Assembly (NCBI GenBank): GCA_951406725.2 | Contig: OX597828.1 | Location: 9,362,001-9,426,000 of the forward strand | From: Octopus vulgaris | Taxonomy: Eukaryota | DNA length: 64,000 nt | Reading direction: 5' to 3' | In this document: positions 1-64,000 of the stretch, piece after piece | Layout: each line of letters begins with the position of its first letter | How positions within the stretch are numbered: position 1 is the stretch's first letter | The notes under the pieces: model-generated | Seen by the model: the letters and a program-made list of their open reading frames with translations, nothing else | Databases searched by the model: none | Told to the model about the DNA's origin: nothing | Position numbers and translations under genes: made by a program

Positions 1-1759
1 TGTGAACTGTTTTCAATTCACACCCAAAATAAAACAAATTAACAGTTTTTACGTAACACACAGCCCAACAGACAAAAGCAAAATTTGTTACCTTGAAGTG
101 CTAACTTAAATGAGATCGCTCTCATTTGTGTTAATATGTTTGTGTTAGCATATCTTTTCTTTTACGCATAATGTTTTGTTTTTTTCTTTTTTCGTTATCT
201 GAAAATCTCGTTCGATCCCGATGCTGGACCCAACCACAGGTATATATTGCAATTGTCCCCTTCTCGAATCTTTTATCCTCACACCAGGACAATACTTACT
301 TGTTGGCAGTGAATATGTTGAGGACGTCAGAAGCGTAGGGCCAACATTCGTGTACAGGTTCGCACATATTGAGTCTGGCGTGTTTTCTTGTATTTTCAAT
401 AGAATAGATTTATTTCGTAAACTTATTTCCTGCGTGGATATCCATATTAAGCTGAAGATCTCATGCTCGTGGTACTGATTAAAATCTGCAGGTCTGTTTT
501 CTTTGCGAATACTGCCGAGACTCTGATTGCTTTAAGGAAAACTTTCCGGTTACTCAAACTAGATCCTTAAGACAGGTCTTCGTGATAAATCCTTTTTTTT
601 TTTTACGATAACATACGTGCAGTAAATATTTTCTCTTAAATGATTAACATACATTGATAATTTCATTTATAATACGAGTGGTTAATTGTTTATTCAATGC
701 CGTACTCAGAAAGTTTTCATTGAATAGAAATTTATTCATTAGTTCAAAAAAAGGAAGAATAGCTAGCGGTAATTGCAAGCAATGCTGAAAGAACTGTAAA
801 ATAATTTTAAGCAATTAAGCAATAATTTCGTAGAAAATTGAATATTTTCATGCCCAGAGCAAAGTATATATTCTGTCGCGAACTACTTTACATATGATAC
901 TATAAGTTCTAATGAGATTTCCGTTTTAGCGAGGCGTTTCCACAATGCTGTGTGGTTCTATTTCAGAGTGCTGTTGTGAGAATTATTTTAGCAGAATAAA
1001 TACAATTGTGTAAAGTAATGTATCATGTACCTTTCTATATCTGATTTCTGTTAGTTTATCATTTATTTTAAGTATAAACTCAAATCAGTTTTAGGAAAGA
1101 TATAGGTTCTAAAATTTATTTTAAATTACGTGAAAATCTATTGCCACCTGTATTCAGTGGTTAGATAGCGAAAGTTTAGCATCATCTTTGTTCTTTGTGT
1201 AGATCCTTAAAAACTTTAAAAAATGAGAAAAAATATGAATCATGGTTCCTCCAGTGTGAAGTAACGCGCTATAAAGTCGACATATTTATCATCAGACCGG
1301 ATATGAAATCGATAGCTTTGAACAAAATGAACGCCACTAAAAGTAGCTGAGAAGTTGGCACTAGTTTTCAACCGAACGTCTTAAGAAATCAACGACCCAC
1401 AAAATGCTTTTGAATTTTATGTTTGAAGAGTAATCGATACAGGAGTCTGCAAAAAGAAAGAAAGAACGCGAAGCAGGAGTTTCGCGGACTTGAAAGTTTA
1501 AAATGTTTAAATAAAGAAAAAAACTATTGTAATAATAATCTGGTAGGAGTTCGGAAACATAGAAATTTGTGATTATTGTGAAGATAACTAAAATTTTGTT
1601 GACTCCGATCAACAAAACTTAAACCGTTAAACAACTGGCAAAAAATACCCAGAGTGAAGTTGCTTGTAAGATGCAAATTATATATGTGTCAGTGTGCGTG
1701 TGTGTGTGGGTGTCTATGTGTGCATGTATCTACAAATATATATATATATATATGTGTAT

Positions 1760-1790
<31 letters not shown>

Positions 1791-1795
<5 letters not shown>

Positions 1796-1975
1796 TTCGC
1801 TCCTTTTTTTCTCTCCTTGTTTCTCTCCTCGTTTTTTCTGTGTCCCTTTCCGTAGAAGAGCGTCGGCTCGAAACGTAAAAGAGTTTTTTCTATTCCTGAA
1901 CGTTATACTAATACACCTGTTTATTTTGTACACTACCTGTCTTCGTCTTTTGTTTTATTTGTGAACTCTCCCTAA

Positions 1976-1977
<2 letters not shown>
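1791..1977 (+). mobile_element. Short non-autonomous Penelope-type (pseudo-LTR-like) repeat inserted in (TA)n, with hammerhead-like motif
   Basis: Flanked on both sides by (TA)n; homologous to 4241-4420 on the opposite strand; contains cttt-CCGTAGAA-gag(cgtcgg)ctc-GAAA-cg-TA-aaag at 1846-1881. Confidence 0.6.
1846..1881 (+). ncRNA. Minimal type I hammerhead-like motif, non-canonical core (CCGUAGAA)
   Basis: Stem I cttt/aaag, stem II gag/ctc, GAAA, palindromic ACGU stem III, putative GUA cleavage triplet. Confidence 0.5.
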
Positions 1978-2033
<56 letters not shown>

Positions 2034-2274
2034 ACAGACAAACACACCCACCCACACATATGAATGCATAAATATATGTATATATGTATATATACATGTA
2101 TATATGGGTATCTGTGTGTGTATGCATGTATGTATGCGTGTGTCTATTTTTGTTTTGTGTCTGTCCATGTGTGTATGTGTGCGTGTGTGTGTATGTCGCG
2201 CATGCTTGTGTGTGTGTATCTATTCGGCAGGCCAAGATGAACGTCAATTTTCTGATTTATAAATAGACATTAGT

Positions 2275-3330
2275 TTCAAACACAATTCAATTTATTCAAT
2301 CAACGATATAATTACTGTTTTTGATCCATTGTTTTCTACCATCATGTAGTCGGATCGGGTGATTTCTGCTCAAATATTTTCGTGCCTTTACAGGCAATGA
2401 ACAGTTCGAAGTAGATGTTTATATCGCCTTCAGAGTTGAAGGTTTAACATTCCAGTGGATTTTGAACAGACCGAAACATGTGGAAATCTGGAAGCGCAAC
2501 TCTGACGAATACGGAGGGTGTGGTAAATCTTCCCAGCCTGGCCCTGGTATTTTCCGCTACGTCTGCAAAAAAAAGGCATTGTCAAGATGAATGATGTTTG
2601 CATTGTCGTGAAAATGAATGCCTCCAGTAATTGCTACTCTTAAGATTAGCAATCACTGGACGTTTCTGGTGGACAACTACGTCTAATTAGGTCTAGCTTA
2701 TCGCAGAATACATCCGAATTGATGCTCATATATGTGGGAGGAAGATGGTATAAGAAACTGCTTCATAATCCCACCAAATTCAGAGTATAACGTCCTTTGT
2801 GTGAAGTCCTGTTTTGGTGGTTATTTGTGGTGGTTCGTTGTGCTTTATCCATGTTCCCTTAGACTCAGACTCTATAGGCAATTCCTTTTCTGTCCCATGT
2901 GACCATCCTTTTTAGATAAGTATGACTTCCCTCATATCCCTGCCACAAATCACAGACAGAAATCCATTGGATGAGGTTTGCCTCCTTCAATTGATTGAGA
3001 AACGAACATGAAGTTGATGTAGATACTACTAAAAATACTATTTAGGTAATTGTACAACATATGCAACCATCCTAATTGTATAACGGGGATTAATGTCAAG
3101 CCACGTCTTCATATGGTTGCAGTGAATTGCATTTGGTCAGCCAGATCCTGGTACGCCTGAAATAGAAATTTTTTCCGTTCAAGACTTTGAAAACCACTTA
3201 CGACACATACGTTTCTGAGCATCATTTTTTCCGTATACAGTGCATATTTTTCAGCGAGCCTCCGCCACGTTTTTGTCTTTCTAAAAATAGAACGCGTGAA
3301 GACAACAATGTTCACTTCGTTTCCCCATTT
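2275..3330 (-). pseudogene. Degraded mariner transposase
   Basis: Minus-strand fragments read by eye: AEAR*KICTVYGKN..KRMCRKWFSK (N-terminal HTH), IIHLDNA, GWEDLPHPPYSSEL (YSPDL-like), DFHMFRSVQN, and C-terminal WIKNSNYIVD*. Confidence 0.8.
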
Positions 3331-3471
3331 GAAAACCACTTGTTTCCTCATTTTTAAGTGTAAAGTGGGAGTGCGCGAAGGACAGTCTGACGTTAGCTTC
3401 TTACTAGGGAGCTTGAAGTTTTATGTCGACACTGGATTCTTCGCATAAATAATTCATTCATACAAATATAC

Positions 3472-3631
<160 letters not shown>

Positions 3632-3649
3632 CAGATGGTGGATGTGATA

Positions 3650-3928
3650 ACAGAGACAGACTTACCTTGCATGGAATACAGAAGTAAGGATCTGTATATT
3701 CCAGGAACTTTAGATTTCGCTTCGCGTATTGAAAAAATACATAAGCACATCATATGTATACGCTATTTCTGAAATATTGACTACAATGCACCGTGTGCGT
3801 TCTTACACTTGTATGCTCCACTAGCGAGTTTAGACAAGTATACTTTAAATAATTGAAGCGAGATCTATAGATCCTGGAATATACACATGATTACTTATGT
3901 ATTCCATGCAAATCAAGCCTGTCTCTGG
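3650..3928. mobile_element. MITE/foldback element with ~75-bp imperfect terminal inverted repeats, probable TA target duplication
   Basis: 3651-3725 (cagagacagactt..ttgcatggaataca..tgtatattccagga..tagatttcgcttc) is the reverse complement of ~3855-3927; TA on both sides. Confidence 0.65.
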
Positions 3929-4188
3929 TATGTTTATCGCTTCCACCATGCGTATTTTTGTAATGAGTAATTTGTGGTTTAGAGCGACAGCACTGTTCAT
4001 AAAAAGTGGTATTTCAATACCGTGAGTATTTTAGTTATATTTTATCTATAAATGTCTAAACATTCCAGCCACTTTATTACTAACGTCATTTTAAGTAATG
4101 TTAGTGATATTTATTTAATTTATACACACACACACATATATATATCTATACATATATATGTATATATGTATATATATACATATATATA

Positions 4189-4240
<52 letters not shown>

Positions 4241-4247
<7 letters not shown>

Positions 4248-4420
4248 GACAAAAAAGAAAGACGAAGACAAGTGGTATAGAAAACAAACAGATCTATTAG
4301 TTTAACGCTCGGGAATTGAAAAAGTCTTTAACGTTTCGAGCCTACACTCTTCCACAGAAAGGAACACAGAAAGAAACACGGAGAGAAAATGTGTGTAGTG
4401 GCTACCGATCTATCATGGCG
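4241..4420 (-). mobile_element. Second copy of the 1791-1977 Penelope-type repeat
   Basis: Reverse complement aligns with 1791-1977 (tctgtgtt/ccctttc..gaagag..ggctcgaaacgt..aaaga..ttttc..attcc..gttaaactaata..tgtcttcgtctt); flanked by (GA)n and (TA)n. Confidence 0.65.
4326..4361 (-). ncRNA. Minimal type I hammerhead-like motif, core CUGUGGAA
   Basis: Minus strand: cttt-CTGTGGAA-gag(tgtagg)ctc-GAAA-cg-TT-aaag. Confidence 0.55.
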
Positions 4421-4424
4421 AATG

Positions 4425-4478
<54 letters not shown>

Positions 4479-4839
4479 TTGTTTGTTTGTGTGTGTGTAT
4501 CTGTGTGTTTAACATGTTCTAAGTCTAAGATTCATTTGACGTGACCGAACGGAGTTATAATCCAGACTTTTATAGAAAGTGAATGAACTATTATGAAACA
4601 AATAATAATTCTTTGAAAATAATGGATATTTTAGAAGAATACAGAAAAGTATTGCTTGGGGTCATGTCTTCCAATATAGTTCTTTTAGTTTCTCAAGAGT
4701 CGGAATCAGATACATACAAAAACAACATCAATTTGTATAGTTTCATAGATAACTATTTGATGCAGAAATTTGAATAACTTTTAATCCAAATAGTATAGCA
4801 GCTGGTATATATTAAATACGTATATACATGTCAGTATAT

Positions 4840-4900
<61 letters not shown>

Positions 4901-5849
4901 GACACACGCACACACACGCATATATATTTAGTTATACATATATTTATTTATATGTGTGTTTGTTGGATTTTCTGAGCCCGAATATTTCAAAATATGTGAA
5001 GTTAAATAAAAGGAATTTATAAATAATTATATTGCACCAGAATCTTTGTATTTTATTTTCAACATACTTTTTTGTGGAATGTCTGTCAAAACAGCCTTCT
5101 AGGAAAATAATTGCAAGTTTATATGTTGTGGCGTTTAGCGATACATAACCGCTCTCTTACATTTAAACAACGAGTAAGATGATGGTTGGTATATTTTGTA
5201 AGATAAAATTAATGTTCTCTAATTTTTATATATTATTTTGATTTTCATGTTATATTACTTTTATTTTATTTTCTACGCTGATGTATTTTATTCTTCGTCA
5301 CAGTCTTTCAAAGAAGCATTTCGCTATTGCGAAATTAGTGCGTTCGATCAATGATATACGCCATTCGTTGCCATGGTTACGAAATCTATTTTCTTTCTGC
5401 TGGGTGTATAAAATAAACATATTTGTTTTTCGCAGACCTCTTTGTTTCAGGGTCACCCGGCCTAACTAAGTCAACCGACCATAAAAACACAAGCTCTTAG
5501 AGACTGACCTCATAAGCATAAAAACTGAGAAGACATAAAAACAACTCTTTTATCTTCTGTCTGCTGTTTTTTTTTTCTATCACAGATTTTTTTAACTGCC
5601 ATTCTCTGCTAGATTTATCTCCCTTACTGTTCAAACAGAAGCTGACAACAAAATACTATAAAAGACTTTCACTCATTGATCTACTAAATTTTGATGATCA
5701 AGGACATTTGCGTATAGATATGTGTTACACACACACACATATATATATATATGTGGGTGGGTGTGTATGTATACATATATATGTACATATACATTTGTTG
5801 GTATATATATTTATAGACATTATACACATTATAAGTATATGTGTACATA

Positions 5850-5910
<61 letters not shown>

Positions 5911-6085
5911 GTGCATATGAACATATATGAGTATTATATATACATATCTACATATGAAGATATAAGCGTATTATATATATATATATGCATATATAATACG
6001 CATACATGTTCATATGTACTCACACATGCATGCCTATATATATGCAGATTTAATATATTACTGTATACGTATGTATGTTTGAAGG

Positions 6086-6158
<73 letters not shown>

Positions 6159-6493
6159 AGGGACAGAGAGAGAGAGAGATGGGAAAAAAGGAGAGTTGCA
6201 GATGCATACACTGTAACCATGGTTATTTAAATAGCGCTTCAAAGTAAAGCTGATATATATTCTGAAAGATTCATCAATCTCATTCTTATATTTAGACAGT
6301 TCATTTCCTTCATCCTATTTTCTTTTTAACCGAGAAAAATTTACCTGGCAGTAATAGTTAATGGTTTCAATTATTTACCAATGAATCACACACACACTGC
6401 TGTATGTGGGAGTGCAATAAATAGAAAAGAAAAAAGAAAGATTCATATGTATATATGCATATATAGGAAAGCATGTAAGTACACAGATATGTA

Positions 6494-6559
<66 letters not shown>

Positions 6560-6583
6560 TGTATATATATATAAAAATATATA

Positions 6584-6616
<33 letters not shown>

Positions 6617-7189
6617 GTATATAAATATATGTGTATATATATATATATATATGTGTATATATATATATACATACACATACATATATATGTATACATATAT
6701 ATATACATATATATATTATATATATATATATATATATACATAAACGTGTTTGTGAGTTACATATTTGCGTTTACGTATACGCCGTCACCCTGCATTTAAG
6801 AAGACCATACATGTATCATCTTACATAGTATATTCGTGTTTATTTCAATTTCGTTTCATTTTCCTCATTGACATTCTGATAGCTTCAATACAATCATTTT
6901 GTACGCGTTTTGAGTACATTCCTAATCACAGATAATTTTTCAGTCCACATTGACAAACACAGAATCGTTCTGCATTTGAAACACAATGATATAATAATAA
7001 CTAAACTTCATTCAGAATCATTTCTAAAACGTCAATAATTGACATGTAATATACAAACATTATACAACTATTTGCTTGTATTCGAGATTCTTGAATGCTT
7101 GTTCCACTTTTTGAAAAGCAATTAGAGATCAAGTTTAGTAGCACCTGAAATTGTTTGACTTCTAAAAGAATGAAGCACATGTGTTTCTT

Positions 7190-7788
7190 ATTTTTTTATT
7201 GCCCACAAGGGGCTAAAAATAGAGGGGACAAACAAGAACAAACAAAGGGATTAAGTCGGTTATATCGACCACAGTGCGTAACTGGTACTTATTTAATCGA
7301 CCCCGAAGTAATGAAAAGCAAAGTCGACCTCGGCGGAATTTGAACTCAGAACGTAGCAGCAGACGAAATAACAGTTTCTTTACTACCTACAAGGGGCTAA
7401 ACACAGAGGGTACAAACAAGGACAGACAAACGGATTAAGTCGAATATTTCGACTCCAGTGCGTAACTGGTATTTAATTTATTGACCCTGAAAGGATGAAA
7501 GACAAAGTCGACCTCAGCGGAATTTGAACTCAGAACGTAAAGACAGACGAAATACCTGTTTCTTTACTACCCACAAGGGGCTAAACGCAGAGGGGACAAA
7601 CAATGACAGACAAACGGATTAAGTCGATTATATCGACACCAGTGTGTAACTGGTACTTATTTAATCGACCCCGAAAGGATGAAAGGCAAAGTCGACCTCG
7701 GCGGAATTTGAACTCAGAACGTAACGACAGACGAAATACCGCTAAGCATTTCAGCAGGCGCGGTAACGTTTCTGCCAGCGCGCCGCCT
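7190..7788 (-). mobile_element. tRNA-derived SINE, family A: one head plus three tandem ~184-bp body units
   Basis: Head ggcggcgcgctggcagaaacgtt...; each unit has a B-box-like gagttcaaattcc and core gcctttcatcctttcggggtcgat(t)aaa..agtaccag; unit marker cccacaagggg at ~7202, ~7386, ~7570. Confidence 0.85.
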
Positions 7789-7884
7789 TAGAATATATGC
7801 CTTTCTATTACATGTGTGTTCTTATGTTGTTTTCTCTGAGTGCATAAATATGTATGCATATTTATATACTCTCTTCTGCTTTAA

Positions 7885-8309
7885 TTACCTAAATTCTTTC
7901 TCTGAGGAGGGAATTGGTTTCTAAAAAATACAAAGATCAAGCGTTGCTATATAGATAATATAAACAATGTAACATTCTAAACTTCAGAAAAGACTTGGAT
8001 AGTTTTATTGCTCCACTTACAGATTGTAATTTTAATGTAAAAGTTAGTGGGATGATTCATTTTCCTGAAAACCTTACCTCATCCAGATTGTCACTAAGGT
8101 ATTTCCCGACAAAACCAAGTGTACCAATTGTTATTGGCATCAACGTGAATTTATAATTTGGATATAGAACCTGTAGGTTTCGAAGCAGTTGGCCATAGTT
8201 ATCCTCACATCAGCAGGATAGTTGGCCATATTTATATTGCCCATATTTTGATGATAATGTTCCAGTAGTATTCTATGTGTTGATGCTTGTGTATGTATTC
8301 ACCATCAGG
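7885..8309 (-). pseudogene. 3' fragment of R4/Dong-like non-LTR retrotransposon (C-terminal restriction-like endonuclease region)
   Basis: Minus-strand translation PDGEYIHKHQHIEYYWNIIIK...EDNYGQLLRNLQVLYPNYKFTLMPITIGTLGFV...LQSVSGAIKLSKSFLKF resembles the P.xIGALG C-terminal motif of RLE-bearing elements. Confidence 0.65.
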
Positions 8310-8410
8310 TGCGTTCTCTATATTTATACTAGGACAGTCCATCTTTTCTGAATGATATCGTAAATATATATATATATATATATATGTATGTATATATATA
8401 TATATGTATG

Positions 8411-8455
<45 letters not shown>

Positions 8456-10199
8456 ATAAATTAGTTTTGGTGCAATGTCATTTTGCTTTGGGAGGTAGTA
8501 CCTACATAGCAAATTTTGTACAGCTGCTTCACATATGTGTGATGTCCTTTAGAGAAATATGCCATAATCTACATTTTCCGCCGCATCATACATCTCCAAG
8601 AGCTTTTTTTGTCTCTTTTGTTTATTGTATATTTTCCTTTTCTTTAATTGAAAATACATAACATTTCGAAGTGTGGTATGATGACCCGCCCACGATAGAA
8701 ATTGAGACTACGTTTCGAATCAATATTACTATCGTCTTCAAATTTACCAGTAACATATTCATACATAGTCTATTTTGTTACGCTGAATAAATCTTTGAGG
8801 TATTAGTCCACCTGCTTTGCAGATTGCATGAAAGGTAATCAAAAGTCGTATTTCATGAGGAGTTCGCTGACGATACGTAGGATACTGTTCCCTTAATTTT
8901 TCAGCACTAAGTAGATTACTTATTTTTGCTGCAAGTGTTTAGCAAGTGTTGTCTGAAAGAAATTGTACAGCATTCGAAGACCCTCTGCACAGATCCCACA
9001 TTCTTAGCCCTCTACCTCATTCATGTCTTCCTATGTAGGGCACTTTATGTAAGATGATAGTTTCGACTCCAATAGATAACTAGCATAATATTTCCGGGTC
9101 AGTAACTCATGTATGTATGCATAAAAGTTTGCATATATGTATGCATGTATATATATAAGAAATTTAGTGGATGCTTATATAATTTTATTTGTATCGCGAT
9201 AAATACATATCAAATAGTGTAATACAAATAAAATGTATAACAATAGCATCAACATAAGAAATACTAAAAAAAGATGCTTACATATTTATCTAGCTACTAT
9301 GTGAACAATCGCTTCGGTGATCACAATGTGAGCCATGTTAGATGTAAAAGTGCCCTACAATGTGTCCGGATTTTATGAGAACGAATTTTCTTACACATTG
9401 GTGGTAAATAACAAGTAAGACTGATGAGGACCGTATGTTCGAATATTCAAACATATGAAACAATAAAGTTTAGGAAAGGTAGAAAGCGGAGGTAGTGGGT
9501 GAAACTATTATTGAAAGAAATCTTACTATATCACTACGATATATTTGAAAATATACTGCTATATGTTTTAAGGGAAGAATGTAGTCATTTAAGTAGAATA
9601 ATGGGAATAAGCATAATTGATTTGGGATATATAATATGAAATATAAAATATTAAGAAATAAATGTTTGTTATAATATTTACAAGTTATAGTTAAGACAGA
9701 AAAATAATTCCATATTGTATAGTAAAATAGTAATTTAGATAGAATTTCGTAGGAAAGTTTATATAATTATTATTAAAATATTTAGCATTTCAATAGACTA
9801 ACAGATGCATTCGATTATTAAGAGAAAAAGTATTAGATATATAAAGATTAAGAGGAATTTAAAGATTTTTGCTACAAATGAAAAGATACGATGTAATTCT
9901 ATAAAACTCTCCACGTATTTCTAAGGTAAATTATGATAACGAGTAATCTCCCTTTGTTCATGTGGCTAGAAGTCACTGAGGAGGAAATTACATCCACATT
10001 TTTGACAATATACATATACATATAACAGATGTTGTTTGTTGTTGTTGTTGTTGAGGATGATGATGATGATGAGAATGGCTCGTTAGATGAGCATGACCAA
10101 CACTGACAGGAGTGTCAGCAACGACCGTGCGAGACCTATTAATTGAGTGCAGCTTGCACATGACAATGTCTCTCACTACCAATAGTCATTTATATATTT

Positions 10200-10560
10200 A
10201 ATAGCACTTTGACCCGGCGTTGCCGGGTCTTAGTGCTAGTGCATGCATATAGCGCTGCGTGCACACATACACGCGAGTACTGTCCAAATCCCCGACCAAT
10301 CAGATACAGCTAGCTGGCATTCAATTGACGTATCAAGTTTCAGGCATTTTGATTGGGTTTTGGATAGAAAATTCACAAAAAATCACTTCTATTGATTTTT
10401 AAATGGCTTTGCGAGGTGACTTGGGAAATGTAAAGATGTGCACGACCACCCTTGGATAGTTTTGAAAGACCATAGATAGTGCGAGCCCTCTAACTGAAAA
10501 ATTGTGGATTTGTATAAAGGACACGCACACAGACATTTTGCCGTTTATATATAGAGAGAT
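10200..10560 (+). mobile_element. Non-autonomous Helentron/DINE-1-like (HINE) element
   Basis: Terminal GC-rich hairpin tagcact-tt-gacccggc-gtt-gccgggtc-tt-agtgcta (10202-10238); other end acagacattttgccgtttatatatagagagat abutting a T-run. Confidence 0.5.
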
Positions 10561-10864
10561 TTCTTTCAGCAATTTCGTATTGACCACCATAGGCTTTGTA
10601 TATATTCATTATGAATATACTTCTCACTGTGTACCTATGCTTTGCTCAATAAGGGATTCCGCTTTTCACTATACTGTATACCCCTAACATGTTCCGTGTA
10701 TATGTAACGTGTAAATATATCATTTTGATCGTGATGAATGAATCTCCTGTTAAACTTCCAAACTGCAAAAAGAAAAAAAAACAGCTTATGCTCAAATATT
10801 TCAACTGCGAATACAGAGTCAAAATATCTATTTCAACGAACTATGAAGTATATATGTAATTATG

Positions 10865-10944
<80 letters not shown>

Positions 10945-10967
10945 TAGATATATATAAATGTGTATAT

Positions 10968-11019
<52 letters not shown>

Positions 11020-11042
11020 ATTTATAGATATATAGGTATATG

Positions 11043-11074
<32 letters not shown>

Positions 11075-11700
11075 TACATACATACTTATATGTATGTATG
11101 TATATATATTTACGTATAGTATCGATAGTAAAATCTGATTATACATTTTGATTGTGTCAGATCAAAGATAGGAATTGAAATATAAGCACACAAAAGATGT
11201 TGCAACTTAAAGTCATTTTATGAAGCTCCTAAAATAATTTATGCCTTCTAAAATAATTAGAAAATTATTTTAACGCTGATACATTTTCCTTCTTAGCAAC
11301 CTGAGTACGATGTATATCTTAACTATATAACTTATAGGGACAATAATATGAACAGAAAGTATAAACAATAGGAAGAGTAATAACGTACACTTTAAATACA
11401 GCAACTGCGTAAAACGTGTGATGTTAACGAGATCATTTAAAACCAATATTTATAGAAAAATCGGAGATATCCCAGGTTTGATGTTAGCCTACTGTTTCTT
11501 TCATGTATACACAAAATATGACCTATGAAAAAGCGCGACTAACATCACCATTTGGTAATGTATTTAATAAAGTGGGGACTTTTGTACCTATTATTTTCCA
11601 AGCAGTCACTGGGATTATAATTTCGAGGAGATCTTTCATTAAGTTATACTCTTGACAAATACAGGAATTGTCTAGTATTTCATATATATATATATATATA

Positions 11701-11877
11701 TCACCGTGATCACCGTGAACGACCAGGCTATCGGATGTTGCTACACATCGCTGGTCACATGTGGAGCTTAGGGTGTTTTCGCTCAATAAATACTTTCAAA
11801 GCCTGGTCTTGGAATCGAAACCATGACCCTGCGACCGGGAGTCCGCTGCCCTGACTACTGGACCATTGCGCCTCCAT
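11701..11877 (-). mobile_element. tRNA-derived SINE, family C (internally deleted)
   Basis: Minus strand head ggaggcgcaatggtccagtagtcagggcagcgg...gtttcgattcc (A/B-box-like); tail ...cacggtgatcacggtga(TA)n shared with the 43283 copy. Confidence 0.75.
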
Positions 11878-12813
11878 AATATATATATATATATATATAT
11901 GAAATACATGATATAAATGATACTTATGTTGTGCGTGTATGCTTGTGAGTTTGAATATGCGTGACATTGGGAGATCATGTGCTCTCATCAAGATTAAAGT
12001 ATCCATGTCTTACACTATTAATGATCATATTTTACCCGATAAAGCAACTGTGTATTGCACAACAGAAAAATATTTCACATTATAATATCGTACTAATCAT
12101 AATTGTAGGTGTAAATACTATATACTAAAGTTTTACAAAGTTGTTTATTATATTTTTCTTTTATCGTATCACTCACTTTAGTTATTCGGCAAGAATCCTA
12201 CTACGACTCAGCGACGAGGTGGCTAGTACTTAATTTATTTGCGCCATCCATTTGTGTAAACATTACATTACGTATTTTGGTACAAAATTTGCTTACATTG
12301 TTTTGTAGAAAAACGTCTTACGTTAAACATCATCATACACACACTCACAAAAGTTGTTTAGATTGTTTTGTAGACAAACGTTTTACTTTAAACATCCATC
12401 ATACACACACTCACACAGGCGCATGCGATACCAATGGGATCAAAGTTCCTTCCGGATCCAAAGGCTCAAAGGGTGGCTTTCCTGGTTTCTATTGCGAATA
12501 TATTCACTCGACTGACATGCGCCAGTCTAAAGCAGGATTATTAACTTTTGGTAGTTGTATGGACAAGAGCGACGGGAAATGAAGTGTTTTACTCACGAAA
12601 ACATCGCACGGCCTTTTCGAGAAGTGGTGATGATAATCTACCCTTCATGGCTTTTGAGGTTCACAACGACGCCAAACGCCTCCACATGTGACCGCACCCT
12701 CGCTATCATACGCATGCGCGCACATATACACATACAAATACACAGACGTATATTTACATGTATGAATATATGCATATATATAAAATTGAAATTTTCTCTA
12801 GCTCTGTGTGTAA

Positions 12814-12844
<31 letters not shown>

Positions 12845-13589
12845 CATGTGCATGTGCGTGTGTGTGTGTGTGTGTGTACAACAATTAAATGTACTTCAAT
12901 AACACCTAAATCTTTCCTCCGATTTCTTTAAAATTTTATATGCATCTGTTTCATATCCCAAACACGAACATAGCCTACTTAGGACTGAAAGAATCTATAT
13001 TGAGGCTTCTAGAGCGATGGGAAATCAACAATAGAGGATTCCTCTTCAATTGCATTAATCAGCTGTTTTATAACCTGTAGGGTCTTCCATACTTTTGTAA
13101 GGATTTTTATAAAGGTCAAATGATTTTATCTGTTTATTTATTTCCACCTTCCACCAGCGACAGTAAATAAATTGACTAGAAACTCTGAACGCATATATTT
13201 CCACAATTCGCAACCGATTTTCACCAAACTTTACACATACATTACTTATGTCCCAAGGATGTTCAACCTCTAAGTATTTTTCCCAGAGCATCTGCATAAA
13301 TGGGCCTAAATGTATATATATATATATATATATTTTTTTTTTTTAATGTAGTGTCTTCCATACTTTTTTAATAAAAGGGAAGTAATCTTGTTTATTTATT
13401 TCGACTGTCCAACAGCCACGTTGATGAAATTGACTAGGAACACTGTACGCAATGAATATCCAATACCAAAAAAGTCTTTATCTCTATATTAAGACTGCAT
13501 TAAACTTTGGCAAGCTTACCTTTACATATTCTGATTTACGTGAAAGATTCGATCGTAATTTTATCAACACCCTTTCCTATTTTAGGTGG

Positions 13590-13624
<35 letters not shown>

Positions 13625-14392
13625 CTCCATAATTCTCCATTTTCTTCCTTTCATCATTATTAACAATATATATTACTGTAACAATCCCTAACATATCGCT
13701 GAGACCTTCTGCTTATATGATAGTGAATAACCAGTGAAATTTTTGGATAATTTAATCCCTAATGAGGACCTGACATCCTAGAATTAATTATATGTATATC
13801 TATACATGCGCATATATGCATATGTATAAAAGTATACGGCTGTGCTCGCATGTGTTTTGTTTGTATATATATATATGCGCACGCGAATGTGAGTGTGCTT
13901 GAGTTAAAGTATATATACCTGATCACTATGAAATTCACTCAAAAATCTAGTTAATACCTAAAATTGAGTCACATCCTGATCGAACCCGTGTACTTATAGT
14001 TGCTATTCGTTTACCCATAAATTTTGTGCAGATGAATGAATGTCGGTGCATTTGTGAAGTTAGTACATGTGCGTTTTGCATTTTCATTATAATTCTGTTT
14101 CATACCAGAAATTTGTCTTTTGATATCGAGCTCTTTTCTGAGATTAACGTAGATTCAATGTTTAAATGTACGATAACTTCTAGACGGTAGGTTAATAAGT
14201 CTGTATGGCTAAAATAGGCCACATTTTTTCATGATTGTCTAAAACGCTCCTCAGATGCGTACTTTTTTAATTTTCAATATGGCCAAATTCAACTTGCTTT
14301 ACATATTGTCAAATAAGTCTGTTACATCCATGTAAGTTCTTTGCTGTTAAAGCTTAGAAACATGATTTCTCTTATCATGTGAATGACATCTC

Positions 14393-14847
14393 GGATCTTT
14401 TCGGTTTGAACGGCAGTTTTTAACATAATTTCTAGGTAACTAAAACATTTTAAACTTCGTATACTGGTAGAATGTGTTTATAAAACATCTTTTTCTCTTG
14501 GCTTTATTGAGAAAATTCTATAGTTTGTAAGTTATTTGTTGTTTTTTTCTTCAATTTCTGCAATTTCAACCAATCAATGACGACCATTGAAGTAAAAAAA
14601 CATTCTGTGCCGTATGAATACGTCCCTCGTTTAAGAAACAGATTGGGTTTATTTACACTCCTGAAGAAAGAAATATACCCTTCTCCCACCCCTAACCCTA
14701 ATCCTAACTAGCCCTAACTAACTCTAACTATCCCTAAACCTAAAACAGATTGAAATGCAATAGATAGATACTAGGGTCATAATTATGGGTGACAATTTCA
14801 TTTGACACCGCTAGAAAAAAACTGCCGTTCAAACCGAAATTATATCC
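14393..14847. mobile_element. Merlin-type MITE (GG termini, 8-bp TSD) with internal telomere-like repeats
   Basis: TIRs ggatc-ttttcggtttgaacggcagttttt / aaaaactgccgttcaaaccgaaa-ttatatcc; perfect 8-bp direct repeat GACATCTC at 14385-14392 and 14848-14855. Confidence 0.8.
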
Positions 14848-17800
14848 GACATCTCTACTTAAATCACTATATTCCTTCGTATATATGTTTCATGATAACT
14901 GAAATTATGATTAAATAAGATATTAATATTATATTCAACCATATATCTATAATATGTAAAAGATATTGGTTCAATTTATATCTAATAAACATATGCCGTA
15001 TATTTTTGTATTCACTCATGTTTCCTGATTTACGAGTATTAATTTTATTAATAGGTTTTATCCCCATAATTTTTCGCCCTTACTGACCATACTTCTACTA
15101 TTTATCGTCATCATCTTTGACACTCTACGAACATCAACACCAACACTTTCATTGTGGATGTTATTATCGCTGTTATCTTCACTATTGTCCAGCTACATCA
15201 CAGATGCTAATAAAATATGTTGAAAAAGAGCATTAAAAATAATATAAATAATATTACATTCACTGTGCCTTCGTCTTCACCAATTCTGCTATCCCACTTC
15301 TATTACGATATGTTTCTACACTATTCTGTTTAAACATTTTCCATCAATTTCTTGAAATACGTATTCCTCATTCTCTCCTTTCTTTCCCTAACCTCCCTCT
15401 ACCTTCCTCAAACCTATACCTCAGATGCCGCCATCCCTATCCCATGACAGCCAGTGTACAAACACTTCAACTTTCAACTATTTTCTTGTTTCAAGCGACG
15501 CAACGTTTAAGTTTTATGAATCTTTGCTCTGTTTACGACAACATTTATCACTATATTCCTATTAGAAATGTGTTAAAAATGTCTTAAATCAAAGGCTAAA
15601 AAGCTGATTTGGACCATATCAGAATATATTACGGACATTAATTTAGCTTTCATGAATGGAATGAGGTGATTTAAATTAATACGATCAAAACAGAAAACAA
15701 ATGCTTTCTCGGATTTAAATTTCCTATTACTTTCTACTCACCTACGCCATTGCCTTTATAGTGTGTGTATTTTAATAAAACAGTACTTCGTTAACATAAG
15801 TGGCGATTAAAAGCTCGTTGAGATGTGTAAGCATTTCTTAGTGAGAATTTCTTCATTAAATTTGATAGATTACACAAGGAAATTAGATAATTAATAAATA
15901 TTTATCACTGTTTCACATTGTCATTAATGTTCGTAATTGTTTCAATTACAAAATTTCAACTGTTTATTGCAATAAGTCGGAGAATATATTAGAGAGCCGA
16001 TACAGTTAATGAACGCTACAGCTGGCCGAGTAAGACTATCAATTTAAATTATGATGTTTCTATAAGAGAGATATTTTCTACAAAGTAGATGCCTGGGATG
16101 AATTCATTCAAGGGCCACACGCTTACATCCTTATTAGTGAGTATTGGGGATTGCGTATGCTTAGATTATAATACTCATTTCGACTCCTTCCGATTGTTCA
16201 ATGGCTAAACCATAAGAAAACTGTATCTTACCGACCCAGTTCCCACTGATGTGGCGTGTCTTCGCCTTCATTTCGCTTTCGAGAAATTGTAATTCCCTGC
16301 CACTTAATTCGTACGCAACATTTTTAATATAAGGAAAGATAAATTCAACGATTTGATATTTGACACATTTCATGAACGTTTTGTTCGTTCTGGTGTTATC
16401 TGGGCAGGAAATACTAGAGAAATTTTCAATAGCCCATCTTAAGCAAAAGAAACAATCAAAATACATTTTGATATTTCATATAAAAAACTATTTAGGTGCC
16501 AATCAAACGTTAACTTGACTTTTATGAATACCATGGTCAGAGTATATGTTAGATACTAGGTGTGTCAATAACTTCTAATTTCACTTCTAAATTGAAATAA
16601 AATGTGCCATCTGGTCTATTTTAAAATATTATTGACCACAACTGAATCATTATTTAGGGTGATGCGAACCAGCTCACTAAGAATTTCGATGATTTGAATA
16701 TCATAAACATTTTTTTTAAATACAAAAATCAATATAAATAACATTGTTATTTGGAAAAAAAAATGTATAATGTGAAGATTTCTTTGTTTTATTTCTTTTA
16801 ATTACTCCACTAATTATCCGCTATGTCAGAGTTATTAATCTTTTTTCTCGGCAAATATAATTAATTTTTGATCAGTTAAATACTGTCGTATAAATCAGTT
16901 GCTATGTAATTATCATTGCTTTTTAATTGTCTTTTCAACGAGGTGAGTATCTTTGGACGGAACGACTTCTTAATAAAAACACAAATGCCAGCAATTTGGC
17001 ATGAAGACAGGGAAAAGGCGATGGAAATCAGGACATTACAATTTCAATTCTTGCTTACACAAACATACATTACTATGTAATATATTACTTGTGTAACACA
17101 TAAAACATTAAAAAAAAACTGGACGTAAATAAGTTACTATGGGCGGATACAAGGTAAAGTATCTAACCTGCACGCAGCCTGGATTAATAGCCCTCTCATC
17201 ACTGATACATCGGAAGCAAGCTGATAATTTCGGTTATTGCAAAATTTATACCTTTCACCCAGTTATTCCACGCGACAAAAACAATTAAAACCATTCATTG
17301 ATGAACGGAAAACACATGACACTGATTTGAAAACTAACATTTCGTTTTACATTTTACCACAGAGAAAACTATTCTACTTGCCACCTTCCAAATACGCATT
17401 TCAGAAGCCAGTCATGTACTGAAATGTTTTGGCTGAATGTTTCTTATGAAAATGGCTTTCATATGCAATCACGTTCTAAACTTTCACACTTCTTAATTTT
17501 ACAAGTTCTTCTCTGCTCTAAATTTGCTTGGTTGAATCACGGAAATTTAGTTGATTAATGATTTCAGTCGGCACATGGGACCTACCGCATCTTGCACTGA
17601 TCAACTTCTATTTTATTTGTAATCATCCATTTAAGTTTCCAAAAGTGTTTATGTATTTAAAAGAGATATACAAAATATTAGAAACAAAATAATTATAAAT
17701 ATTTGCCATTTGTCTTACATAATATTTTCCTGCAGCATGGAACTGTGAAGTAATTAAACCGTACATTGAAAATGATAGATTTCCTCACACCACTATCTCT

Positions 17801-20800
17801 TAATTAAACTAAAGTATTTCCAAGCACGAAAATCTCCTTAGAATATGAGTAATTCCCCAAGATATCTAATTAAATTAAAGCTCATAGAACCAGAATGGCT
17901 ATAAGTGTCACTTTTCTGTTTGCCACTTACTAGATTAACACATGATCAAATCATGGGGAGCTGAGAGCTAATTTCTTGGAAAATTCCCTTTAGGTAATCA
18001 GCTGATCCTGTTAAATTGCAGTACAGCTTCTAGTGGAGACGAGGTTTACTATTGATACACATTATACTCAATAATTTATTGTTGAACTTCAATCTAAACG
18101 GAAATGTTAAAAATATATATAAATTGCATAGTTTCAATAACAGATATGATAATATCATGTCAAAAGAAAGTAGTTTATGTGATATGATAATGTGTGTAAT
18201 ATATAATGTTTCCTTTAAGCTTATGTAAAGTAAATATGCGTAGACGCAGACGAATGACTGAGATGTTCGTTTCGCAATAATGATGCTCTGCATTTAATTT
18301 TACTTCATTGTACCTTTGACACGTCTCTACTATAATAATTTCAGGTCGACTTAAATATTGTAAAAGAAACTAGATACACTCAGATCCTGTGCAAACATAT
18401 AAGCGTCACTCTATGTATAATCAAATGGATCTACTATGTCACACAGCCCTGTCCTCTTTCAGATGATTAGGATAAGACTACAGGTATCTGTGGAATAATA
18501 TTCAACTGCTCGTAGGCTAATTCAGGATTTGTTAATTTATATCTATTTATACTTCTATATAAATTGGAAGATAGGATACAATGATAAACTATCTTGAAAC
18601 ATTTCACATAAATATGATTAAATTCTTTTCATGTTGAAAAGTATAAATGGCTAACGTATGAAGAAATAATATATTATTAGTATAATAATACGATTATGTG
18701 AGAGGATCTCAACTGGGCTCCATATGAGATTTTGCGTATGTGCAATAAATTGGTCATAATTCTACAACACAAAAATACTTTAACAATTTTGAAATACAAT
18801 TCTTAATAATTACAAAACACATAATAAGATTTTTAAATGTATCGCTACGGGGTTCCAACCGAGAATAAGAGGAATCAAAATGTTTATAAGTTAAAACAAA
18901 AAAAGCTGGTTGAGAACTAATGGATAAGATGAAGGTTAAATGGTTAAGAGGCTGTTATTACTTATGCACAGAGTTGGTGCTCCCTCCTTCTCTACTCTTT
19001 CTCTCTCTCCCTCTTTATATATATGTGTGTGGGTGTACAAACATTAGCGACAGAAAATCAGTATTAATACCATAATGTTATATTTATCCCCGCTTAAAAT
19101 TGGATGCTGTGTTAGAATCCACAATACTGCGATGGTTAACGTGAGAGTAACTCACGTTGGTTGTCTGTGCATATTAGAACTGTTTACGTCGCTAGCATGG
19201 AGATAAATCATCTACAATGGCAACCGACGAGTCTACCAAAACACTTGATTTATGCCTTCCTTAACGTTGTCAATAGCAAGCGCTCAGACGAAGAAAATAA
19301 CAGCGATATATCTGCAAGTGATATATTTGGAGCTACAGTACCTAGAGAAGTACTAGTGTCGCGAATAGCCAGTGGTTTTATGTCAAAATAATTACGTCAA
19401 GGTAATTGCTAGCGACAGAAGCACCATTAATATCAAAGGATGATATATATCATCACTTAATGTTGGGAGACAGAATACTGTCTCTCATGTTGGCTTTACG
19501 TGTAACTACGCATTCTTGTTTACATATCTATACACAGTGAGATTCTCTGTCATAGATCCCGAAAGATATTTTTGGGGACTCTGAAGACATTTGTTCAGAG
19601 CTAGAGATTTAAGGGTTATGACTCATATGCTTTCGTATTACAGAGACCACGTCACTTTCATTAATCCAGACACGGGAGTTTGAAGTGTTCTACACAGTAC
19701 TGAAAAAATACAGGGCAGCAGTAGGAGCAGACATTAACGAAGAGAACACGGTACACGGAAATGCAAATTCTTCGCCACTCAGTGGCTTGTGCCGATTAAC
19801 ATGTTTAGATGTTTGGTGTGTAAATCAGACTTCCGGGTAGATCGATAGTGGAACGAGCGGGTAAGTAAAGCGATGATTTTTCAATACTTAGTTTGTGTTT
19901 TAATTTGTGAATACTGGATATTTGACAGATGAAGTTGGCTTCGGTGGAATTTGAACTCAGAATGTAAAGGACCGGGGCAGATACTACAAGTATATCATGT
20001 CTGGTATGTTAAAGATTTTGCCAGCAAGCAGCAGACTCATGAAAATTACATTAAGAGGAATGAAATAAATGTATGCGAGGAAGTTCAAAACAGGATAGAC
20101 CAGAGAAGTACGACTACAAGATAGAGTGAATCGCCAAAAAAAAACAAAAAACATTTCTGAATTGTCTTGTAAAGCAAAGCTATCTATAATAATGGCAAGA
20201 CAGTGATTTTTAAAAGCGGCAAGAATTCAATAAATGTTTAACTAATAAAAACGTATCGTGCAATTTGTTCGCAGAATTTGCAATTTGGTTTAAGACAGTT
20301 TTCATTCGTTGCTTTCGTATTTTAGCATCTTGATTATAATGTAATAACAGAGTGCATTCATTTACGCACTGGTCATGTAAGTCGGCTCATATATAGTATA
20401 AGCTAGTAGTAATAAAAAATAAAATAAGTATAAATGGATAAGTCTTCGTAACTGCATGGGAAAGAAATGATTTGAAGAGGATATAAAACAAGGGTATAAA
20501 ACACCTATTGTAACATCAGTCTTTAACTATCTGACCTTTTATGATAGCCTGTCAAGCCAAAGTTTTATGTCTTACCGTGTACTGTTATTCTAAATTACCA
20601 GTGAGTTGGAATATTACTACGTTTTAGTAGCTTACATCAGGTAAATCTTGAATGACGTATAGAATTAAGAGAACTATTTATTTCTCCTGTCGTTATTATT
20701 TCCGATATAAAGTAAATAGGTAATTGGAAGGTGTTAGACATCATTTGTTCTGTTATCTATCGCCTATGCTATTTCAGTCTCATTCAAAGCAAATAAATCT

Positions 20801-22374
20801 ATTATTAAATGAGGTAACTCAGTGTGTTTAGTAAATTATTTACTAGTTACAAACCAGATGGTTTTGTAAACGTTGAAAACTGTATAACAACAGACGGAAA
20901 ACAGATTTACAAAAATACCAGAATTATGAAAATAAATATAGAATAAGCATTATCATAGCCATTTTAGTGTAGATTTTTTAAATAGCAGGTATATACTGGG
21001 ATCAATTCACTCTGTTAAACATGCCGCTTTCTTGTAGGTGGCTGCCAATGAACTGTGAAACAGTGGATTAGAAGACGTTCTTGAGATACCAAAACTACTT
21101 TGCGTCATGATTTTCAATGTAACAGTAGTTAAGTTTGCTTTCCTTGTCCCTCTGGCCTGTATGATTAGCCACCAGTGATGTAATAGATTCGATATAAATG
21201 CGTATATTGAGATTCAAGTATTTGTGACTGTTTTCTGTGTTAGAAATCGTTATAATCTGTGTGTTGGTAAAATAGATAAATCGGCCTCGTGTTGGAATTG
21301 TGTACTTTTCAATATCTAAATATACTTTTTTTTAATTTAAAATTCTAGAGATTTTAAAATCAAAATCGGACAATATCTTGCCTTAGCAATATACTTCTAG
21401 ATTCTGCTGACAAATCTTAGCCTCTTGAGCCATGTAAACTAATAAGATTTCGGCCAATTGGCGAGAACAAGAACCTTGAAGTATATTGCGCTATAGATAT
21501 TCCATGTTTTGACTTCACCAATATACTATTAATTTATTATAATACTGAAAAGAGCTTAAGATAAAATGACTATGCAAACGAGCGAAAAGTGAGAAGAAAT
21601 TTTTGCAAGAAGCAAGAAAGAAGAATTCTGTGAAAGTAAATAATATAATCGAGAACAAAACATAAATACAGAAGGAGAAATTAGAAGAAAACTAAAGTGT
21701 AAAGACAGATGCAACACGGAAAGGGATTGAGAAGATGATGCTAAAGAGAGCTATGCTTGGGAATATGGAAAATATACCATACATATTTGTCTCTCTCAGC
21801 AAGAAAGAAAGAGAGAATTGTGTGTGTATGTGCATGTGGATGTGTGTGTGTGAGTGAGTGTGTGTGTGTGAGTGAGTGTCTGTGTGTAAAAGAGAGAGAG
21901 AGCGATAGAGGTGCAAGTGTAAGTGGTTAAAAGATAAAAAAAACATGAAAACTTGTAAGTAGAATGAATGTTTGTAAATTCGAAAATGAGTGCGAAACAT
22001 GGAAAGGCGGTAACAAAGTGAATAATGATGATATAGAAACTTAAAACAAAAGTTTGTATTGGGAATTGAAAGGAAAGATGAATATGAACAAACATAAAGT
22101 AAGAATATTGAAGAGGAAATGGAGTAAATGAGGGCAGCAATCCAGTATTTCTTCAATAAATATGATATAGTGATACGCTTTAATCAACACAAGTTACCAC
22201 AACTGAGACGGCATCAATATGTTTGTATAAGAATACAAGTCATATACGACGTTATAATCAAATGTTAACTATAATGATTGCTTTCTTCTGGATTACAAAA
22301 AGGGAGGGTTTTTAATATTCAATCAGTTAACATTTTCTGTCATTTAAAATACTTTACATATTTCTTCATAGACA

Positions 22375-22550
22375 CATGACCTGAATTCCTAGAGTGTAGT
22401 CGATTACATCTAGACCAACACTTAACCAGTGTATATATTCTATCTACCCTGAAATAATGAAGGGTAAAATAGACTTCAGCAGAATTTGAACTCGGAACGT
22501 TAAGTCATAAAACTGCCACAACGCATTTTCTCCGGCGTGCAAACGATTAT
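22375..22550 (-). mobile_element. Degenerate SINE family A copy
   Basis: agaatttgaactcggaacgt and gcattttctccggcgtgcaaacgatt match family A; similar degenerate pieces at ~19915-20030 and ~38440-38570. Confidence 0.55.
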
Positions 22551-23297
22551 ATTTGATCGCAACCTGATTTACAGAAGCAAGAAACATAAAAATTAAATCC
22601 GCTTGCATATCACCGATATGCACACACATGCACACGAGCATGCAATTCCGAATACACACGCACATGCACACACACACATACGCACACAAACAAGCACACA
22701 CGCGCCAACGCACACTACTTTTGAGAGGTAGGTGCAATACATATAGAGTTTGATTAATTACCGAATCAATTAATTGTTATTATTTTTATTTTTATTTTGT
22801 TTGCTTAAGAGGAAAAGTTTTACTTACAAACCTTACAGAGATTTCGAATAACAGGAACGGAGTAGGTAAGAAAGGATCCGGAATTCGAAGCCCTGAAACT
22901 GGAAACCGAGCATGAAATTTTTTTTAAGAGTTGGCATTTTTTTTCTTTTTTTTAATACGCCCAACGAGTAACTATTGGTCTGAAAACGGTCGCATGATTA
23001 ATCAGTCTCATGATATGATGAGAACATCATGAGTTTTGTTAGGAAAGTGAGAAAGGAGAAACTACTGCTAAATTTACTGCCACCTACAATATGGAAAATA
23101 CTTTCCCACCACTTCTGGCTACTACTAACAGCAAAAGTAAAACAAAATTAAGTTGAGTTAAGATTCTCTTAAAGGAATCCAAGAACTTGATGAGAGGTCA
23201 ATTATATCAAACAGGTAAGATTAAAGTGCAAAATAAGCAGATTCATATTTGAGGATGCTTCAAAAACCAAATTGGTATTTTGAAAAAATCAACAAAA

Positions 23298-23454
23298 TAG
23301 GAGTGGATGTGTAGTAAGTATCTTGCTTACCAGCCGCATGGTCCTGGGTTCAGTCCACTACGTGACACCTTGGGCATGTGTCTTCTACTATAGCCTCGGA
23401 CCGACCAAAGCATTGGGAGTGGATTCGGTAGAGGGACACTGAAAGAAGCCCGCC

Positions 23455-23499
<45 letters not shown>

Positions 23500-23785
23500 T
23501 GTGTGTGTGTACATATATATATATATATATGTGTGTATATATACATACATATATATATGTATGTATGTACATACATATATGTATATGTGGGGATGTCTGT
23601 TTTTGTCCCTCCACAATCGCTTGACAACCCATATTGATTTGTTCACTCCCCGTAACTTAGCGGTTCGGCAAAAGATACTGATAGAATATATACTAGGCTT
23701 AGAAAGAATAAGTCATAGTGTCGATTCGTTCGATTAAAGGCGATGCTCCAGTATGGATGCAATCAAATGACTGAGGCAAATGAAA
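23298..23785 (+). mobile_element. tRNA-derived SINE, family B (CORE-like ccttgggca motif) with internal (TA)n/(TG)n
   Basis: Aligns with 40101-40490 and 55356-55824: taggagtgg..gtaagta.cttgcttacc..gggttcagtcc..ctactatagcctcgg..aaagaagccc[microsatellite]cgtaacttagcggttcggcaaa..taaaggcg. Confidence 0.85.
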
Positions 23786-24995
23786 TCATAACTAGTACTA
23801 AGATGCATCTAATTCTTATTTGAGCATCAATAGGCATGGAAAGGGCAATATGGATAATATGTTGGCGGATACAACGTATTAGGTCTAATTGCACAACTCA
23901 CTTAAGGTTGTTAATGATGTTTCAGTTAAAGCTACAACTTTAAATCTGCCAAGTGCTGTCTCTCTTCTGGATTTCTCATTGTTAACGGCTTAAGAGCTAG
24001 AAGCTCCGCGTCTGAGAATTCAGCATGCAATACTCGGTAGATATGTTGTTTTTACACATTTTACTGTTGGAGAGAACTTTTCTCCTTTGTAAATGCAGTG
24101 AATTTGTCTTCAGAAACTGAAATATATTACAATGTTTTATGTGCTACTATTAGGTCCATGTAATGGGAGAATGTCAACGAGACAGTATTTTTTAACACGT
24201 TTGGTATCTCAGTACAATCTCTAGGCACTGCCGATGTGGTATAACAAACTAACAATGAGACGATAGTATGAGAGAAAAAAAATCGAGGAAAAGCGAGAAA
24301 GAAGTAAATATAAGATATGGAAGGTTGAGTAACGGGAAAGCGAAAAAGAAAGCTGAAAGAAGCAAAAGGGTGTGGTAATTAGAGTTATTTCCCCTTTTAC
24401 AGTAAAATATAACGTTGAAAAATAGTAGCTTGGAGTCTATGGTACAACTGTTCAATCCATAGAAGGGTGGCACTTTCCAGTTCCTCAACAAGAATTTGCC
24501 GCATGCTAACAACACAGTTCTTGGATTTGAAAAGGATTTGAGTTATTTCAGCTACACTTAGCTTACATTTTTTAAAATCCGATAACAAATACTTTCTCAG
24601 ATGTGTTTAACGGGGTGGCTTTGTGAAAATATCTAGATTGATTATAGATGATAGAAATTAGATATGCAATTAAAATACATAGATAGAAGCAAAGGGAACT
24701 ATCGATGGGTTGTGCTTAGGTCACATTCATGTAAAAAAAGTGACATTCGATAAAGCATTGGAGATGAAATGTGGATGGATTGTAGAGAGTGAAAACGGAT
24801 GGTCGTTGAAAATATGGAATTCGCGGGATAAAGAAAAAAAGTGCGTCCCTATTTCGCAGATGCGGCTCAGGATTGCAAGTGTGGTAAGCAAACTATTATC
24901 TCCTCCTTGTTGGAGAATGCTACCGGAAATCCTAGGTGTCTGAAGGCATTACAAAATAAACAGTTGTAGTTTGTCGTTTTATACAATTACATGCG

Positions 24996-25086
<91 letters not shown>

Positions 25087-25123
25087 TTATCTCTCTCTCA
25101 TTCTCTCTCTCTCTTACTCTCTA

Positions 25124-25181
<58 letters not shown>

Positions 25182-25946
25182 CACTCACACAGTGACATAC
25201 ACATATCTAAATATTCATCTGCTTCTAGTTACATCGTTCCCAAAAGAATTATACATGTGTGTGCACGCGGTGCATTTTTCTTGTGTTTGTCTGTTGTGTG
25301 TGGGCGCACGCGCTCACGCGTTCTTCTATGTATGTTGTGTGTGCTTTCTGTACGTATCTATACGTATGCATATAAATATATTTAATGTTTAGAAATACTT
25401 CCTTATATAAACAAATCGCCAAATGATCTAATAATCCTACACCGAAACAAAAAGAAAAATAACAAATATAGAAAGAGAGGCATTGGCAGGTTGAAAAGCT
25501 TGGCGTAAACGCAAGGGAAAAAAAGTCAATAAGCTGATTTTTTTTTCTCCCCGTTATCAAAATAGCGAGCTTGTTTTGAAATCGTTTCAAGACTTGCCGA
25601 GGTCACACACATTTATAATAGCTATCAATTATGCTTTGAGAGACAAATATTGGCAGGTTTAGTCGTCAATTGGAAATGGGTTTCCCTTTATTCAGGACGC
25701 CTTGAAAGATCGCTCATCATTAGGGGTCAGTAAGTTTGGCAAAGACTAGTCAATATTTTGTGAAGACGATGGCAATTTTTTTCTTATTCTCTTTTTAGTC
25801 CACACATTATTTTCTTTCTTTTTTCCTTTCCTTTTTCGGCTACATTATTATAGTTATTGTTTTGTTGTTTGTAGTTGATAGCAATTAATATTTTTATTAT
25901 TAATATCGCTGTTGTTTTCGGATATGGACTATCATTATACACTTCA

Positions 25947-25965
25947 TTTATTATTGTTATTATTA

Positions 25966-26042
<77 letters not shown>

Positions 26043-26070
26043 GTTGTTATTATTATTATTATTATTACTA

Positions 26071-26102
<32 letters not shown>

Positions 26103-26130
26103 GTTATTATTGTTATTATTATTATTACTA

Positions 26131-26200
<70 letters not shown>
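25947..26200. repeat. (ATT)n microsatellite
   Basis: Direct inspection; source of the poly-I/L/N ORFs in the track. Confidence 0.95.
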
Positions 26201-26783
26201 CGCTGTTTTCCATAACATTACAATTTTCTCCCTCTCAACTGTTTGTGGGAGTGTTTGTTGTACGTTACGTAAATGATGCAACCAACAATACAAACAGCTC
26301 GCCTCTCTATAATTATGTTTAATTGATACTTGCAGACGAATGATTAACACGCATTTGAACACACAACACAAAACAGCAAATTTTATAATTGCGATGCTTC
26401 TATTTTAAAAATTTATTTGAAATTATCCCGCTGTATGATTCCAATATGTTTATTTTAAGTATTTGTTTATTTTTGGGTTTTTTGGGTTGTTTTTTTTTCA
26501 GAAAAAAATGTTATGTTGTCAAATGTGTGATCCACAAGATAAATATCTCTGATGAACAAACATGATCAAATATTGTACATAGTGAAATTTACATATATAC
26601 ACATATGCACATCAATACAAACACTCTACCCACCACACAAACACACACACGTGCAGACACATGCACAGACATTCACATACAGACAGACACTCGCACATAC
26701 ACGCACGTACACATACACACACATTTATACGTTTATGTGTGGATACACGTGTATACTTATAAATATATGTGTTCGTACGTATA

Positions 26784-26821
<38 letters not shown>

Positions 26822-27625
26822 CCTGTGTGTGTGTGTGTATGCATAAAGAATGAGGGAAAGGCGGGAGAGAGGGAAGGAAAGGGCAAGAAAGAAAGAAATG
26901 CTGATAGTAGGAGAGACAAATATAGAGGGAAATGAAACATAAATTTATCGATAAGAATACGTGAGTGAGGCTGTGTTTGTGTGTGTGTATGTGTGTGTGT
27001 GTAGTGTGTGATCTATTGCTTCTGGTCTCATACTATCATACTTCATAGAGGACTGTAAAGACTTTAGTAAACTCGTTTATTTGGTAGAAAGTATTGTTTA
27101 AACAGTAAACCGAAACACATTATATGGCAAGGAGTAACGCAAATAACTCATTCTTATTTGTAATTTATTATAAAGCCTAAGCGAAGGTTTGGCGTTTAGC
27201 CTGTGCCCAAAATAAATATATGCTAAAACGTGATATTATTCTATCTACGTGAAAACTCAATGAAGACTCGCGCATATTTTGGCTCCAAACCATTCCTGCA
27301 TGTTAATAAACTCTCTGATATCACTGGTTATATACTTTTGACTAAGAACATTTGTAAATCTCCTCATTTTCTATAAATAGTGAAATAGTTCTTTGTATAA
27401 CATTTCACATCGTTGTATCGATGCGTTATGAATACCAGCTGACAATAGTCTTTCTTACACTTTTATATCAAGAGCATAAAATTTATATATATATCTCCCG
27501 AAAATATATTACGTTTTACAGTATTACTTGTAAGTATATTATTCAATAATATTCAGGCTAAAAACATACTGCACACACACAAAACCAAAACACACCAACA
27601 CGCGCACAACCACCCACCCACATCC

Positions 27626-27656
<31 letters not shown>

Positions 27657-27989
27657 GGGAGACAGAAATAAGGAAAGAAATATAGTGAGACAGAGCGATG
27701 GGGACAGAGGCAGGCAGACGAAAACAGAAGATACAGAGATAGCAAGAACTGACTTTGCATGTTGCTACAAAATGATAAAAGTAATGAAATATCGCAATTG
27801 ACTTATGTTTTTATAGCAAAAGAAAACAATTAAAAACTTTATGGGCGCTAGGAAGAATTTGAAAGTTATTTAATCAAATGGGATATAGAGGAAAATGCTA
27901 TCAGCTATCTTCGTTAAATAAGGACTAACGCTAATCAGAATATGTATCATATGTGTCGTATTCGTTGACATAAGCCAAAGGAATAAATG

Positions 27990-29139
27990 CAGAAAGTTTC
28001 AGCAAAAACATGGTTGCAAATACCCTGTGGACAAGCCGATATGATCTGGATCTCGGTAACGGTGTTAAAACGGTAACATTTGACTAGCACTTTCATCTCC
28101 GGGAAGACATGGAAGTCTGCAGGTGTTAAATCTGGCCAATAGGGTGCGTTCAGAATTGATACGATGCCGTTTTTGGTGATCTCGGTGTCAAGGGGCATTG
28201 CCATCGTAAAGAATCCAAATCTCGCGCACCACAGATGCGGTTGCTTTCGCCAAATGTCCTCTCTCCAATGATGCAGTATAACCCTTGAATAACAATCTGA
28301 CCATGATGGGGTGGGGGGAACTTCTAGATGCACAATATGTCATAAAAATAAATACGATGAGCATGCCCTTGATTGAGCTGCGGCTTCGTTTTGCCTTCTA
28401 CGGTCGTGGTGGTGAAGGGCTCTTCCATCGTGACGACTGATGCTTCGTCTCGGTCATACTTGTAGACCCAACTCTGGTCACCGGTCATGGACTTCGACAT
28501 GAATAATGGGCCATCAGCGGCACGCTGACGGAGATCTTGGCAGATTTCGACGCTATGTTCTTCTCAGTGGTCAGCAGGTGGGGGACGAACATGAGAGATA
28601 CACGCCGCATGTTCAATTTACACGTTAGGATTGCCTGCACGGACCCTTAACACGAGCCAAGAAGATAACAATGTCGGTGATTGTACTCCTACAATCTTCA
28701 TCCACAAGCTGATGAATTTTCTCCCCATTTCTGGATTGACGATCGTGGCAGGTTTCCAGATCACTCATCGTCTTCCAGTGACATTCTTCCCTCTTCGAAG
28801 CGCTCGTGCTACATAAATGTTGCGTATGTCGCATTGCATCGTCGCCAGAAGCTTATCGGAGCAGGATCGATGTCTCTGCGGCACTGTAGCAGACTTTCCA
28901 AGTTTAATACAAGTTTCACGTTGGCTATTTGTTTCAACTTCCTGACCATGACAAAATCTCACACTACAGCATAGACGTGATCACAAAAACACAAATTTTA
29001 CATTTTGAGAACTAAACGCAGCGCACTGCCTTATGAAGGACATTGGTAGCTCTCATTCTGCACGTAGCCATGTAACCATGTGCTGCTATCTGTTGGCGCG
29101 CTTCAGAACTCATCCGGAATTTTTTTTGATAAGATCTCG
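27990..29139 (-). pseudogene. Degraded mariner transposon with one intact TIR
   Basis: NAPYWPDLTPADFHVFPEMK (YSPDLAPxD motif) in ORF 27947-28333; IKLGKSAT (HTH) in ORF 28765-28962; terminal cgagatcttatcaaaaaaattccgg (29114-29139, minus) next to TA. Confidence 0.8.
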
Positions 29140-29419
29140 TATTCTTTACAATTTTAGATGAAAATTCAAATCTATTCAATGCGTTTATATCACTGTATGT
29201 ATGTAACTATGTACACACATACATACACATACATATATTTATATAAATATCTATTTATACATGTGTATGTATATGTGTGTATGTATGATGAATCTTGTTG
29301 TGAAAGACAAATGAGGGCTCTGGAAAATAAAATTATATATCATGTTCTATGGACACGAATGTGTTCTGTTAAAGCCTGGTGCTGCCTTGCAAACCTTTCG
29401 CAAAATAGAAAAAGTTGAG

Positions 29420-29640
29420 GACTGTTTATTCGCTCGTGTGCTAGTGAATCATTTACTATGTTTTTTCTTAAGTGGACGGCAAGGGCTGCTTTGCTTCGTG
29501 TCACAAATCCACAATGACAGGTAAGGTTTCCATTTAGAGGAGTAGCGTTTTCCCGGTGTGATTTCATGTTTGTACGATGTTGGCCCCGATGATGAAGTTG
29601 ACTTTGCCCAAATCTTTGAATTAAGGTGAAGCAAGACACA
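29420..29640 (-). pseudogene. Probable 3' end of an RTE-clade LINE (C-terminal zinc-finger-like motif)
   Basis: LTCHCGFVTRSKAALAVHLRK resembles the C-x-CG-x3-S-x2-L-x2-H-x-R motif at the end of RTE ORFs. Confidence 0.45.
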
Positions 29641-29963
29641 CTAACCCGTTGTCAAGAGGCGATAGGGAGACAAATGCAACACAAAAACAGTCACACATTT
29701 ATATGTATTCTGTGGGTATGTTGTGTTCGTATGCTATGTATAAGTGTTTATATTTATTTATTTCACTGACAGATGGAGATCGTGCTACAGCGCTGATCAT
29801 GAAATCTTTTCAATATACAATTGAACCTTTTCTAAGAAATTTTGGCTTTGTTCATTCCTTCGGATCAGCGCGTCTGCATATTTGATAAAGTAGTTTGACT
29901 CTAGCGTACGTTTCCAGCATGTGGCTTTACTTATAGTAACAGTCCTTAATGCAATACTGTATT

Positions 29964-30009
<46 letters not shown>

Positions 30010-30076
30010 CGTATTAATTGTTTACGTTAATGACTTTACACGCTGGCTACTTGATAAAATTTTACATACATTTTAT

Positions 30077-30144
<68 letters not shown>

Positions 30145-31229
30145 GGCTTCTTTCAGTTTCTGTCTACCATACCAACCCACAAGATTTTGGTCGACTCCAC
30201 TCTATAGTAAAAGACAGTCACCGAAGGTGCTACGCAGTGTTACTTAAGCCGTGCCTGTATGTCTGCTTGCATTAACGGGACGGAAAATCCACTTGAAATA
30301 AATAAACTTTGCTAAACTAAACTTCCTAAATTTTCTACACAGTAGGATAGAACTTTAATCACATTGCTGGAAAGCGGTTATCACAGACACCCAGTTATTT
30401 CTGAACTTAATAATAATACGTCCTTGCTCGTCATTGTAAATCATAATATGCATTACTGCTGGCCATGATCACTTTTATACTTTCATTATTCATGCCCGCA
30501 AAATTCTGTTCGTATTTCCACTCCAAACGGCCGATATTGAGATCGATTTAAGTGACTAGACTAACTCCAAAGTAAATCCAGTTTTATGCTCATTCTAATA
30601 CTATGATTAAACCTGCTCATTATATTACTACCTACAACATTACGTGTACTATCTGCAAAAATGAAACATGCGTTTATATTCATTATACGTTTTATGAATT
30701 ATTGTTTTAATTATAACCTTCTTTTAAATGATCGATGAGTTTGGTTTTCGATCGGTATTTATGCCATTGCAAAACGCACGTATCTTTGTTTACGATCATG
30801 TTTTTCAGGCATAATTATTATGGAAAATGCTTTCACAATTAAATTGATTCTTCTTGATTACTCGGTAGTAAACCTTTTGGTGAATATTGATCTTGAATCA
30901 AGCGTGTACGTTGATCTGACTATAGATTCCAAAAGAACTCTAGACAATGTGTCTTTAAAGATTTTCAAACAAATGTATTAGTCTCCAATGAGAAACTGTA
31001 GAAATTCAAAATTATTTCTACTTACACTGTTGGAATATTAATCATGAAATAAAAACATAACACACAACAACCGTTATCGTAAATAGCAATATCACTACTA
31101 GTACTACAACAACAACAACCTCTACTACTACTACCACTACCACTGCTGCTGCTGCTGCTACTATTAATAATAATAATAATAATGACAACAACAACTACAA
31201 CAACAGTAATAATAATAATAATAATAATG

Positions 31230-31291
<62 letters not shown>

Positions 31292-31299
31292 TATAATAA

Positions 31300-31640
31300 C
31301 GACGTTTTTCTTATTAGTCATAAGTGCCGAACACTAAACAAAAGGGGACGATACAAAACAAGGGACATGTGAGGTTTAGCACAAGAATACGTTTATACAA
31401 ATAAAGCAATAGCAATAAAGAACAAAATTTAAACAATAAAATTCCCTAAATGGAAGTAGTCCGACCTCAGGCCGAAATGCCACACTTTCTGGTCCCTCTA
31501 ACCTCCAAGGGTACCCGAGGCAGGGACCTCTCGCGTTCTAAACTCCTCCAGTCAATAGGCGTTCGTTCAGAGTAGATCCATTCACAAGGGCCATCCTTGC
31601 CCTCGCCATATTCAGCCACCTTTCAGCAAAAATACTGGTT
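31300..31640 (-). mobile_element. Possible 3' fragment of a Tx1/L1-like LINE
   Basis: Minus translation FAERWLNMARARMALVNGSTL, then a T-rich UTR ending aataagaaaaa next to an (ATT)n tract. Confidence 0.35.
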
Positions 31641-32219
31641 AGGTGGGGGTGTTAGCACTTCCCGCTCCACCTTCACTTGCCTTTTCAGGTGGAACCTGTA
31701 AAAGTTGATTAAGGCTTGGCCAAAAAGGTGAGTATCTCTCTACAGTCCTTATATTATTTTGCGTTTGGTTGAAGTTTTGTGTTGCTGTACATCGTCTAAT
31801 AAACTTTGAAGAATATTCTGACACGAAAACTACATATGATTGCTTTAAAGCAAAATATTGATCTCTCCGTCCATGTAGCTAGCAAAACTGCAAATCATTG
31901 AAACACTATGTCTCGTCTGAATTCAATTAAATTGATACCCTTTTACAGAAATTATGATGACGCCTTGTATGCATTGTATATAAAAATATATTACAATATA
32001 AGCTTCTATACTGTCTAGAGGTTTCTCTTTGTATTTGTAAACCACTTCAGTCATGATAGTAGCAAAATTTTCGAGGCCAGTGTGGCAAATATTGTTAATG
32101 TTTCTCTTGAACAATAGCTTGTCTATGACTAGAAATAATTATGAAGATATTCGAGTTGTCCAACTTTTTGTTCGGATAGTGATGGTGATGGTTGCTGCTG
32201 TTGCTGTTGCTGTTGGGCG

Positions 32220-32515
32220 AACGGTCTTCGTCCCAGGGCTCGGAGGATGGGAGAAGTCCGATACGTGGTTCTTTGCTATTCGTAAAACCCGCAGAAGAGA
32301 ACGCAGGTCAACCCCCGACACCAAGAGCATCGACGGATGGATGAATGCGCACCCAGGTTCAGTGGTTGCGTAGGAAGTCGGGGACAAGAAATAGGAAGAA
32401 AGAGTGAGAGAAAGTTGGGGCGAAAGAGTACAACAGGGGTCGCCACCACCCCCTGCCGGAACCCAGATTAGCTTTAGGTGTTTTCGCTCAATAAACACAC
32501 ACAACACGCGGTCTG
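32220..32515 (-). mobile_element. SINE family C copy
   Basis: Shares ttaggtgttttcgctcaataaacac and gagagaaagttg.ggcgaaagagtaca with the 11770, 43420 and 49020-49120 copies. Confidence 0.7.
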
Positions 32516-32959
32516 ATAGGGATGGCAATGGAGTTGGTGGGTGTCTATATGCGTTGGGTTTAGAGCATAAACTGACAATTAACAAAATATTTTTCCCAAC
32601 TAGGAAGACAGACAGTTATGTGGGAATGCCTGAGTGGAGTTGGCTCCTGGCCAGGCAGAGCTGAGGAGCACAAGATTTTTTAGTAGTCGTAAAACTTGAG
32701 TGTGCTGGAATGCGACATCAAGCGAATGATGCTCAGATTGTTGATATGCATTTAAGGATGTCAAAATGCAGAGAAGCCAAAAGAATTACATTCATAGCAT
32801 CCTTAAAGACTCTAGGTGCAGGCTGCACATATTTTAGGGGAAAGGAATTAAGTTAATGCTTTGTGCATATGTGCAGGGATTGTGTCATACATATTCACTT
32901 TGTACATTATTTACATTATTTACATTTGACGGATATTCGGCGTCATCGTGTTTGTTGTT

Positions 32960-33005
32960 AACACAACGTTTCGGCTGATATACCCTCCAGCCTTCATCAG
33001 GTGTC
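32960..33005 (-). ncRNA. Minimal type I hammerhead ribozyme motif, canonical CUGAUGA core
   Basis: Minus strand: gacac-CTGATGA-a-ggctg(gagggtatat)cagcc-GAAA-cg-TT-gtgtt; stems I and II pair, palindromic ACGU stem III. Confidence 0.8.
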
Positions 33006-33052
33006 TTGGGGAAATTTCGAACCTAAGTTCTCATTCCTAAGGTATTTTTCGA

Positions 33053-33269
<217 letters not shown>

Positions 33270-34107
33270 GAGTGAGAGAGCAGTGCATGCCATCAAAGTG
33301 ACACTGGGGTAAAATATACGAAGCCCAGTATACCCAAAATGACTACCCGTCTGATAAGGGTATACTAGGCACATGCATCACAACCATATTTGCGCGACAT
33401 GGTGATCTCATATCAAGATAAACAGCGCATGACCTTGCAGGTGGGGCCCAGTTAGAATTTTCATCTGGTCGAATAAACCATTCTACGTCCCCACGCTCAG
33501 ATAGTGTCAAACCATATGCTAATTAACCTAAAGCTGGGACCTTGAAAAGTGCTACTACTCCGGGTCATAGTAGGCCTGGAAACTGCAGTGGCTAAGTGAT
33601 GGTTCAACCCTCTTCAAATCCCCCAAATTCCTAAAACGGAGCTCCTGTACCGAGTTGTCTTTGAAGTCATACAGATATGAAAATGCTATTAAAGTCGTCA
33701 GTTTTATATTTTCTCATTCACACAGTTATCTATACGATTATAAATCTCTCTAATCCATTAAAATAGTGTTTATTGGAAGATTTTGATATTTGTGACCTCC
33801 TTTTCCTTGCCTGTATGTATATATTTCTTTCTCCTTTTCTTTCTCTTTCTTGTCTCTCTGTCCTTCGCACTCTTCCCCTTCTCTCTGTCCTCCCCTTCCT
33901 CTTTTCTCTTTCTTCTTTTCTAAATAAAACAAAACAACGTTCTCTTTTCCATTTCTATGAAAGGCTAAAGTAATTTTCTTTGCATCATATCTCAAGAGTT
34001 TGATTGAACGGACTAAAGCGCTGATAAAGAATTATCCAAAATTTTGACTTTAATCTTCATATATACATTTATATATGAAGATTTATCTTCATACATACAT
34101 TTGTAAA

Positions 34108-34508
34108 GGCGGCGAGCGGACAGAATCCTTAACTCATCGGGCGAAATGCTTTGCAGTATTTCGTCTGCCGCTACGTTCTGAATCCAAATTCCGCCGAGGT
34201 CGACTATGCCTTTCATCATTACGGGGTCGATTAAATAAGTACCAGTTACGCACTGCGGTCGACATAATCGACTTAATCTGTTTGTCTGTCCTTGTTTGTT
34301 CTCTCAGTGTTTAGCCCCTTGTGGGTAGTAAAGAAATAGGTGTTTTGTTTGCCGTTACGTTCTGAGTTCAAATTCCGCTGAGGTCGACGTTGCTGTCATC
34401 CTTTCGGTGTCGATTACATAAGTGCCAGTTACGCACTGGGGCTGATGTAATCGACTTCCTCCATTTGTCTGTCCTTGTTTGCCCCCATTTATGTTTAGCC
34501 CCCTCGGG
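34108..34508 (+). mobile_element. SINE family A: head plus two tandem units
   Basis: ggcggcgagcggacagaat head; units joined at gtagtaaagaaatagg|tgtttt. Confidence 0.85.
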
Positions 34509-35708
34509 GTATATATATATATATATATATATCATCTGATCCAATCAATACAAACATGTATACGCACATATAAATTAATTAAGCAAACAAATTTGCATAT
34601 ATATATACACACATATACTGCCCATATACTCTCATATTTATAACAATAATGTATAAGTATGTTTGTGAGCGAAGTCACCTTTTTCGAATGTTTTCTTGAT
34701 CTCACTTGATAATTCTTTTCGTGATTTGAAATAAAAATGTACTACTCAAGATTAGTACACGGATCTTGTTATATGAATTTAAACATCTTTTTTAGCATGC
34801 CTATCTCCAAATTGAGGTATAAAATGACCGCGAATAACCAAATTATTGAACTCTGCGATGTCATCGTTATTGTTCTCGAAATATAAATGCTGTTTCTCAC
34901 AAGTAATGTCTTCCAAGTGGGGAAAATTATATGAACAATGCCGACAGCATTTCACAGAACGACTTTCAAATATGCAATATTATATAAGCATTGCTGCAAA
35001 ATTGTTTTGCCTTAAATCTAGGAAATTTGCGAGATGATGGGCCTTCCAAAACTTTATAATATCTTAACTGAATTATTACCCAAAGCGTTTATATTAATAA
35101 TGACGTTGAACTGGAAACATTTGCAATGGGATTATGTCACGTCTGATTTGGTAACGTTTCAAACTTTATCATTCACGCGTTTATCAATATTATACTGAAA
35201 CTCTCTACAAACATGTATGAGAATTTTTTGACGCAATCTGGGGTTTGTGACAACTTTCCGCTTGCAGATTTTGAGGTATAACGGCACTAAGTTTAGTTAA
35301 ACACTTTATTTTTCATATGTAGATTGAATGATGTAGTTAATATCATTGCTTCACTTATATTTCATACAATATATTGCCCGATAAGTAAAGGCACATATAT
35401 TTATGCACACATAACTACATACTTAATAGCATATACATATAACAGTTTACATATTGAGTGTTTGTATGTATGTATGTATGAATGAATCTATTTATTCAAA
35501 CATATATATGTGCACATATACATAGAGGAATATATAAATATAGCTATATTTACCTAATTAACTTAACTTCTCTGCAATTAAGAAAATTATACAATTAAGG
35601 AAAATGTATTAGTTCAATTATTAAATTACATACAAACACTCTCCCACACACTCAAATCTACACATATGTACACAATTACGCTTGTCTGTGTGTGTGTGTG
35701 TGTATGTG

Positions 35709-35747
<39 letters not shown>

Positions 35748-36435
35748 AATGCATTGACATTTTAATGACTGCACTACAGTTTAAATGTAAAACATGAATA
35801 TAATTGTCTAGAATAAGGTCTCAGGAGCCTGCATTCCTTACCATATATATTGCAAACATTTACTTAACAAACAGGGATATAAAAAAACTGGTGATTCGGG
35901 GAATTTTTTAATGTATTTTGTGCTTATTTTACACAAATTGCTTAAGGATGAACCCTATGTGAAGTTATCTGCTCACTTCAATTAGAACAATTGGTGAAAT
36001 ATCCCCAAACCTCGCTCTCCCTACAGCAAATAAAACATCAAATCAGATTTATTGGTAAAGTGTAATCTGTGAGAATTAACAGTACATTTAATGTTCTTTC
36101 ATGCGAAATAGAGTACTCAGTCTAGCATTAGTCATAGTTGTTAGAGGTAATGAAAGATAAATGAATGTGATAACGTGAACAAACTTTCGTCTGTCAGTGT
36201 AAATATATACATAGACACATGCACTCATACACAGACACCGCCAAACACAGATACACATGTATATACTTACATACACACGGACATTTAAAATACATATGCA
36301 TAAATTCATATTCGTGTACGTATGTATATGTTTGCATATGAGAAACTGTGCGTGTGTGTGTGTATGTATTAATATATATATATATGTGTGTGTATATTTG
36401 TATGTATGTATATATATATATATATAGATAGATAT

Positions 36436-36482
<47 letters not shown>

Positions 36483-36949
36483 TAGATATAGATTGATAGA
36501 TAGATAGATAAATAGATAGACCGATAGACAGATAGATCGATAGATATATAGATGTGTGACAGTGTGTACAGACACACACACACTGTCACACACACGCACC
36601 CACACAAATATATATGTACAAACATTATATACATGCGTACGTTTTTTTTTTGTATTTATAGGTTTATATATTGTCTTTCTGAGCGAAAGCATATATGTAT
36701 ATAATTGCATTGATTATTAATGAGGTAGAACATACATAAATGCATACATATATACATATATGTGTGTGTATGTGTGTGTTTGTGCGTGTGTGTCTGAGTG
36801 CATGTCTGTGCATTTGTGTGTGTGTGTTGTATATGAATATGATACACTCTCTTACTTTCTTGTCAGATACAAATATTGAATATGTACACGTACTTTTATA
36901 AACTGATCTGTATTTACTGATTTGTAGGCTAGAGTAGATATAGTGGTGA

Positions 36950-38200
36950 TGAGGTCAAGTAGACCGAAACTTATGTCCCTTTTCCAACAAAGATCACACT
37001 GTTCTTTCACATAACATGTAAATGGACTCGAGAATTTTATTCTCAATTTCTTGTCATCATCGCTTTGTCTTTCTAAGAGGTGTTAAAATATCATTTGATT
37101 TTCTAACTGAGGGAAACTTCAGCTTATTAAATATTTATTACGTCGTTGTTTTTTTCCTGTGTTATTGCAGTTGTGATTTTATTTATATAGTTGGTGCGGG
37201 TGGAGTTGACTCTGTTGTCAAAATAATTGACAGAATAGAAACCAACTATGCCTTTCAATTCTCGTGCATGTAGTACGGTTCTAGCATTCAGTTCTACCTC
37301 ATGTATAGCACACGCTTTTTTATTGCCTTCTACCGAAGCTTTTTTCTGGTTCACATTCATCGATGAACGATGTTAGTGTTTGTCATTTGGCTAACATAAG
37401 TGAGTAGTACTCACATATTCGTTGGACGTCTGATCCAGTTTGAATGGCAGTCGATTGAATTTCGATGAGCTGCCTATGTTATTCCAAGTTTATTTTTATC
37501 AACTTTATACGCGCATGTATTTATCCCTCATGTGCTGTAATCTATGATACAAATTCCACTGTGTTTTTGGTAATTAAGTATTTTACAGAGTTTCACAATA
37601 TTTCTAATAGCTTTCAATCGAGGTATTATTCTTCAGATCAAGTTGGTAGGACTCTCTCGAATCTTTTTTCCTCCGTTTCACCATATTATTTTGAAACACA
37701 TCTAGTTTTATGTCATTATTGAGTTTTGTATCCACCTTGCTTTACGGTTCAACTCAATGTCAACTATGCTATGGAGTACATTTGACTTACGTCGACATGC
37801 TATAGCAAAATCCTCTCTGGGTACAGAATACATGAATTCTTTACACGACTAAGGAGTTTCTAGTATTTGGGTTCGTATGCCATCCAAATCAGTGGTATTT
37901 ACTTGCGTAATATCTTTGTTATCTCTATAACGGTTGGTGGGACCTCTGCTCTTGATGTTGCTGGCAACCCATAGATATATAGTCAAAATTCCGATGTTTA
38001 TGTTAGAGTAATGATCTACGCTTGTGTTGCTCTTTCAATTTTTGTTCCGTTTTGTTTAGCCGGTTAATGGCTTGCGTTGAAGAACTATTGAGGAAAGTCA
38101 TTCTTATCCCTACTAGTTCTATCGCTAAACCTTTCCTAATACATTCATTTATATTGGTGATAAACTCTTCCTTCAATGTTCCCCTATTACTTTTTCTTAC
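36950..38200 (-). pseudogene. Highly degraded R4/Dong-like retrotransposon fragment
   Basis: ORF 37127-37360 reads LHARELKGIVGF..DNRVNSTRTNYINKI, resembling WL..G.LK.ETEGF..QDQ..TRNY...I of R4-clade ORFs; boundaries approximate. Confidence 0.3.
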
Positions 38201-39589
38201 CTAAACGCTATTGATTCTGATATAAATTATCCGAGTCAGTGTGCCCTACGTTCGAAGTCTGACGATTGCCGCCGTCAACTGCATGGCGGCTTAGACTTGA
38301 TTAACGATTTCGAATTACATCGGAGAAATTTATTAAATACTGAGAAACTAAATGTAATATCGGCAATCAAGGTGTACGTTACAGGTATATAACAACAACA
38401 GCAGCAACAACAACAACAACAGTCATAATCAATTCTACTGGGCCTGACATTTTGGATGAAGGTGTTAGACGATTATTTCAACACAATGCTCGACTGGTAC
38501 TTATTTCACTTACATCGGCGTAATTTGAACTAGAAAAGGAAAAACAGGCGAAATGCCGTCAAAGGCATTTGCTTAATTCATGATCTTGGAGAGAGCATCA
38601 TGTCTGTCGGTATACAGCTTGCAATTTATGAAACTGATTTCAAATCTGCATTCTAACGCAAATTGTACTATATTCTAAGCGCAAAACTGCCCTTGTTTAT
38701 GTTTAAAGATCGTTGTATTTAAATCCACAATGTTTACATTCCTATATGACTCTCTTTCTGTTATCCTCCTTTATTCCGTTTTCCTCCATCTGTGATCATT
38801 TTTTTCCCTTTCCTCACACAGCAACGAACTTCCCCGCCAGAGTTCCTAATTTTCTCTTGGTCTATATTGCTCCTTCTATCTCATTTTTCTCTGACTCTCG
38901 GTGATATTTTTGCTGCTTTTGTTTTCCGATATAGGACTAAAAGGTTCCCTACGCTGCCTTAATCATTATTTTTACGGCCATGGCGAGAGTAGCATGTATA
39001 TCTGTGTACAAGTTGTATTTATGAAACCTATTTAAATTTGAATTCCAATTTAAATTTACATTCTAACCTAAATTGGGCTATATTTTCATCGTAAAAAGTT
39101 TTTACTTTGTTTGAAGATCGCTATATGTTTATATTAATCCCAAAACGTTTTATTTACTATATCACTATTTCTCTCTCACTTTTGTTTTTCATACCCTACG
39201 TGTAGAGTTGTCACAATAGTCGCTGATGTAGGGATATTTAGTAACATTGTGGGATAGAAAACTAGACGCGTGTAAGGGCGGGTTAAATCTGATGAGTCAT
39301 CAGCCACCCATATAGTCTGTTTTTGTTTCTATCAGTAGTGCTTCTGATGAAGCTATTAAGCCTTGATATACCAGAATGAATAAGAATGAAAACCCTCAGA
39401 ACAAAACGAAGGAGGGGTACGTTAACCTTGATTGATAATCTACTCGTATTACTCGTTACCGTAATTATTATAAGTGTAATACTAAATGAAAATTAATTAC
39501 TCTAAAGTTTATGAGATCCGAACCACAACTGAAGTTCTCTTTCATGGAGTTTTCCCACTGTGTAGCAGGGTGGGTGAAGCAGGTACGCA

Positions 39590-40760
39590 AATACTACAAG
39601 AAAGATTAGCAGATTGACTCAGAACGACAATAGGACTGTAATGGAATGCTATTATAGAATTAATCCGACAAAAGAAGGGTACAAGTATATATAAAATATA
39701 GAGAGAAAAAATACATATTCTACATCACAGATCCCGAATTGTAGCGCAGAAAAATACGGTCATCAAAAGACAGTGGTCATCTCATTTGGGACTGGAGAAA
39801 TTCTCCACAGTATTGAAAGAGTTTGAACATGATTGTGCTGAGCACGAAGGAAAGGAAGCAGAACAAAATCACGGAGTGAGAAAATAAATCCCCACAAAAG
39901 AAACAGCTGCCATGATGAAGACAATTTTAATTCCCAAAACGAAAGATAGTTAGTAGAAAGGAACTTACTACAACGTCTGAATAAGGCATGAAACAGCGAT
40001 GTAAGTTAGCTACCAGGTGTTACATGTATCGAAAGAGGAAAACATGAGTATAGACAAAAATGGACAAACTATTAATGAAAACCTATATTGAAAATAGTTG
40101 TAGGAGTGGGTGTGTGGTAAGTAGCTTGCTAACCAACCACATGGTTCTGGGGTCAGTCCCACTGCGTGGAATCTTGGCAAGTGCCTTCTACTATAGCGTC
40201 GGGCCGACCAAAGCCTTGTGAGTGGATTTGGTAGACGGAAATTGAAAGAAGCCCGTCGTATATATGTGTATATATATGTATGTTTGTGTATATGTTTGTG
40301 TATGTGTGTTTGTCTCGCAGCATCACTTGACAACCGATGCTGTTGTGTTTACATCCCCGTAACTTAGCGGTTCGGCAAAGGAGATTGATAGAATAAGTAC
40401 CAGGCTCACAAAGAATAAGTCATGGGGTCGATTTGCTCGACTAAAGGCGGTGCACTAGCATGGCCACAGTCAAATAACTGAAACAATTAAAAACAAAAAA
40501 TAAAACAGATCTAAACCCCCTACTATAGTGCGCAACTTTCGTCATTGTGCAAATTCTTTGAGTTAAATCTAAATGAAAACGAAGGACAAGGTCCCATGGA
40601 GAGAACGAAAACTCGAGTACCAAACTGGACTCACGAAGAATATTGGGCGAATAAATGTAATAGCTGCCCTGAACTCTTTCTGAAATGGACGACGGTTGAG
40701 TTGCTAACAGTGCAAAATGTACACGATCTTGAAATTAATAATCTACCAAGAATTGGAGGA
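39590..40760 (+). pseudogene. Degraded 5' part of an R4/Dong-like retrotransposon, interrupted by a SINE
   Basis: Plus-strand LTQNDNRTVMECYYRINPTKEGYK matches the R4/Dong N-terminal WT.E.N..VM.CYY...P...GY motif; PNW...NKCNSCPELFLKWTT in ORF 40545 resembles the pre-RT region. Confidence 0.5.
40101..40490 (+). mobile_element. SINE family B
   Basis: Full-length alignment with the 23298 and 55356 copies. Confidence 0.85.
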
Positions 40761-40910
40761 AATGTAGGAGGCGGAATATTACTAAATAGAGAAGGTACTG
40801 CCAATGGCATCATACTGAAAGAAGAAGAAGAAGAAGAAGAAGAAGAAGAAGAAGAAGAAGAAGAAGAAGAAGAAGAAGAAGAAGATGATGATAATAATGA
40901 TGATTATGAC

Positions 40911-40960
<50 letters not shown>

Positions 40961-41257
40961 GATGGAAGAGAAACAAACCTGATAATATAGGAATGTTATA
41001 AAAAAATCATGCCGATAAATACGTAGGCACAAACACAGGCTTACAAATATGGCTACTATACAGAAAACAACACAACTTGGCATCGCACACATATTACATC
41101 GGGTTCTTTCTATATTTATGAAACAGCAAATCTAAAACAAAGCGCGGAATACGACCATAGCGCATGGTACAGAAGTCGGTACTGCAACGAAAGCTCACAA
41201 TAAAATTAAGGCGAAGTGATGATGATAATGATAATAATAATAATAATAATAATAATA

Positions 41258-41311
<54 letters not shown>

Positions 41312-43127
41312 GTCAACGCCTTTCCCAATGGCAATCATAATTATTTTTAATAAGCACGTGAACCCATGCATCAGGGATTGTTATAGCCAATTAATATCGA
41401 TTTCTTACATTAGTACTGCCATTTCTATTTATCTATCGATATAAGGCTGTTACTGATTTTATCTGGCTCCCAGTGTTGAAAGATAAAACTCAGCCCCCCC
41501 CACTTTCTCGTATTAGGTTCAAATCCATCGTCAGGATCAAGTTTATCATTTGTACATCTGGGGGTTCATAAAATTTATTAACATCAATATTACTGTAATC
41601 GATTCAGTCGTTTATTTCCCTGTGGGCTTCCGTAAATGTAAAGTCTTCTTCGTCATCATCATCAGCATCACCATCATCATCGTTGTCGTCGTCGACGTCA
41701 TCATCATCTCTACTACCACTGCCACCATCCCCACCGGTGGCACCACACTATCAATACCACCACAGCCACCGCCACTGCCACCGTTACTACCATCTTCGTT
41801 GGTGAAATCGTCGTCGTCACCACCATCATCATCATCATCATCACCACCATCACAGTCACTAGGACTGACACCAAGATCGTCCTCATACGCATCCTCCTCC
41901 TTTTTTTCCTTCTTCTTCATCTCATTCTTCTTCTACTTCTTCTCCTCCTTCTTCTTCTTCTTCTTCTTCTTCTTCTTCTTCTTCTTCTTCTTCTTCTCCC
42001 TCTTCTCCTCCTCCTCCTCCTCATCATCATCATCATCATTGTCATCCCCAAAAGCGTGATGATGACCATCATCATAATTGTCGTTATCATTATATCATCA
42101 TTTCCATCTTTAATGGCTATCTTATCAATAACACCAGCATCATCTTTAACCCCTCTAATACTTTTGTGGCTGCTCAATGCAGTACGATTTCTCCTTGGAA
42201 ATGAATCAATAAGAAATTGCCTCAATAGTAATTTACCTAAAACTAACACTGTAAAGAAAACACCATGCAAGGCGTATATTAGGGAATTGTCGCTTGATAT
42301 CTTATTCTCTTGTATAACACTATTTGAACATAGATATATATATTAGTATTTTCAAAATTCTTTGTATCCCAGATTGAAAATATTTATTGGTTCATATTTT
42401 TTCGAATTAGGAAATTCATTTTTGGTAACCATATTGTTTTAATACTTACATTTCAGCTTTATCGTCACCTCGAAAATAAGTTTGAAAATTATCCTTCTAA
42501 TGATATTCTTGTTATGGCATCTTTCTATATTGTCATTTCTCAATAAAAGATAGACTGATTTATAAAACTACTATCTTCAGTTAAAGGTAATGAAAATTTG
42601 AGTGGGTATATATGATTTCTGCAGTGAAAAGCATGTCATTCTAATATATTACACTGGATTCGATCACGGTTAGATTAGATCAGATATATCTTAGCTATTT
42701 TAGCAAATACACACATACCGAGGTTGTTGAATTTATAATACATTCAGAATATATCAATATGTTCATTGCACCGCAGCAAAAATCTACTATTCGCGCCTTA
42801 GTGTATGAAATGAGTTAGGTAAACTCAATGCAGCAGTGAGGAGGTCGCAGTGCTGCAACGTAATCATGACATCTGTAGAAACAAAACGAAAATTGTGATG
42901 AGTATATTTTGCTTCCAGATGGTGTAAATGGCTCTTCGAAACTGTAATTCATTTAGATGCTACAGACGATCTCATTCATTGTCACTTCAATTAGAAAAAC
43001 TCCACCGAAAGTGTAATGACGATTTTTATTCACTAGTCAACTGACTTACTCAGAAAATATCAATGAGGGATCTGAAGCAGATTGTAGGCAAAAAATGCCT
43101 ATATATATACATATATATATATATATT

Positions 43128-43250
43128 ACTCTCTTTTACTCTTTTACTTGTTTCAGTCATTTGACTGCGGCCATGCTGGGGCACCGCCTTTAGTCGAGCA
43201 ACTCGACCCCGGGACTTATTCTTTGTAAGCCCAGTACTTATTCTATCGGT
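43128..43250 (-). mobile_element. SINE family B, 3' half
   Basis: ctcttttactcttttacttgtttcagtcatttgactgcggccatgctggggcaccgcctttagtcgagc is the reverse complement of the family B tail. Confidence 0.8.
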
Positions 43251-43282
43251 CACACCGCTAAGTGATATATATATATATATAT

Positions 43283-43478
43283 ATCACCGTGATCACCGTG
43301 ACCGACCAGGCTATCAGATGTTGCTACACAACGCTGGTCACAATGCGCTTCGCATTGTTTTAGCCTTCAAGTGACACCACCTCGCTAGCTAAGCGAGCAG
43401 GCCAACAGAAGAAAAAATGAGAGAAAGTTGTGGCGAAAGAGTACATCAGGGATCGCTCCGCCCCCCTCTGTTCGCCGG
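43283..43478 (-). mobile_element. SINE family C, 3' portion
   Basis: tcaccgtgatcaccgtgaccgaccaggctatcagatgttgctacac is near-identical to 11701-11748. Confidence 0.75.
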
Positions 43479-43778
43479 GTATGATTTGCGTCTGCGCAGA
43501 GGTTTGAGAAGTTAGGATATACAAACCGTTAGATCTACATGTGCTTCTAACAGTCTGTGCGTCTAAGATTACAAAGGCTTCCCACTGAAGAACCTGGCCT
43601 GGCAAATATATTCTGTGTGTTTGCTAAAAATAGGTAGAAACCGTTCGGTCTGGGATATAGCTGAGATGGTAAATGTTTTTAATTTTCATTCCTTTCATGA
43701 ATTTATCCCTTTTTGTGTTTCTAGCACTACGCTTCCTTATTTGGAAGCCTTTTATTATATTATACATATACATGTATG

Positions 43779-43855
<77 letters not shown>

Positions 43856-43982
43856 AATAGTAAAGAGTGAAAATACTACAGAAGGCTTAAATGTTAAAAA
43901 ATATATATATTTGCATCAATATGTCTGAAGAATATTAGCAAATTTAAAAAAAAAAATGTTCTCTTATAATTACATGATTTAA

Positions 43983-44021
43983 AAGAAAGACCGGTTTCGC
44001 GTGTAGCTTTTCAAATTTCTT
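43983..44021 (-). ncRNA. Hammerhead motif with U3:A8 core in the 3' pseudo-LTR of the Penelope-like element
   Basis: Minus strand: aagaaa-t-TTGAAAA-gc(tacac)gc-GAAA-ccgg-TC-tttctt; palindromic ACCGGU stem III; GUC triplet; stem II only 2 bp. Confidence 0.65.
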
Positions 44022-44130
44022 GCGACGTTATGTTTACGTTGAATAGAGTTATCGTTATGTTTATGTTCAGGAGAATTCTAAATAAGGGGAGGTAGTGAGA
44101 GATTTCTTCCGGTGTAAGGGAGATAATCAC

Positions 44131-47100
44131 TTAAACATTTTTTCCTTTCCCTTGGTGTGAATTTCTCTGTATCAGTATGTTCGGATGGTTGAATCTGGGC
44201 TTGTACTTTTCAATGAAGAATGTTTCCTTGTTTAGTCTAATTTGTGTTGATGATCCGAAAGCACATTGGTAAAATGGATAGATTAAAAATTGTGGTAGTA
44301 GTTGCTTTGCGCATTTCTCAATGTGCTCACTAAAATGTATCATTCTATATTCTGGGAATGCAATCTGTTGTCGATGCAGTGTGCATCTACGTCTGAGTGA
44401 TAGTCCCGTGGAACCCACGTTGTCTTGGTGGCAGCCCGAGCATTTTATGACATAAATTATGTTTTCAGAGGCACAAGTAAAGTTAGATTTGATCTTGAAT
44501 TTCTGTCCCTCTTTAAAGAGGAATTCTGATCCTTCTAGCAGGTTAGGACGTGTTGCACAGTTCGATCTACCACATTTTTTTACTTTTGCATCCGTAATTT
44601 CAGAAGACAATTTTGCCTTTGTGAGAATCTTTTTAAGTGATTTAGGCTGTTTGTAGCTTTTAATGATTTGGTGTATGCTTAGAATTTCCTTTAATTTGGG
44701 GTCTTTATGAAGTATTGGTAAATTCTGGGTGATGATGGTGAAGGCTTCTTTGTTTCTGGGGTTGTATGTAGATATGTAAGGTAGTATTTTCGGGGAAGGT
44801 GTGTTGTTGTGTTGAACTTTTCTTAAAGTTTCTATGCTGATTTCTGTTGCACGTCTGATCCCATCCTCTATGAGTTGAGCTGGGTAATGTCTGTCAATTA
44901 GGGTGTTTTTGAGTTCTTGCAGTCTAAAGTTCCTGGTATTTTGTTCTGACACTATTGTGCATATCCTTCTTGCAAGGTTGAAGGGGATGTTTGTTTTAGT
45001 GTGTCTTGGGTGGCATGAATTAAAAAGAAGGTATTGGTTGGCGTCTGTGGCTTTGTAAAAAATGTCTGTTCCTATTTTAAGGTTTATTTTTTTAATTAGT
45101 ATATCCAAGAACGGGAGCTCCTTTTGGTTGTATTCCATTGTGAACTGTATTTTGGGGTTTATGCTGTTCAATAGGTTTTTAAATTTTAGGAGTTTATCTG
45201 TGTTTTCATTCCAGAGAATAAAACAATCGTCTAAGAATCGTTTCCAATTCTCTTTTATGTATTGAGAGTTGGGGTTTCCAAAGATTGATAAAGATTCCTG
45301 GTAAATGATTATTTTCCATGTATCCCATTGTTAAGTTCGCAATGACTGGTGCTGCCCTTGTACCCATAGCAATTCCGGATTTTTTACGGTAAAATGTATT
45401 GTCAAACATGAAGTGGTTATTGTAAAGGATGAATTCAATTGATTTATTAATGAATTCTTTACTGATCCTTTTGGTATTTCTTCCGGAAATTGGTCTAACC
45501 AGAACTGTATTGCCTCCAGTCCATAATTATGAGGTATACTGGTATATAAGTTAACTACATCAAATGAAACCAGGATTGTTTCTTCCTTGGCTTTTTTTGG
45601 AAGGTGGTTTAACATATCTAAGTCATCTCTGATATGGCTATCGATGTGTTTAAGGAAGGGTTTCAGGAGGATGTCCATAAGTAGACTTAGTCTGTGTGTT
45701 TCACAGGTTGGGCCAGCTACAATGGGTCGTAGTTTTAGGTCCCCCGGGTTAGGTGTGTGTATGTATGTCTTTAGTGATTTTTTAATGGTTTCATTTATAA
45801 TTTGACTGTTATGAATTTTTGGCATACCATAGAAAAGGCTAGGTTTGCATTTAAAGTTTGTTAGGAAGTCAATCTCTTTGGTTGTTAGTTCCTTTTCATG
45901 GGTTTTAATTAGTGAAGATAGAGTTTTCATTATTTTTTGTGGGGTGTAGTTGGTAATTTTTCATAATGTAGGTCGTCATCAAGTAAGGAAATTACAAGAT
46001 TTCTGTAGTATGATGTATCCATTATTACAACTGCATTTCCCTTGTCTGCTTCCTTAATGGTTATATCCTCATCATTTTGAAGTTCTATCAGTTCTTTCCA
46101 TTGTGTAGTATTAAAATTTGAGTTAACTTTCCGTTTATGTATAGTATGGTAAGGAAAGTTCTCAATGTGGTTACAGAATTCGTCAAGATCTTTATTTCTT
46201 CCTCTGTGTGGGATGTGTTCACTTTTGTTCTTGACTAGTGATTCATCTTCAGTATTGAAACTGGTTGATGCTTCTGCTAGTCTTAATTTTCTGCAAAATT
46301 CTGTTATATTATCCTTGATTTCATTTAGGTTGGCTCTGCGTGGAGTTGGTGTAAATTTGAGCCCGTTTGAGAGGATGTCAATTTTTATATTAGAAAGAGG
46401 TTTGGTTGAAAGATTGATTATCTTCGGTTTTTCCTTATTACTAGGTTCCAGCCTGTGTCCTGGTGTCCCTGGTCCCTGGCTAAAAAATGTTGGGTGTAAT
46501 TTTGTTTGTATGAGTTGTCTGTGAGGTTGTGTGATATTGGGTCGGGGGAGTGGTGGTATTGTTGCCCCCGATCGTTGTGTGTGTGTGGGAATCTATGGTT
46601 GTTTTTGTTTGTGGTGTGTGTAAAATTTCTGTATGAGAAATATTTTTGTTTCGAACTGCTTGTATGTGGGATGTTGCTTGACATAGTGTTTTTTTTGCGT
46701 TTGTCTTGTGTTTAGTGGGGACAGTTAATTTTGGTTCATGGGGTAGTAGCGACTTGTGTGTGGTGTATTTCTTATTCTAGTGTCGTTTTGTGCTGTATGG
46801 TGGTTGGGTCTGGTATTAGGATGTTGTTGGTGTGTTCTGTTAGGTCTTGCGTGGTTTGCAAAGGTTGGTTGTGGGTGATTTCTGTTTTTAGTGTATGGAG
46901 GATAGTTGGGGGTTGTTCGTGGGTTGTTTGGTTTTTCTTTTTTATTTTTTGTAATTTTCTTAAGGAAGGGATTATTTGTACCCAATTCATTTTTGAAAGT
47001 TGCACTATATTTTTGGAAGAAGTCCATGTTTTTCTCCCAGCGCAGGAGAGAATTTCTCTCTTCTTTTTCACAGGTATCCTTCCAATGATTTAATGTATTT

Positions 47101-47727
47101 TCGAGGGGTTGTCCCTCGGTATGTTTCTGTATTATATTGTGCATCTCCTCGTCGATGCTTTTAAATTTTGTGCATCTCCTCGTCGATGCTTTAAATTTTT
47201 CCTCATTTGTGGAGGCCTTTAGTCTTAGAAGCTCTATTTCTGATCTTAAATTGAACAGAGCTGACTTTTCCCTAATAGTTCTCTGTCCGTCAGGCTCGTT
47301 AGGAATTAATTTTATCTGGAATTTGCGTGGGAGGATAATTGGTGTTGAGTTCATCCATCCCTCGTAAATATCTGCTTTGTTGGAATTTTTTATCATGTTC
47401 CAGAAGGCGAGTTTTCTGTTGTGCAGGTTTGTATTCCAAATGTTTGCTATTTTTCTTTTTGCTGGGTTAATTTGGGTGCGTATGATGTCCTGCTGTGTTT
47501 CTTTTGTTGATAAAAATTGAATTTAGTGTTGTGTATAACAGTTGCAAATCCTTACTAACCTGGTCAGTGTAGCGAGTTGTATCTTCATTGCTTTTACTTT
47601 CCCGGGCGAGTAGGTTTGATTCCTCGATTTTGTCGTTCAGGTTAATAAGCTGTGTATTAATATTTTTCAGTTCTTTGAGTATGTCCTCATTTGTGGTTTT
47701 ATCCGAGGTGTTGGTCTTCTGTGGCAT
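44131..47727 (-). pseudogene. Frameshifted Penelope-like polyprotein (long N-terminal extension, RT, thumb, Zn-finger, GIY-YIG endonuclease)
   Basis: NLSTKPL..ILSNGLKFTPTP, IKEADKGNAVVIMD, FYGMPKIH, LRPIVAGP, SFDVVNLYTSIPH, GIAMGT, WKRFLDD (shifted frame), LPFLDI, SCHPRHTKTNIPFNLARRI, CGRSNCATR, NIIYVIKCSGC...VGST..SLRRRCTLHRQQI, KETFFIEKYKPRFN; split over several frames. Confidence 0.93.
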
Positions 47728-47967
47728 TTTCGGTCTCACCTGTTTAATATATAGATAAGAAAGTTGGTTTGTGAAAGCACGTGGGTGAATATATAGAAAA
47801 TAGTAAAGAGTGAAAAAACTACAGAAGGCTTAAATGTTAAAAAATATATATATTTGCGTCAATATGTCTGAAATGTATGTATGTATATATATATATATAT
47901 ATATATATAATTGGTGAATGGAAGAAATGGAGTTGAACGAAGATTGTACAGAATTCCTTTTATTACA

Positions 47968-48047
47968 TTCTACACATGTTTCAAAGGCCACAATTTTCCA
48001 AATTCTGATTAAATAAGGATACCATATTGCAGCTTTCTCTTCAGGAA
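47968..48047 (-). ncRNA. Type I hammerhead motif (CUGAAGA core, long stem II) in a ~220-bp Penelope-type repeat between (TA)n tracts
   Basis: Minus strand: ttc-CTGAAGA-g-aaagctgcaat...attgtggccttt-GAAA-catgtg-TA-gaa. Confidence 0.7.
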
Positions 48048-48132
48048 AAAGCAGGAATTACGTTGATAGAACAAAACAAAACAGAGGCGCAGCAAAGCAA
48101 TTCGAACGAGGACGCTCCTTAAGAGCCCATGG

Positions 48133-48248
<116 letters not shown>

Positions 48249-48316
48249 TACATATCTAAATATCTAGCTAGCTACCTATCTATCTCTCAGTCTCACTGTC
48301 TTTCTGTATGCGTTTA

Positions 48317-48838
48317 TTCTGAGTTCAAATCCCGCCGAGGTCGATTTGCCTTTCATCCTTTCGGGGTCGATTAAATAAGTACCAGTTACGCACTGGGGTT
48401 GATATAATCGACTTAATCCGTTTGTCTGTCCTTGTTTGTCCTCTCTGTGTGTAGCCCCTTGTGGGTAGTAAAGAAATAGGTATTTTGTCTGCCGTTACGT
48501 TCTGAGTTCAAATTCCGCCGAGGTCGACGTTGCCTTTCATCCTTTCGGGATCGATTAAATAAGTACCAGTTACGCACTGGGGTCGATGTAATCGACTTAA
48601 TCCCTTTGTCTGTCCTTGTTTGTCCTCTCTGTGTTTAGACACTTGTGGGTAGTAAAGAAATAGGTATTTCGTCCATCTTCTTCATCTTCATGTCCCGAAT
48701 TCAAACTCCGCCGTGCTTGGCTTTGCCTGTCATTCTTTCGGTGTCGATAAAATAAGTACCAGTAGAGCAATGGGATTGATATAATCGACTTGCCCCTTCC
48801 CCTGAAATTGCTGGCCTTGTGCCAAAATTTGAAACCAA
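48317..48838 (+). mobile_element. SINE family A, 5'-truncated array of about three units
   Basis: Repeated ttctgagttcaaattccgccgaggtcgac..gcctttcatcctttcggg..gtagtaaagaaatagg. Confidence 0.85.
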
Positions 48839-48989
48839 TATTGTGTCTAATAATATTGTGTCCTCATTCCGTAAACGGTGGCATTATAACGGGTGGAAAG
48901 CCGAACAATTCTGGGCTACAGGGGATTCGCAATCTAGACTAGGGTCTGAAAGTTTACCACACCATAGTGGTTACACCATGATTCCTCTG

Positions 48990-49192
48990 CTTAGTGGCAG
49001 AAGTAGGAAGAAAGACTGTGAGAAAGTTGTGGTGAATGAGTATAGCGGAGTTCACCACCCCTCCCCGACGAAGCCTCGTGGATCTTAGGTGTTTTTGCTC
49101 GGTAAACACTCACAATGCCCGGTCTGGGAATCGAAACTGCGTCCTTACGCCCACGAGTCCGCTACCCTAAAAGCTGGGCCATTACGCGTCCA
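48990..49192 (-). mobile_element. SINE family C, 5' portion
   Basis: Minus head tggacgcgtaatgggcccagcttttagggtagcggactcg..gtttcgattcccagaccggg. Confidence 0.7.
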
Positions 49193-49749
49193 CTGCTGCT
49201 ACTGCTGCTGGAATATCTGGAGTTCTTTTTTCTACACCAAACCCAGTAAAAAACATTTCATTATAAGAAAAGAGGCTGTACGTTCAATATCGATGTGTGC
49301 GACGTATTAAGTGTTTAATGGATCGATAAAAGTGTAGATTGACATTAATTTAGATGTTATATCATTAACGTCCAATAAGGGGAAAGCAATTGGGTCTGCC
49401 CCAAGCGTGTAACTAAGGGGTGCAGTGACCCAATATATCATCGTTTGACTAGACGTTGTGATACAGAGTAAGAACAATTGGCTGCTACTTCCAGCAGGTC
49501 GAGAGACCACATAAAGGCTTCATTTGCGCTGTTCTCAGCTTACATCCTGCATATCCGGTAATGAAGGTTTCGATTTTAACTGCTTCTGAATTGTTTATAT
49601 GTAGAAAAATAAATGCGATTATTAATATCATCATGAAAGACTAAATCAGAACTACATTTTTGAGAATTCAAGAAACTTCAAATGGGTGGAACAAATTTAA
49701 CAATACCCCATTGTAACGGTGGACCTCAAATGTATAGTATCTCAAATAT

Positions 49750-50150
49750 ATTTCTTTACTACCAACAAGGGGATAACTTAGAGAAGACAAACAAAGGTAT
49801 TAAGTCGATCACATCGACCCCAGTGCGAAACTGGTACTTTATTTATCGACCCAGAAAGGATGAAAGATGAAGTCGACCTCGGCAGAATTTGAACTCAGAA
49901 CGTAACGACAGACGAAATACCTATTTCTTTATTACCCACAAGGGGCTAAACATGGAGGGGACAAACAAGGACAGACATAGGTATTAAGTCGATTACATCG
50001 ACCCCAGTGCGTAACTGGTACTTAATTTATCGACCCCGGAAGGATGAAAGGCAAAGTCGACCTCGGCGGAATTTGAACTCAGAATGTAGCGGCAGACGAA
50101 ATACCGCTAAGCATTTCGCCCGGCGCGCTAACGTTTCTGCCAGCTCGCCC
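49750..50150 (-). mobile_element. SINE family A: head plus two units
   Basis: Same head and unit as 7190-7788. Confidence 0.85.
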
Positions 50151-50290
50151 TCAAATAGAAATGGGTTTTCCTCAGTTGGAAGACATTAGGTCATAGAGCT
50201 ACTAATTCAAGGGCTGACATTCTACTTAACAACAAATCAACAAACAAACCACCACAAAGAAAAACAAATACCATGACTAAATCTAGAATA

Positions 50291-50332
<42 letters not shown>

Positions 50333-51553
50333 GCCTCCACCACCACTACTATTAATATTACTACTACTACTACAACTACTACAGCTATTAGAATCACCAT
50401 CACCAACACCAACATCACCGTTGATACTACAACAATCACCACCACCACCACGAACACGGTCACCAAGGTTACTACTACTACAATCACCAAACCTACCACC
50501 ATCACCACCTTCACCACCACTACTGCTGCTGATGGTACTGCGGCTGTTGCGGTTACACTGTCATCCCTAACTACTTTCTACGTTGTATTTCTTTTTGCGT
50601 ACCTGACCACACGTAGCACACCTACAATTGGCCATCCCAGCATTCTTTCACCTCTTCATCGATCCCTCCCCCTTTTTTCTTTCCTTCTCGCATAGCCTCT
50701 ACCCGCCTCTTATTCACCCCTATTGCGCTTCCGCCTTTATATACTTTTATCGCTTTCCATTGCAAGTCCGTTAAATATATTTGACCACACCTCACCTTAC
50801 CTAAACTTGCTTGACTTTGATCGGCCGCCCCGCCTCCTCCTATCCGTGCAGCGCAATCTATTTTACTTGCTTCAAAACGCCAGTTTAACTACGTTGGCCT
50901 TCAGCCAAACACATCACCGATATTGGTGCTCTTAATGAGTAAATTATGACGTTTCTGATGCATTCAAAAGAGTTATCTCTGTCTCTCTTTCACCCTCTCT
51001 CCCCATCTCCCTCTCTCCTGCCACGTAACTGCCTCTTTCTTTTTCTTCTTTCTCTCACTATCACTCTTTTTGTTCTGTTTTCTTTTGGTTCTATTCCGAA
51101 CGATTACCCTCGGTATTTTCCGAATCCCTCATGACTCTTATAATAGGGGATGCCGTATGTTTCTGGGTTAAATTGATAGAAAACATTCCTGCCAAGTTAG
51201 AACCCTACTTCACTCACCTACACCAGTTTTAATCACCATGAGACTAATACTGACCAACGACTAATTCTTGCTTTGAATTATTCTTCTTTTCTATTGTTAT
51301 CACACTTATGAGTCGCCACTTTTAATTAATTGTGCCTTTACGTAGTACAGACTACGCCAAAAACTAACAGCCACACTTATTTAGATTCAGTATATTCTGT
51401 ACAAACCTATATATTCTGAGGTTTGGGCTGCTTTGAAATGCATCAAACCATAGCGCTTGCCAATAATTCTTATGGCGTAGTAATATATCGATACACACAA
51501 ACATACAGAGACATACACACGTGGACAAACACACACACACGCACATACATACA

Positions 51554-51585
<32 letters not shown>

Positions 51586-51874
51586 ACACACATATACATA
51601 CACACGCACATACACACATATATGTTTACATATAAAGATATAAGTATATAGCTATTGATATATCTTTATTAAGATTTAGCAGAATTAACATAGTGACTCA
51701 AGGTGCAATAGTTTCGTGCGTTGGCACTTATCTAAGTGCCAACGCACCAAAATCTCAAACCTCGTCTTACTCTGTTATTTCTGCTAAATATTAATGAGAA
51801 TATGCATATACCTATATATTGAGTCCTAATTTTCACATTTGCATCAAAATGTATATATGTGTATGTATGTATGT

Positions 51875-51925
<51 letters not shown>

Positions 51926-51929
<4 letters not shown>

Positions 51930-52674
51930 AACAACAAGTCAAGATAGAAATAACGTGCCAACTTCAAGTCATACAACACCTCACTACTTCCACTTATTCA
52001 TATTCTCCCTTCTCTTTCTTCTTCTTCCTCTCCTTCTTCCTCATCATCATTATTATCATCATGGTCGTCGTCATCATCATCACCATCATCATCATCATCT
52101 TCTTCTTCTTCTTCTTCTCTCCTTCTTCTTCTTCTTCTTCTTCTTCTTCTTCTACTTCTTCTTCTTCTTCGTCTTCTTCTTCTTCTTCTTCTTCTTCTTC
52201 TTCTTCTTCTTCTTCTTCTTCTTCTTCTTCTTCTGCTCCACCTTCTACTTCTTAACTTTATCACTAATGCTTTTTAGTATAACACCTACGCAAATTCTAT
52301 AAACAAACCTTTCAATAGAAATATTCTCCTGAATTGAACTGCAACTGACCATTCAAAATACGACAATCAAGGCACTCCCAAATGTTTCCACCCCTTCTCC
52401 TCATCATCCTTCTTCTTCTTCTACCCTACCAAGAATTCACAACGACCTCGAACACACAAGTGCAAACAAGAGAGACAGAGAAAGGGAGAAACAAGGAAAA
52501 TGCCACTTATATTTGAACACTATACAAATATTCCTTTAAAAAAAATTTCTTTTAATTTTTCTAAATTTAATTATTTAATCGTTACAGTTGAAAAGGTCTC
52601 AAAATGACCGAAACCGGTACTGAAATGATCTTTATAAAATTATTTTAGCATTTTCTATCTTGACTTGTTTTTTC
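51926..52674 (+). mobile_element. Non-autonomous Penelope-type element in (TA)n with short inverted terminus and U3:A8 hammerhead
   Basis: gaaaaacaacaagtcaagatagaaa (51926) is inverted relative to tttctatcttgacttgttttttc (~52652-52674); 52410-52674 is homologous to 57200-57445 and, inverted, to 56541-56790; (TA)n on both flanks. Confidence 0.7.
52585..52622 (+). ncRNA. Minimal type I hammerhead motif with compensatory U3:A8 core
   Basis: cag-TTGAAAA-ggtc(tcaaaat)gacc-GAAA-ccgg-TA-ctg: stems I and II perfectly paired, palindromic stem III, GUA triplet. Confidence 0.8.
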
Positions 52675-52816
52675 ATATATATATATATATACATATATTT
52701 CGCTTTGGGATTTGGTTTGCAAGTTTATTTATATGAGTTCGTGTGTTGAAGCATATTCCGTTGTGTCCCTTATATTATAAGGCACAAAAAGCAAATGACT
52801 CTCCCCAGACACAACA

Positions 52817-52868
<52 letters not shown>

Positions 52869-54316
52869 CTACCTATCTGTCTCTCAGTCTCACTGTCTTT
52901 CTGTATGCGTTTATTTATGTATATATGTCTGTACATCATGTGGCACAGATACTTAGAATTCTGGGTTCCGGATCACAAATTCGTTGGTTTAAATCTTCTG
53001 CCGGCCAGCACGTTGTGCCAGGGAGTAAATTCTTGGTCCAATGATTTCTGCTACCTATAACGGTTTTATCGATAATACAATGGCCCATGAAATTATTCTC
53101 TTCATTAGCAACTATCTCTGTTGCTATCTCTGTTGCAATCTTTGTTGCTATCTCCGCCTATACTTACTTGATACGTTTTCAATTTTATTCTACCTAACAT
53201 ACAAATCCTTCCCAAATATTCCTATTGATTCAATCCGATAGAATTTAAATTAAAACCTTTTCTCTTTTTAATGACACTTCAACTAACAATTCTTCTTGTT
53301 TAATATCAATGTCACCAGTCTTACACAGTTTCAAGGATTTCGTATACAGCATTTCTTGGAATCCATATAATAGCCTAAAATGCTTCAAATGGTGGCACAT
53401 CTTGTATTCAGTCCAATGACAAGAATTCTAAATTGATGTGACGTTAAAAATGTTGGTGTTTACAAGTGAATAGGTTTGAATAACTTCTGAGTGAGTGGAC
53501 ATAATCATGTTACAAATGAGAGGAAATTTCATCTCAGACACAACGGAAACCAGGTACATGTCAGTTGGATCTAGGCAGAGATTGTAACAAACATCACTTA
53601 TAAAAGTAGGATGACCATTACCCCATACGACACTGAAATATTGGAGAATAAATGCATTGGTAGGAGAAAACATTTTGGTCAAGAAATTGTCGTTTTTGTT
53701 GAATTAGTTTTACATTTCTCTGACATTTGTTGCTTTAACATTTTTGTGTGCGTAAGAGTATCACTTCCGCAGTTATAAAAGAATTATTCTAGATGTACGT
53801 CACTTACACATAAATATCGCTGAGGTGAGTATCGTCTGGATTTTCTGACAAACTTACTCTTCTTATTTCTTTGATTTTTTTTTACTTTACTTCTACACAG
53901 CGCTGACATCCACGGCGCTGAATCCCACTATGGATTCCATTGGTAAAAATTTTATATCAACTCTAACCTGATGCGATCTTTTCTTTTAATGTGATGCGTA
54001 ACCAAATTGTATTGCACATACTATCCGTGAATGTGAAGGCATCAGCTAGTCAAGCGCATTGTTACAATATACTCGTCCACTGAGGATTGAATTTCTCTTC
54101 ACCGTGAACCTCCTCCCCACCTGCAGGTTGTCGATCCACTATACCAAGCTCAGTTTTCAACACCCTATTTCTGTTAATCAACTTCAACTCTTTCAAAAAC
54201 AAGAAGAAAATACTTCGTTTGGATTTGCCAAATCTTTAACGACAGCAAATTTGGGACATTTTTACACTGCTGACCACCGCTTCGCTACTTGTCATTTCAT
54301 TTCACGTATAACACTT

Positions 54317-54724
54317 CTTATTTCTTTATTACCCACAAGGGGTTAAACATAGAGAGGACAAACAAGGACAGACAAAGGAATTGAGTCGATTACATCGACC
54401 CCAGGTACTTAATTTATCGACCCCGATAGGATGAAAGGCAAAGTCGACCTCGGCGGAATTTGAACTCAGAACGTAGCGGCAGACGAAATACCTATTTCTT
54501 TACTACCCACAAGGGGCTAAACACAGAGGACACAAACAAGGACAGACAGACGGATTAAGTCGATTATACCGACCCCAGTATGTAACTGGTACTCAATTTA
54601 TTGACCCCGAAAGGATGAAAGGCAAATCGACATCGGTGGAATTTGAACTCAGAACATTACGGCAGACGAAATATGGCTACGCATTTCGCCCGGCGTGCTT
54701 AACGTTTCTGTCAGCTCGCCGCCT
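54317..54724 (-). mobile_element. SINE family A: head plus two units
   Basis: Same head and unit as the other family A loci. Confidence 0.85.
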
Positions 54725-55355
54725 TCATATATAACATTTCAACTTGTTCTCGACTACTGATATCGTTATCTGTGTATATATTCAAGCTAAGTATATATAC
54801 ACATCAGTGCATGAATGGATATAATATCCACATAATTATGTTTTCCGGATGCTTATAAATGAAGGAGTCTACAAATGAATTTTTCTGATCAAATGATTCA
54901 GCCATCCTAAATTAAAAACATTTCCGGTTGAAGTCATAAGCTTTTCTAGCTGTAGTATGCTCTTTGTATAAAGCTCCTTGTAGTTACCGCTTCCCGCTCC
55001 ACATTCTTCTTCGTGTGTCTTGAAGATGTAGATGGTTACCGTCTCACACTGATTTCATTCGTCTCGCACCACTATCTCCTGAGTTTTCTCACGGAATTCT
55101 CCTTTTCACATTACATAGAAACCCACCATAAATGACAACTTGTTAAATAGCGTTCTTTTGTCTACATTTTCCTCTTGGTTCAAAGCCTTCTTGTTTGTTT
55201 ATCTGGTTTCAAGCCTTAGCTCTTACAATTTTTCACTGCTTCAACTTATAAATTTCTCTTATTTTGTTCATTCTATACTTCAAATCATTCACAGCTACTC
55301 CCGTTTTCTCCCTTTTAACATCCTGTACTCATTTATATATATATATATATATAAT

Positions 55356-55871
<516 letters not shown>

Positions 55872-55911
55872 AATGAAAGACGGGAGATGGAATATACAAG
55901 AATTATCAGTA

Positions 55912-56017
55912 ATCACGATAATTGTTTCGGCGCAGCTAGCATCGATCCCTCATGGGTGGGAGACTTAACAATTGCTTCAGGATCATCCGGCGGCGCAGAT
56001 GTGTCTCATCAGATGAT
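55912..56017 (-). ncRNA. Degenerate hammerhead motif with very long stem II region
   Basis: Minus strand: atcat-CTGATGA-gacacatct...agctgcgcc-GAAA-caatta-TC-gtgat; stem I pairs, stems II and III carry mismatches. Confidence 0.5.
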
Positions 56018-56422
56018 AAATATATAGAATTCGTTAAAGCAATAGTTCCACAATGTATCTTCTCATTTCGTAGAATGTAAAACAGAAAAAGGAAGGAAAT
56101 ATTATCATTATATAACTGATCAACAATAAAATCACAGATGAAAAAAGAAACGAACATACGAACACACACAATCATATATACGTGTGTATGCGTAAAAATC
56201 TCGTTTTACGAACCATATAGAATTAGATTCAGTTCCGCTGCACGCTAATTTGGGTATAAGCCTTCTATCATATCCTCAGACTAACCAATACATTGGAAGA
56301 ATAATTGTTACAGTCGACCACATTCACATTCAAGTTGGCCCTGGGATATAGTAGAACGCACATGCATAAGGTGCAGCGCGGGAGGACTGAATCCCAAACC
56401 ATAAGACTGCAAACGCACATAT

Positions 56423-56453
<31 letters not shown>

Positions 56454-56540
56454 CATGTATGTATGTATGTATGTATGTATGTATGTATGTATGTATGTAT
56501 GTATGTATGTATGCAGAACGATGAAAAGGAACACACGAGT

Positions 56541-57445
56541 GCCAAGGTAGAGAATGCTAAAATAATTTTAGGAAACCGCATTTCAGTAACGGTTTCAACA
56601 TTGAGACTTTTTCACCAGTAAGTATGGAAAAGAATTAAATTTCGGAAAAAATTAAAAGAAAAGTTTTTAAAAAGTATATTTGCATAGTATTCAAATACAA
56701 GGGGCATTTTCCTTGTTTCTGTCTTCTCTGTCTCTCTTGTTTACTCTTGTGGGTTCAAGGCCGTTGGGAATTCTTGGCAGAGAAGAAGAAAAAGAAGGAG
56801 GAGGACGAGAAGGGGAGGAGGTGGGGGAGAAGGAGGGGGAGAAGGAGGAGGAGGAAGGGAGAAGGAGGAGGGGGAGAAGGAGGGGTGAAGGAGGAGAAAG
56901 AAGAGGAGGAAAAGGAAGACCAGAAGAAAAATGTGGTAGTGCCATGATAGTAATAAGATGTTAAATAGTCAAGTGGCCTGAAAGTGATTTGTTGTGGATG
57001 GTAGTAGTGATTGAATGTCTTTTGCAAATATAAACAGTACATTCAAAGATATGTCTCAAGAATTCAATCGCTAATACTATCCACTGCAAGTCACTTTCAG
57101 GGCACTTGACGATTTAAAATTCTACTACTATTATGTACCCTGTATTTTCTTCTTGTCTTCGTCTCCCTCCTCCTTCTCCTCCTTCTTCTACTCCTCCTTC
57201 TTCTTCTCTGTCAAGAATTTACAACAACCTCGAACCAAGAAGAGTAAAAAAGAGAGACAGAGACAGACAGAAACGAGGAAAATGTCCCTTGTATTTGAAT
57301 ACTATGCCAATATACTTTAAAAAACTTTTCTTTTAATTTTTCCAAACTTTAATTGGTTTCCCTAATTACAGTTTCAATGACTGAAACCGGTGCCGAAATG
57401 TTTTTTATAAAATTATTTTAGCATTTTCTATCTTGACTTTTTTCC
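56541..57445. repeat. ~900-bp imperfect palindrome made of two inverted copies of the 52.4-kb Penelope-type family
   Basis: e.g. tcaaatacaaggggcattttcc / ggaaaatgtcccttgtatttga and gtcaagtggcctgaaagtga / tcactttcagggcacttgac; centre ~57020-57060. Confidence 0.8.
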
Positions 57446-57480
57446 ATATGTATAAATATATATATATGTGTGTGTGTGTG

Positions 57481-58370
57481 TAAAAGGGATGGCCTCTAAG
57501 TGGACATCCAATATGATAGAAGTAGGCCCCATATGGTCTGACCACTAAAAAAGTGTGTTCTCAAGAATATTCAGCAAACGACACAACGTAACCGAGCAAG
57601 ACAAATGAAAGGATACAAATTATAATGATTAGTCATATACCTGGTTTCATTATTACCACTTACATAATTATTTATGTAAATGTCCGAAGTTCATCATTGT
57701 GACCGTTTTGAAAAATATAATTTGCAGAACTAGACACGAGACATGCACACGAGAATGAACATGTATATAGTTTCCCAATTACATTTGGGGGTAAATTTCA
57801 AAAGTCTTCGATTTGGCGCGCTAAAAACCGGAAATATCTATGCAGAAAATAATTCTCAGCAGTGAATAATACCGGTTAGAGAACATGGCTATTTAAATTT
57901 AGATAATGAGAGTAAAAACTTGAATGTTAATTTGATTAGCATCAATTTAAACAAGTGGCCTAGCATATGGAAAAAAAACTAGAAATTCAGAAAAATGTTA
58001 CTACATATATATAAGAGGGATGACCATTACGTGGACATCGAATATGCTAGAAGTAGACCCAATAAAGTCTGAGCACTAAGAAAGATTGTTCTCAAGAAAA
58101 TTCAGCAAACGCCACAAGGTAAGCGAGCAAGACAAATGAAAAGATACAAAATATATTGATTAGTCATTACCAGGTTTCATTGTTACCACTTAAATAATTA
58201 TATACGTAAATGTCCGAAAGTATATTGGATGTCCACTTAATGGTGATCCCTCTTATAAGTATGTAATATAATTTTTCTGAATATTCAGAATTTTTCAATA
58301 TGCTAGGACACTGGTCTAAATTAATGTTAATTAAATGAACATTCAATTTTTTAGCCTCATTGTTTAAATT
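57481..58370 (-). mobile_element. Penelope-type remnant with direct and inverted partial repeats and a degenerate hammerhead
   Basis: 57481-57690 repeated at 58011-58220; 58221-58370 is an inverted copy of ~57893-58045; minus strand gtcaca-ATGATGA...GAAA-ccagg-TA-tatgac at 57632-57703. Confidence 0.6.
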
Positions 58371-58417
58371 TATATACATATATGGATAGATATAAGTAGA
58401 TAGATAGATGGTTATAT

Positions 58418-58467
<50 letters not shown>

Positions 58468-58491
58468 TATATATATATATATATATATATA

Positions 58492-59730
58492 CAGTGGTTG
58501 GACAAAATAATTGAAACAGCTTAACATTTCAAATCAATTTTTTTAACATGTGATAGGACCGCATTTGGCAGTAATTACAGCTTGAATTCTTACAGTTATG
58601 GACTCGTACAAACTTTGAATTGTTTCCAAAGGAATTTTTCTCCATTCTTCAGTTAAAATAGGCTCCTTACTTGTTTTTCTAAAATGCACAATAAATATTC
58701 AATAATATTGTAATCTGGGGACTGCGGTGGCCAGATAAAATGTTCAAATTCACTAGAATGTTCCTCGTACCATTCAGTAACAACTTTAGCTGCGTGAATT
58801 GGTGCGCTATCATCATGAATGTTTGCGTTTCCTTCCAGAAACAGTTCTGCAAATATAGGATGAATTTTATCAGACAAAATGTTTAAGTAATCTTCACTGT
58901 TAATTCTGCCATGAAGGGAAACCATTGGGCCGGCGGATTTCCAAGATATAGCCCCGCAGATCATCACAGATCCGCCTCCATGTTTAACAGTTGGAAGATG
59001 GCAATCTGGGTTAAGTGCTTCTTGTGGTTCTCTCCACTTGTATACTAGGCTGGTGGTCGGAAATAAGGTAAAGGATGACTTGTAAAGAGAAAATAACATT
59101 CTTCCACTGCTCTGGGAACCGATTCTGTAGGTTTTTAATCAATTCTAAATGCTTTGCAACGTTTGTTTTTGAGAGAAGCGGTTTTCCGATTGCAGCCCTC
59201 CCATGAATTCCGGCCTTGTGCAGCTCCCGACGAATGATTTTTGTGAAAACTGGGTTCTCGAGGCGGACATTAAGCTCTGCCGGAATTTTGGAGGCTGCAC
59301 TTATGTGATCCTTTCCAACAATTCGCGTAAAAGTCCGAGGATCACTATCTGAAAGTTTTGGTTTTCTCCCAGAGTTTCGTTTCGACGAGCAGGTTTTTCC
59401 CTCTTTCCCAAAGGTTTTCATTATTTTCGATACACCAAACATTTCGGCTGTTTTCGTTACGCTAGCGCCTGCCATACGAGCACCAACAATTTGACCTCGT
59501 TGAAAGTCCGATAGATTTGTCATTTTAATCAATTTTGATTACTTTCTCCTCATGATATCTGAAAAGAAACAGCAATTTTTAGCAAAACATACTAAGCAGC
59601 ACTTAGTAAATAAAGCGGCACTTAGCAAACAAAAAAACATAAAAAGAAACACGCTTTTGGCGGTTTTATAGATATTTCAAAATTATGATGCTATAATATT
59701 AGGCATTTCCATTATTTTGTCCAACCCCTG
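58492..59730 (-). mobile_element. Tc1-family DNA transposon, 1239 bp, ~30-bp TIRs, TA target duplication
   Basis: TIRs cagtggttggacaaaataattgaaa / tttccattattttgtccaacccctg; TA at 58490-58491 and 59731-59732. Confidence 0.93.
58653..59532 (-). pseudogene. Frameshifted Tc1 transposase, D-36-E spacing
   Basis: LSDFQRGQIVGAR..GRKPKLS (HTH/GRPR-like), WKNVIFS, PTVKHGGGSVMI, HDDSAPIH, WPPQSPDYNIIE; 36 residues counted between the second D of HDD and the E. Confidence 0.9.
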
Positions 59731-61758
59731 TATATGTATTTGTGTGTGTGTGTGTGTCTTTCTGTCAATCTGTGTCTTTCTGCGTGTGTGTCTGTGTATA
59801 TGTATGTAGTATTTATGTTAGTCATGGCATATCTTCGTTTCTGAATTATGTTTATATTTATTGCGAAATTATTGTGTGGCATAGTGAAGCCTTCCTTGAG
59901 TTGAGTATATTATATATTGTATATGTTCATCTGATTCATTCCGGAAGCCATCTGCTCATATCTGACGACCATATGATATTTAATTATTATGTGCATGTAT
60001 AGTAGCAGGTAAATATTTCCTGTTGTTAGATATAAACAATGTCACTTATTTAAAATTGACTCCCAAATATCGGTAATATCTTAATATATCCCTTGTAAAT
60101 AACTGCTTTGCTGTAATTTATGTGAGTTAACATATGTGTGTTTTGTAGTGCATTTGTTGATAACTTGTTAAATTAGTAATAATTAGCATTGACTTGGGCT
60201 CCTCTGTCAAATCTAACAGGACGGAGTTGTCATCAAATGCATTTCAGTTATGGTCTTATTTTCAACGAAAATGCATCGAATATGTAATGTCTATCCAAAA
60301 TATGCTTGATGTCTTTGGTTAATCATGTTAGACAACATTAACCAGCCAATCCTTTCTCTCTCAACGAAAAACTGTAATTTAAAGGAGAACTTATCTGCTA
60401 TATTTTGCACATTCAGTAACCATATAAATGTTCTCTGATTGCTTTGGCATCGTAAATTTTAAAACTACATATAATCTCATTTACTGAACCTCTACAGAAT
60501 TTTCATGGATGATACTATGACTTATTATTACCTTTAAATGCATATATTTATTGCAGTATAATCACAATATAAGTCTACCAATAGTAATAGTTATCTATCT
60601 ATTGTGAAGGGAAATTCCTGTGGCTTCTATATAGTTTGTCACTTTTATTTTTCTACTAACTACCCGTACAAGTATTGGAAAAAATTATAACTTAACGCAA
60701 TAAATTTATTTTTACTTGTTCGTTATTCGATAAGTCACTCAAAACCATTTCCCCTTGATATTTGTAAATTTAAACCCTGTTAGACAAAGCCGATGATTCA
60801 TTGCATGTACAAGAAAAAGTTTCATGGATATTTTAAATGAAACAGAATTACGTAATAAAATAATATCTGTTTGAATGCAACTGCTGTTGAAGGAAAAACA
60901 ATTCTTATGGTTTCTATATATCATATTTGTGGCACTTTTTTGCCATTTAATCATTGTACTTATTATATATTTTATGTCAAAAGTTCACACAATCGTTGTC
61001 GTTTATGAGTTATGACAAAAGTTGAACGAAACTATTTTTGTTCTAACGTTTTTCGTTTGTTCGCTTGTATTTATAAAACGCAATACAAAGTTATATAAAG
61101 GGATGAAGCAATTTGTAAGAACATATTAATTTTTTTTTCTACACGGATATCGATAGCACCGAAAAAGAGTTACCTAATGATATATTGTTTAAACAATAAT
61201 ACCGCTGTTTAAAACTTACAGCAAAACCACCGCCAGCTTAAACGTACATATTGAAAATTAGTTATCTACGGTAAGTAAGCTTAACGTGTGTCCGTGAATA
61301 AATATTTGAAAAGCTGGTTAGTTGATATGAACCGGCGTCTTTTCACTTGTTTACCCGGCGGTCTATTGACTTCAACATACCTTCAATTGTATTTTTACAC
61401 ATATATAAAACACTTTAAAAGTTTCGTTTTTTTTTTATTCTTCTCGTATATTTGTAAATTAAATGTAGTGAGTACAAAACATTATTTCTCCCAGAGCACC
61501 AAATTCCGACGAAATCCATTGTAAGTATTTCTGATAACAGTAAACAAGCATCGCATTAGGAAGTGAAGCATGGAAACATTTTACTTAAATGCAGTGTCGA
61601 TGACAATAAAGTAAATGATATGGTTTGATACACAGCCAAAAAGTTAATCACTTGAAATTGATAACATATCACATCAAGATCATTTACCTACATATATATA
61701 TATATGGATAGATAGATAGATTCATGTGTATATATACATACATGTACGTATACTTATA

Positions 61759-61825
<67 letters not shown>

Positions 61826-61899
61826 TATATACATATATATATATATACATATATATATACATATATATATACATATATATATACGTATATATATATACA

Positions 61900-61949
<50 letters not shown>

Positions 61950-62486
61950 CATACATATATATATATATGTATGTATAGATAGATAGATATAGACGCAAAT
62001 ACACGCACACACACATGCGTACATTCATACCTATATTTTCTACGGTGAATGGCTTTCGAAAGTGCTGAATGATCACCATCATCTGATATCAATTTGCCAT
62101 ACATTGAATAGACTGCGACACACTGTTGCAATTCAGAAAACTTTTAGATGTTTACAAACGGAAGTTTTATGGTTCAGCTTTAAAGTGATGAGACAGGTTG
62201 TTGGAACGAATTGAATTCGTACTATCCTATGGCATATTGATACACCTTATTAGCAACCATATGTATAGCACAACACATCAATCACAGCCTCTGAGAAAGA
62301 TATCTATTTTGGTCTTTAAATATAATAATTGTGGCATATATGTGTGTCTGCGTATGCGTGTGTGCGCGCATGTGTGTGTGCGCGTATGTATGAATATATA
62401 TATATCTATACATATATTTATGCATTATATAAGTATTGATCGGTCGATAGATAGATCTTTATATAGACAATATATATATATATGTA

Positions 62487-62523
<37 letters not shown>

Positions 62524-62648
62524 AAAAAAAGTCACGATAGAAAATGCTAAAAGTGTTTTCTCTATCTTTTCTCTATTCACACACCCTGTCCAGTCTTCTG
62601 AACCCCTTCATTATGCAGGTGCTCCTAATTCTTTGTGCATTCACTCTG

Positions 62649-62693
<45 letters not shown>

Positions 62694-63385
62694 AACGATA
62701 AACAAGTACGTCACCTTGTGTACGCATGCCTATAAAGTTATGTCAGACCGAAGATATTAGTCGTGTGCGTCTGAAAGTGAGCTTGCAACCCTACAAAGTG
62801 GACAGTGGTTCCCAAGATCGAATGCACATCGTATGGGATTAAGTGTACGAAATGTGGTTTCATGTTTATTATGAGCTGAAGAAATTTATGTCTAACCAGT
62901 ATACACATATTCGATACAGAGTCCAGTCACCAATGATATTTTATTAATTACCATATTGAAATAGAAATTTCCCTTATATTACCATCACTCAAAAGTCAGT
63001 TTTATATCTAATGTAGTAGGAAAAATCTAACATTTACACACAAGTTCATCATTGATGTGTTTGAGTATAGGAAGCATATTTAGGAGACGTAACCCAAATT
63101 AGAATATAATTGCAAGGTATATGAAAGAATATCATATGACAATAACCACCCACGAATCGTGGTCTACATGTTCGAGCAGTTATGCAATACCAAACCATTA
63201 TGCAAATACAGCCTCGTTCTTCACGTGGGGTCACTTTTATAAAATAAACTTAGTAATATTAAAAACTTTAGAATGATTTAGATTTAGGCAAAATCACATT
63301 TAGTATCTGTTTGCGTGGGATGCTTTTGAAGACCACATGCGACTTGACTGGTAACGAAAGGAACATAAACATTGACATTCCAGAT

Positions 63386-63422
<37 letters not shown>

Positions 63423-63561
63423 GAGAGGTAATGGTGTCAAGAAGACCCAAAGGTGTTAGGTAATACTGAGAAAGTGGTATGGACAGATTATAGTTAAGCT
63501 TGGTGATTATGCAAATGGGGAGGCCAACGGAGGTCATATATTAGCATGCATATATGTAAAA

Positions 63562-63963
63562 AATTAACAGAATGAGATAAAAATCCAAGGCTGGGAAAGA
63601 TTTCAGAATATTTATAAATAGAATGAGTTACAGCTGTTTCCGGGATATTTTATATATTCTTTCATCGGAGTCGGTGCGAGAAAATGGTTACACAATAGTT
63701 TTTCTAGAGAAGATTAAAATAGAGAGTGAAGTGGAGGAATGAAAACAAACGTGGGATATGCAGGGATATTGTGCCTGCAGTTCCATTATTTAAGCAGAAT
63801 GGTATACATATACGTTTTCTAGAATAACTATTGCGTTAACATTTTTTCGCATCGCCTCCGATGAAGGAATATACAAAATATCACGAAAACAGCTGTAAGA
63901 CGTCCACATTATAAATGTCCTAAAATGTTTCACAGCCTTGGATTTTTATCTCATTTTGTTAAT

Positions 63964-63964
<1 letters not shown>
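63562..63964. mobile_element. Inverted pair of Penelope-type pseudo-LTR fragments, each with a CCGAUGA hammerhead-like motif, adjacent to (TA)n
   Basis: 63562-63690 is the reverse complement of 63837-63964 (aatgagataaaaatccaaggctg / cagccttggatttttatctcatt); both arms read ctCCGATGAa...GAAA(a)cagctg-TA. Confidence 0.7.

Positions 63965-64000
<36 letters not shown>

What the first reader, a model, noticed from the sequence alone, without database searches (positions are those of the whole stretch)
43983..44021. Autonomous Penelope-like element carries a UUGAAAA (U3:A8) hammerhead in its pseudo-LTR
Seen: ~110 nt after the ORF stop, in sense orientation, aagaaa-u-UUGAAAA-gc/gc-GAAA-CCGG-UC-uuucuu; I found no CUGANGA-core hammerhead elsewhere in this pLTR. 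The upstream pLTR copy (47794-47871) begins ~60 nt 3' of the predicted cleavage site, consistent with a template whose 5' end was set by cleavage and then slightly truncated. Known: C3:G8 forms a Watson-Crick pair in the active hammerhead and U3:A8 is a tolerated but rare swap. The same core and GAAACCGGUH in the 52585 family, with different stems, argues against chance.
Basis: partly seen in the sequence, partly recalled or inferred. Interest (0 to 1): 0.75.

Follow-up and report, generated by a model that had tools for sequence, protein, structure and literature searches.

The report
Penelope retroelement hammerhead, U-A core
A broken Penelope-like jumping gene carries, in its end repeat, a small RNA motif that is likely a self-cutting hammerhead ribozyme with a U-A pair in place of the usual C-G core pair, a swap already published for these elements, so this is a new example rather than a new kind.

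Summary
The motif is present on the minus strand at 43983-44021 (aagaaa-u-UUGAAAA-gc/gc-GAAACCGGUC|uuucuu), 110 nt after the stop of a Penelope-like RT/GIY-YIG frame. It is likely a true minimal type I hammerhead. The two nearest relatives with flanks carry the same 2-bp stem II and ACCGGU palindrome with C3:G8, one 121 nt past its ORF match. Positions 3 and 8 pair in 38 of 41 distinct motifs from related loci. Rfam finds nothing, and a model built from relatives scores it only E 1.1. U3:A8, even the heptamer UUGAAAA, is already published for PLE pLTR hammerheads (Cervera and De la Pena 2014, about 1,300 hits in S. mansoni), and this scan found it before on other DNA. It is not rare: 12 of 41 motifs. 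'Autonomous' is wrong for this copy, which has frameshifts and damaged endonuclease motifs. Some family contigs carry an A at position 1.1 that gives a perfect 7-bp stem I; this copy lacks it. The idea that cleavage set the 5' end is unsupported. In passing: a conserved UUUUUUA slippery site joins ORF1 to RT, and one relative has an A3:U8 core.

The parts
43983..44021 (-). Minimal type I hammerhead motif: stem I aagaaa/uuucuu with one unpaired U (44015), core U3 U4 G5 A6 A7 A8 A9 (44014-44008), 2-bp stem II with 5-nt loop, GAAA, palindrome ACCGGU, C17 at 43989
   Evidence: homologous motifs in related loci
43846..44130 (-). 3' pseudo-LTR, ending in TTTTC-TATATA and running into (TA)n
   Evidence: family contigs join this end either to (TA)n or to the 5' leader of a next unit (table 7)
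47789..47872 (-). Upstream partial pseudo-LTR, 84 nt, 2 differences from the 3' copy, lacks the hammerhead; unit length 3943 nt
44131..46592 (-). RT + linker + GIY-YIG frame, broken by 3 frame changes (near 45950, 45470, 45330); ADKG and FLDDC kept, CCHH kept, linker reads CxxxxCxxR, YIG reads NVG
   Evidence: 52-57% identity to P0001, P0002, P0004
46418..47727 (-). Upstream ORF1 in three frame pieces; the middle piece is homologous to the 393-aa ORF1 of L018; joining of the first piece (ATG 47727) is inferred
   Evidence: 30% identity, E 2e-31
46481..46487 (-). UUUUUUA slippery heptamer in phase for a predicted -1 frameshift from ORF1 into RT
   Evidence: same heptamer in L018, L019, L022, L024, L027
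43769..43852 (.). (TA)n target array at the 3' end of the element
47873..47909 (.). [quoted passage not shown]
52387..52690 (+). Copy of a second, short repeat family ending in (TA)n, with a U3:A8 hammerhead motif at 52585-52622 (4-bp stem II, ACCGGU, A17)
   Evidence: top hit of the relatives' model, E 0.011
56499..57467 (.). Two head-to-head decayed copies of the same short family (56499-56819 minus, 57172-57467 plus); hammerhead motif damaged in both

Best explanation
The motif is likely the minimal type I hammerhead ribozyme of a Penelope-like retroelement's pseudo-LTR, with U3:A8 replacing C3:G8, and it is predicted to cut only weakly, as a dimer or with protein help. Shown: the sequence, its sense position 110 nt after the RT-endonuclease stop, the same layout in relatives, and pairing of positions 3 and 8 across relatives. 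Inferred: in transcripts of intact tandem family members two motifs would pair through the self-complementary ACCGGU to build stem III, and cut after C17 to trim long transcripts towards unit length. Inferred: U3:A8 is a near-neutral compensatory swap that has arisen several times among PLEs. This particular copy is a decayed insertion in (TA)n. It holds a single hammerhead that lacks the A1.1 seen in some family contigs, so it is probably inactive. Its upstream repeat is best read as ordinary 5' truncation.
For: Relatives: 94 loci fetched with the RT profile gave 67 sense hits against 2 antisense, one of which is an inverted copy of a real motif. Of 41 distinct sense motifs, positions 3:8 were C:G 25, U:A 12, A:U 1, U.G 2, U/U 1; that is 38 of 41 Watson-Crick against a permutation mean of 20.9, reached in 0 of 20,000 permutations (the descriptor left both positions free). 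L018 and L027, in the sister group of the window's protein cluster, read CUGAUGA + 2-bp stem II + GAAACCGGUU with 8-10 bp stem I; in L018 it lies 121 nt after the ORF match. All 10 motif-bearing loci of the window's 100%-supported clade lack the extra base between A9 and stem II, as the window motif does. On their alignment 9 of 10 pairs show two-sided change, and slid controls fall to 33-50% paired against 87.6% (these motifs were selected for pairing). Family: contigs of four runs with four organism labels show, among the 40 of 61 variable places listed, only one inside the motif (44003, loop II) and none at U3 or A8. Eight contigs of X1 and four of X7 read AAGAAAT before G43989, that is GGUC|AUUUCUU, a perfect 7-bp stem I. 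ACCGGU self-duplex is -8.3 kcal/mol. Literature: PMC4209133, PMC3088659.
Against: No Rfam hammerhead match on 43930-44130 at E<=10, nor among the 150 of 267 window matches listed. A covariance model built from 10 relatives ranks the motif third in the window at 15.4 bits, E 1.1, below an imperfect hit at 39334. The copy folds worse than its shuffles (-3.3 kcal/mol, z +1.4; with flanks the hammerhead fold is not the minimum), and its stem I is weak (-2.7 against -8.5 in L018). Twenty-one variable places were not shown, so a minority C3:G8 subfamily is not excluded. Two longer contigs (X3 record 10, X7 record 25) cross the cut site with no gap listed there, so A1.1 is not universal and its share is unknown. 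No cleavage was measured. Published minimal PLE hammerheads cut poorly in vitro.
Confidence: 0.8

Rival explanations
1. [quoted passage not shown]
For: The upstream copy starts about 60 nt 3' of the cut and lacks the hammerhead. Processing of precursor RNA is the role proposed in PMC4209133.
Against: One copy cannot tell this from random truncation. In related loci the upstream repeat extends 5' past the cut in 15 of 17 same-family pairs; the other 2 start at a contig edge (L080 dropped as a different family; most are tandem arrays, and several share one contig or assembly). Published full PLEs show hammerheads in both pLTRs. No loose-end pile-up on the 5' side of 43988 appears among the 24 of 359 rows shown (contigs are a poor test). 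In Poseidon_Ac, hammerhead mutants did not change insertion and no RNA reads ended at the site.
Confidence: 0.15
2. The motif is a hammerhead relic or a protein-binding structure: kept in sequence, with no biologically relevant cleavage in this family.
For: 2-bp stem II, no monomeric stem III, weak AU-rich stem I. Poor in vitro activity of minimal PLE hammerheads. Naiad PLEs spread without them.
Against: Strict 3:8 Watson-Crick covariation and an invariant core across relatives are what selection on the catalytic fold predicts. The Poseidon_Ac hammerhead does cut when its protein is present.
Confidence: 0.15
3. Chance pattern in an AT-rich pLTR.
For: No Rfam hit; E 1.1 with the relatives' model; positive folding z-score.
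Against: 2 of 10,000 pLTR shuffles; same place, strand and layout in the nearest relatives; core invariant in the listed rows of family contigs.
Confidence: 0.04

Closest known systems
Minimal hammerheads (min-HHR) of metazoan Penelope-like elements, including the U3-A8 variant of S. mansoni Cercyon elements (Cervera and De la Pena 2014, PMC4209133)
   Same: Type I, sense strand in the pLTR, palindromic stem III for dimer formation, G10.1-C11.1, U3-A8 core. Fig. S3 row S. mansoni(4)* has the same UUGAAAA heptamer in a Cercyon PLE with hammerheads at both ends.
   Different: Stem II is 2 bp (3 to about 8 bp in their alignment), there is no unpaired base between A9 and stem II, the palindrome is ACCGGU rather than ACGU, and the host element is a Zn-linker type with ORF1.
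Neptune/Nematis-type EN+ PLEs (Craig et al. 2021, PMC8557442)
   Same: RT with DKG, C-terminal GIY-YIG with CCHH, CX2-5CxxC linker in relatives, (TA)n target, partial tandem with pLTRs; their Fig. 1 legend notes that ORF1 can be separated by a frameshift.
   Different: The linker and YIG motif are damaged in this copy; Neptune versus Nematis was not resolved because no named reference sequences were on hand.
Natural C3-G8 to U3-A8 core covariation (Perreault et al. 2011, PMC3088659)
   Same: Same swap, seen in several natural hammerheads and stated to be active in vitro; 2-bp stem II described as common.
   Different: The passages read do not concern PLE pLTRs.
Poseidon_Ac hammerhead (Frangieh et al. 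2024, PMC11167929)
   Same: PLE pLTR hammerhead dependent on the 3-8 pair; protein-assisted cleavage.
   Different: C3:G8 core, Poseidon clade, overlaps the start codon; cleavage not needed for insertion in vitro.

Membership tests
Minimal type I hammerhead of metazoan PLEs | Core N3-UGA-N-N8-A ... GAAA ... UH with paired 3:8 | tested here: met
   U3 U4 G5 A6 A7 A8 A9, GAAA, U16.1 C17; U3-A8 is a published variant
Minimal type I hammerhead of metazoan PLEs | Stem I formed by the strands 5' of position 3 and 3' of the cut | tested here: met
   6 bp with a 1-nt bulge in this copy; perfect 7 bp in 8 contigs of X1 and 4 of X7
Minimal type I hammerhead of metazoan PLEs | Palindromic stem/loop III allowing a dimer | tested here: met
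   ACCGGU, self-duplex -8.3 kcal/mol
Minimal type I hammerhead of metazoan PLEs | G10.1-C11.1 closing stem II | tested here: met
   gc...gc
Minimal type I hammerhead of metazoan PLEs | Unpaired base between A9 and 10.1 and a long stem II (consensus traits, not universal) | tested here: not met
   No extra base, 2-bp stem II. The extra base is also absent in all 10 clade relatives and in two rows of the published alignment (M. japonicus, S. kowalevskii 2), so this marks a subtype rather than exclusion
Minimal type I hammerhead of metazoan PLEs | Sense position in the pLTR of a PLE | tested here: met
Minimal type I hammerhead of metazoan PLEs | Self-cleavage after H17 | not testable with these tools
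   needs an in vitro assay
Rfam hammerhead families | Match to a curated hammerhead model | tested here: not met
   none at E<=10 on 43930-44130
EN+ PLE, Neptune/Nematis type | RT with DKG motif followed by C-terminal GIY-YIG with CCHH | tested here: met
   YIG damaged in this copy
EN+ PLE, Neptune/Nematis type | CX2-5CxxC linker | tested here: inconclusive
   CxxxxCxxR in this copy; intact in P0001, P0002, P0004 and in 9 of the 10 clade loci
EN+ PLE, Neptune/Nematis type | Partial tandem with pLTRs, (TA)n target | tested here: met
EN+ PLE, Neptune/Nematis type | RT tree placement with named clade references | not tested
   the tree held no named Neptune or Nematis sequence
Autonomous (mobile) element | Intact RT-EN reading frame | tested here: not met
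   3 frame breaks and damaged EN motifs in this copy; intact family members not examined

The most novel reading that the evidence does not exclude
Two unrelated-looking (TA)n-targeting families in this genome have both fixed UUGAAAA and share ACCGGU, so their RNAs could build mixed dimeric hammerheads. The short family at 52585 would then be a non-autonomous parasite that switches on, or is switched on by, the full element's ribozyme in trans. The 3:8 pair would be a freely flipping position across PLEs (C:G, U:A, A:U, U.G) that tunes cleavage rate family by family.
Probability: 0.1. Interest if true: 0.55.

Novelty: new member of a known kind. Interest (0 to 1): 0.22.

Why it matters
It adds one more host and one more PLE lineage to a published variant, and shows that U3:A8 recurs across PLEs (7 label changes on the RT tree, at least 5 forced by well-supported branches). 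That is natural support for the C3-G8 tertiary pair, which is already well established. What PLE hammerheads do in vivo is still open. A high-copy family with a very small hammerhead (2-bp stem II) could be used to test whether genomic 5' ends track the cut site, but this broken copy does not settle it.

Tried and rejected
Rfam, whole window and pLTR alone: no hammerhead. No whole genome is held, so copies could not be counted and 5' ends could not be mapped. Viral contigs: none of 50 pattern matches encoded a relative. Pfam on the six window ORF pieces: only RVT_1 at E 0.065 was relevant; domain identity rests on homologues. Depth is higher over the motif than over its flanks in all four laid runs, but ORF bins vary as much, so this was not used. 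An antisense CUGAAGA...GAAA...UC pattern at 43925 (+) inside the same pLTR was rejected: no stem II, and its second half is the reverse complement of the sense palindrome. The idea that the extra U is a real core insertion was set aside because family contigs supply A1.1; L021 has a similar extra U, so it is not fully excluded. Tree labels for L027, L065, L080, L091 and L092 are less secure (motif upstream only, or several motifs nearby), and 55 of the 94 loci were left out of the tree (no motif found, or repeats of a contig). The guess that the host is an octopus comes from recall of microsatellite-rich genomes and was not tested; an O. vulgaris repeat paper has no mention of hammerheads. Look-ups of earlier scan notes by place and by sequence were empty.

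Full report
Observation. The minus strand at 44021-43983 reads aagaaa-u-UUGAAAA-gc uacac gc-GAAACCGGUC-uuucuu. In hammerhead numbering U3 is 44014, A8 is 44009, C17 is 43989. Stem I starts 109 nt after the stop at 44131. The upstream repeat is 47789-47872, identical to 43846-43929 at 82 of 84 places, and starts about 60 nt 3' of the predicted cut. A descriptor that leaves positions 3 and 8 free found 5 hits in the window (3 U3:A8, 2 C3:G8), against 0.21 per shuffled window for any 3/8 and 0.01 for U3:A8 (100 shuffles). It hit 2 of 10,000 shuffles of the pLTR. The descriptor was fitted after the fact. Rfam has no match, and the copy folds poorly (z +1.4).

The host element. The 399-aa terminal frame found 113 proteins of 700 residues or more, the best 57% identical, nearly all with RT-type and many with GIY-YIG Pfam entries on record (Pfam scan of three). 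P0001 maps to 46451-44188 in two frames, and the ORF list shows a further stretch read in a third frame, giving three breaks. ADKG, FLDDC and the CCHH residues remain, but the Zn linker reads CGRSNCATR where P0001 has CGRSNCGIC, and YIG reads NVG. Both ends lie in (TA)n. An upstream ORF1 in pieces is homologous to the intact 393-aa ORF1 of L018 (E 2e-31). This is the layout of Neptune/Nematis-type Penelope-like elements as described in passages of PMC8557442; the clade was not fixed by a tree with named references. The element is of autonomous type, but this copy is dead or badly miscalled.

Relatives. An RT profile fetched 94 loci (17 from genome contigs, 77 from metagenome contigs); these are likely eukaryotic DNA within microbial assemblies (inference). 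The descriptor gave 67 sense and 2 antisense hits. The 41 distinct sense motifs had C:G 25, U:A 12, U.G 2, A:U 1, U/U 1 at 3:8; 38 of 41 are Watson-Crick, never reached in 20,000 permutations (relatedness is not corrected, and many U:A motifs come from one assembly, WLWD01). In a tree of 39 labelled rows plus 5 proteins, the window falls in a 100%-supported set of 16 rows, with L018, L027 and L023 (all C3:G8) as sister group to its protein cluster (support 94). U3:A8 needs 7 label changes, at least 5 forced by starred branches. L018 and L027 read CUGAUGA, 2-bp stem II, GAAACCGGUU, 8-10 bp stem I; in L018 the motif is 121 nt after the ORF match and present in both pLTRs. All 10 clade motifs lack the extra base after A9. 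This positional and structural homology is the main evidence. A covariance model from those 10 put 52578-52629 first (E 0.011) and the finding third (E 1.1), so by sequence alone the finding is weak.

The family itself. Four runs with four organism labels (X1, X3, X6, X7; contigs only; X1 may be the source sample) were laid on 43853-44400; hundreds to thousands of contigs mapped in each. Of 61 variable places 40 are shown. Only one lies inside the motif (44003, loop II), none at U3 or A8; the 21 hidden rows leave room for a minority variant. Loose ends show 8 contigs of X1 and 4 of X7 with AAGAAAT before G43989. On the RNA this is an A right after the cut that pairs with the 'extra' U and makes a 7-bp stem I with no bulge. 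Two longer contigs cross the site with no gap listed there, so both forms may exist. Loose ends at the low end show both (TA)n and the leader of a next unit, as expected for partial tandems.

The 52585 family. Three copies of about 300 nt and two short 3' ends occur in the window; no RT lies beside them at E<1e-3. Only the 52585 copy keeps the motif. The 56.5 kb copy has G at position 3 and a broken palindrome; the 57.4 kb copy has lost the first core half. It supports the motif type but is one observation.

Mechanism. Shown: sequence, place, homology, covariation. Inferred from PMC4209133 and PMC11167929: such motifs cannot form stem III alone, pair through the palindrome as dimers or need the element's protein, and cut slowly; the proposed role is trimming tandem transcripts. 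Upstream repeats extend past the cut in 15 of 17 same-family pairs (18 non-window rows, L080 dropped; the 2 others start at contig edges; most are tandem and edge-limited, so the 'single-unit' clause is not strictly tested). Published full elements have hammerheads at both ends, and cleavage was dispensable for insertion in vitro.

What is known. PMC4209133 (read: parts 1-2 of 4 of the text, parts 1-2 of 3 of the supplement) reports U3-A8 in Cercyon PLEs with about 1,300 hits in S. mansoni, and lists UUGAAAA in a PLE pLTR. PMC3088659 (passages and section 8) reports natural U3-A8 and 2-bp stems II. Also seen: PMC11167929 parts 1-2 of 4; PMC8557442 passages; bioRxiv 10.64898/2026.07.22.740005 parts 1-2 of 5; PMC13282606 and PMC7151607 passages. 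Searches: 'hammerhead ribozyme + U3-A8' gave only PMC4209133; 'Penelope + ribosomal frameshift + retrotransposon + GIY-YIG' gave none; 'Penelope + Neptune + frameshift + pseudoknot' listed only PMC8557442.

Verdict. Observation confirmed, interpretation partly supported, new member of a known kind, interest 0.22. The side results (conserved slippery site, A3:U8 core) may be worth more than the finding itself.

Noticed in passing
window 46481-46487 (-); L018, L019, L022, L024, L027: In-phase UUUUUUA heptamer in the overlap of ORF1 and the RT frame in 6 of the 7 elements of this kind with enough upstream DNA (L001 lacks it), pointing to a -1 ribosomal frameshift. The Fig. 1 legend of PMC8557442 mentions an ORF1 frameshift with a pseudoknot; the clade was not visible in the text. 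The downstream fold was not significant.
   Followed up: partly
L065, L071, L073-L075, L078-L084, L092, L093 (WLWD01 contigs): A second PLE group with in-phase GGGUUUU or GGGUUUC 7-10 nt before the ORF1 stop, in 14 of the 16 WLWD01 loci tested (L064 and L066 lack it): a different slippery site in the same role.
   Followed up: partly
L093:101 and L093:4524: Hammerhead with an A3:U8 core (AUGAUUA) in both pLTRs of one element; its sister L081 has C3:G8. Not searched for in the literature.
   Followed up: no
L078-L080, L021: U3.G8 wobble cores (UUGAAGA), in both pLTRs of L078/L079: a possible intermediate between C:G and U:A.
   Followed up: no
window 32960-33005 (-): Textbook C3:G8 minimal hammerhead (CUGAUGA-A-GGCUG...CAGCC-GAAACGUU) in a short insert next to an (AAT)n array.
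   Followed up: partly
window 43580-43655 (+): C3:G8 hammerhead-like motif with a long stem II and a hairpin stem III, in a separate repeat that ends in the same (TA)n array tail-to-tail with the PLE; stem II closure is imperfect; fold z -2.3.
   Followed up: partly
window 29126-29167 (+), 37608-37636 (-), 39334-39391 (+): Weaker hammerhead-like hits (UUGAUAA; CUGAAGA; CUGAUGA with an imperfect second half); not examined.
   Followed up: no
window 47140-47200 (-): A tandem duplication of about 29 nt inside ORF1.
   Followed up: no
window 7198-7797, 34106-34511, 48302-48791, 49744-50149, 54319-54733: An abundant repeat with an internal unit of about 180 nt, five clusters at 80-90% identity, in both orientations.
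   Followed up: no
L001-L017: PLE RT genes lie in contigs filed under bacterial genome assemblies, likely host or eukaryote contamination.
   Followed up: no

What the first reader, a model, noticed from the sequence alone, without database searches (positions are those of the whole stretch)
52585..52622. Well-formed hammerhead with compensatory U3:A8 core in a non-autonomous element
Seen: cag-UUGAAAA-gguc(ucaaaau)gacc-GAAA-CCGG-UA-cug. Every hammerhead element is in register, but C3 and G8 are both replaced (U3, A8), keeping the 3:8 pair. The inverted homologue at ~56584-56616 still shows TGAAAA. The element's 3' end (..ttttagcattttctat) resembles the autonomous element's end (..ctttactattttctat). 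Inference: a non-autonomous partner of a U3:A8-ribozyme Penelope lineage.
Basis: partly seen in the sequence, partly recalled or inferred. Interest (0 to 1): 0.8.

Follow-up and report, generated by a model that had tools for sequence, protein, structure and literature searches.

The report
Penelope hammerhead with known U3:A8 core
The 38-base motif has the full layout of a hammerhead self-cutting RNA and sits in the tail of a broken-off copy of a protein-coding Penelope-like jumping gene; its swapped U-A core pair is already published and is the commonest form in this genome, and it is predicted to cut only slowly and in pairs.

Summary
Observation confirmed: 52585-52622 is a type I hammerhead layout with U3:A8, a GUA site at 52619/52620 and a palindromic helix III. 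The pattern occurs in 0 of 100 shuffles, and 1,815 genomic sites match its 34-base motif (positions 3 and 8 left free). 'Non-autonomous' is refuted. The window copy is only the 3' UTR of a 5'-truncated insertion. Its family has 4,386-bp head-to-tail units with an intact RT/GIY-YIG frame, and 10 of the 30 closest copies run straight into that frame. U3:A8 is not new: the same UUGAAAA core is in print for Schistosoma Penelope-like elements (PMC4209133), and this scan met it before on other genomes. What I add: U3:A8 makes up 6,883 of 7,416 core matches in this genome (C3:G8 128), across coding families and 360-bp tandem retrozymes. The closest outside relatives keep C3:G8. One retrozyme family holds all four 3/8 states. 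Cleavage is untested. None of 30 copies starts at the cut site, and mismatched-core subfamilies have also spread. Side finding: the family has two frames overlapping at an in-phase UUUUUUA, shared by 12 of 19 relatives.

The parts
52585..52622 (+). Type I hammerhead motif: helix I (3 bp proximal), U3:A8 core, 4-bp helix II with 7-nt loop, palindromic A15.1-CCGG-U16.1, A17; predicted cut 52619/52620
   Evidence: 1,815 genomic matches to the 34-base family pattern
52578..52629 (+). Extended helix I: 52578-52583 pairs with 52624-52629 beyond an A.A mismatch; only partly kept in the older subfamily
   Evidence: pair probabilities 0.68-0.99 in the 53-mer
51950..52675 (+). Body of the insertion: 3' UTR / pLTR of Penelope-like family A, 5'-truncated about 95 nt after the stop of the RT/GIY-YIG frame, with an internal (TTC/TCA)n tract; ends in (TA)n
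   Evidence: 83% over 772 columns to the coding copy L034; unique parts 86%, 91% and 96%
51920..51950 (-). Short inverted copy of the element's own 3' end at the 5' junction, flanked by (TA)n
   Evidence: inverted 5'-truncated copies and (TA)n targets are described for PLEs in PMC8557442
56543..56819 (-). Decayed copy of an older subfamily (O) of the same 3' UTR; position 3 reads G and helix II is damaged
   Evidence: 82% to the finding's copy; relatives 88-90%; subfamily motif
57172..57449 (+). Second decayed copy, inverted partner of 56543-56819; hammerhead core deleted, so it is no dimer partner
   Evidence: alignment
43984..44020 (-). U3:A8 hammerhead of sister family B: 2-bp helix II, and one base short at the cut site compared with the intact form at L204
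43850..47860 (-). Frameshifted copy of coding Penelope-like family B (ORF1, RT, CxxxxCxxC linker, GIY-YIG); a sister family, not the helper; ends approximate
62524..62552 (-). 29-bp scrap of the family A 3' end

Best explanation
The motif has the complete type I hammerhead layout and lies in the 3' repeat of a 5'-truncated copy of a coding Penelope-like retrotransposon family, where it likely cuts the element's RNA slowly and only when two copies pair through the palindromic ACCGGU, while this lone copy is probably inert. Shown: the layout; about 1,800 near-identical copies; one motif per 4,386-bp head-to-tail unit, about 120 nt before ORF1 and about 700 nt after the RT/GIY-YIG stop; conservation and covariation that fit hammerhead rules. 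Inferred: in tandem read-through RNA the two motifs form a double hammerhead and cut after GUA, releasing unit RNA that is religated, or is often left uncut. The element's RT then copies more than one unit from a (TA)n nick, so inserted copies run through the cut site. U3:A8 replaces C3:G8 as the tertiary core pair; with A17 it allows a competing U3-A17 pair, so the rate is predicted to be low.
For: Layout and chance. Folding: helices I and II form in the monomer; the dimer minimum is the double-hammerhead arrangement (-31.9 kcal/mol with U3-A17 closed, -29.7 with the core open, two monomers -24.4). Coding family: (RVT_1 E 3.5e-8; GIY-YIG E 3.8e-4, below its curated cut-off). Constraint between subfamilies W and Y: 0 of 38 motif columns differ against 23 of 159 flank columns (Fisher p 0.009; Y n = 10). 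The older subfamily O swaps G10.1-C11.1 for A-U and shortens loop II, leaving the core unchanged. Helix I, not part of the degenerate patterns: 55 of 72 positions pair over 18 motif clusters, against 30.9 when permuted, 0 of 20,000. NUH rule: G17 42 against H17 6,883. In 82 outside loci with positions 3 and 8 left free, 17 of 17 distinct plus-strand motifs (16 after merging two near-identical ones) are Watson-Crick at 3:8; of 11 hits in shuffled sequence only 3 were. Literature: U3-A8 is natural and reported active in vitro (PMC3088659); PLE minimal hammerheads cut weakly and only as dimers (PMC4209133).
Against: No cleavage was measured. Of 30 ORF1-bearing copies, 0 begin at the cut site, 28 run upstream through it and 2 begin downstream (several loci share a tandem array). 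That fits a religated circle or uncut RNA equally. Subfamilies with a mismatched core have spread: U3.G8 in family B (319 pattern matches in all), and C3.A8 in a tandem retrozyme, including a trimer at L194 (86 matches in all). Common family B forms also lack one base at the cut site. In a full pairwise mutagenesis of one hammerhead only the G:C swap rescued this pair, and all other double mutants in the region were low (PMC9901934). Whole PLE clades thrive without hammerheads (PMC8557442). The 18 clusters are partly related, and I picked most non-A/B loci from hit lists, so the helix II and palindrome tallies are biased.
Confidence: 0.7

Rival explanations
1. The motif is a hammerhead by descent but no longer needs to cut: it is kept as a folded RNA signal (for RT/ORF1 binding, dimerisation or template choice), and U3:A8 reflects drift in an AT-rich genome under relaxed catalytic demand.
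For: 0 of 30 copies start at the cut site. Spreading subfamilies with U3.G8, C3.A8, a 2-bp helix II or a base missing at the cut site. Low activity of non-G:C swaps in one mutagenesis study. The authors of PMC4209133 do not exclude functions other than cleavage.
Against: G17 is nearly absent (42 against 6,883). All distinct outside motifs are Watson-Crick at 3:8. Tandem 361-bp repeats with U3:A8 in every unit have the arrangement of self-cleaving retrozymes (L140, four units).
Confidence: 0.22
2. One reading: a non-autonomous element that borrows the enzymes of the neighbouring Penelope-like family.
For: The window copy itself has no coding sequence, and both families have U3:A8 and CCGG.
Against: Own intact RT/GIY-YIG frame in tandem units. 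10 of the 30 nearest copies are attached to it, and 5' ends are scattered rather than fixed. The true non-autonomous hammerhead repeats in this genome are different sequences, the 359-361-bp tandems.
Confidence: 0.04
3. Chance resemblance to a hammerhead in an AT-rich repeat.
For: Helix I proximal is only 3 bp and the motif is short; Rfam listed no hammerhead among the 150 of 223 matches shown.
Against: Shuffle and reversed-pattern controls; covariation across families; position matches that of canonical C3:G8 hammerheads in related elements.
Confidence: 0.01

Closest known systems
U3-A8 hammerheads in the pLTRs of Cercyon Penelope-like elements of Schistosoma mansoni (Cervera and De la Pena 2014, PMC4209133)
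   Same: Same UUGAAAA core (supplement row Schistosoma_mansoni(4)), type I topology, palindromic helix III that implies dimer action, place in the pLTR, mostly lone truncated copies.
   Different: Here helix II is 4 bp with no extra base at 9/10.1 and helix III carries a 4-nt palindrome, closer to the canonical metazoan form than to the minimal form. U3:A8 is 93% of pattern matches here; that paper reports about 1,300 U3-A8 hits beside about 2,000 C3-G8 minimal motifs and thousands of canonical ones.
EN+ Penelope-like elements of the Neptune/Nematis type (PMC8557442)
   Same: RT followed by a CX2-5CxxC linker (CGRPNCGIC) and C-terminal GIY-YIG; head-to-tail partial tandems, inverted 5'-truncated copies, 30-40-bp tails, (TA)n targets, hammerhead near the 3' end.
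   Different: Two frames overlapping at an in-phase UUUUUUA rather than the single ORF stated for canonical EN+ PLEs. The Fig. 1 legend of that paper mentions an ORF1 separated by a frameshift, but the figure could not be seen, so which clade it refers to is unknown. No tree was built with named references.
Metazoan non-LTR retrozymes (PMC7229834; bioRxiv 10.64898/2026.07.22.740005)
   Same: Type I hammerhead with a palindromic helix III; the 359-361-bp tandems found elsewhere in this genome fit this class.
   Different: The finding's element is not one: it is the UTR of a 4.4-kb coding unit, not a short tandem repeat.
Natural U3-A8 hammerheads of Perreault et al. 2011 (PMC3088659)
   Same: Same compensatory core change.
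   Different: Described there as rare variants; activity is cited to an earlier in vitro study that I could not read.

Membership tests
Type I hammerhead ribozyme | Core N3-UGA-N-N8-A ... GAAA ... UH with a Watson-Crick 3:8 pair | tested here: met
   U3:A8, U16.1-A17; departs from the C3:G8 consensus by a published swap
Type I hammerhead ribozyme | Helices I and II form around the core; G10.1-C11.1 | tested here: met
   (helix II pair probability 0.97 in the 53-mer, 0.56-0.82 in longer contexts; helix I proximal 0.99, falling to 0.27-0.72); covariation
Type I hammerhead ribozyme | Stable helix III, as monomer or through a palindrome in a dimer | tested here: met
   Met for the dimer only: ACCGGU self-complementary, dimer minimum -31.9 against -24.4 kcal/mol; closing it in the monomer costs about 5 kcal/mol
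Type I hammerhead ribozyme | Loop I-loop II tertiary contact | not tested
   An A.A internal mismatch in helix I and a 7-nt loop II are present; no contact was modelled
Type I hammerhead ribozyme | Self-cleavage after H17 | not testable with these tools
   No assay; the sequencing runs held were contigs only
EN+ Penelope-like element | RT with C-terminal GIY-YIG endonuclease | tested here: met
   Family level: L070 frame 6262-8616, RVT_1 above cut-off, GIY-YIG E 3.8e-4 just below cut-off; relatives carry both domains. The window copy lacks it
EN+ Penelope-like element | Partial-tandem pLTR and inverted 5'-truncated arrangements | tested here: met
   L070, L069, L076, L077; window 51920-51950
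EN+ Penelope-like element | Hammerhead in the pLTR | tested here: met
   One per unit at L070 4936 and 9322
Neptune/Nematis clades | CX2-5CxxC linker before GIY-YIG and (TA)n targets | tested here: met
   CGRPNCGIC; (TA)n flanks
Neptune/Nematis clades | Placement by RT phylogeny with named references | not tested
   No named reference sequences were held
Canonical EN+ PLE (single ORF) | Single open reading frame | tested here: not met
   Two overlapping frames in families A and B; 14 of 18 relatives have 100 or more open codons upstream in the matching frame
Non-autonomous element / non-LTR retrozyme | No coding capacity at family level; short tandem units or fixed ends | tested here: not met

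The most novel reading that the evidence does not exclude
U3:A8, often together with A17 and its competing U3-A17 pair, is a selected slow version of the hammerhead that has swept independently through coding Penelope families and their 360-bp retrozyme parasites in this animal. It lets tandem transcripts survive long enough to be copied for more than one unit. The retrozyme family that holds spreading C3:G8, C3.A8 and U3:A8 subfamilies (and a U3.G8 copy) is a snapshot of a catalytic core pair being swapped through viable mismatched intermediates.
Probability: 0.15. Interest if true: 0.6.

Novelty: new member of a known kind. Interest (0 to 1): 0.3.

Why it matters
The motif itself is an ordinary member of a published variant class. 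Its use is practical. (1) A descriptor that demands CUGANGA would find 128 of 7,416 core matches in this genome, so surveys with the canonical core undercount hammerheads here about fifty-fold. (2) The family has young, intact tandem units (several copies 100% identical over 271 bp), and a retrozyme family offers natural C3:G8, U3:A8 and mismatch variants on one scaffold. That makes the open question of what Penelope hammerheads do in vivo directly testable. (3) The conserved two-frame layout with an in-phase slippery heptamer suggests a gag-pol-like translation scheme in an endonuclease-bearing Penelope clade.

Tried and rejected
Rfam scan of the window: 223 matches at E up to 5; the 150 shown were microsatellite-driven (nearly all miRNA models) with no hammerhead; the other 73 were not visible. 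Looking for a pile-up of 5' ends at the cut site: none, 0 of 30. Sequencing runs: no RNA holder listed on record. Four runs laid (X2, X4, X13, X16) were contigs, which cannot show ends; no GT..AG joint at the ORF1/ORF2 overlap among the 15 of 16 joints shown; no evidence either way. Search for a fused ORF1-ORF2 protein among longer proteins: 0 of 2,491 candidates, weak evidence. Single-sequence scan of genome contigs: 0 of 24. Idea that with U3 the excluded base at 17 would switch from G to A: rejected, G17 is still rare (42) and A17 is common. The one family A copy with C3:G8 (L139) sits on a young element, 99% identical in its best ORF2 segment; a single copy, not interpreted. A loose hit of my first scanner on the window's minus strand near 48.0 kb, with a helix II loop of about 50 nt, was treated as chance. 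CpG decay as the cause of U3:A8 was considered: C3 is followed by U, so it is not a CpG, and in subfamily O the neighbouring CCGG is mostly intact while U11.1 is the majority. PMC1986816, the in vitro study of this pair, is not held. Literature searches: 'hammerhead' + 'U3-A8' gave 1 paper; 'hammerhead' + 'C3U' + 'G8A' gave 0; 'Penelope' + 'ribosomal frameshift' + 'GIY-YIG' + 'retrotransposon' gave 0; two searches gave only PMC8557442 and PMC5408684. The library lacks most subscription journals, so none of this shows absence from print.

Full report
Observation. A degenerate pattern for it has 2 matches in the window (this one and 43989-44014 on the minus strand) and none in 100 shuffles. In the genome (G000, 2.8 Gb, 227 contigs) the 34-base family pattern with positions 3 and 8 left free has 1,815 matches and its reversed control 0; 99 of the first 100 listed are U3:A8. 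All 30 nearest copies are U3:A8 with A17.

Folding. In the 53-mer 52578-52630 the minimum-energy fold has helices I and II, with helix I extended by six pairs beyond an A.A mismatch. Closing helix III in the monomer costs about 5 kcal/mol. Two copies fold best as a double hammerhead through ACCGGU/ACCGGU (-31.9 kcal/mol; -29.7 with the core fully open; two monomers -24.4). Both minimum folds also pair U3 with A17. This is the analogue of the C3-G17 trapped form discussed in PMC3884650 (passages), and I infer that it slows the ribozyme. In longer contexts helix I probabilities fall to 0.27-0.72.

What the element is. The insertion spans 51950-52675, with a short inverted copy of its own 3' end at 51920-51950 and (TA)n on both sides. 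The 30 nearest copies (95-100% identical) have scattered 5' ends, from about -151 to beyond -1,650 nt from U3, and 10 of the 30 carry RT/GIY-YIG codons directly upstream on the same strand. All 8 long copies that I chose to extend reached coding sequence. L070 shows head-to-tail units of 4,386 bp: hammerhead, ORF1 (411 codons from the first ATG, no Pfam match), ORF2 (784 codons stop to stop; RVT_1 E 3.5e-8; GIY-YIG E 3.8e-4, just under its cut-off), 3' UTR, hammerhead. The CGRPNCGIC linker and (TA)n targets fit the Neptune/Nematis type as described in PMC8557442 (passages); no tree was built. The window copy begins about 95 nt after the ORF2 stop, so it is a truncated UTR of a coding family and not a non-autonomous partner. 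The coding element at about 43.85-47.9 kb is a sister family B at about 55% amino-acid identity. In the window the finding's motif has no intact same-strand partner: 57172-57449 has lost the core, and 56543-56819 is on the other strand and decayed.

Evidence of constraint. Between the window's subfamily and the youngest one, 0 of 38 motif columns differ against 23 of 159 flank columns (Fisher p 0.009; only 10 of the 30 young loci gave a usable stretch). The older subfamily keeps the core, swaps G10.1-C11.1 for A-U and shortens loop II; 4 of 38 columns differ, so its overall rate is not lower than in the flanks, but none of the changes is in the core. Over 18 motif clusters from my loci, helix I, which the degenerate patterns did not ask for, pairs at 55 of 72 positions against 30.9 when arms are permuted (0 of 20,000). 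The clusters are partly related, and I picked most non-A/B loci by eye from hit lists, so the helix II and palindrome tallies in that call are biased and I do not lean on them. G17 occurs 42 times against 6,883 for H17. In 82 outside loci that encode ORF2 relatives, a scanner with positions 3 and 8 free found 28 plus-strand hits in 22 loci. These are 17 distinct motifs (16 after merging two near-identical ones), all Watson-Crick at 3:8: 11 C:G, 3 U:A, 1 G:C, 1 A:U. Shuffles gave 0.55 hits per round, 3 of 11 of them Watson-Crick. The six motifs from relatives at 42-46% identity are all C3:G8, three of them with the same CCGG; U3:A8 reappears only in relatives at 28-30%. I infer that U3:A8 is derived in the host's lineage and has arisen more than once. 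The other 60 loci gave no hit, many being short or partial.

Genome-wide picture. With one pattern shape (G after A9, 6-16 nt, CGAAA, four G/C, TH) the counts are U3:A8 6,883, U3.G8 319, C3:G8 128 and C3.A8 86, with reversed controls 19, 6, 2 and 3. These are lower bounds (the older A-U subfamily is missed), and they count copies, not events. U3:A8 is found in families A and B, in other motifs next to RT/GIY-YIG sequence (L151, L152) and in a 361-bp tandem repeat (L140, four units). Most C3:G8 matches belong to one 359-360-bp tandem repeat, whose cluster also holds U3:A8, C3.A8 and U3.G8 copies.

Results against an essential cutting role. Of 30 copies that include the start of ORF1, none begins at the cut site: 28 run upstream through the motif (9 of them off the end of the locus, 19 ending between -78 and -1,234) and 2 begin at +51 and +105 (several loci share an array). 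The RT template therefore spans the site, which fits a religated circle, as proposed in PMC4209133, or uncut RNA. Mismatched cores have spread: a family B subfamily with U3.G8, and a retrozyme subfamily with C3.A8 including a trimer. Common family B forms are also one base short at the cut site compared with L204. In PMC9901934 (passages) only the G:C swap rescued this pair in one hammerhead. Sequencing runs gave nothing on ends.

Comparison with what is known. PMC4209133 (parts 1-2 of 4 read; supplement file 2 searched, file 1 not available) reports U3-A8 in Cercyon PLEs of Schistosoma mansoni, about 1,300 hits, lists a motif with the same UUGAAAA core, and finds no cleavage for a monomer and low cleavage for dimers of a minimal motif. 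'Octopus' and 'cephalopod' do not occur in the supplement file searched. PMC3088659 (passages) reports natural U3-A8 and cites in vitro activity; the cited study could not be read. PMC7229834 (passages) and bioRxiv 10.64898/2026.07.22.740005 (part 1 of 5; supplements not seen) define non-LTR retrozymes. PMC13282606 (passages) counts recently active Penelope families in Octopus vulgaris, with no occurrence of 'ribozyme' or 'hammerhead' in its main text. PMC5408684 (passages) added nothing on PLE frameshifts. A 2017 paper on dimeric PLE hammerhead variants is recalled only and was not seen. The scan's own notes list several U3:A8 PLE hammerheads on other genomes and none on this genome; I had reached my reading before seeing them. 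I found no report of U3:A8 dominance in a cephalopod, which is a limited search.

Side finding. In families A and B, ORF1 reads through CAT TTT TTA while ORF2 overlaps in the -1 frame. Among 19 relatives at 38% identity or more with room upstream, 12 have TTTTTTA near the ORF2 start, all 12 in the frameshift phase and none out of phase; one is followed by C, which is not a splice acceptor. No strong hairpin follows in family A (-1.8 kcal/mol), a moderate one in B (-13.0). I infer -1 ribosomal frameshifting; splicing is the rival. The Fig. 1 legend of PMC8557442 mentions a frameshifted ORF1 in some PLE type, so this may be known.

Verdict. A real, well-formed motif of a published kind, in a truncated copy of a coding Penelope-like family. 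New member of a known kind; interest 0.3, mostly for the genome-wide dominance of U3:A8 and the natural variant series that make the function testable.

Noticed in passing
L070:6284-6293; L189 (family B); window 46489-46480 minus; L236-L262: Two-frame layout: ORF1 (about 410 codons, no Pfam match) overlaps the RT/GIY-YIG frame at an in-phase UUUUUUA; 12 of 19 relatives have the heptamer, all in the -1 phase. Likely programmed frameshift; a splice acceptor is the rival.
   Followed up: partly
L111, L118, L150, L144, L194, L198: A 359-360-bp tandem retrozyme-like family with canonical type I layout holds all four 3/8 states; C3.A8 occurs in every unit of a trimer.
   Followed up: partly
L140-L142, L203: A second, 361-363-bp tandem retrozyme-like family with U3:A8 and a CGCG palindrome.
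   Followed up: partly
window 43984-44020 minus; L204, L189-L193: Family B hammerhead has a 2-bp helix II; common subfamilies lack one base at the cut site and one has U3.G8, yet they spread.
   Followed up: partly
L071:about 1260-1350 minus (G000:C1:70852733-70852857): Chimeric junction: a full family A unit ends just after its hammerhead and continues directly into a family B hammerhead and ORF1, which suggests a template switch between sister families.
   Followed up: no
L139 (G000:C13:524775): A single young family A copy with the canonical C3:G8 core, a double change on an otherwise typical background.
   Followed up: partly
L312:117 and L314:1969: Candidate hammerheads with G3:C8 and A3:U8 cores beside distant PLE RT relatives in metagenome contigs; single instances, could be chance.
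   Followed up: no
L162, L176, L186 (L070 coordinate about 4608): Three of 30 copies start at -358/-359 from the cut site and a fourth at -371; possibly a transcription start or a microhomology.
   Followed up: no
L170/L171/L182, L172/L173/L178, L166/L180: Tandem arrays of two to three near-identical full units 4.4 kb apart, which points to recent activity.
   Followed up: no
window 58653-59538 minus: Tc1/mariner-like transposase pieces in two frames; label from sequence recall, not searched.
   Followed up: no
P0029, P0071, P0076, P0077, P0093; L315-L317: Animal-type PLE proteins filed under bacterial symbiont genomes or MAGs, probably host DNA in the bins.
   Followed up: no
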